Assembly (NCBI RefSeq): GCF_018977255.1
Contig: NW_024704745.1
Location: forward strand, 22,568,001 to 22,632,000
Origin: Callorhinchus milii
Taxonomy: Eukaryota
DNA length: 64,000 bases
Direction: 5' to 3'
The position numbers were made by a program, and so were the translations under genes. The notes under the pieces were generated by a model that worked only from the letters and a program-made list of their open reading frames with translations, did not search any database and had not been told where the DNA came from. This document shows, one piece after another, positions 1 to 64,000 of the stretch (position 1 is the stretch's first letter; every line of letters begins with the position of its first letter).

Positions 1-878
1 TCAGTAATTCTTTACAACATATACCCTGCTACATCTATTCATTTGGCTGACACTTATACAGAGTTGTAGAGAAAGCCTGCATCTGCTCTTTTCAAAGAGC
101 TGGCACAGACTCGATGGACCAAATGGCCTCTTTTTGTGCTGTACGATTCTATGATTCTATGAATTTGTCTTTTTATCCAAATCAAAATCATGCATTAATG
201 TTGTTTACCAGTCATTGTAGACATCCAAGCTAAATTGCTGCAAATGTAGGATTGCAAGATTGATTGTGCTATTGAGGTTTTATCAAATTTTACTATGTGC
301 ACCTCAACTCTGCAAACACTGTAAGTACATCAGTTATTTTAGTATGCTAAATGTAATTGATATTCACATAAACACTTTGGGTCGATAAAATCACCCCTTA
401 TTAATAATCCCACTTTCTGGGAAAACAATATTCTATGTTCCAATCCTGAAAAGTGGGATTAATGATATGCAGTGACCTACAAAACAGGAGGCAGTGGCAC
501 AGACACAATGGGCAAAAGGCCTTCTTCTGTGTTGAAAACTCATATGCCTGGCTCTTATAAAAAAAACTAAAAATGGATCAGTGCAATTTATTTGCAGGGA
601 TTGGAATTTTCTGCTGAAGGGATATGGGATTAAAGCAGAGCGATAGGATCCAATGAACAGCATGCTCCGAGAGCCAGTGCAGAGTCGAAAGGCTGAATTT
701 CCTTCTTCTGTTCTTTCTGTTATTCTATGATTCATGTTTAACAGCATCCAGAAAAAAGTAAGGGTTCCATTTTACAGTGAGATCAAAACAGCACTATTTC
801 AGGTGGTATTCATATAGAATTTATATAGAATGATGGCACTGTATTACCCTCTCCTAATCCTGCTATTCCGTTCTCCTT

Positions 879-965
879 CATGTATGTATGTATGTATGTA
901 TGTATGGATGGATGTATGGATGGATGGATGGATGGATGGATGGATGGATGGATGGATGGATGTAT
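879..965. repeat. Compound microsatellite (TGTA)n(TGGA)n
   Basis: Directly visible. Confidence 0.97.
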
Positions 966-1129
966 CAAATTTCCTCTTAAATACATAGATACTTTTTGTT
1001 TTAACCCAGCTTGCAGCAGCTGGTTCTGTATTCTCACCACCCTCTGTGTAAGAGTTGCTCCTAAACTCACTTTTAGGTCTGTTGCCTGCTAATAACACTA
1101 AAATCCAGTTCCAGATAATCATATTTCAA

Positions 1130-1560
1130 CAATTTGTAGGATTGGGTTGTGAGCAGTGACTAGCGGGCATCAAATTAAAATAATTAGTAAGGGAGCAGAG
1201 GAGGAGATTAGGAGAAATTATTTTACTGAGAGTTGTTAGGACCAGGAATGTGGGCTGTTTTTGCCAAATTTATCAAGAGGAAACTATATATATATATATA
1301 TATTTATACATATATAAAATATATAATATATATAAAATAATTCACAGGTATATGAGGAAAAAGATAAATGGGACTGAATGGTAAATGATAAAAAGGTAAA
1401 TCAGCCATGATCTTATTGAATGGCAGACCAGGCTCAAAGGGTTGAATGACCTATTCCTGTGCCTATGTTCTTATGAATGGATTGCTCCTTCAAAATGCCA
1501 TCAGAGACTTGATCGGATGAAGGCCTTCTTCCATGCTGTTTAATTTCTATTTTTCTATGA
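1130..1560 (+). mobile_element. Decayed CR1 3' fragments (also 80-162 on +, and about 52610-52870 on -), with an embedded (TA)n
   Basis: Contains atcagccatgatcttattgaatggcagaccaggctcaaagggttgaatgacctattcctg and (ATTCTATG)n tails. Confidence 0.75.
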
Positions 1561-3440
1561 ACTTTGCCAGTCAACAACAACTTGCACTTATATGAAACGA
1601 CCCTCTCTCAGATAGAGAGCAAGGATCTTGATACACAAAGAGATTATATAATCCTTTTATTTCATGAAACACAAATCCGAGAAATTAGATTCATTAATTA
1701 AGGAATTAAATTTGATTTTGAAATAAATATTTCACTTCACTTAAATCCACATAGCTTTCAGGTCATTGCAAATGCATACATGATTTTTTTAAAAAAGCAC
1801 ACAGTACTGAGAGGCTCAATAAACTGGAGAGATGCAATATTTTCAATTTAGTGGCCAAACAATTACATTAATGTCAAACTAAAATAATCAGATTGAGCAA
1901 TAATATTTCTTTCTGAATTATTTAGCATTGAACCTAAAATCCAGAAACTGATGTCATGGAGCACATTATACTGATTAAATATCTTATTTCAATGTGTGGG
2001 ATAGTAAGAATTGAGTTATTTTTAAAATAGACTTTTTCCTGAGGCCACCTGGATTATCCAATGCGTATTTACCATCCCCCAATTCATTTATGCAAAAAAT
2101 ACTTGTTTTAGTTGAAGTAGTTGAAATCAGAAGCCAGCTATTGCAGAAATAAAAAATATTTGTGACTTCTGTTGCGTTTACCTTATTATACGAATGAGTG
2201 TTAAATTTATAGGGAGTGGATTTGGAGGAGAAATCTAACAGTCTTAATCGAGACATAAATCTGATAATAAAAGAAATTAATTAATTCTCTATCCAAAGGC
2301 ATCACTGTAATTCGGTCAATTTTAAATTGTGCATCATACATCGCGCCAGTTAGAAGATAGTAGATCGTGAAGGCACGGTCAGTAATGGGTGACCCCTAAA
2401 TTTGACCCACAGTTCTTATAGCATGTCTTTGTGGAACAGTCGGGGGCCTATCAGTTTCCAATTGATTGGAAAGGAGAAGATTGCAGCATTAAGGTACCAA
2501 TATTCAGATTATCACCTTTTTCTCTCCCCCGCCCCCACCACCTAGACAAGCAAGTAGACCAGCCAATTGACAGTAAATATGCATTAGCTTCCATTAGATA
2601 GCAATCGTGCAATTAACTCTCAAGATGATCCATGAGAAGCCAAGCCATATTAGCTCACATTCTTCTAAAGACACATCTTAGGTAATGGCAGCTATCCAAG
2701 TGTGGAGAAGAGGAGGATGGTAACACGCTGGAGTCATGAGTAACAGCGTTCCATCTGGAGTATCCAGACAGAGGATTTATTAAAATGTGCACATATCTTA
2801 CTGATGACTTTTAAAAAAGAAACATGGGAATACCTGAAATGACAGATGTAAAGCGGAGCGTTCCACCAGAATGGATACGTCTCCAATAAGTCATCTGTGC
2901 GTGACTTGAGAAAATGTGCTGTCAAAATGGATCTGCAGAAGTTGTGTTTTACTAGACACTTAAGCAATCCAAAGCTATGATAATGTTTAGTAACATCCGA
3001 TCTGAAGATACAAGATAACAGCAAGGACAACTCTATGAGTGGTACACCTATTGTAAAGACAATAGTCAGTTAATCTTTATAATCGGGTGTCAAACAAGTT
3101 GAAAATTCAGCCGCATTTTATAAAATGAGAAAAAGTCTTTATAACCACTTCTGAAAAATTATCCAACCAGAAAACAAAAGACATCCACCCCCTTTGCTAT
3201 CTTATATAATGGAGCCTTGTCACAACGTGGTGATTGGGTTCCATAAAATCCTTATAATGAAGCCACAACCGCCAGTTTCACTGGGTGTGCTTGTGCGGGC
3301 TGGCCACAGTGCTAAATTGGCTGACTTCCAGGTCCCCACCCTATTACTTCGTGGGTACTGCACATGCACAGGAAATTACATCAGTGGTCACCTGATAATC
3401 TGATTTATCATTTTTATAGCAGCGCGAGGTTAAACGAGAA

Positions 3441-3558
3441 GCTAAAATGGCTAACTTCTGGGTCATTAGGTCACCACTGATATAACTCTGCTGTGTTGTG
3501 CATGCACAAGAATTGCTATCACCAGCGACCTAATGACCCAGCAATTGGCTGTCTTAGC
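3441..3558. repeat. Palindromic hairpin element
   Basis: The perfect 15-bp pair ctgggtcattaggtc / gacctaatgacccag lies within about 49-bp imperfect arms. Confidence 0.75.
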
Positions 3559-4952
3559 ACGAGAGCCAGTCAGTGAACAGGCCAGCTGTGTGCTTAGAGT
3601 GACTCCTCCTTACATTATATCCTGTGAAACATTTTTCCACTTCCAGTTTAGTTTCTGGGAAAGTATAGCATCAATAAATGTAAAGCTCCCTTTACTCAAG
3701 CCCAAACCTCAGTAGGGCAATGTGCAATGTGACATTTGCCATTTCTTTTACGAGTTATCCTGTAGCCACTCTGACTGAGATTTAATGCTGAATTAAAGGC
3801 AGTTTATTGCTGTGAACCCCATCCACTGGGGCTCTAAACTTAATTTACATAGTACAAATTCAGAAAGGGAGTGCTGTGTTTGCTGGTCTGGTTAAACATA
3901 TGGGAAAGACCAATTTGTAATCTAATACAGCACCCAGCCACTTTCCCTTCATGAAAATTAATTTCTTCCACATCACAATGCTTTTCATACTACATAGGCC
4001 TGCTCACAATGTATCAGACCCCCACACAGCTGTACAAGGTATTACAACAAAAAAGTACTACAACATTTGACAGAATAACCAATACTTACAAAGAAATGCA
4101 CCGTTTAGATCAGATTTAAAACTAGCAAGATTACAAACTGTAAATGCAGACACACAAACCTGCTTCAAATTTATTATTTAAATATCCATAAACTATTTAA
4201 GCTTTGTTATTCTTAAAGATGTATGTCAAATACACAATTATATTTCACACAATGTACGACTGCAAATTCTAGCCTGTCAATAGATGATTGTTTTCTAAGC
4301 ATTAATTAATACTGTTAAAATTAATCAATTGGAATGAATATTCAGAATATTAATTCAGCCCAAAGGAATTTACAAGCTAATTTAATGAGTTTTTAACAGT
4401 ATCCTAACTATAATTGCAAAATCATAACTTTTTTTGTTTGATAATCAACATATATACTTACACAAACCAAATAAGTCATTGCAAAACTAGGTTCATATAG
4501 TTGTCCACTTAATAGTTATCATTTAAAAAAGATGCACGCACAGGAACTGATGTTAGAGGAGCTACCTGCTTATATATTGTGTGTGCAGTGCATAGGAAGC
4601 AACATCCTTGGTGACCCAACAACCTTCAAATCCCTCCAAACGTGGCTATTTTTGTAATAAAAATAATAATCCTTGCACTGGATATAGTGCCTAATCAAAG
4701 AACTTCACAGGATGTATCTTAAAGTGGTGTGACTGTGTATTTTGAATACTGTGTGTTACTATTTTGTGTTTTGGATTTCAAAAGATTAAACAAAAAATTA
4801 AAATCAATTGGAATTCACTTTCCTTAATTTGAAGAAATTTGAAAAAAAACACAACAGAAACAGATTTTATGAGAACATCCCATAAGACAATAACATTCCC
4901 TTCAGCTAAAAGAATTTATTTCCAAACGTAGACTAAATATCGGACTTCCCAC

Positions 4953-5033
4953 CTGCTTGATTGCTGTTACGGTGATGACAAAGAAAAGAGGAAGCCCACT
5001 GGTTATTGGGCTGGTTGGAGTGTCAATGATCAA
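4953..5033 (-). CDS. ATP11A: ATP11A coding exon 4 ([27 protein letters not shown])
   Basis: 81 nt with a ctttttccag| acceptor and |gtggga donor. It encodes the TM1-TM2 loop and TM2 of class VI P4-ATPases, and is visible inside track ORF 4902..5147. Confidence 0.97.
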
Positions 5034-5270
5034 CTGGAAAAAGAGGAAAAAAAGGTTTATCCATTTGTAAAGCAGCTTCATATTTGAAGTTACTTTTGAT
5101 AAGAATATATAACCATATCTGAAAAATATCTGGCATATTTGAAGCATTTACTGAACAAACGTCAATGTAGAATTTGTTAAAAAAATCCTAGTTCTGAAAT
5201 AATTTTTTATAAATTGTATCAAAGAACCATTGAATATTGCTAAGGCAGAATATAGCATATCATCACGTCA

Positions 5271-5363
<93 letters not shown>

Positions 5364-6575
5364 CTATAAAAAAGAAAAACAAGTAAATAGATGAAAAATC
5401 TAAAGCCCTGATTTTAAGAATCAAATAGTTAGATGTACAATGCATTATAAAACCATATTCTCCCAACAGGTAAATCAAAAATAAAGAGTGGGTTTCCTTT
5501 AAGAGGCTAAATTTGCAATCAATTATATTTTAACAACTTACTAACTAAACACTGAAATCTTCTTAGTGCAACCCTACAGATAGCTTCAGCATATATATTC
5601 AACACTAAGAATAATGCTATTCTTGGGTAGAAAACAAGTTATCATACATTACACTTGCACCACTTAATTACTGCAAATACTACAAATCTTTTTCATCTCC
5701 AAATAACAATCTGCTCCAAATCTTAGTAAAAGATAGTACACTCTCGATCTAGGATTGAGCCTAACCATGAATTTCAGAACCATTCAGTTAAATTCAATAT
5801 TGATCCCGATTTGAGACCATATCTGCTGAAGTAATCAGAAGTCAAAAGCTCCATCAAGTGAGAATATAAAAGAAATTCAGATAAGGTAGCCCTTCAGCCC
5901 ATAGATCCTTGTTCTCACTTTCAAATCCTTTCACTGTCTTGCCTACCCTACCTTTGTGGCATCCTTCAACCCTACCAACCCAACTGCTGCCTGCACTACG
6001 CAAGCATCAACCCGTTTCATGTCCCCCTCCTTGTCACCCCACCCTTGGTAGGCAAGCTTTAACCATTCTAACGCACTCTCTGGAACTCCATCCCAGAGTC
6101 CCTCTGACTCCCTCCCTCACCTCATTCCAACAACAACAAGAATACATTTGTATAGCGCCTTTCATGTCGGGAGGATGTCCCAAAACCCTGGACAGTGTAC
6201 AGCATTTTAGACCCGAGCTGTGGTCGGGGGGGGGGAAGGGAGGGGAAGTGGGGTGACCAACGGCAAGTCAGTTTCAAGAGGTACCTCTCTGACTCCACTT
6301 TCGGTTGTCTTTCCCCCTTTCAACTTCCACCCCCAGCAGTATTAATATATCAACATATCCTCCTCCTGACCTTTATAAATATAAAAGGCACTATATAAAT
6401 ATAAATTGTGTTGTATTTAAGAACACACAACTAGCATTACTTCACATGATTTGAGTTAATGGGTGGTGGGGGGGGTGAATGGTACAATTAAGATTTATCG
6501 CATCAAATGTTTCTGCTTTGCATTTGTCAGGGATCCACATTAACATTCCTATATGGGTGAAAGTAAGATCTTTAC

Positions 6576-6698
6576 CTTTGAAGACACAATTCTGTTGTCA
6601 GGATATCTTTGAGGTATGTAAGCATCAGTGCCTTGAGGGGGCTCACGATGTCCAATATAAACTGTGCGATTATCCACCCAGTTCTCTTCACCAGAACA
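6576..6698 (-). CDS. ATP11A: ATP11A coding exon 2 ([41 protein letters not shown])
   Basis: 123 nt flanked by ttttccatttgctttcag| and |gtaaag. The translation is nearly identical to the ATP11A N-terminus ([41 protein letters not shown]), which distinguishes it from ATP11B/C. Confidence 0.96.
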
Positions 6699-6899
6699 CT
6701 GAAAGCAAATGGAAAATAAATGTAGTCAGCAACATCAAATAAAACAACAACTTGCATTTATATAGCGGCATTCGCACAGGGCAGGGTCTTGGGGGTGCTT
6801 AAATACAAGATTGGTGAAGAGATTACTCAACACGTTATAACTTTTTAAATGTCAGAATTTAGAAGTTGCCCTACATCAAGACTTTAAACTCATATTGTC

Positions 6900-7240
6900 T
6901 TGGCTGACACTCCAGTGCAATGCTGGAAGTGTGCTACATTGCTATCGGTGCCCTCCTTCAGATGAGACTTTAAAACCATCTGCCCGTTCAAGTGGATGTT
7001 AAAAAAAATGCCAGACACAATTCAAAAAGAGAAAGGAATATCTTCCGGGATCCTGGCCAACAATATCCCAAATAAAATTGGTCATTTGCTTCATGGTCAT
7101 TTGACGGATTTTACTGTGCACAAATTGGTTGCCCCGTTAGACTACAAATAAACGATCAGTATACTTTACAGTAAATCATGTGAAGTGCTTTCAGATGTCC
7201 TTCCAACATGAAAGGCACTATATCAAATGCAAGGTTCATT
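6900..7240 (+). mobile_element. Older Deu-domain SINE (SacSINE1/AmnSINE-like); related copies near 28490-28870 (-), 33460-33690 (-), 42560-42905 (-) and 62045-62300 (+)
   Basis: Contains gctgacactccagtgca...ttcagatgagactttaaaacc...gtggatgttaaa...tcctggccaac...ctgtgcacaaattggttgcc, then an L2-like tail. Confidence 0.65.
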
Positions 7241-8639
7241 TTAAATTTTGTTACTATAGTATGAAACACTAATGATAATTAAACATCCTGACTTTTAGCA
7301 ACCATTTGACACTCGTCTGACTGAATATCCTTAGCCGAATATGAGGAAGAGAAAATCAACCCGGATTTTTGGCCCTAAATGCTAACAATGACACCTGCTC
7401 AGAAAGTATTTTTAGGTCAGCCAGGTGTCTGACATGGACAAAAATACAAATGTGAATGCCAGACGGGGACAGGATTGGGCTCAGCTGCAAAATCCTCCAT
7501 GTTCAAACAGCCTGCCTACACTCACCACTCTGGTTCACATATTAAGAAGCCTCACAAACCAGACTTTGAACTCATTCGGGGGTGGGAGGAAAAGAGAGGA
7601 AGAACAGAGAAACCCTACATTGTCAGAGGTGCCGTGTTTCGCATTTGAAGTTAAACCAACATCCCACCTACCAGTTTCAAGTGGACATTAAAGATCTCAT
7701 GACAATATTCATAGACAGAAGGGAGATTCCCTTGGTATCGTGGCCAACAATTCATATTTAAAAATAAATCAAGTGAATGAGTTGAAAATAAACTACAAAT
7801 GTTGATTCCCATTATTCAATGCAATTTCAGTGCTTGCCGGTACGTGTGCATGTGGCAATGGGTCAAGACGCATTGAACTGCGAGAAATGTAGTTTTGACC
7901 TATCATCGCATGCACATTTACGGGCTGCATTGAATTATGCATGCACAGTGTAGATTGTTGATTAACTCAGACTTTAAATGCCTTATATTGTTTATCTACA
8001 ACTTGAATTTCATGCAAATCATATTAAATCCTATGGTCCCAACTGATATGACTTACATGAGTTTTACTGTATAAGACACTATACCAAATGCAAAGATTAC
8101 TATGAAAATGGAGAAAGATCTTTGGAGCCGCATCTATGAATCTACGCCTCAGCAATTTGTAGGAGAAAAGGAGAGCAAATGAGCAAAGATAAGCTTATTT
8201 CCCATTCTCTTCACCCCTCCTACATCTTTTCACTCTATTTGATACATTTAGCAGCATTAAATACAGCCACAAAACAGGGTGTAATGGTATAGGGACTTGC
8301 GTCTTTTCATTGAATCCTTCCAAGATTATTTTGTGCTTAACTGAAGTGTTATTTCGATAGAATCCCTTCATCATCTTTGGAAGTTATGTTTACTGCTCAG
8401 TACAAAGGAAATAAGCTGCCAGTTTCTGGGAATAATAATTAGTTTAAATTACTGCATCTATTCACCTCAAATTTAATTTAGATAATTCACTGCTTCTGAA
8501 AGACCAGACAGAACCTACTCAAGTTCTCTCTCATTGCTATTACACAGCAAATAACATTCTCGTGATGATGGATCTGGAACTCAATTACAGTACCACAGCC
8601 ATGACTTTGGGACTGCTCACAATGTCCTAAACCAAGACT

Positions 8640-9245
8640 TGCCTTCCCCTCTGCCACATTGTTCATCTCTGCCCCATCTCACACCAAATGCCACTGAAAC
8701 ACTTATTGATGCCCTTCTTAACAACCGGCTAAGCTTTTCACAACGCACTCCTCGTTGGTTTCCCTAGTTCTACCATTCATAAACTCAAACTTATCCAAAA
8801 CTCCATAGCCAGCATCCTCACGAACACCAACTCAGTAAGCTCAATATCCCAGCCCTTGTCAAGCTTTATTGGTCCCCAGTTCCCTGTGGATAAGTTTCAA
8901 GGGCCTCACCTTCACCTATAAATCCCTTCAAACCCTAGATTCTCCCCATTTCTGATTTGTTCCTACCTCACTCCTCTGTTTAATCCTTGCATTTGATATA
9001 GCGCTTGCTCAGCAAGCTCGGGGTTGCTGCGCATCCTTCTGCTCTTCCCAACACCACCTTCAGTGACCAAGCATTCAGATTCTCTTCCTTCTCACCTCCT
9101 CTCTGACTTTGTCAAACCTCAATTACATGCCTCTTCAATCACTCTTGCGGTCATCACCCCTCCCCCCCACCAACTTGCTCAATATCTGACGCCTTCTTTG
9201 TAAATGTCTCTGAGATGTTGTCCTACGTGAAGGGTGCTGTATAAA
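8640..9245 (+). mobile_element. Heavily decayed L2 3' fragment
   Basis: Contains ctgccacattg...ctctgccccatctc...gaaacacttattgatgcc...caaaactcc, with an L2-like tail. Confidence 0.65.
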
Positions 9246-10080
9246 TTGAGGAAATTACTCAAAACATATGACAAACAGAGGAATCATCTTATCAGTGCTA
9301 GTACTTGGAAGAATTGGGAAAACTTTAAGGTTTGACTGTATTTGTAAGCATTCAAACATTATCACAGAAACATTTAGCCTGTATGTTGAAGCCTCACAAT
9401 ACACAGAACTCAGCAGATAGGATGGAGAGGCCGAGAAGTAAATTCATTTTCTCTCACCCAATGCTATTCAATATTCACACACTAAGGTAGGTTTCTGTGG
9501 CACTTAGTTTTCAAATGAAATTCCTGTTTAAATCAAGAAACAGCTGTTTATATTTTACTTAAGCTGGGTAACTTGTGATTAAGACATAAATCATGAAACA
9601 TGTTCTACATTCTGTGTGAAGAACCGAACTGCTCCCAAGAAACAACTGTGTTTTAGTGTCTGCATCACCTTGACATGCCAAAAAAAAATCTCATTGACAT
9701 TTAACCTCAGTCAAATGTGTTCATTTTACAGAGCAGGCCTAGTATGTTGTTTATGTTAAAATCTAATATAATAATCCAGGACTGGCATTTTGAATCTGCA
9801 GAGCCAAATTAAGGGCACTTACACTCCATTTAGCATAACAACTATTTGGTTTTCACGTGCTCACTACAGAGTTTACACAGTTAATTTGACATCAAATGCA
9901 AAAGACAACAAATTACATGCACCACACAGTCGAAGGAGGGAATTCAATTGTAGTTACTAATGGGGGCATGATAGTTTGCATCCATACAGAGGTAAACTGC
10001 TACAGACATAGAAATGTGGAACTAATCTGAAGGTTTATCTCATTTACAGCACCGCAATCTACTCTAAATACTATGCTTAA

Positions 10081-10423
10081 GAGTCCTGTAGCTCAGTGGT
10101 TAGGGCACTCGACTTGAAAGTGAGAGACCTGGTTTCAATTACTGGCAGGGTAAAATGTTGGGCAAGCTTCCTTACTCCACACGACTCTGTTTACCTAGCA
10201 TTAAGTAGGAACCCTGTTGTTAGTCGATTGGCGGATCGCATTTCCAGAGTTATAATCCCTTCAAAAAAAATAATAAATTGGTCACTCAATCCATGACTGT
10301 TCATGGGACACTGCTGTGCACAATTGGCTGCTGATTTTCTCCCACAAAATATACAGTATATTCTGTGAAGTGCTTTGAGACGTCTTGAAGACATGATAAT
10401 GCGCTCTATCAAATACAAGGATT
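10081..10423 (+). mobile_element. tRNA-derived SINE, long form (tRNA head, central domain, Deu-like domain, L2-like tail)
   Basis: A box tagctcagtggttag and B-box-like ggtttcaattac; central ttgggcaag...ctctgtttacctagca; Deu-like gggacactgctgtgcacaattggctgc; tail gtgaagtgctttgagacgtc...aaatacaagg. Confidence 0.85.
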
Positions 10424-13400
10424 TGAGGTGTGATTTTCAGCCGAATGTGATCTGTAAGGCACATTTTAACAATGACATACATCATATGTTGTACAAGACT
10501 ATTTGTACTTTTTTTTAAATGGTACACCTACATTACTCTGAAAATCTGTGAGAAATACAAGATTGTGTGGTCGAGGATTAATGCTGGTTTTCGGGCGGTT
10601 TCAACTGCCCCCATTGAAGGAGATACACAATTAGAATCTTTGCTAGGCTGTTCTTGAGCAGCTTGATGGCACAGATATAGATGCAGTACTCTTGCCCATC
10701 TGCCTAATTGAAATAGGTTGTGCTACATGGCAGAAGTCACTAGACCATAGAGAAAATAGATTTCAAAAGGTAGACACCAACTGTCCAGTTCCACAGGAGG
10801 GAAACTTTGGAATCAAATTAATAATATTTATTTTCACAACTGAATCTGGTTCTGTAATTCCAAACTTTGTAATGGGGCGGAGGAGGAATGAAAATTAACA
10901 TGACGTACAAAGTGTTTACAGCATTTCCAACAGTGGAATCATTCAATTACTGTTATTAAAAAATAAAATTCCATGTGGGAGGGGGGTGGAGAATCACACA
11001 AACTGGCTTTATTGTATGAGAAATTACTCCAATGGAGCACTGCGTCATTCACATGCTTACTGCTCCATTTCTCCAATACCGTCAGTGCTCAAGGCTGTTT
11101 CCAACACAGTCTGATGGTCCTGCACATGTCACAACTATACAAAATGTCCAGGGCACTTTCGTACAGTTTTAAAAGGGATAAAACAATCATAAAATGTCCT
11201 CAAGTCAAGAACAATGATGCACTGACACACTATCAAATTTTGGTATACTATTTTATTCCTAAATTAGAGCATTAATAACCCAGTTAAGAACAAACTCACA
11301 CAAATCCTGAAGCTTTTTCAATTAATTTTTACTTCAGATGAAATTCCTCTATAAGGTATATCAAGTTATATACCGAATTTCACATAAATTATTAGCACCA
11401 CTAAAAGCACTGATAGTAATTTCACCATTATAATAAAGCTTCTGTATATACAAACACATTTTGCAACAAATGCAGTCTCTGCTAACTAACTTAGCAATCT
11501 ACTGTTACACTACTGCAATTTGTTTCTGTTTCTTACACAAATTATTCTCATTTGATCAAGAGGGTAACATTTCTCTTGCTGCTAATGAGTAGAGACCTTG
11601 ACAATATGTCCTTATAATAGAAAGTTCTCCAATTAGGTGATTTAGGAATGGATCACACATGTGTGGAGACACAGCTTTACTTGAAAATCGGTAAATTTGG
11701 CATTCATCATACACCTCACCTCTTGAAAATAAGCACTTCAAAATAATAGTATGAAAGCGAAAAGGATGACTTTCTAAAACCAAAAGCCTGTGGGAGGTTT
11801 CCCCAATATGAACCTTTCCCTTTACAGTATATTCTGTGAAGCACTTTGTGATCTCTGGAAGATGTGATGAGGCACTATATCAAAGGCAAGGATTATTATT
11901 ATTATTGTGCAGAATAAAGTGTTTAACAGATGGAGTACTTGCCTTATAAATCTCAATTCTCTATATAAAAAGGTACATCTAATTGCTGGCACCATTTGCA
12001 GATCTACATCTTTTGTTACAAATTGAGCACATAGTCTTAATTTAGCATCCTGAACTTCCTGTACAGAATAGAAATTCATTTCCAATTAGCAGTATTTGGA
12101 TCTGATGAATTAAACACATGGAAACTTATGTTAGACTGACCCAAGACAAGATTACCAGGCTTGAAAATAATTCCACTCTCTTGTTAACACACTGACAGCA
12201 TTGATGTTTTCATACTGGAAATACAATTCACAGCATCTAAACATCAATCATCAGCATCAAAGAGACTTAAGCTCTAACTAACAGGGGTATAACCAGTTTC
12301 CATAAGGCCTCAGAATCAGAAGGAAAAGGGAATATACAAAACACCTTTCACTCCCAGAAGAATAAGATCAGTCACTCACTAATGTAAAACAAAGTGCAAA
12401 CCCACCGATGAAAATGTCCCCAAGAATAAAGAAAACTTTCTGATACTCAATGATGAAAATAAACCAGTTTTAAGCTTTGTATTAGTGCTGGTTGTTACCG
12501 GTAGCAGACCAAAGCTTAACACAACATGCAGATTAGTTTTTGTGAGCAGTTTTATAACATGATGTAATAGAAAGATCAATATTAGTGAGGTCAGTTTATT
12601 TTAAGAGTTGTTAGTAACATCAGGTGTAGCCTCAATGAAGTGGTTGTGAGTGCCAAATCCTTGCCTTTTAGGAATAAGCAGCTTTGCGGCACCAAGTGTT
12701 GACTATTCTATAAGCTGAATTGAACATTAGAACAAAGTGGTACAGAAAGTCAATTGGTAGAGCAATGTCCTCTCATTCTAAACCATTCGTTCTGGTCACA
12801 TAATCAAGAATTATTCCAAGTCAATGCCACTCGTTAGAAAGAGTTTTGATGACTCTGATCCAGGCCACAAGATGGAGCATTCTACATAGCAGATTGGCAT
12901 TGTGCCATTGCTGTTTCCAATAGGTGTCTGTGGGTATAGGTCAGAGCTATTTATGCACAATCCTAGGGAGAGTTAAGAATGCTACTCCCTCATACACAGA
13001 AATACAATAGAAGTCAATTTGACTTTAAACTGTTGGGTGCCTTGTCTTTGGAAACTTTTAATCTAAAACTACAGGTTCCTCAATTACATGAAATTAATAA
13101 AAACTTAATGAATCCAGGTCATGATCTGAACTACTTGTACAAACCCATACTTCAGTCATATTCAGACACTTTTTTGTTTTTTTATTATTCCCATATAGCT
13201 ACATGATCATTTTGGAACAAATTGAATTAGACACAAACCATGCACCAATAATCAGTTAACTAAATGTCCAGAAAAAAAATTGCACAATGTCCATGAAGGA
13301 GAGGTACTGGAAAGCTGTAAGCTGCTCAGCAGAAGAGGGATCAAATACCTTCAGAAAACATTTTTACATTTACATTTTTAAAGGTTCTGCTGTGAGTGCA

Positions 13401-14914
13401 ATGCAATTAAATATTCAGGTGCATGATCATGGATTGAAGTACACAGGTTGAGCTGAGCTGGAATGCATGGCACAACCTGGCTATCTCTCGAAAGTGAAGG
13501 AACACAATATCAGGTAGGTCACCTCTACCACTTCTCTTGGCAATTAGCCAAGAGCTACATTTTTAGCACTTGGGAAGCAAGCAAGAGGTATGTGACTGCA
13601 GAAGTTGGAGGTGGGAGGGGGAGGAGAAAGAGATAGATTACCTCATTATAGGCACTTTTAAAAAATATTTGCCCACAAAATACACAGTAACACCACTTTG
13701 CAATATAACCTGTGAAGTGCTTTGAGACATCTCAACATAGTGATAAGGTGCTATATCAAATGCAAGGATTATTTTGTTTTATAATATCAATTACTGTTGA
13801 CAAACTAACCCTCAGGTCAAAAATAACACCATAGAGGGTTATGAAGAGAAATAGGACCATTCAGACCCTGGAATTCTGTTGACAAGAGTATGGAGAGATA
13901 CAAATGGTGCAATGGAATGGTGGTCTGAGTTTACACAAGTGGTATGCTATTCTGAGTTGAAGATTTCAACTGCTACTGTGAGCAAAGACTCAGTATTTTG
14001 TCAACCTATTCTTTGTCAGGATGTATCATAAAGCAATTGGCTGCAACCAACTTTTCATGCAAAAATATAGATTTAATAAAAATGTACTGTGAAAAATCAC
14101 ACTGCAACAGATGGGGGGTGGGGTGGGGGGGGGGCTAGTGGGCAAGTCAGAAAGTGGAATACAAAAGGGGAGTTTTTTTTAAATAGTTAGGAGTGGTACA
14201 GTCACAATGGCTTGGCAAGTACTGGTGTGATGGAGGTACGAAGTTTAGCACAGACTCTTAAGAGAAAAGATTAAAAAGCTTATACCAACCAAAAGGGACA
14301 AAAGATAATAGCACCTGCAACACTGAGCTAAGAAAATGCTGCAGTCCCATTGTGTCTCAGAAATCACTAATCTCAATTGACTACTTTGAGACTACACGGT
14401 TCAAAGTGGTCTGAATTTTGTAATCCCTTCTGTGCAGAACATTTCTATGCATCATGTCCTGCAGAACTTCCTTTGCCAACTGACTTGGTGGTGAATCAGA
14501 GGTTTTCAAACTACTCTAGAAATTGAACCAACCTAGCAAATCCCAGAAGATAATAATGCCCTTTCAAATACAAGTAGTTTGAAACCTGCAGTTTCTGTGG
14601 GAGATCTTAACATACCAAAGACCAGAGTTAACTCATAAGATGTAGCAATCTATACTGGAGAAATACAATATTACACTTCAGTAAATTTTGAAATTCGATT
14701 CACCAAATGCTCAAAGCAAGGAACAGTTAACAGTTTGCATTTATTTTTCACTGCTGAAAGCCAGAACAGCTTTAAAATACTCTACCAAGCAGCTGGGATT
14801 TAGTCATATGTCATCAGTGAATCTCACAGAATCTGTCGTAATCTCATCCGCTTAGACAGACAAACGCAGGCATGAAACATAACATCTCTGGACAAAGTCC
14901 ATCCACTGTAGATT

Positions 14915-16000
14915 TAACAACAACAAGAAATTACATTTGTAAAGTGCCTTTCAAGTCGGGAGGATGTCCCAAGGCGCTAGACAGTCAGGGATTTGGACCC
15001 GAGCAGGGGGTTAGGATCAGGGAGGGTGGAGGGCAGGGAGGGGAGGGGAGAGATAGGAGGGTGACAGAATGTATGGTCGAAGAGAGTCTCAAGACTGGTC
15101 TTGAAGAAGTCAAGGGAGGGAGCAAGATGAAGGAACTGGGGGATGGAGGGTAGGGGCAGAGAGGCTGAAAGATCCGACCGCTGATGTTGGGGTGGTGTGG
15201 GCAGGAGACATGGCGCAAGCCAGAGCATGCTGAGCGGAGGGAACAGCCATGTTAATATGGGGTTAGCAGGTCACAGAGGTAAGAAGGAGCAAGGCCTTGG
15301 AGGGCTTTGAAGGCGAGGACAAGGATTTTGAACTCTATCCTCTGGGGGGATGGGGAGCCATTGGAGCCAGGCGAGGGTGGGAGTGATAGAGTCTGCAGCT
15401 TGTGGAGGGAAAAGTTCGGAAGGCCAATAAGCAGAGCGTTGGTTTAGTCGAGCCTAGATGCAATAAATGCATGGATGAGGGTTTCGGAGGCCTGAGGGGA
15501 GAGGCAGTAGCAGAGCTGGGCAATGTTGCAGAGGTGGGGGAAGGCAGAGCGGATCATGGCACGGATGTGGGGTAGAAAGGACAGTTGAGGATTAAACAAG
15601 ATGCCAAGATGCCAAGGCATTTATATAACAGCTTTCAAGTGGGGTTGCATCTCGGAGCACTTAACAGTGGCGGAGCCTGACGCCGAGCATGGGGAGGGAT
15701 AAGGTGACCATAAGCACAGTCAAAGAGGAAGGTCTTCAGTTGTGATCTGAAAAAAGGGAAAAAGGGGGCATGGCAGAGGGAGAGAGTTCCAAAGCCCGAT
15801 GGTGGATCGGAGAGGATGAGGGACAAGCAGGTGGCTGCAGCCAGCCGAGCAGAGGCAGCAGATGGTGGAGTGAGGAGTAAACAGTTTGGAGAGGTAGGGA
15901 GGGACCACGGCCTGAAGGAATTTGTAGACAAGTAGGAGGATCTTGAAGTCAATCTGTTCTGTGATAGGGAGCCAGGCGAAGACTGGTGGTGATGGATGCA
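14915..16000 (-). mobile_element. Two tandem L2-clade LINE 3' fragments
   Basis: (CAA)n tail plus ttacatttgtaaagtgcctttc. The decayed ORF2 C-terminus includes WLPITEQIDFKILLLVYK, typical of L2. Confidence 0.85.
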
Positions 16001-18824
16001 GGAGTTTAGCAGACTCTAAAAGGACTAAAGATCTAGGCATAAAGGATTAAAGATTTTCCTTCTCACACATTCAGCTAAGAAAATGCTGCAATCCCATTGT
16101 GTCTTTAAAGGCACTAATCTCAATTGACTACTTTTTGATACTGCATGGTCCAAAGAGTTTTGAATTTTGTAACAATGTAAACATCATACGCAAGTGTTAA
16201 TTGAAGATATTTCTGTTTATATTTTGGTGCACAAGTTGGTCCACCAAAAAACGGTCACTGTACTGTACAGTATATCCTGTGAAGTGCTTTGGGACTTTCT
16301 CCCAAGTGAAGGGCGTTAAAGCAAAATTTAAGGATTATTATTATATAAGGCTAGAAAATCTACCACCAAAGACTACACAGGGATGGTCAAGTAGTTGTGT
16401 GATCTACACGTGATTACATAAAATCATCAAGCACAAGTTCAGACAATTTTATTGAAACAGCAAAATCAGTCTTACATTATTGAAAAAATACATTAATTGT
16501 TGTGATATACAGATTATTGGATTCTGATCAGTACAATTTATATTGGGGACACAAATGCAGTATTTGTAACAGGATTCAAATTGACTATTGCAATCATATT
16601 GTAATTATTGAATCCTGCCAATAACCAAATGTGAATCATGCCAGCACAAACTCTGCTCCAATACACTCAGATAAAGATTGTATCTTTGAAACAGAGTTCC
16701 CACAGATTAGTGTGACATTCAGAGTTACCAGCAGAATTTAATAAATGCACATTTCAAATACTGCAATTTCAACTACCTTTTCTTCTATAGTATTTTGCCT
16801 TTTCATTATTAACATTGGTCTTTTTTTTAAAACTCTGCTCTTTTGCGTTGAAATGTTCAGCTTTAGGTAATACCCCTGCGTCATAAGTGGACAGATCCAG
16901 CAGAAAGTCATTTGTTGCAAGATGAACATTAACTCACGATGCTTGTGCCTCTACAAGACTCAGTCTAATAAATCGCAACTGCTACCAAACATGAACTTTT
17001 ATGTTGCTTACTATTTCAGTTCAATGGGAATATCAGATCAAAATGACCATCAAAGGAGACCAACATTGAAGTTGTATTTGTTTATTTTGAATAGGATATT
17101 GCAGCTTATTCCTTTTGTTACTAAGTTTGGAAAAGTTGAAAGTACAATACAAGTAGCATTGATAAGTTTCCCACTCATGGGAAGGTCACCGGCTGCAGCT
17201 GTGTGCTGCTGTACACATCTTTCCTCCATTTGTTTAGTGAAACCAAACCACAACCTGTTTAAAGTGGTTTCATCTCAGGCAGGAGAAATTGCAAAAATTA
17301 CAAGCTCCCCTTGCAGCATGAAGGCTGTGTTACAGAGCTCACATGGTGAGGGGGCTAAATTAGCATGAATACAGGACAATTAATCATAGGTGCTTCAATT
17401 ATCATGTAATTTCAACTCAATTTGAAAGCAGCTCACTCACTTCACTGGGACTAGCAACTCCTGCAAGCCATTTCCTCAAGGACATTATTTTTACTCCATC
17501 TTTTGCCTCCATCTCCCCTCCACCCTGCTACAAAATTGAAGTCGGAGGTCATTTTAATCGCCTGTGATCAAACCACCTCTGAAAGCATGTTCTCCAAGAG
17601 ACTGAAAATAGTATATTTTTGCACTCATGTGATGTCTTTCTTTAAGGACTCAGCATTGGAATTCATCCATTTTAAAGGCTGCCTCAAGAACTCTTGTCAA
17701 ACTACGTTTTCAGTCATCTCCTGCCCCCACACCACTACTCTCACCCCACTTGGGATCCAAGTATGATGCACTTTGAGACTGAAAGTTGAAATGTAAATCG
17801 TACTGTATTGCATTACCAAGCTCTGAAAAGAGGTTAAAAATGACCAATTTGGACTGTTAGATTTCAAGTTGGCATTCATTTCAGCAGTTGCACATCATGC
17901 AAGGACTGGATTGACCTTACCTGTGGTCAGCCTCCACTCCAAACATTCAACAAAGTTGTCGACAATGTCTTCTCTCTTAAATGTACACTTTAGTGAGTTA
18001 TTAGAAGTAGTTATGGAACTACTTCAGTTTGAATTGGTATTTACAGTAGAGATCATGAGGGGAAAAAGTGGAAGAGAAAATATTTTAAGGAAACAGAAAT
18101 TTTTTCCTCCCACAAACTATGGATAAGGCCATTTTAGGATGTTATGCTGGAGCATTCCTCTATTATACGGCCTTGAATTTCCGGCAAGGACATTAAAAAT
18201 CAATCCCATGCATTGAAATTGAAAGCAGTTCTCTGCTGACGATGGCTGTGGTGATGCATGTTGTTTGATCAATACAGTAGTTGCTTTGTGATTTCTCAAT
18301 TCACTGCACATTCCAGCTCTTTAGCAAACTGTATTTAAGGGTTGCGATAGTGAAACCATTACTTTAATTCTTTTCCTCAACCTTTAATATACAATCAAAT
18401 AAATACTTTTAAATGCTGAAAAGTTTTTGAAATCTCAAGTGTATTTTGTTCACTTAATACAAACCCTTCTAGGTTCAGGAATTTATTATTTTGCCCAAAA
18501 TTTATGAATAATGAAGTTGGACATCTGATGCCTTCTGTACCAACACCGATCGGTGAATAAGTGTTAACAACTTTCTAAATTATTGGTTCTTCATTCAATG
18601 ACTATTAAGAGATTTTACTGTATGCAAATTGGCTGCTGTATTTGCCTACAAAATACAATCACAGTGCTTTACAATAAATCCTGTGAAGAATTTTGAGGCA
18701 TCTTCCCAACATGAAAAGTTCCATAACATCATCATCCTCAACAGGGACCATCCCATCTGCCAATGGATTAACTTCAAGATCCTCATCCTACCTATAGCTA
18801 ATAATCCCTTCAAATATAAATAAA

Positions 18825-19003
18825 TAATAATATGGTCACTCAATCCACAACTGTTTGTGGGACACTGCTGTGCGCAATTGGCTGATGTATGTTGCCCACA
18901 AAATATACAGTCAATTCACTTTACAGTATATTCTGTAAAGTGCTTTGAAACGTTTCAAAGAGGTGATAAGGCATTACATCAAATGCAAGGACTATTATTA
19001 TAA
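18825..19003 (+). mobile_element. 5'-truncated SINE (Deu-like domain plus tail); similar 3' fragments near 11820, 13660, 16240, 18610, 28000, 30650, 33280, 38070, 39090, 61205 and 62430
   Basis: Contains gtttgtgggacactgctgtgcgcaattggctg...cagtcaattcactttacagtatattctgtaaagtgctttga...aaatgcaaggactattatt. Confidence 0.8.
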
Positions 19004-19141
19004 ATCCCAGCAGCACCCCATCTCTCTTAACTTCAACCACACTCCTCTGTTCATTGAGGCCTCCTGCACATCCCCTATTACCTCTGGGTAAGGAGAGGAA
19101 CCGGGACCGATAGTAATTGAATGTTAATTTCAATTGGCACT

Positions 19142-20973
19142 ATGGCCCCGGGAAATAATGCTGGTTGTGACTGGGCTGTGAACTTTGAAAGGAAGCTCAT
19201 TAGAATGGTTCAGAAGTTGAAGTTGGGGGCGAACGATGAGAATATTCCGCAGCCAAGTGACGCTACAGGGCATAAGCCTTTAGTAGGAGAAATCGAGGAG
19301 TTAGGCACTCAGCGGAGGTTGAGTGATAGCAAGAAGAAGGTTTTGTTGAAATACTGGGCTGTCGTGAGTTGCCAACATACAGAAGAAGAAAGACGCATAT
19401 GGCAGGAGGAGAAAAAACGTAAACAGGAAAGATTTCAGAAGGATCTGGAAGAAGCGAGAGAGCAGGCAGCAAAGTACAAGGCGGACTTCTACGCTCAGCA
19501 AGAGCGCGGGAAGTTAGAGCAAAGGGACTTAGAACGTGCGAATAAAGACATGACTGAGAGATATACCACCCTGCAGGGAATTTATAACCATCAAGGCGCT
19601 ATTTTAAATCTAACAGTTGTTAAATCTCAAGAGGTCGAAGAGCTTAAGGAAAAACGGTTGCGAGATAAGGAAATGATTGCCGGGTTGAGACAGGAAAATG
19701 ATGATTTGAGGGGAGCCCTGCGCTACCAAGAAATAGGTAGGCAGGAGCGAGCGGAGTTAGAAGTGTTAAGGAAGAGAAAAGAGGGAGAGAAGGAAGGTAA
19801 CGAATGGAGACAAGCGTTAGTAGCGGCGATATGTGACATTAAGCCTGTGATGAATGGGGTTTGTCAGGATGCCGATGATAATAATGTAGATTGGGGAGTG
19901 TTGGATGAAGAGGCAGTGCAGTACAATGAGAATGAAGGATCAGGGCCACCCCTAGTAAAGGATCGTGTTTGTCCGGTCAGCACTTCACAGCGTACCAATG
20001 CAAATGGGAATGCTGGGGGCCGGGACAAAATTGTCACCTCCCTGAGCCCGGAAGATGTGGTCGCGTATTGTTCTCAGCTGGGGCCCAAATTAACTCAAGG
20101 AACCCCATGGCAACCCTGGATAATGAAATGGGATACTTGGAAAGAGGATAACGCTGACTTAACTCCCGCCGACTATGCTAGGACACTTAAGGCAATGTTA
20201 AGCTCGGATCTCCGAGGGGCTTTAGACCCTCGTACGATCCCAGGCGGAGTCGTTACCCTGGCCAATTTACAGGATTTCGAGGCAGAGGTGAGGCGAGAGC
20301 TGGCTGTCCACTCCAACCCCCTTGAAGATTTGGCCTCATGTAAGCAGGGGCAAATGAAAATCCCCTGGCTTTTCATCTCAGACTGTGGCAGCTAGATTCG
20401 GCTAATCAGGAAAATGCCATGAATCGGCAACAATGCGAGAATTCTGTTAATTATAAAAAATGCTGGTTAGGAAAATTGAATCAGAATACCTCTGCTGCTA
20501 TGGGGTTAGGCATAGATCGCGCCTCCCTTTTTCATCAACTGATGGGAACAGCCACTAGGTGTCACGGGGCTATTCAGAAAACTATTAAGAGTGAAAAGAC
20601 AGAATCTGTGTGGCAGGTGGAGGGGCAAGAGCCGTGGAGACCACTGAATAATGGTCCGAGCTGAGGACAGCCCCGAAATCAGGGACCCCGAGATAGTTCA
20701 AGGGATACATGCTATACCTGTGGTAGACAGGGCCATTGGGCTCCGGACTGTCCAACAGGGCGCAGACCCCGCGCACAGAGAGAGTAGAGCTTTTATGCTG
20801 ACCCCAGACTTGATCAAGAGCAGCAAAGCTATGAGCAATGGGAGAGGAACCTGGAGCGAAAGTTAACCCGTTCATTAACCCAAGAAATCTTGACTCAGCT
20901 AGGCCATAATCAGGGACGTGGAGGTGGCTCTGTATCGGTTATAGTCGAGGGGAACCGAGCATGCCCTCAGTGA
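19142..20973 (+). pseudogene. gag: gag of the LTR element (coiled-coil N-terminus, capsid MHR, CCHC nucleocapsid)
   Basis: Open from actATGg (19142) to about 20350, including a long E/K/R/Q-rich coiled-coil-like stretch. Restoring 1 nt in the G run at 20347-20350 gives the MHR-like CKQGANENPLAFHLRL. The zinc knuckle CYTCGRQGHWAPDC (CX2CX4HX4C) is at 20710-20751. Internal stops lie at 20662 and about 20785, and the terminal TGA is at 20971-20973. Confidence 0.88.
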
Positions 20974-21582
20974 CGTGTTTCGGTCCCACACCCTGATGCT
21001 GGCCAAGTGAACAATCCGTTGTGTGTCCCCTTTAAGAAATACGAGGGACCGAGGCCGTTTATATCCATGAAGGTGTGCGGGACCATCCATGCTATTTTGG
21101 TAGATTCAGGCTCTACAGCCACCCTGCTTAATTTCGACAACCAACCCCTTCCTCCCCTAACAGGTGAATGTTTGGAATTTTCTGGTGTGTCTGGTAGCCC
21201 TATGTATGGTCAAGTGTTGCGTCCTTTGCCTGTACAATTGACTTGTAAAGCAACGATTGTTTTAAAACAGCCAATTGCTGTAAATTTAACCACTGAACCT
21301 GGTATCCTCGGTAGCAATGAACTAACCTCGCGTAACGCTCTGCTCGACTATACTAATCATTGTTTATGGTTAGATCAACATCCTGGTCAGGGTCGGTTTC
21401 GTGAAATATTAGATCAGCATGCTGTGTGCGCTATTAAAAAGCCCACCCCATACCCTCCAGTTCAGTCAAATCACCCCTGGATTGGTCCATTATTATCCCA
21501 GTTTCCAGGTCTCCTAGCCACTCACAAACACAACTGTGGGAGGATGGCAGTAACTGAAGAGGTTAATGGTCCCACCCACTAG
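20974..21582 (+). pseudogene. pro: Retroviral-type aspartic protease region of pol
   Basis: Contains the active-site motif AILVDSGSTATLL, the flap-like FSGVSG and GILGSNEL (GILGxD/N). It is in the same frame as the gag C-terminus. Confidence 0.9.
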
Positions 21583-22420
21583 CCCTGTAAACAATACCTT
21601 TTGCCTAAAGAAAGTTTACCTTATGTCCAAGCCACAATTGAGAGTTTAAAGGAACAAGGTGTGATTCGTGAAGGGATATTTCACCTTTTAGCCGTGTGTT
21701 GGGCAGTCACCTCCTTTCAATACATCACTGGACTCCAGAAGATTATTCTTCACTCTCCGCACACCCCAGTTCGTCTCCTGCAACGACCGGACAATACGCT
21801 CGTCTCCTCGCAAAGACTCACTAAATGGGCTCTCACTCTGGCTGCTGCTGATTTATCGGTTGTTACTGGTCCGACTACCCTCATTCCCCAGATGATGTTG
21901 TATGACGGTGACCCTCATACATGCCCTCTTCCGTGCTTGAACTTCAGCGATACTGGAATCCTTAAGTCCCCGCTGGAGACTTCCCCGGTGCAGTCTGTTG
22001 CCAATGTGTACATTGATGGCTCCTCCTTCCATGTTGATGGCAAGGCATTCACTGTTTTTTTTCGTTATCCTCCGTGATCGTGATATTGGTTTCCGCTGCA
22101 TACCACATTCTGCTCAATATGCTGAGTAGGCTCCACTCATTGAAGTGGTGCGCCAAACTGCCAAAGTGGCTACCAACATATGGTCCGACAGCGCTTATGT
22201 TGTAAATACTGTGTTACTACTACCTTTGTACTCTTCCCGAAATTTTTGTACCTCTGCAGGAAAGGCGTTGGTTCACGCATCACTTCTGAGATGTCTGGCT
22301 GATGAGATATTCTGTCGCACCCATCCGATGTATATTGGTAAGGTGGCAGGTCATTAAAAGACTGGACCACACTCACACGGGAACAATTGTGCTGATGTCG
22401 TTGCTCGCCAGTCCGCTCTT
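21583..22420 (+). pseudogene. pol: pol: RT N-terminal stub fused to the tether (degenerate RNase H), then a retroviral-type RNase H
   Basis: The RT start PCKQYLLPKESLPYVQATIESLKEQGVIREG jumps directly to the tether HLLAVCWAVTSFQYITGLQKIILHSPHTPVRLL...SSQRLTKWALTL, with no YxDD motif. RNase H motifs follow: VYIDGSS, HSAQYAE, IWSDSAYV, KVAGH and GNNCADVVAR. Confidence 0.85.
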
Positions 22421-22689
22421 GATGGAGAAGCATGGATTTCTTCCCCTCTTCCGTCCCACTCAGTGATGAGTATCTCAACTTCGTCCTCTTTGACTGATTT
22501 GATTAAACTCCAGAATTCATACCCGCCTTACATCAAAGCCATGCACTGGCACTAGGAGAACTTGCTGGACTTGATATCCATCCCGAGCCACAATATGATT
22601 GGCTAGTGCACACCCATTTGTATGTTCCTCTGGACTCTCTGGACTCCCCTGTTCTCATGTATTCTAAGCATGATATTTCCACTGTGTGT

Positions 22690-23798
22690 ATTCCCCCAGA
22701 TTGTGCTGATGCGATGTTTCAGTTATACCACTCACATCCTACTGGTGGTCACTTTGTTCCTCAAAAACCATCACTAAGTTGTTGCGCTCTGTCTGGTGGC
22801 CTGGTTTGTCTCATGACGTTCGGGAACGATGTAAGACGTGCCTTGTGTGCCTTCAGCCCAATCCCCCTCGATCTACTAATCGAGCGTTATTGTAAAGTGC
22901 ACCCTCTCCCACGGGTCCTTGGACCAACATTCAGATCGATTTTATTGGGCCATGGTCCACTGCTGCCGGTGGTTACAAATACTGTTTAGTCATTATTGAT
23001 AAGTTTACAAAATGGATTGAAGCTTTCCCAACTAAAAATAACACAGCGCTCACTGCTGCACGCATTTTATTGCGTGAGGTGATCTGCAGGTTGGGAATCC
23101 CTGGTATATTGGATAGTGATCAGGGATCACATTTCACGGGCGAAGTTTTTACCAAATTAATGGACTTGCTGGAAATTGATCACAAATTGCATGTGTCATA
23201 CTATCCTCAATCCTCAGGGGTAGTAGAAAGAAGCACATTAAAGGTTTTGTTGTCAAAATTTTGTGCAGATCACCCCACGCAATGGATGAAGGGATTGCCA
23301 CTGTGTCTAATGGCAATTCGTTCCACCCCACATGCTACTACTGGCATTTCACCCTATCAAGCGATGACAGGTTGTTTAATGAGGCTACCAGGTTGTACAG
23401 TAGTGATGACTGAACAAGCCCTCGAACAATTAGAGGGTAATGTTAAATTGCAGGGAACTGCGGAGGAGTCATGGCTGAAAGAGATGCTAAAGATCATACA
23501 GGAAACCAACAGGTTCGTGGCTACAAACACTGGTAAGGCGAAACAAAGTATGAAGCAACAATTTGACACTACTGTTAACCATGTGGAGTATGAAATTGGA
23601 GATGAAGTCATGGTCCGCGTGTATGGGAAAAAGGAATCTCCTTTTGCCCCGTGATGGAAAAGGCCTTTTGAAATTTTGGAAAAGGCAAGCCCGGCAGTAT
23701 ATTTAATTGCCATGCCTTTGTCTTCTAAATTGACTAAATGGTACCATGTGAATCAACTCAAAACTGTAAAGAAGGGAAAAGGATAAACTGACGACTGA
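22690..23798 (+). pseudogene. int: Integrase (HHCC, DDE core, C-terminal GPY/F-like module), frameshifted
   Basis: Motifs are YHSHPTGGHF...CKTCLVC, GPWTNIQIDFIGP, IIDKFTKWIEAFP, LDSDQGSHF, YYPQSSGVVER, IRSTPHATTGISPY and YEIGDEVMVR...P*WKRPFEI...WYHVNQLK. Confidence 0.93.
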
Positions 23799-23861
23799 AT
23801 ATATGCTACATTTGTATTTTGCAGGCACCAACCGAGTGATTACCTTATCTTCTGCATCAAT

Positions 23862-24029
23862 ATGGATCTGGATGGAATTACTGGAGGCCTGGTGCTTGGC
23901 GTTGTAATACTACTAATCCAGAACTCCCATGTTTACTCCCATGATAACCCCTTTGATGGAAACCCCCATAATACTTTCTTATTAACAGCTTATAGATATG
24001 CACAAAATAATCAGGTGTCTAGTTGTTAA
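23862..24029 (+). pseudogene. Truncated env-like ORF (55 aa: signal peptide plus start of SU)
   Basis: Translates as MDLDGITGGLVLGVVILLIQNSHVYSHDNPFDGNPHNTFLLTAYRYAQNNQVSSC*. It is preceded by the acceptor tttgtattttgcag (23811-23824) just after the IN stop and has a hydrophobic leader. It is too short to appear in the ORF track. Confidence 0.6.
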
Positions 24030-24113
24030 CCTTGTTTTATTTTTCTGACTTTGTATTATATTCTTTTTGTAGTTTTGTGATACCTCATGTTCATTTGGTA
24101 TCAAGGTGGGGAC

Positions 24114-24948
24114 TGTTAGAATTTACACTTTTTGTATAATGTTAGAATCATAATAGATGTTGCGAACGGGTTAACTTTTGAGTTAAGTGTGGGGGGGCAA
24201 CTAAACTGACAGTCATGGGATAGGACTCATCTGTTTTTCTCTGTTTTTGAAAAAATAACGGACAGGGGCAGGGGGTCCCTCTTATCAGTAAATGACAACA
24301 AGCCCACAGAGGTAACGGTCCAAGGTACCAGTCGATACAGGATCTCGACTGAGCAATAAGTCGCTAGATTCTGACAGGGCCTGCCAACCAACAGAAAGCA
24401 ACCCTCAAGAATAGCAATTAATGAGCAAGTACCAAGACCTTGGTACCATCCCGGGATACTGATAAGGAATAACCAGTCACTTAAAAGGAATGTACTAAAG
24501 ATCCCACACCACAAAATAATGAACACCAGATACAGCCCTAAACTGATCAATTCTCTATCTTAGACAATTAAGGACAATGTGTATGTGTGCTGAGGCACGT
24601 ACGCCCCATGAGGTGTTCACGTGAACCCAGCATGATTTTGGCCAGGCGACCTAATGTCCGCACCATGATTGGATGGACACAAGCTTAAGACACCGTGCCA
24701 GACCAAGATCAGCGCACGCCCAGGACAGTACCTATCGTGGATGGAAGACTGAGAGCTAGAAGTCAGAAGTAGACGACCACGAGGAGGGATTACGCGGTAG
24801 TATTGTTCTGTTAGTGAATTGATTGATTGTGCTTACTTGCCCACGCCCATCGGGAACTTGGACGGATCCTGGAGTTTAATAAACACCACTCTGGTTGCAA
24901 TCAGTGGCTGTGTTTGATTGGAACTCGAAAGGGTTTTTTTTCTTAACA
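24114..24948 (+). mobile_element. 3' LTR (835 bp) with polypurine tract
   Basis: The PPT aaggtgggga (24103-24112) precedes TGTTAGAA, and the LTR ends in TTCTTAACA (imperfect terminal inverted repeat, TG...CA). It contains an inverted CCAAT (24668), a TATA-like CTTAAGA (24684) and AATAAA at 24878-24883. Confidence 0.85.
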
Positions 24949-24974
24949 GGGAGTTGCAAGGATTCTTATGAGTA

Positions 24975-27110
24975 CAATACAAAATTACATTTGTAAAGTG
25001 CCTTTCGCCTCAGGAAGACGTCCCAAGGCGCTGAATAGTCAGAGATTAGGACACGGTGGGGGGGGGGGGTGGGGAGTGGAAATCAGGGAGAGTGGAGGGT
25101 AGAGAGGGTAGGTGGGTGGCCGAAGGTTATCGAAGAGGAGGGTCTTGAGGCATGCCTTCAAGAAGGCAAAGGGGGGGAGCAAGGTGAAGGGAATGTGGAA
25201 TGGAGTTCCAGAGGATGGGGGCAGAGAGGCTGAAGGCCCGACCGCTGATGGTGGGGCAGGCCGGGCTGGGGAAGTGGAGCAGGCCAGAGCATGCTGAGTG
25301 GAGAGTGCGGATAGGTTGATAAATGATTAGTAGGTCAGAGAGGTAGGAGCGGACAAGGCCACAGAGGGCCTTGAGGTGAGGACAAGAATTTTTAACTTGA
25401 TCCTCTGAGGGATGGGGAGCCAGTGGAGCTGGGCGAGGGTGGGGGTGATGGGGTCACGGAGCCTAGTGCTAGAGAGGACACAAGCTGCAGTGTTCTGGAT
25501 GATCTGCAGCTTGTGGAGGGAAGAGTTGGGAAGGCCAACAAGGAGGCATTGGCGTATCGAGCCTGGTTGTAATGAAAGCCATGTATCAGTGACCTGCGGG
25601 GTGAGACAGTGGTGGAATCAGGCAATGTTGCGAAGGTGGGGGAAACGCAGAGCAGGTCATGGCACAGATGTGGGGGGAAAGGACAGTTGAGATGCAGTGG
25701 TGCTGGTGTGAGCCAATCAGGAGAGCCTTGGTCTTGCTGACGTTCAACTGTAGAAAGTTGTCTCTCATCTAGGACTTGATGTCTGTCAGGCAGTCTATCA
25801 GGCCATCAGCGGTCCTGGGGTCGAGGGTTGAGGCAGAGGGATAGAGTTGGTTGTCATCCGCGTACATGTGGAAGTTGACCCCATGTCTGCAGATGATGTT
25901 ACCAACAGCTAGAATGTACAGGTTGAAGCGGAGAGGACCGAGGACAGAGTCCTAAGGAACACCAAATGAGATGGTGCGGAGGCTAAAGGAGAACCCATTT
26001 GTGGAGACAAAGTGGAGCAGGTCTGAGAGATAGGATCTGAACCATTCAAGGATGGAACCTACAGTTAAAAAGACATAGACAGGCTGGTAAAATGGGCAGA
26101 CACGTGGCAGATAAAGTTTAATGTGGAGAAATGTGAAGTGATGCATTTTGAGAGGAAGAATTAGGAGCAGCAATACAAGCGAGATGGTGCAATTTTAAAG
26201 GAGGTGCAGGAACAGAGAGACCTGGGAGTTCATATAAGCAAATCTTTAAAGGTGGCAGGACAGGTAGATAACGCTGCTAAAAAAAAAAGAAAGCATACAG
26301 AATACTAAGCTTTATAAACAGGGGCATATAATACAAAAGTCAGGAAGTTACAATGAACCTTTATAAAACACTGGTTACGCCTTAGCTGGGAGTACTGTGT
26401 TCAGTTCTGTGCACCGCAGTTTAGGAAGGATGTTCAAGGCATTGGAGAAGGTTCAAAGGAGATTTATCAGGATGATACCAGGAATGAGGGATTTCAGTTA
26501 TCAGGAGAGGCTAGGGAAGCTAGGATTATTTTCCCTAGAGCAGTGAAGGTTAAGAGGAGACCTAATAGAAGTTTTCAAAATTATGAAGGGATTCAAACAG
26601 GATAAACAAGAAGAAACTATTTCCACTGGTAGGTGGGTTGGTAACCCTAAGACACTGATTTAAAATAGTTGTTAAAAGAAAGAGGGGAGGCGAGGAGAAT
26701 TTTTGTTCACACAGCAAGTTATTCGGATCTGGAATGCATTGCCTGAAAGGATGGTGGAAGCCAATTCGATAACAACTTTTAAGAGAGAAGTAGATAATTA
26801 TTTGGGGAGGACAAGGTTGCAGGGATATGGGGAGAGCGGGGGAGTGTGATTGATTTGGATAGCTCTTTTCAAAAAGCCAGCACAGACACAATGGGCCGAA
26901 TGGCCTCATTCTGTGCTGTATAATTCTTTAATTCTAACCTTGAAGGATAAGGTGAGAGGAGAGGTGGTGGAGGAGGATAGGACAGTATTGAAGGCAGCAG
27001 AGAGGTCGAGGAGACAGATAGAGCCCTGGTCACAGATGGACAGAATGTAAATTGTCACCTTGACCAGGGCTATTTCCGTGGGCAGCATGAAAACCCAAAT
27101 GGAGGGGTTT
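24975..27110 (-). mobile_element. L2 LINE fragment (RT domain to 3' end) interrupted by a CR1 insertion
   Basis: The minus strand encodes LLDLSAAFNTV (about 27000), [20 protein letters not shown] and MRDNFLQLNVSKTKALLIG. The 3' tail is at about 24975. Confidence 0.9.
26061..26935 (+). mobile_element. CR1 LINE 3' fragment nested in L2
   Basis: Encodes the CR1 ORF2 C-terminus (WADTWQ.KFNVEKCEVMHF, EYCVQF, LRGDLIEVFKIMKG). The 3' UTR ends gggccgaatggcct...ctgtgctgt...(ATTCT)n. Confidence 0.92.
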
Positions 27111-28823
27111 ATATTATTATTATTATCATCATGAAGTAATATTATTATTATCATCATTGGGTATTATTATTGTCAGAGGTGGTCAAGAATCAGCTTCAAC
27201 CAATTGATAAATATAATGAAACTTGAAACAAGAAAAGCAGTGCCCTGCTTATTTCATAAGCTTGAGGACTCACGCTAGATGAAATGACAGTTCAACAGAT
27301 CAATTGGCAGTGATCACAGTGAAATTAATGTTATCCTTAAGTGTCTAAAATCGGTATATTCTTAAAGCTATATTTTACATTGATGACTGACATTAATACA
27401 AAACACTCTGGGAGCAGGAGATAAGAACAATCAATATTTCTGTACTTTGTCGACATGCTTGCAGCACAGTAAATTTCTATTTTATTCTGCAGGACACTCA
27501 CAGTGAGGGAAGTACTTGAAAGATAAACAGGAATTCTAATAGGATTCTCTATTCTCAAAGAACAATTAGAATTTATCTAAAATGCAACTAATTTGTGCAA
27601 GTAAGCTTAGTGCACTATGGGTTTTTAAGAGTAATGTTATCTCCATAAAACACTCCTGCAGCAAATAGTTTAAGGAAAATAATATTTTCATATAAAAATA
27701 GACTTATTTTGTGTGAGTTATCTCTAACCTTTCTGGGTCAGAGGCTTGAATGCTACAACGTTCCACTAATTCACTGTTTTACTGTCCAATAGACAAACTT
27801 TTGTCAAGCAAATATTGGATTTGCATAATAAATGTTGCTGAATTCCCAAAAATTCTTGATACAGCTGAACCGCTGGCTGGTGATGTAGATGGGTGGGTGC
27901 TTTGGAAGGACTGGTTAGGCTTGGCTGTGAATCACACCACAAGAAAATAGAAAATAAAACACCTACAGGTAAGTGGAGGGAAGATAAATGCCCTCAAAAT
28001 TGTTTCGCCCACAAAACATAGTCAATTCATTTTACAGTATATTCTGTGAAGCACTTTGAGGCGTCTCAATGACGTGATAAGGGGCTATACCAAATGCTAG
28101 GATTATTATTATTTTAATAAACAAATATAAAAATACTGCTTACTCATTGTGCTTATGGAATTTTATTTAATGATTTATTTCTTTGGTTGGTCCAACATAG
28201 AAGACAACATATATTCAAATAAAACTGTGGAGCAAGGGAGAAGTCGTGTTTCATTTATTTGTCAGTCATACCAGTCCTGATGAAAAATAAACATGTTTGG
28301 TGCAATTCACATTGCAATCAGCCATGTTGGACCTAGCTAGCTATAAAAAGTCCCTAAATTACCAATCCTTAATTTCTTTCCAATTCATCATTGTAGGAAT
28401 TTTTGTTAACTCTGAAGTGAATTATTAGAGAAATGTGCTTTATTGCATACTTAATCCTCATATTACTTGTGTACGCATAGGGATTGTTCAGATATGAAAT
28501 TAAAATACAATAATCCTTGCACTTTACTATATCAAGGACATCTCACAGGATTTTCTGTAAAGTGAAAAAAAAAGACTGTTTTTTATAGGCAACACCAGCA
28601 GCCAAATTCTGCACAACAATGTCCACAAACATCCTTGAATCAATAATCAGTATTATCTGAGGGTTTCTGGGCAGGAATTGTGTTATGGGATCTTTAACAT
28701 TCACCTGAACAGCCAGACAGAAACTCGGTTTAATCTCACATCTGAGGTACAGTACCTATGGCAATATAGCGCGAGCTAAACGATGAGCTCAAAGTCCCAA
28801 TGTGAGGCTTAAAGCCATAACCT

Positions 28824-28859
<36 letters not shown>

Positions 28860-30321
28860 GCATGACACTGAAATCAAAAGTTGCAGGTTTAAGTACAATT
28901 TGCAGTTTTGGAAGAGTGAATGTCCTGGGAGAGATTAGCTTTAGTTTAATTTATCTTGTATACCATGTAAAAAGGTCGTGTTTTCCTTAAATATTATATT
29001 TCAGCAATACTTCAGCATTTAATATATTTCTGTTCTTCCTTCAAAGCTTGCCTTAAAAATCATATTTTTTATTCCTTCTTCTCACTGGTGTTATGATCAC
29101 TAATGGCGTAGACATTCAGGGGAGGGATAGAAAAGAACAGCTGAGATATTACATGCTAAGATGTTTGTAAATTTGACAATTTGGCCTAAAAATCATATAT
29201 GGGTTGACAACCCAGTAAATTTAGCAACATGAGAAATTTCAGATCTAGATGTGAGTTAACCCATTAAAATCCCCGATATTTCAGTAGGTATTTAGATAGA
29301 TAACTGAAAAATAAAGATCCAAAGAATTATAGGGAAAGACCAAGAACATTGGAATCGAATCAAATGATAATATAACAAACAGGATTTATTAATTATGAAA
29401 TTAATGACTAATACAATGTTTATTTCCTGATGAATAATACCTGTAATACCCTTTACACACAGTTTACATACAACACAGCATTTAATACGTTTGCATAGAC
29501 CTCGTTAAAACAATGACTAATTTTCTGGTAAATTGATGCAGCTTATATATACTCGCATGTTATCCAAGATAGCATTGATCACTTTTTATTTTGAGTTCAA
29601 AAGACTGTTCTTTGACAGATGGATATGTTGCCTGAACATTTCATTTATTAATTTAGTATTAATTTCTTCAGCACTAATGATGTACAGTACACATCACATA
29701 ATGGATTTCAAGACGTTTAAGAATCTACGTAATGGAAACCAGCATTGATAAACGATGACAAGCCACAATTCATGAGCAAGAATAAAGCCACAATTCTCAA
29801 GTCAGTACATTAATGCTAGCTGAAAATGGCAAGACTATCTTGGATCACATCCTTTTTATTTGTGCAGTTTATAAATTATACATTTGGCACTCAATTTGAG
29901 AGAGAATAGGTGCGACTAGATGGTGGGCCTGATAATTACACCATTATTATATATTTATGAATCCAGAATTTAATATCACAATCTGCCAATGGGCATTTAT
30001 TTATTGAACATTTTGTAAAACTCACGTTTTAAAAAACTGTAGTTTGTGTTTTCGCGCAGGAGATTAAATAATGTACTTATTGGCATCTTAAGTGATGATA
30101 CTGGCATTAGGTAGGTATACAGATGGCCTCTTCCATCATGAACCAATTCAAAAGATATGGGACACTTTCAAAACCAGACAAACACTATACAAGATTTTAG
30201 TCATGCATTTAGTTTTGCTTAAATGTTACTTTTTAAAAAAAAAACTGTTTACACAAAATTAAGCAACGTTTGCTGGTGAATATTTTTTGTGTGTGCACCA
30301 TTTACTTCAATAGAATCCTGT

Positions 30322-30384
30322 ATTATTAAATATAATAAAGCAAATATGATTCATTATTAAATATAATAAAGCAAACATGATTCA
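30322..30384. repeat. 31-bp tandem duplication
   Basis: attattaaatataataaagcaaa(t/c)atgattc occurs twice. Confidence 0.9.
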
Positions 30385-31735
30385 CGATTCAGTTTATTGT
30401 ATCCTACTGTTTCAGTATTTTGTTCCACTACCAATATCAGTAATTCTCCTGGATCATTTTGACCAAATAATACCAGCAATTCCTTCCTCAGAGTAAGTCA
30501 GAAGAGAGAGAAAAAAGTCAGTGTTCAAGCAACAGTCTTGAGATTATAGCATCTTAGCCATTTCATCACAAATCAAATGTCAGAGTGCATGAACAGTAAA
30601 AGTAGATCTTATCCAACAAACTCAGTTTCATCCCTTTGATTTTTCTCTAATTGCCATACAATTCTCCCACAAACTATACAGTTAATTCACTTTATAGTGA
30701 ATTATGAAGCGTTTTGAGACATCTCAAAGACATGATAAGTTGCTATATTAAATGCAAGGATTATTATTATAACTCTAATATTTAAATAAAAAAGAAAATG
30801 TTTTTAAGAATGTTTTGATACGTTATTACAGCAAAACCTACAGCAATTCTTATGGATTACGGTAAAAGCAAGTTGCAAGGATTATTATTATGCCAAGATT
30901 ATGGTTGCTCTTTCAACGGAAGCCAACTACAGACTGGGTGGTAGCTATATCAAATCATTTGCAAGTCACATTAGTTAGAAATTGGGAGAGAATATTCAAT
31001 TATCAGCAGGCAGATTTGATGAACATCTCCACAAGTGACATGAACTGGCTCAGGCCACTAATTGCTCTGGCAGTGCAACAGCATTGATCACAAGGAGTAC
31101 CACAAGATCATGCCTCACACTGCTGCTGCTTGCGGAGAAATGCAAAAAGACATGGAATGCAGGAGGAGTGGGGCGATGGAGATGAGTAAAAGCAGAACTA
31201 AAAAAAATGCAGAATTTAATTTAGACCAAATTCCTAGAGCCCCACTAAAACCAAAAGCCAGACAAAATCCCATTCCATACTGACAACGAAAAGCCTCCAT
31301 GGACTGAAAACGTATGTGAACCTGTACTGCACAATTCAGTGGAAGATGGAGAGCAAGCCATGCAACTGTCAAAATAAATTCCTATTTAACAGGAGAGTTG
31401 ACAGATCAGTTTGTCATAATTTAGCTGTATACTGTTACAAACAGATGACAAGCAAATTCATGATTAACACATCATAAGAGCAAGTAGCAAGCTCGATCTG
31501 CAACTATGTGGCTCAACAGTTGCAACATTAATGTTCTCCCATTCTCCCTCCCATCACCACAATTTTCTCTCACACAAACCACCATTATAATTCTCCCTCC
31601 CTGTCAAAGGTGCTAAACTACGCAAGGTGAGGCTGCAAACATACTATCTGTCATCTATTACCTCACCCAAGGTGGTCATTCTTCACTTGTGCGCCTAAAC
31701 GAAAAGCAGATTGATGTTTCACCTCCCCTTACTTC

Positions 31736-31975
31736 AACAGCAACAAATTACATTTGTATAGTGCCTTTCATGTCAGGAGGACGTCCTAAGGCGATGGACA
31801 GTCAGGGATCCACACCCAAGCTGGTGGTTGGGATCAGAAAGGGTGGAGGGCGGGGAGGGTAGGGGTAGGAGTGTGACCGAAGACACGGTCAAAGAGAAGG
31901 GTCTTGAAGGAGACAAGGGAGGGGGCAAGGCGGAGGGACTGTGGGATGAAGTTCCAGAGGGTGGGGTCAGACTGG
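31736..31975 (-). mobile_element. L2 3' end fragment
   Basis: Starts caacagcaacaaattacatttgtatagtgcctttcatgtcaggaggacgtcc; encodes LWNFIPQSLRLAPSLVSFK. Confidence 0.85.
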
Positions 31976-32011
31976 CTGGGAATAGCAACCAATTGCAGCA
32001 CCTCAACTGCT

Positions 32012-32602
32012 GTCATTCAGAACTCTGCAGCTCGTGTACTGTCCTGCACCAGGCTTCGCGACCACATCACACCCACCCTCGCTCGTCTCCACTGGCTCCC
32101 CATCCCCCAGAGGATTGATTTCAAGATCCTCATCCTCACCTACAAGGCCATTCACGGCCTTGCTCCCTCCTACCTCTCCAACCTACTATCCCCCTACCTA
32201 CCTGCCCGTACCCTCCGTTCCTCTGGCTCCGGTCTGCTCCACGTCCCCCGCCCCAATCGCCCTACCATCGGTGGTCGGGCCTTCAGCCTCTCAGCCCCTA
32301 GGCTCTGGAACTCTATCCCCCAGTGCCTTCGCCTTGCTTCCTCCCTCTCCTCCTTCAAGGCCGGTCTCAAAACCTTTCTCTTTGACCGAGCCTTCAGCTC
32401 CCCTCTCGACTCTCTTCCCCCTCCTCACTCCCTCCCTTCCCTCCCCTCACCCTGACCATTTCCCCCTCCTCGCTCCCTCCCTTCCCTCCCCTCACCCTGA
32501 CCATTTCCCCCCTGCTCGGGTCATGACCCAACTGTGCAGCGCCTTGGGACGTCCTCCTGACGTGAAAGGCGCTTTATAAATGGAATCTTGTTGTTGTTGT
32601 TG
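32012..32602 (+). mobile_element. Young L2 3' fragment with an uninterrupted ORF2 C-terminus
   Basis: Encodes IQNSAARVLSCTRLRDHITPTLARLHWLPIPQRIDFKILILTYKA...FKAGLKTFLF. It has a 3' stem-loop, a (TTG)n tail and a 42-bp tandem duplication at about 32428-32510. Confidence 0.95.
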
Positions 32603-32953
32603 CCCAGCTCAACTAGCTCTGCATACACCAAAGCATCTTTTATATGCTTTGTCAAACAATAATTGGATCTGAGTCAGACTTGTTGCAACTAACAGATAGT
32701 CATCACACATTTCCAAGTTGCAAGCTTAACAATTTGCATTGAAAATGTACGTATAATTCTGCAGAAGTGGGTAACTTGCTCAGTCAACAGGAGAGAAAAA
32801 CTGGCAAATCTTACAAAACAACTTTTTTCCCCCCAAAAGCACCTGCTTAAAACAGCAGTGTTGGACTTTTATAGAACAGAGAGATTTCTACAACAAATAA
32901 AAATATTTGATAGCAACATTTATTGGAGAAAAGTATTTTTTGCATTTGATATA

Positions 32954-33546
32954 CAGATGGGACATTAATCCAAGGTTCTGTTTGTTTGAACGTTGAAGAT
33001 CCCATGCCACTATTCGAAAGGTGGAGGAAGTTTCAACTGTTACAATGCAGTGAAGCGATAAACTGAGATACAAGGAGTGATGAATAATGGCCAGCGCTTT
33101 TGAGGTCAAACTGACACTACATCTTGTACAGAGGAAGCTGGCTAGTCACCACTGAAAGCGTATCCATGCTTCCAGCACACCCACGCAAAAAGCTGATCCA
33201 CACTAAACTGGGAGTGTTTAATAACACGATTATCCTGTAGCATCTATAACGGTAGAATGGAGCAAAGCATTTCACGGGTAATAATAATAATCCTTGAATT
33301 TGATATGGCGCTTTTCACGTCTTCTAGACATCTCACAGCACTTCACAGAATATACTTTAAAGTGAATTGACTGCATTTTTGTGGGCAAAACAGCAGCCAT
33401 TATACTCAGAGCTAAAATAGCCATGTTAATCTAGTTCTAGAGGGTTGTGAACTAGCACCTTGGGAGAAACTTCCTCCACCTTTCGAATAGTGGCATGGGA
33501 TCTTTAACGTTCAAACAAACAGAACCTTGGATTAATGTCCCATCTG
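32954..33546. repeat. 81-bp inverted repeat pair (32954-33034 and 33466-33546)
   Basis: The arms are 80/81 identical by direct comparison, separated by a 431-bp spacer. Confidence 0.95.
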
Positions 33547-36500
33547 AAGAACAGCATCGCCACAACTCCAGCTCTGCATTGGAATGTTATCCCAGAATAC
33601 ATGACTTCTAAGTCCTGACGTGGGAATTGAACTCTCAAACTTCTGACTTAGATGAGAGTTCCACTGACTCAGCCAGGCTGACACATATGAGGCTATCTGA
33701 CGCTTATAGTATAATTATCTTAATAAAAGGACACTATTCCTGAAACTTCTGTCGTTGGTTGCAGGAGAACCCTAATTTCAAGCTGGAATAAATAAAAAAT
33801 AAATTCTGAAACCATTTTCTTGCTACAGTATACAAACTGCATTCAGTTCCATTAACAAGAATGAACAGATGAAGTGGAGGTTTATTCCTCAAATTTCACA
33901 TCAGATCATTTAGATTTTCAAACCAGTTATTTTCTGTAGACTGTACATTTGCTTTATTAGCAACATCTCTGCCTATAGCAAATAACAGCAATGACTAAAT
34001 TATTGCAATCAAGGCCATAGCATTGCATTAAAAACAAGCAATCAAAATGACTAATACAGGTATTTCCCTGAATGACAGTCATCATTTCTGCAAGTTATTC
34101 ATTTATGGTAAATTGCTACTGACATGAACTTAGTGTTTTAATCTTCCAAACTTTTGTTTTAAAAAAATGCTGTTTAGATTCATGTATCTTCTTACTGTAA
34201 TCTGAATTAACTTCATGAATAAGACCTTCACAATTAGATTTCTGAACTAAAAGATGCCATTATGTTGAAAACGTCTTCCAAGAATAATGTGAACTAAGTT
34301 TTTAATTGATTCTTCTATTCATACAACAGCTGCAAAAGTTTGAGACATTAATACTTCGAGTAACAAAAAAAACTAGAAGCATAATAGTTCAGAGTGTTTT
34401 TTTTGTACTCACTATATATATTTGCTCAAATACCAGAAGTAATTTAGTAATATGAAAAAAAAAGTGATTTTTATAGGCAGGACTTTAAATTGTGTAGGTG
34501 TGATACTGGAACACAGAACATCTGGCAAATATTTATCATACATTTAGTGAAGAACCATGATCGAGCTCCCAACTCTGAGATAATGAAAGGTGTAACGTTT
34601 ATGTTTTGCAACAATGACAGATTACAGACATAGAGCTATGCTATTGTTAGTCATGCATACAGCAAATCAGTCACATTTGTAAACCAAACTGAGTGGCCAT
34701 CCCCTTTCACTAAGCAAAACTATGGCAGATCCGCATTGAAAATAAATTCAGTACAACTGTTGGACATATACTCATCTGCTCCCCAGTAATCCCTTTCTTC
34801 TTTACCTCACGTGGTAGCTACAATCCTAGGACTGTGAAGTTGAAGCTCATAGCATTTCTGACCCGAGGAGGATTATCCAGGTTACAATAGTTCATTCTGC
34901 TAATTACTGGAGGCAACTGACCAAAATTAAAACGTCAGTCGCACAACAGGTATAAACACAAATAAGAACATGAGAAAGGGAACATGAGAAAATGTCATTC
35001 TGCCCAAATCTTAATCTCTCCGGTGCAGAGCTTTATTTTTTCTCCCAGTTTCATTCAAGGGTCTTTCACAGAAATACTGCAATACCCTGAACAGCGAGTT
35101 TCATTTATTAGAGCACCTTTCACAAAGGGAGAGTAATGTATCAAAGTGCAGGGAATGAAATGACGAGACTGCATCCACAATTCTCATACAGTGAGCCCCT
35201 TGTGTCATCGTGAAATTGTCAGGTGGATCCCAGGCACATTCACATAAAATGTGGGAAAACTACAGGACTTAATTCCCAATTTTCCTCCCACACTATTATC
35301 TTGCTGGATTGTGCCATGCATTTAGTCAGATCCTTCACTTACTGACAGCAGTAGGTTCGCTGCACAGCTAACAAAACAAATTTGAAAATGTTAAGAGCAG
35401 GCCAGCATGCCTCGTACTTCACCAGTGTTTTAATTTTGATATGGATGGGCTGATCGAGACTCCTTGTCAGGAACTGCTGGTACCGGGAAAGATATAATCA
35501 CTTTTATTTTCATGAAGGCAAAAAAAAAAACCACTCAAAATATTCTGTAAATATGCATTAGTTTACACCTTGTGAGAACAGCTTGTGAGTGCACAGGTTT
35601 CTGTATCTTATAAAATGTAGAGTAGGTGTTTGTACAGTATCGTCTTGTGTTACATTTTGGCTCTTTGGTTCCGTTTAGGAGAGGAAAGGATAATAAAAAT
35701 GGGCTGATGGGCACCCTGGACTCGATCACTCTGGGTTTTTTTAAAAATAAAAAGGGAGGATGGAGTCACTCCTGGAGTGATCAGAGTTTCTCATATATCT
35801 CTTAATCACTGTGCAATTCTCCAGCAAAGGGCTGAGGTTATAAATGGAATTTCCCCTGTGCCAAACAAAAGCTGTTCATTCAGATCTGCACACATCTGAT
35901 GTGTGTACTTGTAGTGGAAGTGGCTACACACCAGGAGCATGGGGCAAACCTCCAATGGCAAACAACAATAAGGGCTGCTTGACATCACACATTGAGAAGA
36001 GAGGATTTCTGTGGGCTATCAGACTTCAGTCTCCATTCCTGAACTGTTGCCCAGAATGGTCAGGATGGGGTCTAACCCAAACACATAGAAATCTTTTTCA
36101 ATACATCCATAAAGGGCAAAGAGCTTCTGGATAAGTGATTCTTGGCTGTCCTTCCTGCATTCTGCAGTGCGGAAGCGATGAGGTTACCTCTATACTTACC
36201 ACTTAATCTGGCGACCTAGGGCTCATTTAGGCATCTGCTACATGAAGGGGGAAAGGTGTATAGGCTGGCATATGCCTGCAATGATTTTAATTCATGGGTA
36301 TAATATCCAAGGCATCTGTAATTTCTGTTTCTTTTGGCTTTTTCCTTTCCATTAAAGATTTTCTTATTTATTTAAACAGCGGCCTTGATAAGCACAAGTT
36401 GTACGATTGTCAAATGCAACTGGCTATGTAACTGTGGGCATTTGCGTACACTTTTTCTGATCCTCTACTTCATGCAGCATTTTCTGTTAAGCTATGCATT

Positions 36501-36827
36501 TGAACAGAGTTAAATAAAGTCAAACTTATTCATCCTTAAGATGAGTATTTAAAAATGTGTGGCAGAATCCCAGTTTAAAATAGCCAAGTTAAGGGAATCC
36601 CTGTCTAAGTGAAAAACACACCAAAAAGAATATCCATTTGCATAGGTTACCTGAAGGCTGCTAGAACCTGTGAAATTATCTTTCAGTTATGGAGCCATTC
36701 TTATCTCCTTGAAGGCCTGAAATCCCACATTCAAGCCTGTCAGACCACGGAAATTGCTTCAATTCAATCTTAATTGAAAGTCAGTTGTCCATAGTTCTTT
36801 TAATAATTCCTACAAAAAAATGTGCTT

Positions 36828-37252
36828 ACTCAATCCATGACTGTTTGTGGGACACTATTGTGTGCAATTCGCTGCCATGTTTCACCCACAAAACATACTG
36901 TCAATTAACTTTGCAGTATATTCTGTAAAGCGCTTTTGAGACGTCTAGAAGATGTGATAAGATGCTATATCAAATTCAAGGATTATTAATATTATTAAAA
37001 AACTGCTAAATATTAGCACTGGACAGCAGTGTCCCACAAACAGTCATGGATTGAAGTGATAATTTATTATTTGTTTGAAGGAATTATTTCCCCTGGTCCA
37101 CCAATCGACTAACAATGGGGCTCCTACTTACTGCTAAGTAAGCAGAGGTGTGTGGAGTAAGAAAACTTGCCCAACATTTTGCCCTGCCGGGAATCGAACC
37201 CAGGTCTCTCGCTTGTGAGTGTGTGTTCTAACCACTGAGCTAGAGGACTCCT
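36828..37252. mobile_element. SINE 3' half (+, 36828-36995) abutting a SINE 5' half (-, 37025-37252)
   Basis: Both pieces align to the long-form SINE and overlap over about 27 bp (tcaatccatgactgtttgtgggacact). Confidence 0.8.
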
Positions 37253-37525
37253 TCAGGAAAGTACACTTCCAAAGTCTTCAAACAGGAAATTTCAAATTTT
37301 CCAGGTAGACCTCCAAATCGCTGTGCTTCAGACAGCACAATATAATTTTAAAGAGTATATGATTGGAAAATCCATTAATCACAGGAAACTTTTAAGGCAC
37401 ATCAAGAAATATCATTTTGACCGAGCTTTCCCCCTCCCCTTCTATTATCACTCTCAGCTCAGATGCCACCCAGCACTGTGAAATGCTTCAAGTTGTCTTC
37501 CCAACATGAAAAGCACTATATAAGT

Positions 37526-37838
37526 GGAGACATGTAGCTCAGTGGTTAGAGCACTAGCCTTGCAAGGGAGAGACCCGGGTTCAATTCCCGGCAGGGTGAA
37601 ACCTTGGGCAAGTTTCCTTACTCCACGCGCCTGATAATAATCCCTCAAGAAAAAAAGCAATAACAATTTGGTCAATTCAATCCAGGACTGTTTTGTGGAA
37701 CACTGCTGTGTGCAATTGGCTGTTGCGTTTCACCTACAAATAAACAGTCAATTCACTTTACAGTATTTTCTGTAAAGCGCTTTGAGACGTCTAGAAGATG
37801 TGAAAATCGCTATATCAAATGCAAGGATTATTATTATT
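37526..37838 (+). mobile_element. tRNA-derived SINE, short form with older tail
   Basis: Has a tRNA head (gtagctcagtggttagagcac...ggttcaattccc), lacks the ~60-bp central segment, and keeps the Deu-like domain and (ATT)n tail. Confidence 0.88.
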
Positions 37839-38582
37839 ATAAACGTAAATTGTATTGTAACTTTGTAAGGTATATGGCAAGAAAGGGAAAAGAAAAGCAT
37901 GACAGAGCAGGAAGTATCCAAATGACTCAAGCAAAAATCAACAGTTATAAAACTCATGGTTGTCATCCAACAAACACTTATAGTGTAATAAGTGTCATAA
38001 TCCTTGTAGAAGAGGGATTTCTCCTAGTGTCCTGACCAATGGTCCACCAGATGAAAAGAAATTAGACATTCATTGCATGATTGTTTGTGGGCATTGCTGT
38101 GTAAACATTGGCTGCTGCGTCAGCCTACAAAATACAGTCACTGCATTTTACAGTAAATCCTGTGAAGTGCTTTGAGAAGCCTTCCCGCTGTGAAAGGCAC
38201 TACATCACATACAAGGATTATTATTATGAACCATTAGATCAAGTACTGGTCATAGCAATGCAAAACACAAATCTAAATACTTTTTGCACTGCAAAGCTAA
38301 ACAATTGCATATCATAAGCTGTATGAAAATCCAACTAATTCACAAAACATTACACAAGATCATTGCATATCCCTGTAATTCTCCAATGGCATTTCCAATT
38401 TTCAGACACATTCTGGAGCAATAACTGTAATTACTGGATTAGATTTCCTATGCATGAAAGTCACCAAGCATCATGTTCGTCTGTTAACATAGGAAAATTG
38501 TCAGCACTACACATGCCAAAGATGTCCTTTTCTGATGTACAATATTTGAATTAATTTCATTCTACTAGTATTATAGTTACAC

Positions 38583-38909
38583 TAATAATAATAATAATAA
38601 TAATCCTTGCATTTGATATAGCGCTTTTCACGTCAGGAGGACGTCCCAAAGCGCTTCACAGAACATACTGTAAAGTGAATTGACTGTATATTTGTGGGCG
38701 AACGCGGCAGCCAATTGCGCACAGCAATGTCCCACAAACAGTCGTAGATTGAAAATGATTCATTTATTATTGTTTTTGGTTTTGGAGGGATTATTATTAG
38801 GCGTGTGGAGTAAGGAAACTTGCCCAAGGTTTCGCCCTCTGCCTGGAATTGAACTCAGGTCTCTCACTTGCAAAGCGAGTGCTCTAACCACTGAGCTACA
38901 GGACTCCAC
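38583..38909 (-). mobile_element. Young tRNA-derived SINE, short form
   Basis: Full head-to-tail copy with CpGs retained; nearly identical to 58235-58560. Confidence 0.92.
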
Positions 38910-41900
38910 TAAATCAATTACATAAACAATATTTACATTTCTAACTTTGTATCCATCTCTTAAATGTTAATATATGAAGCAAATTCTCTCAAAATGCATC
39001 TCCTTAGAACTTTTATATTTAACGCTTCAGTGCATTTAACCTATATTAAGATTTTAACAGGTTAGGAATTCTGGATTGGATAATTCATTAATGGCTGCCA
39101 AAAATTAGACGATGTTTTGCCCACAAAATATAGTCAAATCACTTTACAGTATATTCAGTGAAGGGCTTGAGACATCTCAACAATGTAATAAGGCACTCTA
39201 TCAAATGTAAGTATTATTATGATGATTAGCTATAAGTGGAGCCACATACAAATACTAACATTTTTGCAATGCAATAGAGTGCTCATATACAGTTTCACAA
39301 AAGAAACTTTCAAAGCTCTCTTCTGAGAATGACTTAAGTGGATAATGATTAACTCTGACTAGAAAACAAAATGAAACAGATGTTGCCAGGGATACATGTC
39401 CTCCGACATTCAATTTGAACTTGCATCTAATCACAAGATAAAGATAATTTTATTATTCACAGTAAAAAAGCAAATTGGAAAATCATCATCATAATGCACT
39501 GGGGTTGTTGGATTGGGAGGGGTGGTGCACTCTCAATCTAATCTACACACATTCCCAATCTCAGCCCAGCGGAATTGTACTGTTTTTATTGTTGGTTTAC
39601 CTAACGGGGGAATTGGAGCATTCTGTGTTCAGACCAAATCTCCTCAAGTGTGGCTGGAGCTGGAGTTTCAGGTTGGGGTGCTACACTGGCATGGAGGGGT
39701 GGCATCTAACATAGATAAAACTTCACAAATGAACCATTTGATGCCAACATACCAAAAAAAAGTCCTTTTGTTTTCCCAGCATCAGTGCCCCTCACTTTGA
39801 CTGCACAAGTAACAAAAGGCTTTCAACAAACTTCCAGCCAATTTGAAACAGACTTTTCTGACTGATAAATGCTTGATAAACATGTAACACATATGTAACT
39901 CCAGCTAAGCAGTTCTAAAAATGGCCTGAAGCACAAGCCCATTTGAAGTTATTTTACAATGCTACAAACTGTTTAATCTTAACTCTTAATCTCAATTAAA
40001 GCCTTATCTGGAAACTGGAATCACAAGCAACTCAAGTGACCTCTTCCTCTATCTTTGAACAATGTTCTCATTGTTGTGTGAGCGCATAGCATTGTTTCAC
40101 AAATCATTCCCTGGAACAATCACATGCAGCCCCCTCCAGCACTGGGGAATTCCAACAAGGAGTCGTTTCATGTCTGGGACAGAGGAGGGCGAAAGCAGGA
40201 TTCAGGTATAATGAATTGTGTATACCATTTGCCACATTGTACAATGGGTTCACCTTTTGTCACCACTGGATGGAGTTCATCATAAAAGGATATCATCTGT
40301 GGCAAGCATACATACACTTGAAATTACCAATGATGTTGTTCAATGTACTTAATATCAGACGTAACCCAATGCAAGTTCCAGGCTGGAATCCACACCTGCA
40401 CTTAAGGAGATTAAGAGAGTGAGATTCCTTAATCACAAGCAAACATTGTGGCAGCCTGGAGTTCAATCCCAATTATGACTTTCTAGTTTAGCATTGCACT
40501 ATGCACTTAGAGGCACAAGGTAAACACAGCATATGTGTATCACACCAGGATAATAGCACAATATTTAAAATATTATCTTACTGGTGACAGCAGAGACTCA
40601 GACCTAACTGAACGCCCGGGTTTACAAAATTGTAGTAGAATGATGTTGGCTCAAACTGAGCCTCACTACTACAGGTCTCACCTCTGACATATAAAGATCT
40701 TCCAGTAAACATCTTAAGTTACATTGTGTAGGAATATATCCCCTTGCCGCTCCCTCCCCGCCTTCAACTGAAAGACTGCTCTCTTCAACTGTGCTTTTGG
40801 CCACCTTCTCTCCCACCTCAAATCCACCACCGCACATTTAGTCTCGAAGTCAGTTGAGTGAAGCACTTTGAGACATTTCCCCCCCCAACACAAAAGCTGC
40901 TATGCAAATGTATTGTTGTAACACTTAGTTTTGTTTAAAATCTCAATTCCCCATATTCAGCAAATCGTCATTAAATCGGTTTCAGAGCTTTACTTGTACA
41001 GTTACTTTCACAGTCCACGCCCTAACCACAACATCTTAATTCAAATTTCATTTAGCTAAAGAGGACATTATTGGGATTAGCCTTGGGTGGCCAGTATTTC
41101 TCCTCGTTAATATTCAAAGTAAATTCCTTGGAAGTCAAGTTCCATTATTTTACCACTTTCCATATCGTTGTGTATTCATTTTAATGCTTTTTACTAGTGT
41201 AATATGTTGTAACGTATTAAAGGGGATAAATATCATGAAAGACACATTTTATGTCAAATTTGCCCCTTGGGACATCACAGTTAGGGGTTTTGTGATGTGA
41301 CACAGGAGGAGATCCTCCCAGGATGCCTTTGACTAGCAAAATGAGGTGACTGGGAGGCACCAATAAGTGTCCAAGTACATCTGCCTTTACAACATTATTA
41401 TACAGCAAATTCAGCAGAAAAGTACAAAGTCTATTAGCAAACTTTTAAACAATTTAACAATACACTTTATATCTCACAGACCAAAGACACTTCTTGCAAT
41501 TTGCTGCTTCAGTTATTCAGTGAAAGCAGTAATGAATTCTTCGGTTAGCTGACCTTGGAACCAAGAACAAGTCTCAATTTAGTTGAATCACCTTCAGCAC
41601 TTGTCAAATACTAGCTAAGTTATCTTTGGCCTGATCAGACCTTTATTAAGTTTTCTATCAGATCTGAAACACTTCAGTTCCTAGCAATAAATTCATGAAC
41701 AAATGGAAATTAAATTAACACAATATGAAATGATGCAGGTGAAAACGAACGCAGTTTGCCATTAAGGAGCCATTACGTAAGTTTCAAAGTTCAAAATTCA
41801 TATTTAAATCCAAACCACTCCACTTCAACTTGTTAAAGTTTCATTCCCCACTGCATGTCTCAGCTTGATGAATAGCTGATGAGCAAACTTTAAGGCCTGG

Positions 41901-44089
41901 TGCAACAGCTGCTGGAGTGAAGGTGTATGAACACATATTCATGACAACTGACTGATAAGCAGAGAGATAAGCAGCTGTTGCTCAAGGTCTTCTCCTCCAA
42001 CTGGTGGAACCATTGCTCAATGGGATGCATGTCAAACTGATGCCAGGAAGATAGTGGCAATGCTTACGCATTTAATGCTGAGCTGTGCACCATGAAGCTC
42101 GCAGGGAGTTCCTGGTAAGTGCTATCCACCCAGTCAGGGCTCAAATTCATGTTAGTCGGATATCAAATGACCAATTAGTAACTCTCATCCCGTGGAGAAA
42201 GCGGGAGGAAGTAAGCAAGAGGCTCCTTGGAGCTGAAATCACAAGTCCAATCTCCATCAATATTTCCAATAGCCAAACATTAGAACTTTGGAATTGTCAA
42301 CACCAAACATTTTGCTACAAATAAGGTGTTTTACAGGTTTTATAAATCACATTAATCAGCCTTGCCCACATCTTTGTAGTACGAATATGTAGTATATTAT
42401 GAATTTCTACAATATTTTGTCAATACAGTTATCATCCATTTGGAATAGTTATTGTCATAATATTTACAAGCCCAGTTAAGGGAGATCATACCACAACTAA
42501 TAGCAGCAGCTGGATGACATCTCCAAGGTACTGCAGGAAAACATCAGGTAATAAAAACAATAATCCTTTAAAATAGAACTTCTCAAGCTGAGAGGGCATC
42601 TCACAGTACCTCAAATGTTTTAATGTATATTATAGATGAATCTAGCAGCCAATCAGTGAATGGCAACATCTCACATAACCATGAAGTGAATGGTCACTTT
42701 TAGCTGAGGAATGGTTGGCCAGGACCCCGAGAGAAACTCTCTTCTCTTTCAGATAATGCCACGTGGTCTTTAACATCCAGGCAGATAGGCCTTCAGTTTA
42801 ACATTCATCCAAAGGATGTACTTCCAACAAGACAGCGCAGCACCAAACTAGGCTGTGAGTCCCAAATCCCGACATATGGCTTGAACACACAACCTTCTAA
42901 ATCAGAACAGGAAAGCCCAAATAAAATACTTTAGCACTGCCTTACATTCATGTTAACTGTCTACTGTAGACAGTAATATGCAATAGGCAATGGTACAAAT
43001 TCATCTCAAATGTTGCCTGCACAAAAAATTTTTATAATAATATTTTTTATTTAGATTGCATCAAATAAAAAAGGTGCTCTTAAATCTCTCTATTGTAAAC
43101 ATCATGTGGAAAAAGCAGGCTGCTCAACCTAGTTGCCATAGCAATTAGCTGGCATTTTCTTTCCACTTGCTCCATCTTAATTTATGGCAGATGATATATT
43201 TGAAGTTTGACAATGACTATTCTATCAAACGAATGAAAAGAAACAATATCCACAGCTAGAAATGCAAGACGTGGGGGAAGCTTTGTTAAAACGCTTCACA
43301 AACAATATGCCGTAAAATGCATCTACTGTATATAATCTACAGGAAACTCAGGCACAGTTACTGGAGTTGCAGATTACTGCTAGGTCAGGAATATCACAAC
43401 AAATAAATATTTAAACAAGTAATTAAAACAAATCCTAATCCAATACTCCACCATCAAACAGCAGCACTGAACAGAGAAAAAAAACAATACATTTCTACAT
43501 GAAAGTCAATGATGCAAGACTAAAAATATTTAGAAAAACATTTCCTGCCACAGTGTCACATGAACGGCATCGACAATAATTATACTGGATTGAATTAAGA
43601 GTTGGATTCAATTGGAAATATTTAATATTACAAATCCAGAGCATTTTGTTTTTGAATTGAAAAACAGGAACCTCACTTTGACAGGGAACCCTAAAATGCA
43701 GAACAAAATATATTGATTTTTGCTTTTAGAACAATCTAAAAGCTTGATTAGGAATAAAAAAGTAGCAAAATGAAAATATTTACTTCATATAGGATTTTAA
43801 GGAAGGTTTGCTTATTTAAATAATTATCCTAATTCATGTTTTGTTTGAAACGCATTTGTGCCATCTTGACAAATTTATTCAGCATTTTTTCAATAATCAA
43901 GCATCTTGAAAATGGATAAGAAATATTGCAGATACTCGTTTTAAAAAAACACATTGGTATTAAAATGAAGCTAAAATCCCCAGACTGCCTACTCCCAGAT
44001 AAAATTGTTCATTCACTTCTTGGCTGTTTGTGGGATGTTGCTGTACTCCACCTAACGTACTCCACCTTATTATTTATTATTATTTTTAA

Positions 44090-44683
44090 AGCTGAAATTC
44101 GCCATGAAATTCCCCTGCCTCCGCAAATTGCCAGCCTCGTTACCATCTCTCTTCCCTCAGGCAGTCAAGATCTTTATCCAGGCTTTTATCATGTCTCGGC
44201 TTGACTATGCAAACTCTGTGCTCACTGGACTTGCCAATTCTTCCCTCCACAAGCTGCAGACCATTCAAAAATTTGCAGTTTGTGTCCTCTGCTGCACCAG
44301 GCTCTATGAGCCTATTACCGACATTCTCAGCCTGGTTCTACTGGCTCCCTATCCCCATTTTTGTCCCACCCTAAGTTTGTAACCTTCAAAAATCCTACAA
44401 ACCCATCCACTCACTCCACTCAGCAAGCACTGGATTGCTTCATGTCCCCTGCCTATCTGCCTCAACTCTCTGGAATTCCACCCCAGATTCTCTTCACCTC
44501 ACCCTCCTTCAAGGTCTGTCTCAAGTCCCTCTTTGACTGTACTGGGTCATCTTCTCAACCCACCCCCCTTGGTCCCCAATTCTGCCAATTCCAACCCCTA
44601 GTTTGGGTGCAAATCCTTAACTACCCAGTGCCTTCATACATCCTCCTGACATGGGAGGCGCTGTATAAATTCAACTTGTTGTA
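44090..44683 (+). mobile_element. Decayed L2 3' fragment
   Basis: Encodes IQAFIMSRLDYANSVLTGL...LHKLQTIQ; the tail is ctcctgacatgggaggcgctgtataaat...ttgttg. Confidence 0.85.
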
Positions 44684-45546
44684 CTAATAAACCCAAAGAG
44701 AGAATGCTGTGCAGTCAAGTATTACATAAAGTTGCTTGCAACATCCTTATATTGTGTAAGAATGGTCTTAATCAACTGCACAATTTTCAGGCAACAGTTA
44801 GGAAAATTCTCACCAGGTCTTTCTTCGAATGACTCTTAAGCGAAAACTACAGAAGTTGGATCATTTATTGCACTGAAGATCATTACACCACAACTTTCTT
44901 AACATGCAAATCTGATAAAACAATCACAACGGGGTGGGGTTTAAGGCACTGCCTGTAAAGCATACAACTTTCCCTTCCCCCACCTTTCACCAATCTCTTT
45001 AGCCTGTCCCACTGTACAAAAGCTATGCATTTTCTGCATCCAAGAGTGAAGCTGCTTCTCTGCACTCAGGGCACCATCATAGCCCATCTTTACCAGGAGA
45101 GACAACAAAAAGTGGCTTTCCACCCAGTTTTGCCCTCTCCACTGGAGTAATTGCCTAGTTTATGGCCAACACTGCCCACAGCACTATGCTGGACTGATAG
45201 CTGCAGAAGGGAGAAAATTAGATAGAAAGGAAAAGTTTGATCTTGCCATTCCAATGAATTGCACAATGCAATACCATCAATACAACTGAACTTTTAAGTG
45301 TTGCTTTTCCCTTCACCTTGCACAACTCACCAGGAGAAGCAAGTCTTCATTGACCTTTGACAGTGATGCTCTACAGAAAGGCACCTGAGATAATCAAGGA
45401 GGTGGCTGGATTAGGGAAAAGAAAAACAAAACAAGACCTGACTTCTGGGTAAAGGGACTTCCTTAGCACTCCTTGTGATGGAGTGAACCAATTATAAAGC
45501 AACAATAATGGAAAATAAACAGCTATGTAACCATACAATACAAATT

Positions 45547-45915
45547 TGTGGAGTTCTGTAGCTCAATGGTTAGGGCACTCGCCCCACAGGCGAGAGATTC
45601 CCGGCAAGGCGAAATGTTGGGCGAGTTTCATTAATCCACATGCCTCTGTTTACTTAGCAGTAAGTAGGAACCCGGTTGTCAGTCGATTAGTGGATGGCTT
45701 TTCTGGGGGTAATAATTCTTTCAAGCAAATAAATATATAAATTGGTCACTTCAATCCATGACTGTTTGTGGGATATTGTGCACAATTGGCTGCCACATTT
45801 CACCCACAGAATATGCAGTCAGTTCACTTTACAGTATATTCTGTGAAGTGCTTTGAGACCTCTCAAAGACATGATAAGGTGTTATATCAAATGTAAGGAT
45901 TATTATAATAATAAT
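45547..45915 (+). mobile_element. tRNA-derived SINE, long form
   Basis: Colinear with the copy at 10081-10423 and ends in (ATT/ATA)n. Confidence 0.85.
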
Positions 45916-46694
45916 CCTAATCTTCATACAACACCTTTCACATTAGGAGGACATCCCAAAGTGCTTAACAGTACTGGCTGAGGACCCAAGGTGGAGGTTG
46001 GAGCTGAGGGGATGGGGAGGGGAAAGATGACAGAAAATATGGTCTTGAGACAGATCTTGGCCAATACTTATTTTTAAATAAAGTAATGTGTTGCGTCATT
46101 AATGGCAAACAACAACAACTTGGATTTATATAGCGCCCTCCAAACATCCATAATTCCAAAATCTAAAGACATCTCTACTACACGTGAAATATCTGCATTT
46201 AGACATCAGTTCATGCCCACAGGGCAAGTTTTGTTTCAACCTTCAGAAAGACATGGAAACTTGTTCTCCATGTTATTTCACCTCAAACATTTAGGTAAAT
46301 ACAGGATTATTAAAGGCATCAATAAATTCTTTATAACAGCTTCCTAAAATAACAGAAATTGTTTTCTAAATCCAGCAGTAACTGCTTAAAAACATAGGCG
46401 GGGGGAAAGCACATGCAATGACAATAGGCTGTCAAGAAACATCTGGTAATAGAGGAAATGTTTGCATACAAACCAGACAAAGCTTCAGACCTTGTAAGGA
46501 AAAAGACACAAAGGTAACCTTGACCATTCAGACCAATTGTGTTTGCTACACAGAACTTGCAGTTGATGACCAAATTTTTCTGCAATACGAAACATCATTA
46601 TTTCCCGCCCATTCAAATTTGGATGAATTAACTGCTTGGATTTAAAGATCCAGAGTGCTTTCATATATGGCTTCCTACAGTATTACACAAAAAC

Positions 46695-47020
46695 AAACAC
46701 TTGCATTTACATTCATGTAGAATAACGCCTTGGAGCACCTCACAGGGACGTTGTCGGATGTTGAGCAAAGGCAGATGGGAGGTGACAGCAGGCACAGTTG
46801 AAGCAATAGATTTGTAAGTGGAATTTAAAGACAGATAGAGAGGGGGTGAGATGCAGGGATAGAGGGAGGGAGTTAGAGGTTAGGGGTATAGTGACTGAAT
46901 GCTCAGCCATTGATGGTGTGCAGGGGGCATGCAGCAAGCATGAATTTGCTGAGGTGGGGCTAGGGTAAGAACATAGAGATAGAGAGGTTCTAAGGCATGA
47001 AGGGATTTATAGGTGAGGAC
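46695..47020 (-). mobile_element. Decayed L2 3' fragment; similar pieces near 5990-6400, 40730-40920, 54190-54350 and 63130-63405
   Basis: An acttgcattta... tail followed by the purine-rich reverse complement of the L2 ORF2 end. Confidence 0.6.
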
Positions 47021-48886
47021 CTTACACAATTTTTTTTAAAAAATATCGATTCGTGAGAGTAAAAAGACAGAACATTAGTAGACCTGGAATCAAGGATAGA
47101 AGTGGAAAAGTAGATTTGTGTGCCATCTGTGTATAGGTGGAAGCGTGATTTAAACCGACTTTGTTCTAGCTTAAAACTATAAACAATTAATTTAATATAA
47201 AAGGCTATCCATCTTGTCCAACTAGACAAAATGAGAACTCCTGCATAGGCAGTGTATTATTCAAATACAAAATGGTTTTGTTCCCAAACAAGGAGTAGTA
47301 GTGCATTCTGGCTGCAGAAGTGTTGCTGGTATGTGCCAAAGTTTACAATCAACACTGTGCTCATTCATATAGTTGCATTTATCCAGAAATAAAAGGTCTT
47401 CTAGTTTTGATATTCATAGTATTTAAACCATGCAATTCTAAGAGCTAGAATATTAGAGTCTGTTACAAACTGTACCTACATTATTGGTCCATAAAGCCAA
47501 AAGTTCTCACATTTGTCCCTTCCCACCCCCAGATCCTTCATGATCACAGTACTCATCTAGCAGACCAGAACTGTCTCTGACACACACTAATCCACAAGCA
47601 TCAATGCCACTCACATCAGCTGCCAGGAAACACAATTCAAAAAAATGCAGGAAAGATCAAGCTTTATCTAATGGTCAACTAAGGGTCAAGAGCTGAAAAT
47701 AAACACTTACAGAAAAATTAAGATTCAATTGATAGGTGGCCTTGGGAACATCAACATATAGATTTCTGATTTGAAGCCAAGCACTGTAATGTAAGGGAAG
47801 AGATAAAATCATCGCTTGGGGCTGGATGTGTGAAAGAACTATTGAGTGCAAAGAGGCATCTCTACCAATTTCTGAAATGTGGGGATGGAGTTGACCAAAG
47901 GTAGTTGGTGCTGTATTCTTACTTTCAGTGATATCTCTTGATGTAGATTTGATGGATGGGTGTTATATATTCCTTATTTGGAAAATGCTAATGAGGAGAA
48001 AAGGAGTCATCAACAGATGATTTTTATCATTCTGTGAAAAATGGCGCCTGAGAGTTGCTTCCCAAGCAATCAAGAGATGGGCACCTCTGGACTCCGTGTT
48101 GGAGACTGGTACTGTAGTCTTGGGGTTTTGAGCAGGTGATGGATCATTGGTTTTACTTTATTTGTTTGAATATGATTGGACAAACCAGTTCTGATCTATG
48201 GTTGCACAAATCAACTTCAAACTCCATCTCTATATATAATATTCAGATGTGTAGATTTTCCAGTTATAAAAAAGTTTAGCCATAAATTATTGGAGAGTCT
48301 TCAGGAGCTAGCAGAGACTGCCGAACTCTCCCAGAGAAAGGTAACTGATCAATACCCTCTTCTCAAACTTGGTCCTACTTTATCTAATAGATATTAGATA
48401 TTGACCTACATTCTTCTATTATTTGACAATCTGATTAATAAAAAATGTAATTGATCATGACCCTTTTATGTCAGTATTCGAATTGTGCATCTCAATATAA
48501 AGTATACAGTAATCCACCACTCCCCTTTATCAGACCACTCCAAGAATACTGAAACATCTCAAATTTGCATCACTTAAACTACAATACTCTGATACATTGT
48601 CCTGTTTGAAGTCTTCACTCAATTTGTTGAGTATTTCAAACAATCTCATTGTAAAATTCAAAATGATATAAGATCTACCACATTTAAATGATATTCCATA
48701 TGATTTTTGTCAAGTAATATGGCTGGGAGATGCAAACATTTGACTATCCAGAGGGGTGATGGAGCAATGTCAAAATCCAGCATCATAATTTGGATGTTCT
48801 CACCAAGCTGTCGTTACATTGCTCTGTGTACAGTGTACTAAAAAAATTGTATTAAATACCAAAATACAGTTTCCTCCTCTTAAGGA

Positions 48887-50023
48887 CAACAACAAAATTA
48901 CATTTGTATAGCGCCTTTCACATCGGGAGGACATCCCAAGGCCCTGGACAATCAGTATTTCAACCCCAAGCTGGGGGCCGGGATAGGGGAGTGTGAAGGG
49001 TGTGGGGAGGGGGGGGAAAGAGAAGGAGGGAGACCGAAGGCATGGTCAAAGAGGAGGGTCGTGACATGGATCTTGAAGGAGGCATAGGATGGTGGAAGAG
49101 TGGCTGAAGGCCCACCCGCCAATGGTGGCGCAGACGAAGCGAGGGACATAAGCAGGTAAGAGCCCGCTGAGCAGAAGGAGTGGGCCCATTGGTAAGGGAT
49201 TAGGAGAGGTTGCAGAGGCTAATGGCATGTTGAGGTTTATTGCAAAAGGGTTAGAATACAAGAGTAGGGAAATCTTGCTGGAACTGTATAAGGCCTTGGT
49301 GAGACCACACCTAGAATATTGTGTGCAGTTTTGGTTTCCTTATCTAAGAAAGGATATACTCGCCTTAGAGGGGGTGCAGAGTAGATTCACTAGGTTAGTT
49401 CCTGATATGAGGCGGTTGACCTATGAGGATAGGTTGAGCAAACTGGGCTTATATTCTCTAGAATATAGAAGAATTAGAGGCGATCTTATAGAAACATATA
49501 AGATTCTTATGGGGCTTGACAGAGAAGACAGTGTGAGACTGTTTCCCCTGGTAGGAGAATCTATAACTATGGGTCACAGTCTTGAGATGATGGGTAAGCC
49601 TTTTCGAACAGAGTGGAGGAAACGCTTCTTGACTCAGAGGGTAGTGAACTTATGGAATTCTCTATCCCAGAAGGCTGTAGATACTCAGTCCTTGAACATA
49701 TTCAAGACTGAGATTGATAGATTTCTAAAGGGAGTCATTAAGGGATATGAGGATAAGGCATGCAGATGGAGTTAGGTTAGAAGATCAGCCATGATCTTAT
49801 TGAATGGCAAGGCAGGCTGAAGGGGCTGAATGGCCTACTCAGCCACGGATGGTTTTGAAAGTGAGGGCCAGGATATTGAACTGTATCATGTGCGATGGGA
49901 AGCCAATGGAGTCAGGCGAGGATGGGGTGATAAGGTCGCAGAGCCTGATGCAGGAGAGGGCACGGGCTGCAGAGTTCTGGATGATCTGCAACCTATGGAG
50001 GGAGGAATTGGGGAGGCCGACAA
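48887..50023 (-). mobile_element. L2 3' fragment split by a CR1 insertion
   Basis: The L2 tail is at 48887. Homology resumes at about 49843 (LHRLQIIQNSAARALSCIRL). Confidence 0.85.
49213..49842 (+). mobile_element. CR1 LINE 3' fragment with an open 182-aa ORF2 C-terminus
   Basis: Encodes LYKALVRPHLEYCVQFW...LYSLEYRRIRGDLIETYKIL...TQRVVNLWNSL; the 3' UTR is gatcagccatgatcttattgaatggc...ggggctgaatggcctact. Confidence 0.95.
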
Positions 50024-50700
50024 GCAACAACAACAACACAATTACATTTATAGAGCGCCTTTCACGTCGGAAGGACGTCCCAAAGCACTGAACAGTCATG
50101 TGTCGGGGTCCGAGCATGGGGAGGGGTGGTGTAGGGGTGAGGGAAGGCAGAGAGGTGGGAGGGGGACCAAAAGCACGGTCGAAGAGAAGGGTCTTGAGAC
50201 CGACCTTGAAGGAGGCAAGGGAGGAAGCAAGGCAAAGGGACCATGAAATGGAGTTCCAGCATGTGGGGGCAGAGAGGCTGAAAGCCCGGCCGCCGATGCT
50301 AGGGCGAGTCGGGCGGGAGACATGGAGAAGGCCGGAGTCCGCTGAACGGAGGGAGCAGGCAGGTTGGTAGGGAGTCAGCAGGTCAGAAAGATAGGAGGGG
50401 GCAAGGCCATGGATGGCCTTAAAGGTGAGGACGAGGATCTTGAACTCGATTCTCTGAGGGATGGGGAACCAGTGGAGTCATGCGAGGGTGGGAGTGATAG
50501 GGTCACGGAGCCTGGTGCGCGAGAGTACACAAGCTGCAGAGCTTTGGATGATCTGCAGTTTGTGAAGGGAAGAGTCGGGAAGGCTGATGAGGAGGGAGTT
50601 CCCGTAATCAAGCCTTGAGGTGACGAATGCATGGGTGAGGGTTTCGGCAGCCTGAGGGGTGAGGCAGTGGCGGACACTGGCAATGTTGCGGAGGTGGTGG
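50024..50700 (-). mobile_element. Young L2 3' fragment inserted into the older L2
   Basis: Has a (CAA)n tail, tagagcgcctttcacgtcggaaggacgtcccaaagc, and a CpG-retaining ORF2 C-terminus. Confidence 0.9.
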
Positions 50701-52251
50701 TGAAAGGCTCTCTATAAATGTAAGTTTGTTGTTCTTATTTCATAATTCTAATAAGGTTTAAATTATTTTTAAAAATATGCAGCCAGTAGTTAAACTTTAA
50801 ACCAGTTTCCTTACATTTTCTTGACTTTATTGCTCGACCGGTCAACCATTTAATGTAAACGGAAATGATTGAAATCCAAAGTTCAAAATCCATACTAGAT
50901 AACATATTTATGCATGTACTTCAAAACCTGCACTTCCTGCAGTCATAGCATGTGTGAACACAGACATATCTGTGCAAATGATCATGTCAGCACATCTTGT
51001 ACTTACATCTGTAACTTTCAGATTTATATGCATAAAAACAGTGTTTGTTGATGATTTGTTTAAAAAAACAATGCACAGTACAAAGTCGAAAGTCATTAAA
51101 TGACTGAGTTATAGATCTAACTGCTAGACAGTTCCATCATTCAATACAATATTCCTCACACTGCAAGTACAACTCTGTTTTTCGGCACAAACAGAACAAA
51201 ACTGTGAATAAACTGAAAGCATTTATGATGTGCATCAATAATTAACCTAAAAAGCTGAATATGAATTTTATATTGAAGTGCTGACTATATGCAGCTCATC
51301 CAGTTTATTAAACATTAGATGTATAACAATGTAGAAAGGAAACTACAATTATGCAAATACAAAACACCAAAAAAGGCAGCAGAACTCCAAAATAATGATC
51401 TGCAATGCGTCGCTATATTGTTCATCGGGTAGATAGGTTACAGACCCAGATGTGTATTACCTCTATGTACCACTTCCCTCCTCTCTCCCGACCCACACGT
51501 CAATCAAGCAATACATTACTGTGAAGTAGACTTGCGCTCTGCACCCCATGACATCTCACAAACCCGGAGGTGCTAACTGCCCGGTAGCTGTTTTGTGTTT
51601 TTGCTTATAACAGGTTGAAATTTTTAGGATCCCATGAATTCTTTTAAAACAGGGCACCCTCATACTGTATAAATATGCAGCACATTTCTCTCATTACATT
51701 CAAGTATTTTGGAATGTGTAATCAAGGTCAAACATCCTTATTTTTGAGTTCTATTCATGTGACTTACCTTGCTTATGGCAAATGGCAGCTAAACAAATGT
51801 GGTGGGTGGTGGGGGGGAAGGAAAAGAACAATTTGTCTCACTATAATTAAGTAAGTTTAACCAAACTTGAACCATCAAAACACTGAATTATTTCAATCAC
51901 TGATGGTGCAGTAACACCACTGGTGCATGATATGATACCGGTACCTGTTTGGAGCTGTTCTAACTGACAACTTTATCATCTCCTCAGATCATTCTCTATT
52001 TTGAAAAGGAGAGATCCCTGTGTGTTTACTTACATATGCAGGCAGAGTCCTGATCACGGGCCTCCAATTGCTGGTACTATTAAAAAAGCCAATCCAGGTC
52101 TTTTTTATCATTAGAAGCTTCAAGGAGACGCAGTATACTGTGAGCTCTGATTCAACTCAGAAAGAGTTGCCTTTGCTCCAGTTGCAGTTGCGAGCTGTAG
52201 AGAGAAATTCTATCTGGCCCTCGACTTACTCTATTAGCTTACCATTTCAAA

Positions 52252-52386
52252 AGTGCAGAATTTGGCAAATTCTTAAATTCAGTCTTAATTTTCAAGCAAG
52301 TTTTCTTTATGTTTTTTTTATGATCTATGGAAAACAGTCTGCAAAATTAAGACCGAATTTAAGAATTTGCCAAATTCTTAGCACTG
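52252..52386. repeat. Palindromic hairpin element (MITE-like)
   Basis: AGAATTTGGCAAATTCTTAAATTCAGTCTTAATTTT (52257-52292) matches its inverted copy ending at 52378 at 35/36 positions. Confidence 0.85.
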
Positions 52387-55300
52387 TGGGACATCCACCC
52401 GACTTATAAATGTAAATTTGTAATGTAGTGAATTGTAAATTCAGCAGACTTTTAAATGCTCGGAAGAGAGTGCTTGTCAAGAACCAGATAGAATTACTCC
52501 TCCTAGATGTATACTACTTTCAGCACCCTCTTGTACATCCAACACAAAACAGCAAAGCACTAAGCATACGACAGAGCTACACCACTCATTGCATTGTTGT
52601 GACAGAAAGATGGCTTCATGAGATTCTTCAGATGAAGAAATTCCTTCGGCCCATTACCCTTTCAGAATATCTACACTACCGTCTTCCCATTATGGATTCA
52701 ACCTGTTTTTTTAAAAAAAACAAGTTCAGCAACCCAGTCTCAACCACCCTTCATGGTAACCTGTTCCAGGTGTAATTATTCTCTGGGTTAAAAAAAATAC
52801 TTTCTGGTGTCTGTTCTGAAATTGCCCATTGCCACCCTAAACCATGTCCTCTTGTTCTACTGTCTTGGTGCAACCAGAAAAATAGGACGCAGTAGGACCC
52901 ACATTCAAATTTGGAAAGTAAAATTGATCATATCCACCATTGCGCATTTGGTGTCCGACTCATGAACCCCTCAAACAATATTGGACAAGATAAAATGGAA
53001 CTTTATGAGCAGCAGTCACAGTAGTAACTCCCTCTTGTTAGCAAAACAATTCATAGCACAAAAATATTTTTGGTAGGTTTTGAGGAATAAACTGTGAATT
53101 CAGAGCTGCATCCAAAACACACAGACATTTCAGCCAACTACATTGAAGGGAAGCAGGTGGTCTCTACTTGCATTGGGGCGGAGAGGGGGTGAGAAGAAGT
53201 GAATACCACTCAACTTTTTGCATGAGACAGTAAGTCAATTGAGAATTGAATGCAGACTTACATTAAAATAAAAAAGTTGTACACGTAAACAATCAAGCAC
53301 TTCAGATAAAGTGCAATATAAAATAACAATTCAAGTTCAAATTTATATAGTGCCTTTCACGTCAAGAGGATTTCCCAAAGTGCTAACAGAAGTATTCAGC
53401 TGAAATAAAATGATTTGTATTGATGAGGCTTGTTCTGTATTTGAGATGGAAGGAACCAGGTATGGTTAAAAGATTTGTTTGGATATGAACAAACACACAA
53501 CATTCATCCTTCATGCAACATCTATGTTTCTTAAAATTAGATAGTGTTCATTCATTCTGTAGCCAAATCACTTACACAATATTACAAGCTATAAAATAGA
53601 TTATTAATTTCCCTACAATTGGTCAAATATTCAATTATAGAGGTATGGATAAAGAGAATGTCTACACCTTAAACCTCTGAAACTCCCTTCCTATTAATCT
53701 TCAAGTTCCACAATAATATAACAACTTGCATTTATTAAAACCTACTTCTTTACCACACCTATGGTCACCTCTTCCTTATCCCTGCAATATCTGCTTCGGT
53801 CATGGCAAAACACTTCAAGATGTTACCTTACGTGAAGAGTGTTATATAAATGTAAGTTGCTGTTGTTAACACAAAGTGACACTCAAAGTCAAAGAGCATA
53901 AATAAAACAAGCTCAATTCCTCCTGATCACAGCTTTTCCAAACCCATCGATATTGTTATGAGTAGCTGTTAATTAAGGGGTAAATATTTCCCAGAGGGGA
54001 AAGGGAAAATCTGGAAGGATTATCCCTAAACTGCTCATATGATAATCGTCAGATCAAAACAGAATCAGCAACGACATCCATCTGCTCAACCCCGAGGGAA
54101 ACAAAACAAACCCCAAACCGTAACTTGTTTATTTGTGGCTTATCGACGACATACCAAGTGAATCTGAACCCATCCTTGCATATTACACAACAAACACTTG
54201 CATTAATTTAGTGTCCTTCGTGTAGGGTAACGGCAGAGCATTTCACAGGATTGGACATTGAGTATAGGGGGGGAGAAGGAGTTGGCTATAGGCGTACAAT
54301 GAGTTAGGATTTAAGGCAGAACCTAAAGACAGAAAGAGGGGACAAGACAGAGGCGTATCACAGGACTGAATAATCTACTGGATCTCATGTCTCAAAATCT
54401 ACAATAATTGAAGCACACAGATGGTTTACTTTTTAAAAAGAGAGGCATTGAGACTGATTTTATAATATTAGCAAATCAGTAAGAATTAGTGGATTATTTT
54501 CATTTCATAAACACTGAGCAGGAGCCAAATCCTGTATGTTACCAGTTTAATCTTTTCGAATCCCGAAACAGCAATTTACACATCACTGCAGTAGAAGAAG
54601 AGTGGTGGCACCAGTGTCACTAATTATTGGTGCAATCAATATTTCGGAATGAGTAAAAGAGATTCTAATAATTCAACTTTCTACTCTCGTTCAGAAGAGC
54701 TAAGACATCAGTGTATCTTATTTACTTTGTGCTTGTGGTTTTGCTCCACTGGGTTACAATACCTTACCCTGTCATGAAGGAATATAATAGCCCCAAACAA
54801 AGTAATTGTATCATAACATCTGTCCAAGAATAGTTGGTTTTCAAGCTTCTGTGAGCTAACCGAGGTGCTGGTTATAATTAAGCATTAAAATCAATAGAAA
54901 AATAACTATTCCACAGTACGTGGGCACATCCGATTTGGCACAGACAAAAAAACAAGTTAATCTGCAAACACGAAACAAGGTTCTTTCATTAGTTTTCTTC
55001 TTGAAGAAGAATTGTAAGCTGACAAACCCACTGAAGGTAAGCTGTCGTTTATAACTAGACTTATCGAGAGTAACTCTGTTAGCAAAAGCACACTATTAAA
55101 AACAGTTGGGAGGGCATTTCCTCCTCCAATCCTTTGCTCTGGTGACATCAAAAAATCCCCAATAATTTTTTTTTAAAAAAAAGGTCACGAGTAGGAGTAG
55201 TGTGAAACTATGTTTGGGTGCGGAAACACACAGCAGCGCTCTTCATTTGCGTACCACGAGTTTTTAACCAAATCACCTCTCAACAGAGTCGACCTTTCAC

Positions 55301-55468
55301 AGAATCCGGTGTCACTGTAACCGATAACGAGAGAGCACATCTCTTGCACTTTCAATTCATCCTTTTAAGTTTCATGGCGACACCTGTGATTGTCTTATTA
55401 CTGAAAATGGAGATTATTAAACCATTTAAATGCTGCATTCTTGGGAGGTAAAGTACACCCAAGTTTTA

Positions 55469-55956
55469 ACACACACACACACACACACACACACATGAGA
55501 ATTTGATCCAAACCCTTGTCCTATCTATTCAGAGCTGATGTTTTATTGAAGAAGGTAATCGGAACCAATACTCCTGCAAATGATACTATGTAACACTACA
55601 GTGTTACCCACAGTAACACTGTATTGTCAAATGGCACTCAGTCTAAAAACATACTTTGCTCCCAACAGAGAGATCAGATTACCGCAACCACCAAAGGTAG
55701 AAGCCATTCAAATATAAAATTGTGTGTGCGCTAAGAATATGAAATGCCCACCGACGTTCAAAGTTATCACCAACACATTAGCGCCGTTGTGCAAACCAGA
55801 TCAACCTTCGTTAAAAGATCGAGAGAAACGTGCTGGAGAACATGGAGCACAGGTCCGGGTCCGGGGCAGCGCTTTGCACCATTTAATCTCCAGGAAAGGT
55901 CACCTGTAAAGTGATGATGGGATTGAGATTCAAACACACACACACACACACACACA
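55469..55956. repeat. Two (CA)n microsatellites (55469-55495 and 55934-55956) just inside intron 1
   Basis: Directly visible. Confidence 0.95.
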
Positions 55957-55983
55957 GAGCTTTGGGTCCGGTTCAGTACTCAC

Positions 55984-56022
55984 CCAACGCCTGATGGTAT
56001 CTCGCAGTGAACCGCAGTCCAT
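55984..56022 (-). CDS. ATP11A: ATP11A coding exon 1 (MDCGSLRDTIRRW)
   Basis: The reverse complement reads gagATGGACTGCGGTTCACTGCGAGATACCATCAGGCGTTGG|gtgagt: 39 nt, phase 0, with a consensus donor. It matches the 13-codon first exon of vertebrate ATP11A (MDCSLVRTLVHRY-like) and splices in frame to exon 2. Confidence 0.88.
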
Positions 56023-56412
56023 CTCCTCCTCCTCCTCCTCCTCCACCACCACCACCAGAGCCCTTTCTGTGGCTTCACCGAAGGGGCTCCACTAAGTTCA
56101 TGGCTGGTGCTCCGGCCGCCTGTCTGTGTCTGTCTGTCTGTCTGTCTGTCTGTCTGCCTGTGGGTCCCAGGCGCTCGCTTAGCTGTAGCTTCTCTTCTCC
56201 TACTGCCAGTCCCCCCCTCCTTCCTTCCTTCCTTCCTTCCTTCCTCCCTTCTCTCCCTCTCTCTCTCTTTACTCTCTCCTCTCAGCTCCTCCAGATGACC
56301 CTAACAGGGCGCATTGAGTGCGTTGCTGCTGCTGCTGCTGCTGCTGGTGGTGGAGGTGGTGGTGGAGGTCTGGCAGAGGCTGTGTGTGTCTGTGTGTGTG
56401 TGTGTGTGTGTG
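56023..56412. repeat. Microsatellite mosaic in the ATP11A 5' UTR/promoter: (CTC)7(CAC)4, (TGTC)n, (CCTT)n/(CT)n, (GCT)n(GGT)n, (GT)n
   Basis: Directly visible tandem repeats immediately upstream of the ATG. Confidence 0.95.
56075..56101 (-). promoter_or_regulatory. Upstream ORF (MNLVEPLR*) in the ATP11A 5' leader
   Basis: Reads gccATGAACTTAGTGGAGCCCCTTCGGTGA, with a purine at -3, and ends 52 nt before the main ATG. It is only a uORF if the transcription start site lies upstream, which is inferred. Confidence 0.6.
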
Positions 56413-57653
56413 CACTCGTCTCTCTGCTCGTTGCTATGTTGCACTTTGTTTCTCCAGTTCCAGCGACTGAGGCTCAGCTCCTTCCCTGAGAATCTGATCC
56501 CACCCACGTAAAGAGGGAGTGTGAGCCTGCGCACTGGCTCACCAATGCCAAGCTCCCACACGCACTCCCATGGCCGGGAGAGGGCTGGCCATTTGCAGAC
56601 GGAGATGTTGCTCCACGTCTTCAAGATCACCGGGGTCTTTCTTTCAAATGCACGTCTTTATCATGTCCCAATCTCACTGGTGTACAACAACAAAAAAACC
56701 TGCTCTCTCTGCAGACATTGGACCCCAGGGGTCGAGGGGCTCAGATCCTCAGGTGGTACACATTTTACCACGTTAAAAAAAAAGGAGGGGGGTGGGGGGG
56801 TTGGTTGTGCTGTGGAGTCAGTCGTAAAGCTTGTGTGGCTACATTTCCTCTGGGTCGTTGCTCTGCACTCACAGCAATACCAATCCACAGGGGTGAACGT
56901 TAATAATAATGTTAATAATACCCACAGAAATCCTCACCACTATTCTCTTGCATTCGGTTCTCCCTCCACACCCCCCACTCTCCTCCACCCCCCATGTGGG
57001 TTTTTTTATTCTTTAACAAATAATCAATTCCCCCAAAAATAAACAGTTGCATCCAAAGGGAAAACAAAAACGTTGTTGCAAACGAATTTGTTTTCACAAC
57101 AGGAGGTGTTTTCATCTCTACGTAAAGGGATACAGATGTATTAGTGTATTTTTTTAAACAAAACAGTATCATTTTGCGTGGCTACCTTCCTAGATGTTAG
57201 CACAGGGGGGAAAAAAACATGTTTTTTGCACTAATAACATCCAAAATGTACTACCCGGAAACCTTACTTTTAACGTGGTGGAATATACAGTAAATTTATA
57301 AGTACTGTGTCTCCGGAAGGGGGCAAAACTGGAGTGTTAGTGCTGAAAACTAGAGGGTTAGTGCAAAGCTCAGAGATGCTATCCTGCGCGAAGGACACAA
57401 TATAAATGCAAGTTGTTATTTTTGTTGAAAAGCGAATTTAAATCAAAAGCAGTTTTTCCCTTTAACCTGACCCATTTCCTTCCTGGCCCCACTATCCAAT
57501 CCACAGTATAGCTGGTGAGCGAGAATGTCTCTGTGATTTTGATGGGGCAAAAGCCCACTCATCACTGAGGGGTGAGCCTTCCCAGGGCTTGTCTGATTCT
57601 ATAACATTGGGGTATCTACATCCCTGGAGTCCTGAGAAGCCTTTCACCTTATA

Positions 57654-57760
57654 CGGGGTGACCGAAAAGTCGTGGTACCATTACAATGTCTAATAAATCT
57701 TAAAGAAATTATGATTTTGTTTAGATAATACGGTAGCTATCACGACTTTTGGTCACCCTG
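57654..57760. mobile_element. Tc1/mariner-type MITE (107 bp)
   Basis: The terminal inverted repeats are CGGGGTGACCGAAAAGTCGTGGTA and TATCACGACTTTTGGTCACCCTG. TA flanks both sides (57652-53 and 57761-62) and the interior is AT-rich. Confidence 0.8.
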
Positions 57761-58234
57761 TATAAAGTGTCTTTACCCCAAGTTTGTAATTGTATTAAAC
57801 TCTGAACAGTTTGAAGTGGAAATGAATCTTCTGAAACAGAATTTGCAAAATGCCTTAAACTCTTTATAATTTATTAACAATAGTCGGAAGTTGACAAACC
57901 GCAATTATGAACATTGAAACTTAGATATGAAATTCACAGAATAATTATTGCCTATAAGGGTTGTAGTAATGCAGAGGAGGCTTGCTGATTTAGGTGTTGC
58001 ACATATGTTTTAGGGAGGGCCCTGGTATAATTTGTATATCTTTTCCTATGTTTTGCCAGTCTTCTGGATCAAAGCACAGGCAGACTTCAGTGGTTCGACA
58101 TGAAAACTCCTATTAGATAAGAAGATGGCTTTATTGTACAATGTAACACAATGATAGTTGACATATGTTACATCCTTTTGTGTCTGAAGGATGTCTCAGA
58201 ACATTGTTGTTGTTACACAACTGACTAGGTTCAA

Positions 58235-58560
58235 CATAATAATCCTTGCATTTGATATAGCGCTTTTCACGTCGGGAGGACGTCCCACAGAACACAGGCG
58301 CTTCACAGAACACACTGTAAAGTGAATTGACTGTATATTTGTGGGCGAACGCGGCAGCCAATTGCGCACAGCAATGTCCCACAAACAGTCGTAGATTGAA
58401 AATGACCAATTTATTATTGTTTTCTGTTTTTGGAGGGATTATTATTAGACGTGTGGAGTAAGGAAACTTGCCCAAGGTTTCGCCCTGACCTGCCTGGAAT
58501 TGAACTCAGGTCTCTCGCTTGCAAAGCGAGTGCTCTAACCACTGCGCTACAGGACTCCAC
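58235..58560 (-). mobile_element. Young tRNA-derived SINE, short form
   Basis: Nearly identical to 38583-38909, apart from small local insertions (acagaacac, gacc). Confidence 0.92.
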
Positions 58561-61500
58561 GAGTCCACATAGGGAGGTAACTCAGCAGGCAAGGGGAGAA
58601 ATAGCTGAGATAGGTTTTAAGGACATTCCAAAGACAACACTACATCTATGAAGCTCCAAGTGGTCCCCAAGGCATAATTTCTTCTGGAAAGTTGGGTTGT
58701 TGTGGAACATAAACTTTGTTTGGCTAGACAGATGGAATTGATTTCTTTCATCTGTATGGCATGCCTTTCTTGCTCACTCTCACAATTCTCACCAATGGTG
58801 TGCTGCTCAGAATCATTCCTTACCACCCATTTGAAGGAAGATGCAATATTTGGTGTTGGAATCTTGAAGTTGTCTGCTTCTCCTGACCAAACAGTTAGCA
58901 CAGGCTTCAGAACTTTGAACAACTGGTGAGAGACAACTCGAAATGTTCTCCTTATCTCATTGTAACTTTGAGATTATTCCCATGAATTTATGCGGTATGG
59001 TGTCTAGGTTTTGATTTTTTGCCTGGACTTCATAATGGCAGTATTCAGACATAATTCTCAGAGAGTAATTATATAGATTTAGATGCAGAACAATAGGCTG
59101 CTTTTCTTTACAGGCTGATCATTTCCAGGGAGTAGCTTGGAATTTGTTAAATCTGAATCAGTTACTTTGAACAGCAATCCATTTCAGACAGCACCCAAGG
59201 ACACTTTAGGGAGCAGGAATGCATTTGAAATTGACAATGAAGGCATTGGGGAAGCTGAAATGACATCAGTCTCTTAAAAATGTGGCCTAAGAGGTCAACG
59301 CTGCAATAAATAGAACTGACGTGTTCACTACTCTTGGCACATAAACCATCCTCTTTGAGTTAAGCAACATATATTGGCATCTCAAGGTAATTCAAAAAAT
59401 TGATAGCTTCCATACCATCCCCTAATTAGTATGTAACCTCGACATAAAATGAGATTTACCAGATGTGAACTTGTGCAGAATTATGTTGCAGATGGCACAA
59501 ATTTATGGGAAGGTGGACACCTTAATATTTTTAATTAATAATCCATGCGACCAATTGTAATTGCTTGCAAAAAGAACACGTTGTCATTTTTAGTTTCACT
59601 ATATGTACCCAGGCTTACAGCACAAAATGTACCTGTAAAAATGTGTTAAATATAATAAAGTATGGATTTTTTGAATCACTTTATGAGGAATAGTTTTTGG
59701 GTGTCTCATGTGTACAATTAGTGCTTTGTAAAATGGTGCTGATCTCTTTTTACTCCAAAAAATAACCTTCAGAATTTACCATATACATAAAAATAGTCCT
59801 ATTTTAAGTACTCCACAAATTACACCACACATCTTAATTAACAGCCATGGTGTATATAATTTCAGGCCTACTGTAATCTTGGAATCACAGTTCTTCCACA
59901 GCAAGAGTTCAGGACATAATCAGTTATTTTGATTGAAAGTGATGGACTCTCACTATCATTGCTCAGGGTCTATTTAAATTGTGAGATGATGGGCTCTGCC
60001 TGTTTATAATATCAATCGAATTTTGAGTATAGAACTTAATATCCCTTCCATGAATTTAACCATATTTCAGCATTTGACTTCATCAGAAATCCCGAAGATT
60101 CTCAGGTTGTTACATCTGCCTCTACTGTGAAAAATACTCCTATTTAATCACCACAGGGTTTGTTCTTTTTTATTAAATTATAAGACCTGCTATTCCAGTA
60201 ATGTATCTACTACTTTTTTTTGCCATTCTTTTGTTTGCACCAGTCATTGTTTGAAGTGCTTCATAGAGTGTTGCCATGCCTTTATATCTCTCTTGCTTTT
60301 TCATGGAGTTTTCTGTGTTGTAGGAGGGCAACTTGAGAGTAGATTTAGAGTCTTAGGTCCTTTTTGGCTTGCAGGATTAACAGGAGCTGAGTGGGATGAC
60401 CCCCTGCCCCCAGTGACTGGTCTGCCCTTTCAGCTCCTGCCAATGAGCCAGGCAGGCTGTGCTGTCATCAGCAGTGCCCGGAATACTGCGGACCTGCCTG
60501 GCTCAGGAATCGGACTACTGAGACCACCACGGAGAACTGGCCCAATTCCGACATTCTATTGCCAAGCATGTCACCTTAGAGCCAGTTCAACTCCAAGGAG
60601 CTTACCTCCGCCCTAACGGGTAGGATGGTCGTAGCTGCGGAAAAGCTTGCCGGACAGGTTTTATGAGATCTTAGCTGGTTAGACTCCAGCAGTTACCCCA
60701 ACGCACAAGGACTGGCTCTTGCCAACCTGCGCCTAATACTTTCCGGAACTAGGTAAGCAGGATGCATCCCTTCAGGGAGAGAGTGGGCATTCCATTGCAA
60801 CAATCTATCTCTGGGATCTCCATATGTAGGTGGGATGCAGGAAAACCTCAGCTTGGTTTGGATACTTTTAAGCATGGTGATGGGTTTCCGCATTTACCAG
60901 ACACCCGACTGACCAAAAAAAAAGGTCCTCTTTCAGTTTGATCAGGAGATCTTTGAGCTCTGTCAAAATATGGTTGTGACACTCTTGAGATTGTTGCAGG
61001 CTCACTATTAAGAGGGGCTTTACCTTCAAAGGTGAAGTATCCTGCCCTGCTAGAGGCAGCACATGAGGACAATATCAAATGTCCTGGACATCTGACCCTG
61101 TGAAGGCTTTCTGCCTGGGAACTCTGTCTTATACTCCTGCTATAGACTGTGATAAAGAGCATTGTTACACAGAGTTACCTAAAAGTTTATCCATATAACC
61201 TCCTCTGTATTTTTGCCCACAAAATATAGTCAATTCACTTTACAGTATATTGTAATGAAACGCTTTGAGATGTCTTGAAGATGTGATAAGGCGCAATATC
61301 AAATGCAAGTATTATTATTATTATTACCTTCCGTAGGCCATTTTGCAATAAGATATAAAGCTCTGGCTATATGAGCATGCTTTCATGAACATGGACTCTA
61401 AAAAGCTTCAGTTTCCTCATCAGCTATTCAATAGCCTTAAGTCTATATGTCATCCATCTTGATGTTCTAGTGATAAAAAAATGGGAGTACAATAAGGCAG

Positions 61501-63075
61501 ATTTAAACAAACTAGTCTGTTTTTTCCCCCCAAATTATAGTAATCTTTACATGTTGTTATGCTGCCAACAATGTCAATAAGCTGCAAAATGTTTCACAGA
61601 TAATGTTGTCAAGCATGGTGTCTGAATATTGATAAGCAAATACCGTACAAACGTAAATAGCCTGAAGTGATGCAGGAGTTAAATTGTCCTGTAACACCAC
61701 CTCACAGTGTTAAAATGGTATGGACTGGCCTCTCATCAGAAACTGTCTTTGAAAAATTAATGAACTCATTTAAAAAAATAACTAATGACTATCTAGTTAT
61801 GCAAAGACAGGACTAAATATTTTATAGATATGTGATTGAATACTCCCATTTCAATCCTGTTGAAGGCTTCACTGCTCATTCAAAACTGTTCAAAATTTCG
61901 GAATATAATTCTAATCCCAATTCCTGACTATATAATAATGCAACATACCTAGTCTGTCTTCAGAAAAGACACTAGACAAATATTACCTTTATCCGATCAA
62001 ATTTTATAAGAACCAAAAAGCAGGAACTAGAATAGAATAATTCTTCAAATGAGACGTTAAACCGAGGTCCCATCTACAGGTTCCGGTGGACATTAGCACT
62101 TTTCGAAACCAAAGTGTCTCCCAGTGTCAGGCAACAATTACCCCAAATAAAATCGGTTGTTCACTTCATTGATATCCATGGGACACTGCTGTATGGTCAT
62201 TGACTGCTCAGAAAAACAGTCATTGCACTTCACAGTGCAAAAAAGTGCTTTGGGACGTCCTCCTGACGTGAAAGGCACTATATCAAATGTAAATATTATT
62301 ATTTATTTATCTGTATGTTATTTGAAGTTGTTCCACTTAGCACAGAATCTGTTTATAAAAATTGGAACAGGAACTTTAAAAGGGGAACTTAACATTTGGA
62401 TAACAAACTCAATTAGTTGTATTTTAGGCATAATAATTCTTGCATTTGATATAATGCTTTTCATGTAATCAAGATGTCTCAAAGTGCTTCACAGGATATT
62501 CCATAAAGTAGATTGACTGTATTTTGTGAGCAAAATGTGGCAGCCAGTTGCCCACGGCAATATCCCATTAAGTTTGTTTTCCTGCTGCAATTCAGCAGTC
62601 ATTTCACAGAAACTTTGTGAAACCTTTTGAGATGTCATAGGAACAATATGAAATGTAAGGATTATGCTTATTTATTATTAATCTTGTTATATCAGCCAAG
62701 ATGAGGGCATGCAGGGAGCCCTGCAGATAGTATGGAAACACTCAGGATCACTTGGGGAGTGTTTATATGGTATCTATTTAAGATCTTCCCTGAGACAGGT
62801 GGTACTCAGATTAGGAAACTTTCTAAAAGATTGATTTGTAAAGCAGTCTTGGCTATGTGCCGGTGATTCCATAGCTCTTCAGGCACTGGCTCTCCATCAA
62901 TGTGCAAACAGCAAGTTTGGGCAATATGCCAGGCTGAATGGATCAATGCCAGTTTATACTTGCAGCAAGAAGCCTTTCTAAAAGTGTGAGCCCCCATAAA
63001 GTAAAACACGTGGCTTTGCCCAAACCCATCTGGGGGCACTGGTAGTGCCCTCTCTGGCAGCTTCATCGCTAGTCA

Positions 63076-63121
63076 CCCTCCTGCTGCTGAGTTATAACCC
63101 TCCTGCTGCTCAGTTATAACC
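63076..63121. repeat. 21-bp tandem duplication
   Basis: accctcctgctgct(g/c)agttata occurs twice. Confidence 0.9.
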
Positions 63122-64000
63122 TTATACAATACAAAATACATTTAGGTTGCACCTTTCATGTCAAGTGAATGACCGAAAAGTACTTGACAAGGCTTGCTGG
63201 CCACCTGAGCTGGGGGAGGGAGTGGGGGGATGGGGGTTGAGGAAAGTGGGGAGGAGAAAAATGACCGAAGCACAGTCGAAGAGGTACATTTTGAAACAGT
63301 TCTTAAATAAGGGGAGAGAGGGAGAATGTTGGAAGGACCGGAGAGTGGGGGCACAATAGCTGAAAGTCCGCTCGCTGATGGTTGGGTGGATAGGTCGGGG
63401 GACATTTAACAGAACAGGCCTCCTGTCCCCAAAGGTGGCTGCCTAAGTGAAGGGAGGATCAGTTTCTCTGATCTCTCTGGCAACATACAAAGAATGAGGG
63501 AGTGTCAGATACTTGCCCCACCCTCCATTACTACAGCTCTATTCTATGTGTACTTCACTCATCGGTCTGCATTCATCCGGTAGATACAAGCAATCTCCTG
63601 TCACAGAAGTAAAATGTGTTTGATAAGTTTACTGTGATATGTAGGGTGTTTGGATCATCACTACTTTGAGCGTTGTGTAGTTACAAACAAAAATACCCAC
63701 CCACTGTGATGTGAATTCATAGAAAGGACAGGATGTGGTTCTCTTCAAGGGGGCGCATAGGATGCTGTGAAGGTTCCTGTGGCTCTGGTTTCCTTTCTTT
63801 CTGTATGTTTGAATGTAGTTTATCTGAATATCAATAAGAATATGTCTACATAAAAATACATTATTGAGACTTCCTCCTGACATGAAAGACACTATATAAA
63901 TGCAATTTAGTGTTGTAGCATTCTGGGAGATGGGGAGCCAGTGAAGCCGGGGAAGGATGGGGGTGATTGGCTCACAAAACTTAGTGCTGGACTTGAGCTG

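Follow-up and report, generated by a model that had tools for sequence, protein, structure and literature searches.

A 55-codon open reading frame as the probable remnant of a gamma-type env in a defective CmiERV lineage I copy of Callorhinchus milii

The published family and the closest described systems

Lineage I of the CmiERV elements was described by Han (Han 2015; PMC4422223), in a study that required a downstream Env homologue and in which lineage I clustered with SnRV; the study gives no typing of env and no description of splicing. As far as the accessible text of the sources goes, a gamma-type env of class I is paired with pol of class III type in two other elements, namely XtERV-S (PMC8278194) and ERV-SA.a-Ppe (Chen 2021, bioRxiv 2021.11.23.469661); according to the accessible parts of the latter source, recombination between env and pol is frequent among fish and amphibian ERVs, and its S1 Data include ERVs of six cartilaginous fish. 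Subscription papers, or the supplements of Chen 2021, may already type the env of the family treated here. For lokiretroviruses, the accessible parts of the survey (PMC7947760) record one Chimaeriformes genome screened, with no lokiretroviruses in it.

The window, i.e., the whole 64,000-nt stretch of C. milii DNA that was analysed, contains an element that, judged by its sequence, is a copy of CmiERV lineage I and thus already known. The element CmiERV_Scaffold 2 (lineage I, in the part of Dataset 1 of Han 2015 that we compared) is near-identical by eye to L031, a two-LTR copy of the family, over both LTRs, the gag gene and the greater part of pol, while the two differ somewhat near the end of the integrase (IN) and the start of env; the LTR distance of L031 is 0.031 in our hands vs 0.033 as published (Han 2015). 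In the same part of Dataset 1, CmiERV_Scaffold 2 contains the splice acceptor and env stub of the window, and then the whole env span. By eye, the family agrees with the published lineage in LTR, PBS (primer binding site), gag, pol, acceptor and env start, and L031 appears to be the published scaffold-2 element; the window copy lacks the 5′ LTR, the reverse transcriptase (RT) core and most of env.

The first-pass annotation of the window had proposed a loki-like pol joined to a gamma-type env, and hence a new recombinant retroviral type. The novelty does not hold, since the pairing of a non-class-I pol with a gamma-type env is already known (XtERV-S; Chen 2021). In the accessible description, XtERV-S shares with the family a tRNA-Ser PBS, a CxxC near the N-terminus of SU, and an env no longer than about 450 aa; it differs in being ERV-L-like, with a dUTPase, YIDD and a 5-bp target duplication, whereas the family has YVDD, a CCHC knuckle and a 4-bp duplication. 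A search for dUTPase in the family copies gave no match. Lokiretroviruses and the family have in common the gag-pol-env order, a tether plus RNase H, and a similar IN, but the family has an RT outside the loki clade, PQG instead of PFG, and a gamma-type instead of an F-like env. Had a gamma-type env been joined to a loki pol, this would have borne on the env type of the first retroviruses, a question that the accessible parts of the loki paper (PMC7947760) leave open; such a pairing was not found here. The remaining value lies in what would be a further instance, among fish, of a gamma-type env passing from one pol lineage to a distant one, and in a small case of repeated env loss (five ways) within one family. 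The additions to the published account are modest: presumed-RNA contigs that join at the acceptor, a class I pol beneath the closest env in this genome, and the five types of env deletion.

The window element, its acceptor and the env stub

All features of the element lie on the forward (+) strand. The element is cut at 19070, where its blastn match to full copies starts: a leader remnant (19070-19141) is present, lacking the 5′ LTR, the PBS and the leader splice donor, and blastn found no LTR match upstream of 19070 within the window. The gag gene (19142-20970) has a frameshift near 20350, and the gag of siblings includes a CCHC zinc knuckle (zf-CCHC in L031, E 8.8e-07). The N-terminal half of gag (19400-19800) is a long charged, coiled-coil-like stretch, in which a repeat of ~25 residues occurs once in the window copy and twice in siblings. 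The protease and the first part of RT follow (20974-21681; RVP, E 0.004), and at 21681 the RT core has lost about 0.94 kb (the gap corresponds to 4276-5215 of L031 and 4335-5272 of L035). Tether, RNase H and IN, with stops and frameshifts, occupy 21682-23786 (PF17917, PF00075, PF17921, PF00665), and between RNase H and IN there is a candidate internal splice donor, GTATGT (22620-22625), which is suggested by a joint on L031 (see below). The polypurine tract (PPT; 24103-24113) precedes the 3′ LTR just as it does in siblings, and the 3′ LTR (24114-24948, TG...CA) is 91-93% identical to both LTRs of L031 and L035. Identity of the window copy to L031 is 91-95%. Having no promoter-bearing 5′ LTR, no PBS and no RT core, the copy is likely dead and its stub non-functional.

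The IN frame ends with TAA at 23784-23786, and a second in-frame stop follows at 23796-23798. The acceptor motif, tttgtattttgcAG, is present at 23811-23824 (+), as had been annotated: it starts 25 nt and its AG ends (at 23824) 38 nt downstream of the IN stop, so that the annotated distance of 13 nt applies only when counted from the second stop. Together with a CTGAC branch-point-like site (23788-23792), it makes up a putative env splice acceptor spanning 23788-23824, identified from sequence, conservation and contig starts. By a crude pyrimidine score this site ranks fifth among 327 AG sites in the element and is thus not distinctive alone, so the case for it rests on position, conservation and RNA. 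Its 52-nt context is kept with at most five mismatches in 9 of 12 loci.

The first ATG 3′ of the acceptor, at 23862, has A at -3 and G at +4, and opens a frame of 55 codons (23862-24029), supported by the genome search, the siblings and hydropathy. It comprises a predicted signal peptide (about residues 1-26) and the start of SU up to the first Cys of a CxxC, and ends SSC before the stop codon at 24027-24029. The signal-peptide-like core that had been noted is strongly hydrophobic (Kyte-Doolittle peak of 3.27 over 11 residues, 9-19), and the frame ends 74 nt before the PPT (start at ~24103), close to the earlier estimate of about 75 nt. A Pfam search of the stub alone matched no env family. 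Searched against the genome, the stub peptide gave 17 matches, each of them next to an IN of the CmiERV lineage I family, and the sibling frame continues into CYVC; the frame is therefore not a chance one. A deletion junction at 24022-24029, with a short shared stretch of ~5 nt, marks the loss of ~1.24 kb of env (7573 to 8817 on L031), and the same junction is found in L002. The 55-codon frame is, on this comparison with its siblings, the 5′ remnant of a gamma-type env. We are confident in the overall reading, i.e., a remnant of a gamma-type env, with ~1.24 kb deleted, in a defective copy of CmiERV lineage I whose RT is not that of a lokiretrovirus.

Env in the sibling copies and probable use of the acceptor

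The genome search for the IN-env region returned 15 copies at 87% or more (40 of 55 candidates were scored). Four of these retain the span of 1.45-1.52 kb from acceptor to PPT, ten are deleted in five ways, and in the remaining one other pol sequence breaks into the region. Siblings with the whole env span, which the annotation had suggested seeking, are present, though with broken frames: none of the 15 has an unbroken env, and the longest stretches in a single frame measure 239-286 aa. Such single-frame pieces overlap and run from the stub through CYVC, SU, NKR|S, a fusion peptide, the immunosuppressive domain (ISD) and CX6CC to a predicted membrane anchor, about 450 codons in all. In L003, L010 and other copies the stub frame continues into CYVC (a CxxC), while the window copy stops at its first Cys, just as had been proposed for the stub. 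The furin site, NKR|S, is present in all four full-span copies and is minimal, not the canonical R-X-K/R-R; an ISD of the LQNRMALD type followed by CX6CC lies in one frame in three of the four, L006 being partly deleted there. The predicted membrane anchor is a hydrophobic C-terminal stretch in the full-span copies, and the signal peptide is predicted from hydropathy. All four landmarks sought in the sibling env (CxxC, furin site, ISD, CX6CC) were thus found.

Domain searches agree with the annotated gamma-type, as against an F-like, character of this env. TLV_coat was matched by three of four env pieces in Pfam (E 2e-11 to 1.5e-10), and fusion glycoprotein F0 (PF00523) by none of the four at E up to 0.1. 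The 57 PDB matches of env comprise filovirus GP2, syncytins, and the TM of ASLV, MLV and HTLV (alpha, gamma, delta), and no paramyxovirus or pneumovirus F is among them. All 20 env homologues in the protein database carry PF00429, and the named ones are from sharks, sturgeon and hagfish. The N-terminal SU motif to which the annotation had likened the stub, N-[TS]-[FYW]...CWVC/CYVC, is seen in 6 of the 20; many of the remaining homologues are N-terminally incomplete fragments. The gamma-type Envs of sharks, sturgeon and hagfish (P0121-P0135), together with three env loci elsewhere in the C. milii genome (L051-L053), have the same N-terminal motif, ISD and CX6CC at 42-54% identity. One hagfish protein (P0133) matches at 49% over half of the query and has the same N-terminal env motif. 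For the SU piece, ESM Atlas returned ERV Env clusters at 0.96 with low recognition, which is weak support.

Contigs of four sequencing runs, presumed to be RNA, were mapped on L031. A joint from 6154 to 7371, with a short side of 29 letters and GT..AG ends after a one-base shift, was found in two of the four runs, both from one study; it corresponds to a junction from window site 22620, between RNase H and IN, to the acceptor at 23824. The candidate donor site, GTATGT, is kept in 10 of the 12 loci examined (9 by a scripted cut-off). In addition, contigs in X1, X2 and X5 (three studies; three of the four runs, presumed RNA) begin at 7371-7373, which is the exon edge, and one X5 contig spans env; among 65 genomic matches of the IN-env region, none begins at the acceptor. 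The acceptor is therefore likely used for splicing, as the annotation of a spliced env supposed; this applies to copies of the family, not to the window locus itself. No joint from the leader donor is among the 15 joints listed out of 28. The donor inside pol appears to join the env acceptor; for an RNA of this kind to be translated into Env, a start codon further upstream or another splice would be required.

In the ancestral virus, splicing probably joined RNA from the 5′ LTR to the acceptor at 23824, and translation would have begun at the ATG at 23862 and given a precursor of ~450 residues. As suggested by its motifs and by analogy with gamma-type Envs, the precursor would be secreted by means of the signal peptide and cut at the K-R furin site, and a disulfide from the CxxC of SU to the CX6CC of TM would hold SU and TM together. 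Env was then deleted repeatedly, with env-less copies likely continuing to spread in the germ line. Such spread is suggested by two observations: a single deletion junction is common to the window copy and L002/L035, although these are inserted at different sites, and LTR pairs are closer in two env-deleted copies (0.018 and 0.020) than in two full-span copies (0.031 and 0.036), four values in total. One further LTR distance, 0.22 in L049, was discarded as an indel artefact, and L034, L036-L039 and L041 yielded no distance.

The stub might instead be a secreted peptide, kept for a host or viral role. It has an open frame and a signal-like leader, and L002, with the same deletion, differs at one residue of the 54 searched; however, the 96% DNA identity between the two copies explains this likeness. 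Moreover, the peptide ends with the first Cys and so includes nothing of the receptor-binding or fusion parts, the cut lies at four different places in other copies, some of which have stops in the stub frame, and the window copy has no 5′ LTR. We consider a kept peptide highly improbable and retain the reading of the stub as an env remnant.

Full copies elsewhere have LTRs of 510-830 nt, with 4-bp target duplications in three of the four two-LTR copies read, and in all six loci scanned the sequence of the PBS corresponds to the 3′ end of tRNA-Ser(AGA) genes of the host. In the leader of L031 there is a GTAAGT donor (1143-1150) just 3′ of the PBS, and an acceptor-like site further on (1215-1231); tandem repeats in the leader (1660-1720 in L035) vary in number between copies. 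The region G000:C1:120.05-120.11 Mb (L014, L043, L050) holds nested ERV and LINE pieces with several env fragments, including an older copy of the family that is interrupted in env by another related pol. Short non-autonomous derivatives (L036-L042) consist of LTR, leader, 3′ UTR and LTR, lacking gag, pol and env, and their LTR starts are 1.3-1.6 kb apart; this form has many genomic matches, and a joint from 1543 to 8733 on L031 occurs in all four runs (presumed RNA).

Placement of the pol lineage and probable origin of its env

The window copy has no RT core, so RT was read from siblings. The family RT has LPQGFHNSP and YVDD, with PQG in all three copies read; in the portion of the supplement of PMC7947760 that we compared, all 24 lokiretroviral RTs read PFG there, and all 15 retroviruses read PQG. 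Three quick RT trees were built without foamy and class II rows and from subsets of the matches (53 of 120 in one; 40 of 150 representatives plus 22 earlier rows in the largest), the SnRV row (P0011) and the loki rows (P0014, P0015, P0019) being anchored by eye. Rows labelled class III are presumed to be such from their motifs. The family falls outside the loki clade in all three trees. In the 63-row tree, lokiretroviruses (99) and the retrovirus side (99) are separated with the family inside the latter, in a 10-row clade (98) with frog and coelacanth pol, and SnRV groups with class I (95). A clade of the family, its relatives and lokiretroviruses is rejected (p-AU 0.022). Two pol-like sequences with a changed RT active site, from ostrich (P0010) and kiwi (P0303), fall near the family lineage and resemble the description of OVEX1.

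The IN gives a different picture by score: the family IN matches loki IN at 211 and 192 bits, while SnRV IN is outside the 45 best matches, i.e., below 134 bits. In the IN trees (41 of 95 matches used as rows, none of them CGIN1), the best trees do not join the family with lokiretroviruses, and the AU test does not reject such a clade (p 0.057); a clade of the family with SnRV, whose IN is a long branch, is rejected (p 0.0007). These scores likely explain the loki premise of the first-pass annotation, since the window has no RT core and only RNase H and IN are visible there, the IN being loki-like by score. The element also has a tether plus RNase H (Pfam), which is common to all retroviruses and hence not diagnostic of lokiretroviruses.

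A lokiretrovirus whose F-like env was replaced by a gamma-type env would accord with the higher IN scores, the IN clade at p 0.057, the dual RNase H and the RT identity of 43% to loki. However, that identity compares with 61% among loki RTs themselves and with 42% to SnRV, the dual RNase H is shared by all retroviruses, and the accessible survey data show no loki in the one chimaera genome screened; with PQG against PFG in 24 of 24, the position outside loki in three RT trees and the p-AU of 0.022, we give this origin hardly any credence. The motif, the trees and the AU test all place the family RT among retroviruses proper, and a lokiretroviral pol is not supported.

Similar to SnRV, the family has shared RT motifs at 42% RT identity, but the two are not sisters in our RT trees and their IN clade is rejected; the sister relation reported by Han 2015 is thus absent from these quick trees, in which sampling is incomplete. 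If the lineage were separate from SnRV and a three-way mosaic, with its RT retroviral, its integrase from the loki/CGIN1 group and its gamma-type env from class I, this would fit the IN bit scores, the contrast between p 0.0007 for SnRV and p 0.057 for loki, the separate RT clade at 98 and the recurrent IN replacement noted in the accessible parts of PMC7947760. Against it, the best IN trees do not join the family with lokiretroviruses, the SnRV IN is a long branch, and the likeness may reflect ancestral sequence retained on short branches; we think such a mosaic unlikely. Equally doubtful, in our estimation, is the fuller proposal of a deep, as yet unnamed lineage apart from SnRV, made up of CmiERV lineage I with its relatives from frog and coelacanth: a three-way mosaic of this kind, with a loki/CGIN1-type integrase, whose env was acquired from class I fish retroviruses and exchanged behind a fixed acceptor (the sister subfamily described below has a different ORF there), with a second env splice from the donor in pol. 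The place of this pol lineage near the base of the retrovirus tree merits careful phylogeny.

Within the genome, the closest TM outside the family belongs to L051-L053 (49-52%), and the N-terminal motif is present in these as well; two of them, L052 and L053, are on class I pol with an RT 35% alike to that of the family, and L051 has only a class I-like IN fragment. The TM of the family is 52% identical to that of L052 (RT 35%), vs 41% between L052 and L062, which are both class I (RT 46%). The TM tree (146 columns; 17 of 20 env matches used) groups the family with L051-L053 at 85-88, unstarred. In a sister subfamily (L069-L072; RT 70% alike), an unrelated ORF lies behind the same acceptor position in all four copies read (L044 oriented 6078-6326; G000:C4:37533549, C8:668038, C13:59967 and C52:313320). 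It has ~80-110 codons, with a signal-like leader, a short spacer, a hydrophobic stretch and a basic tail; ESM Atlas gave no match at 0.9 or more, and no full env was found in the subfamily.

A closest TM on class I pol, and a sister subfamily with a different ORF at the acceptor, make an old exchange of env likely. A gamma-type env that was ancestral in the pol lineage would need no swap, and the weakly resolved TM tree leaves room for it, as does the finding of Chen 2021, in its accessible parts, of only the gamma type, of two types screened, in fish and amphibian ERVs; the class I pol of the closest env in the genome and the unrelated ORF in four of four sister copies speak against it, and we hold it to be the less probable course. 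The env of the family probably goes back to an ancient exchange, in one direction or the other, with retroviruses of class I (epsilon-like). Of the env swap proposed in the annotation, an old exchange in the past of the lineage thus stands as likely, but not one onto a loki pol. At least three other gamma-type env families are present on class I pol in this genome (L054-L068), some with env frames of 530-680 codons.
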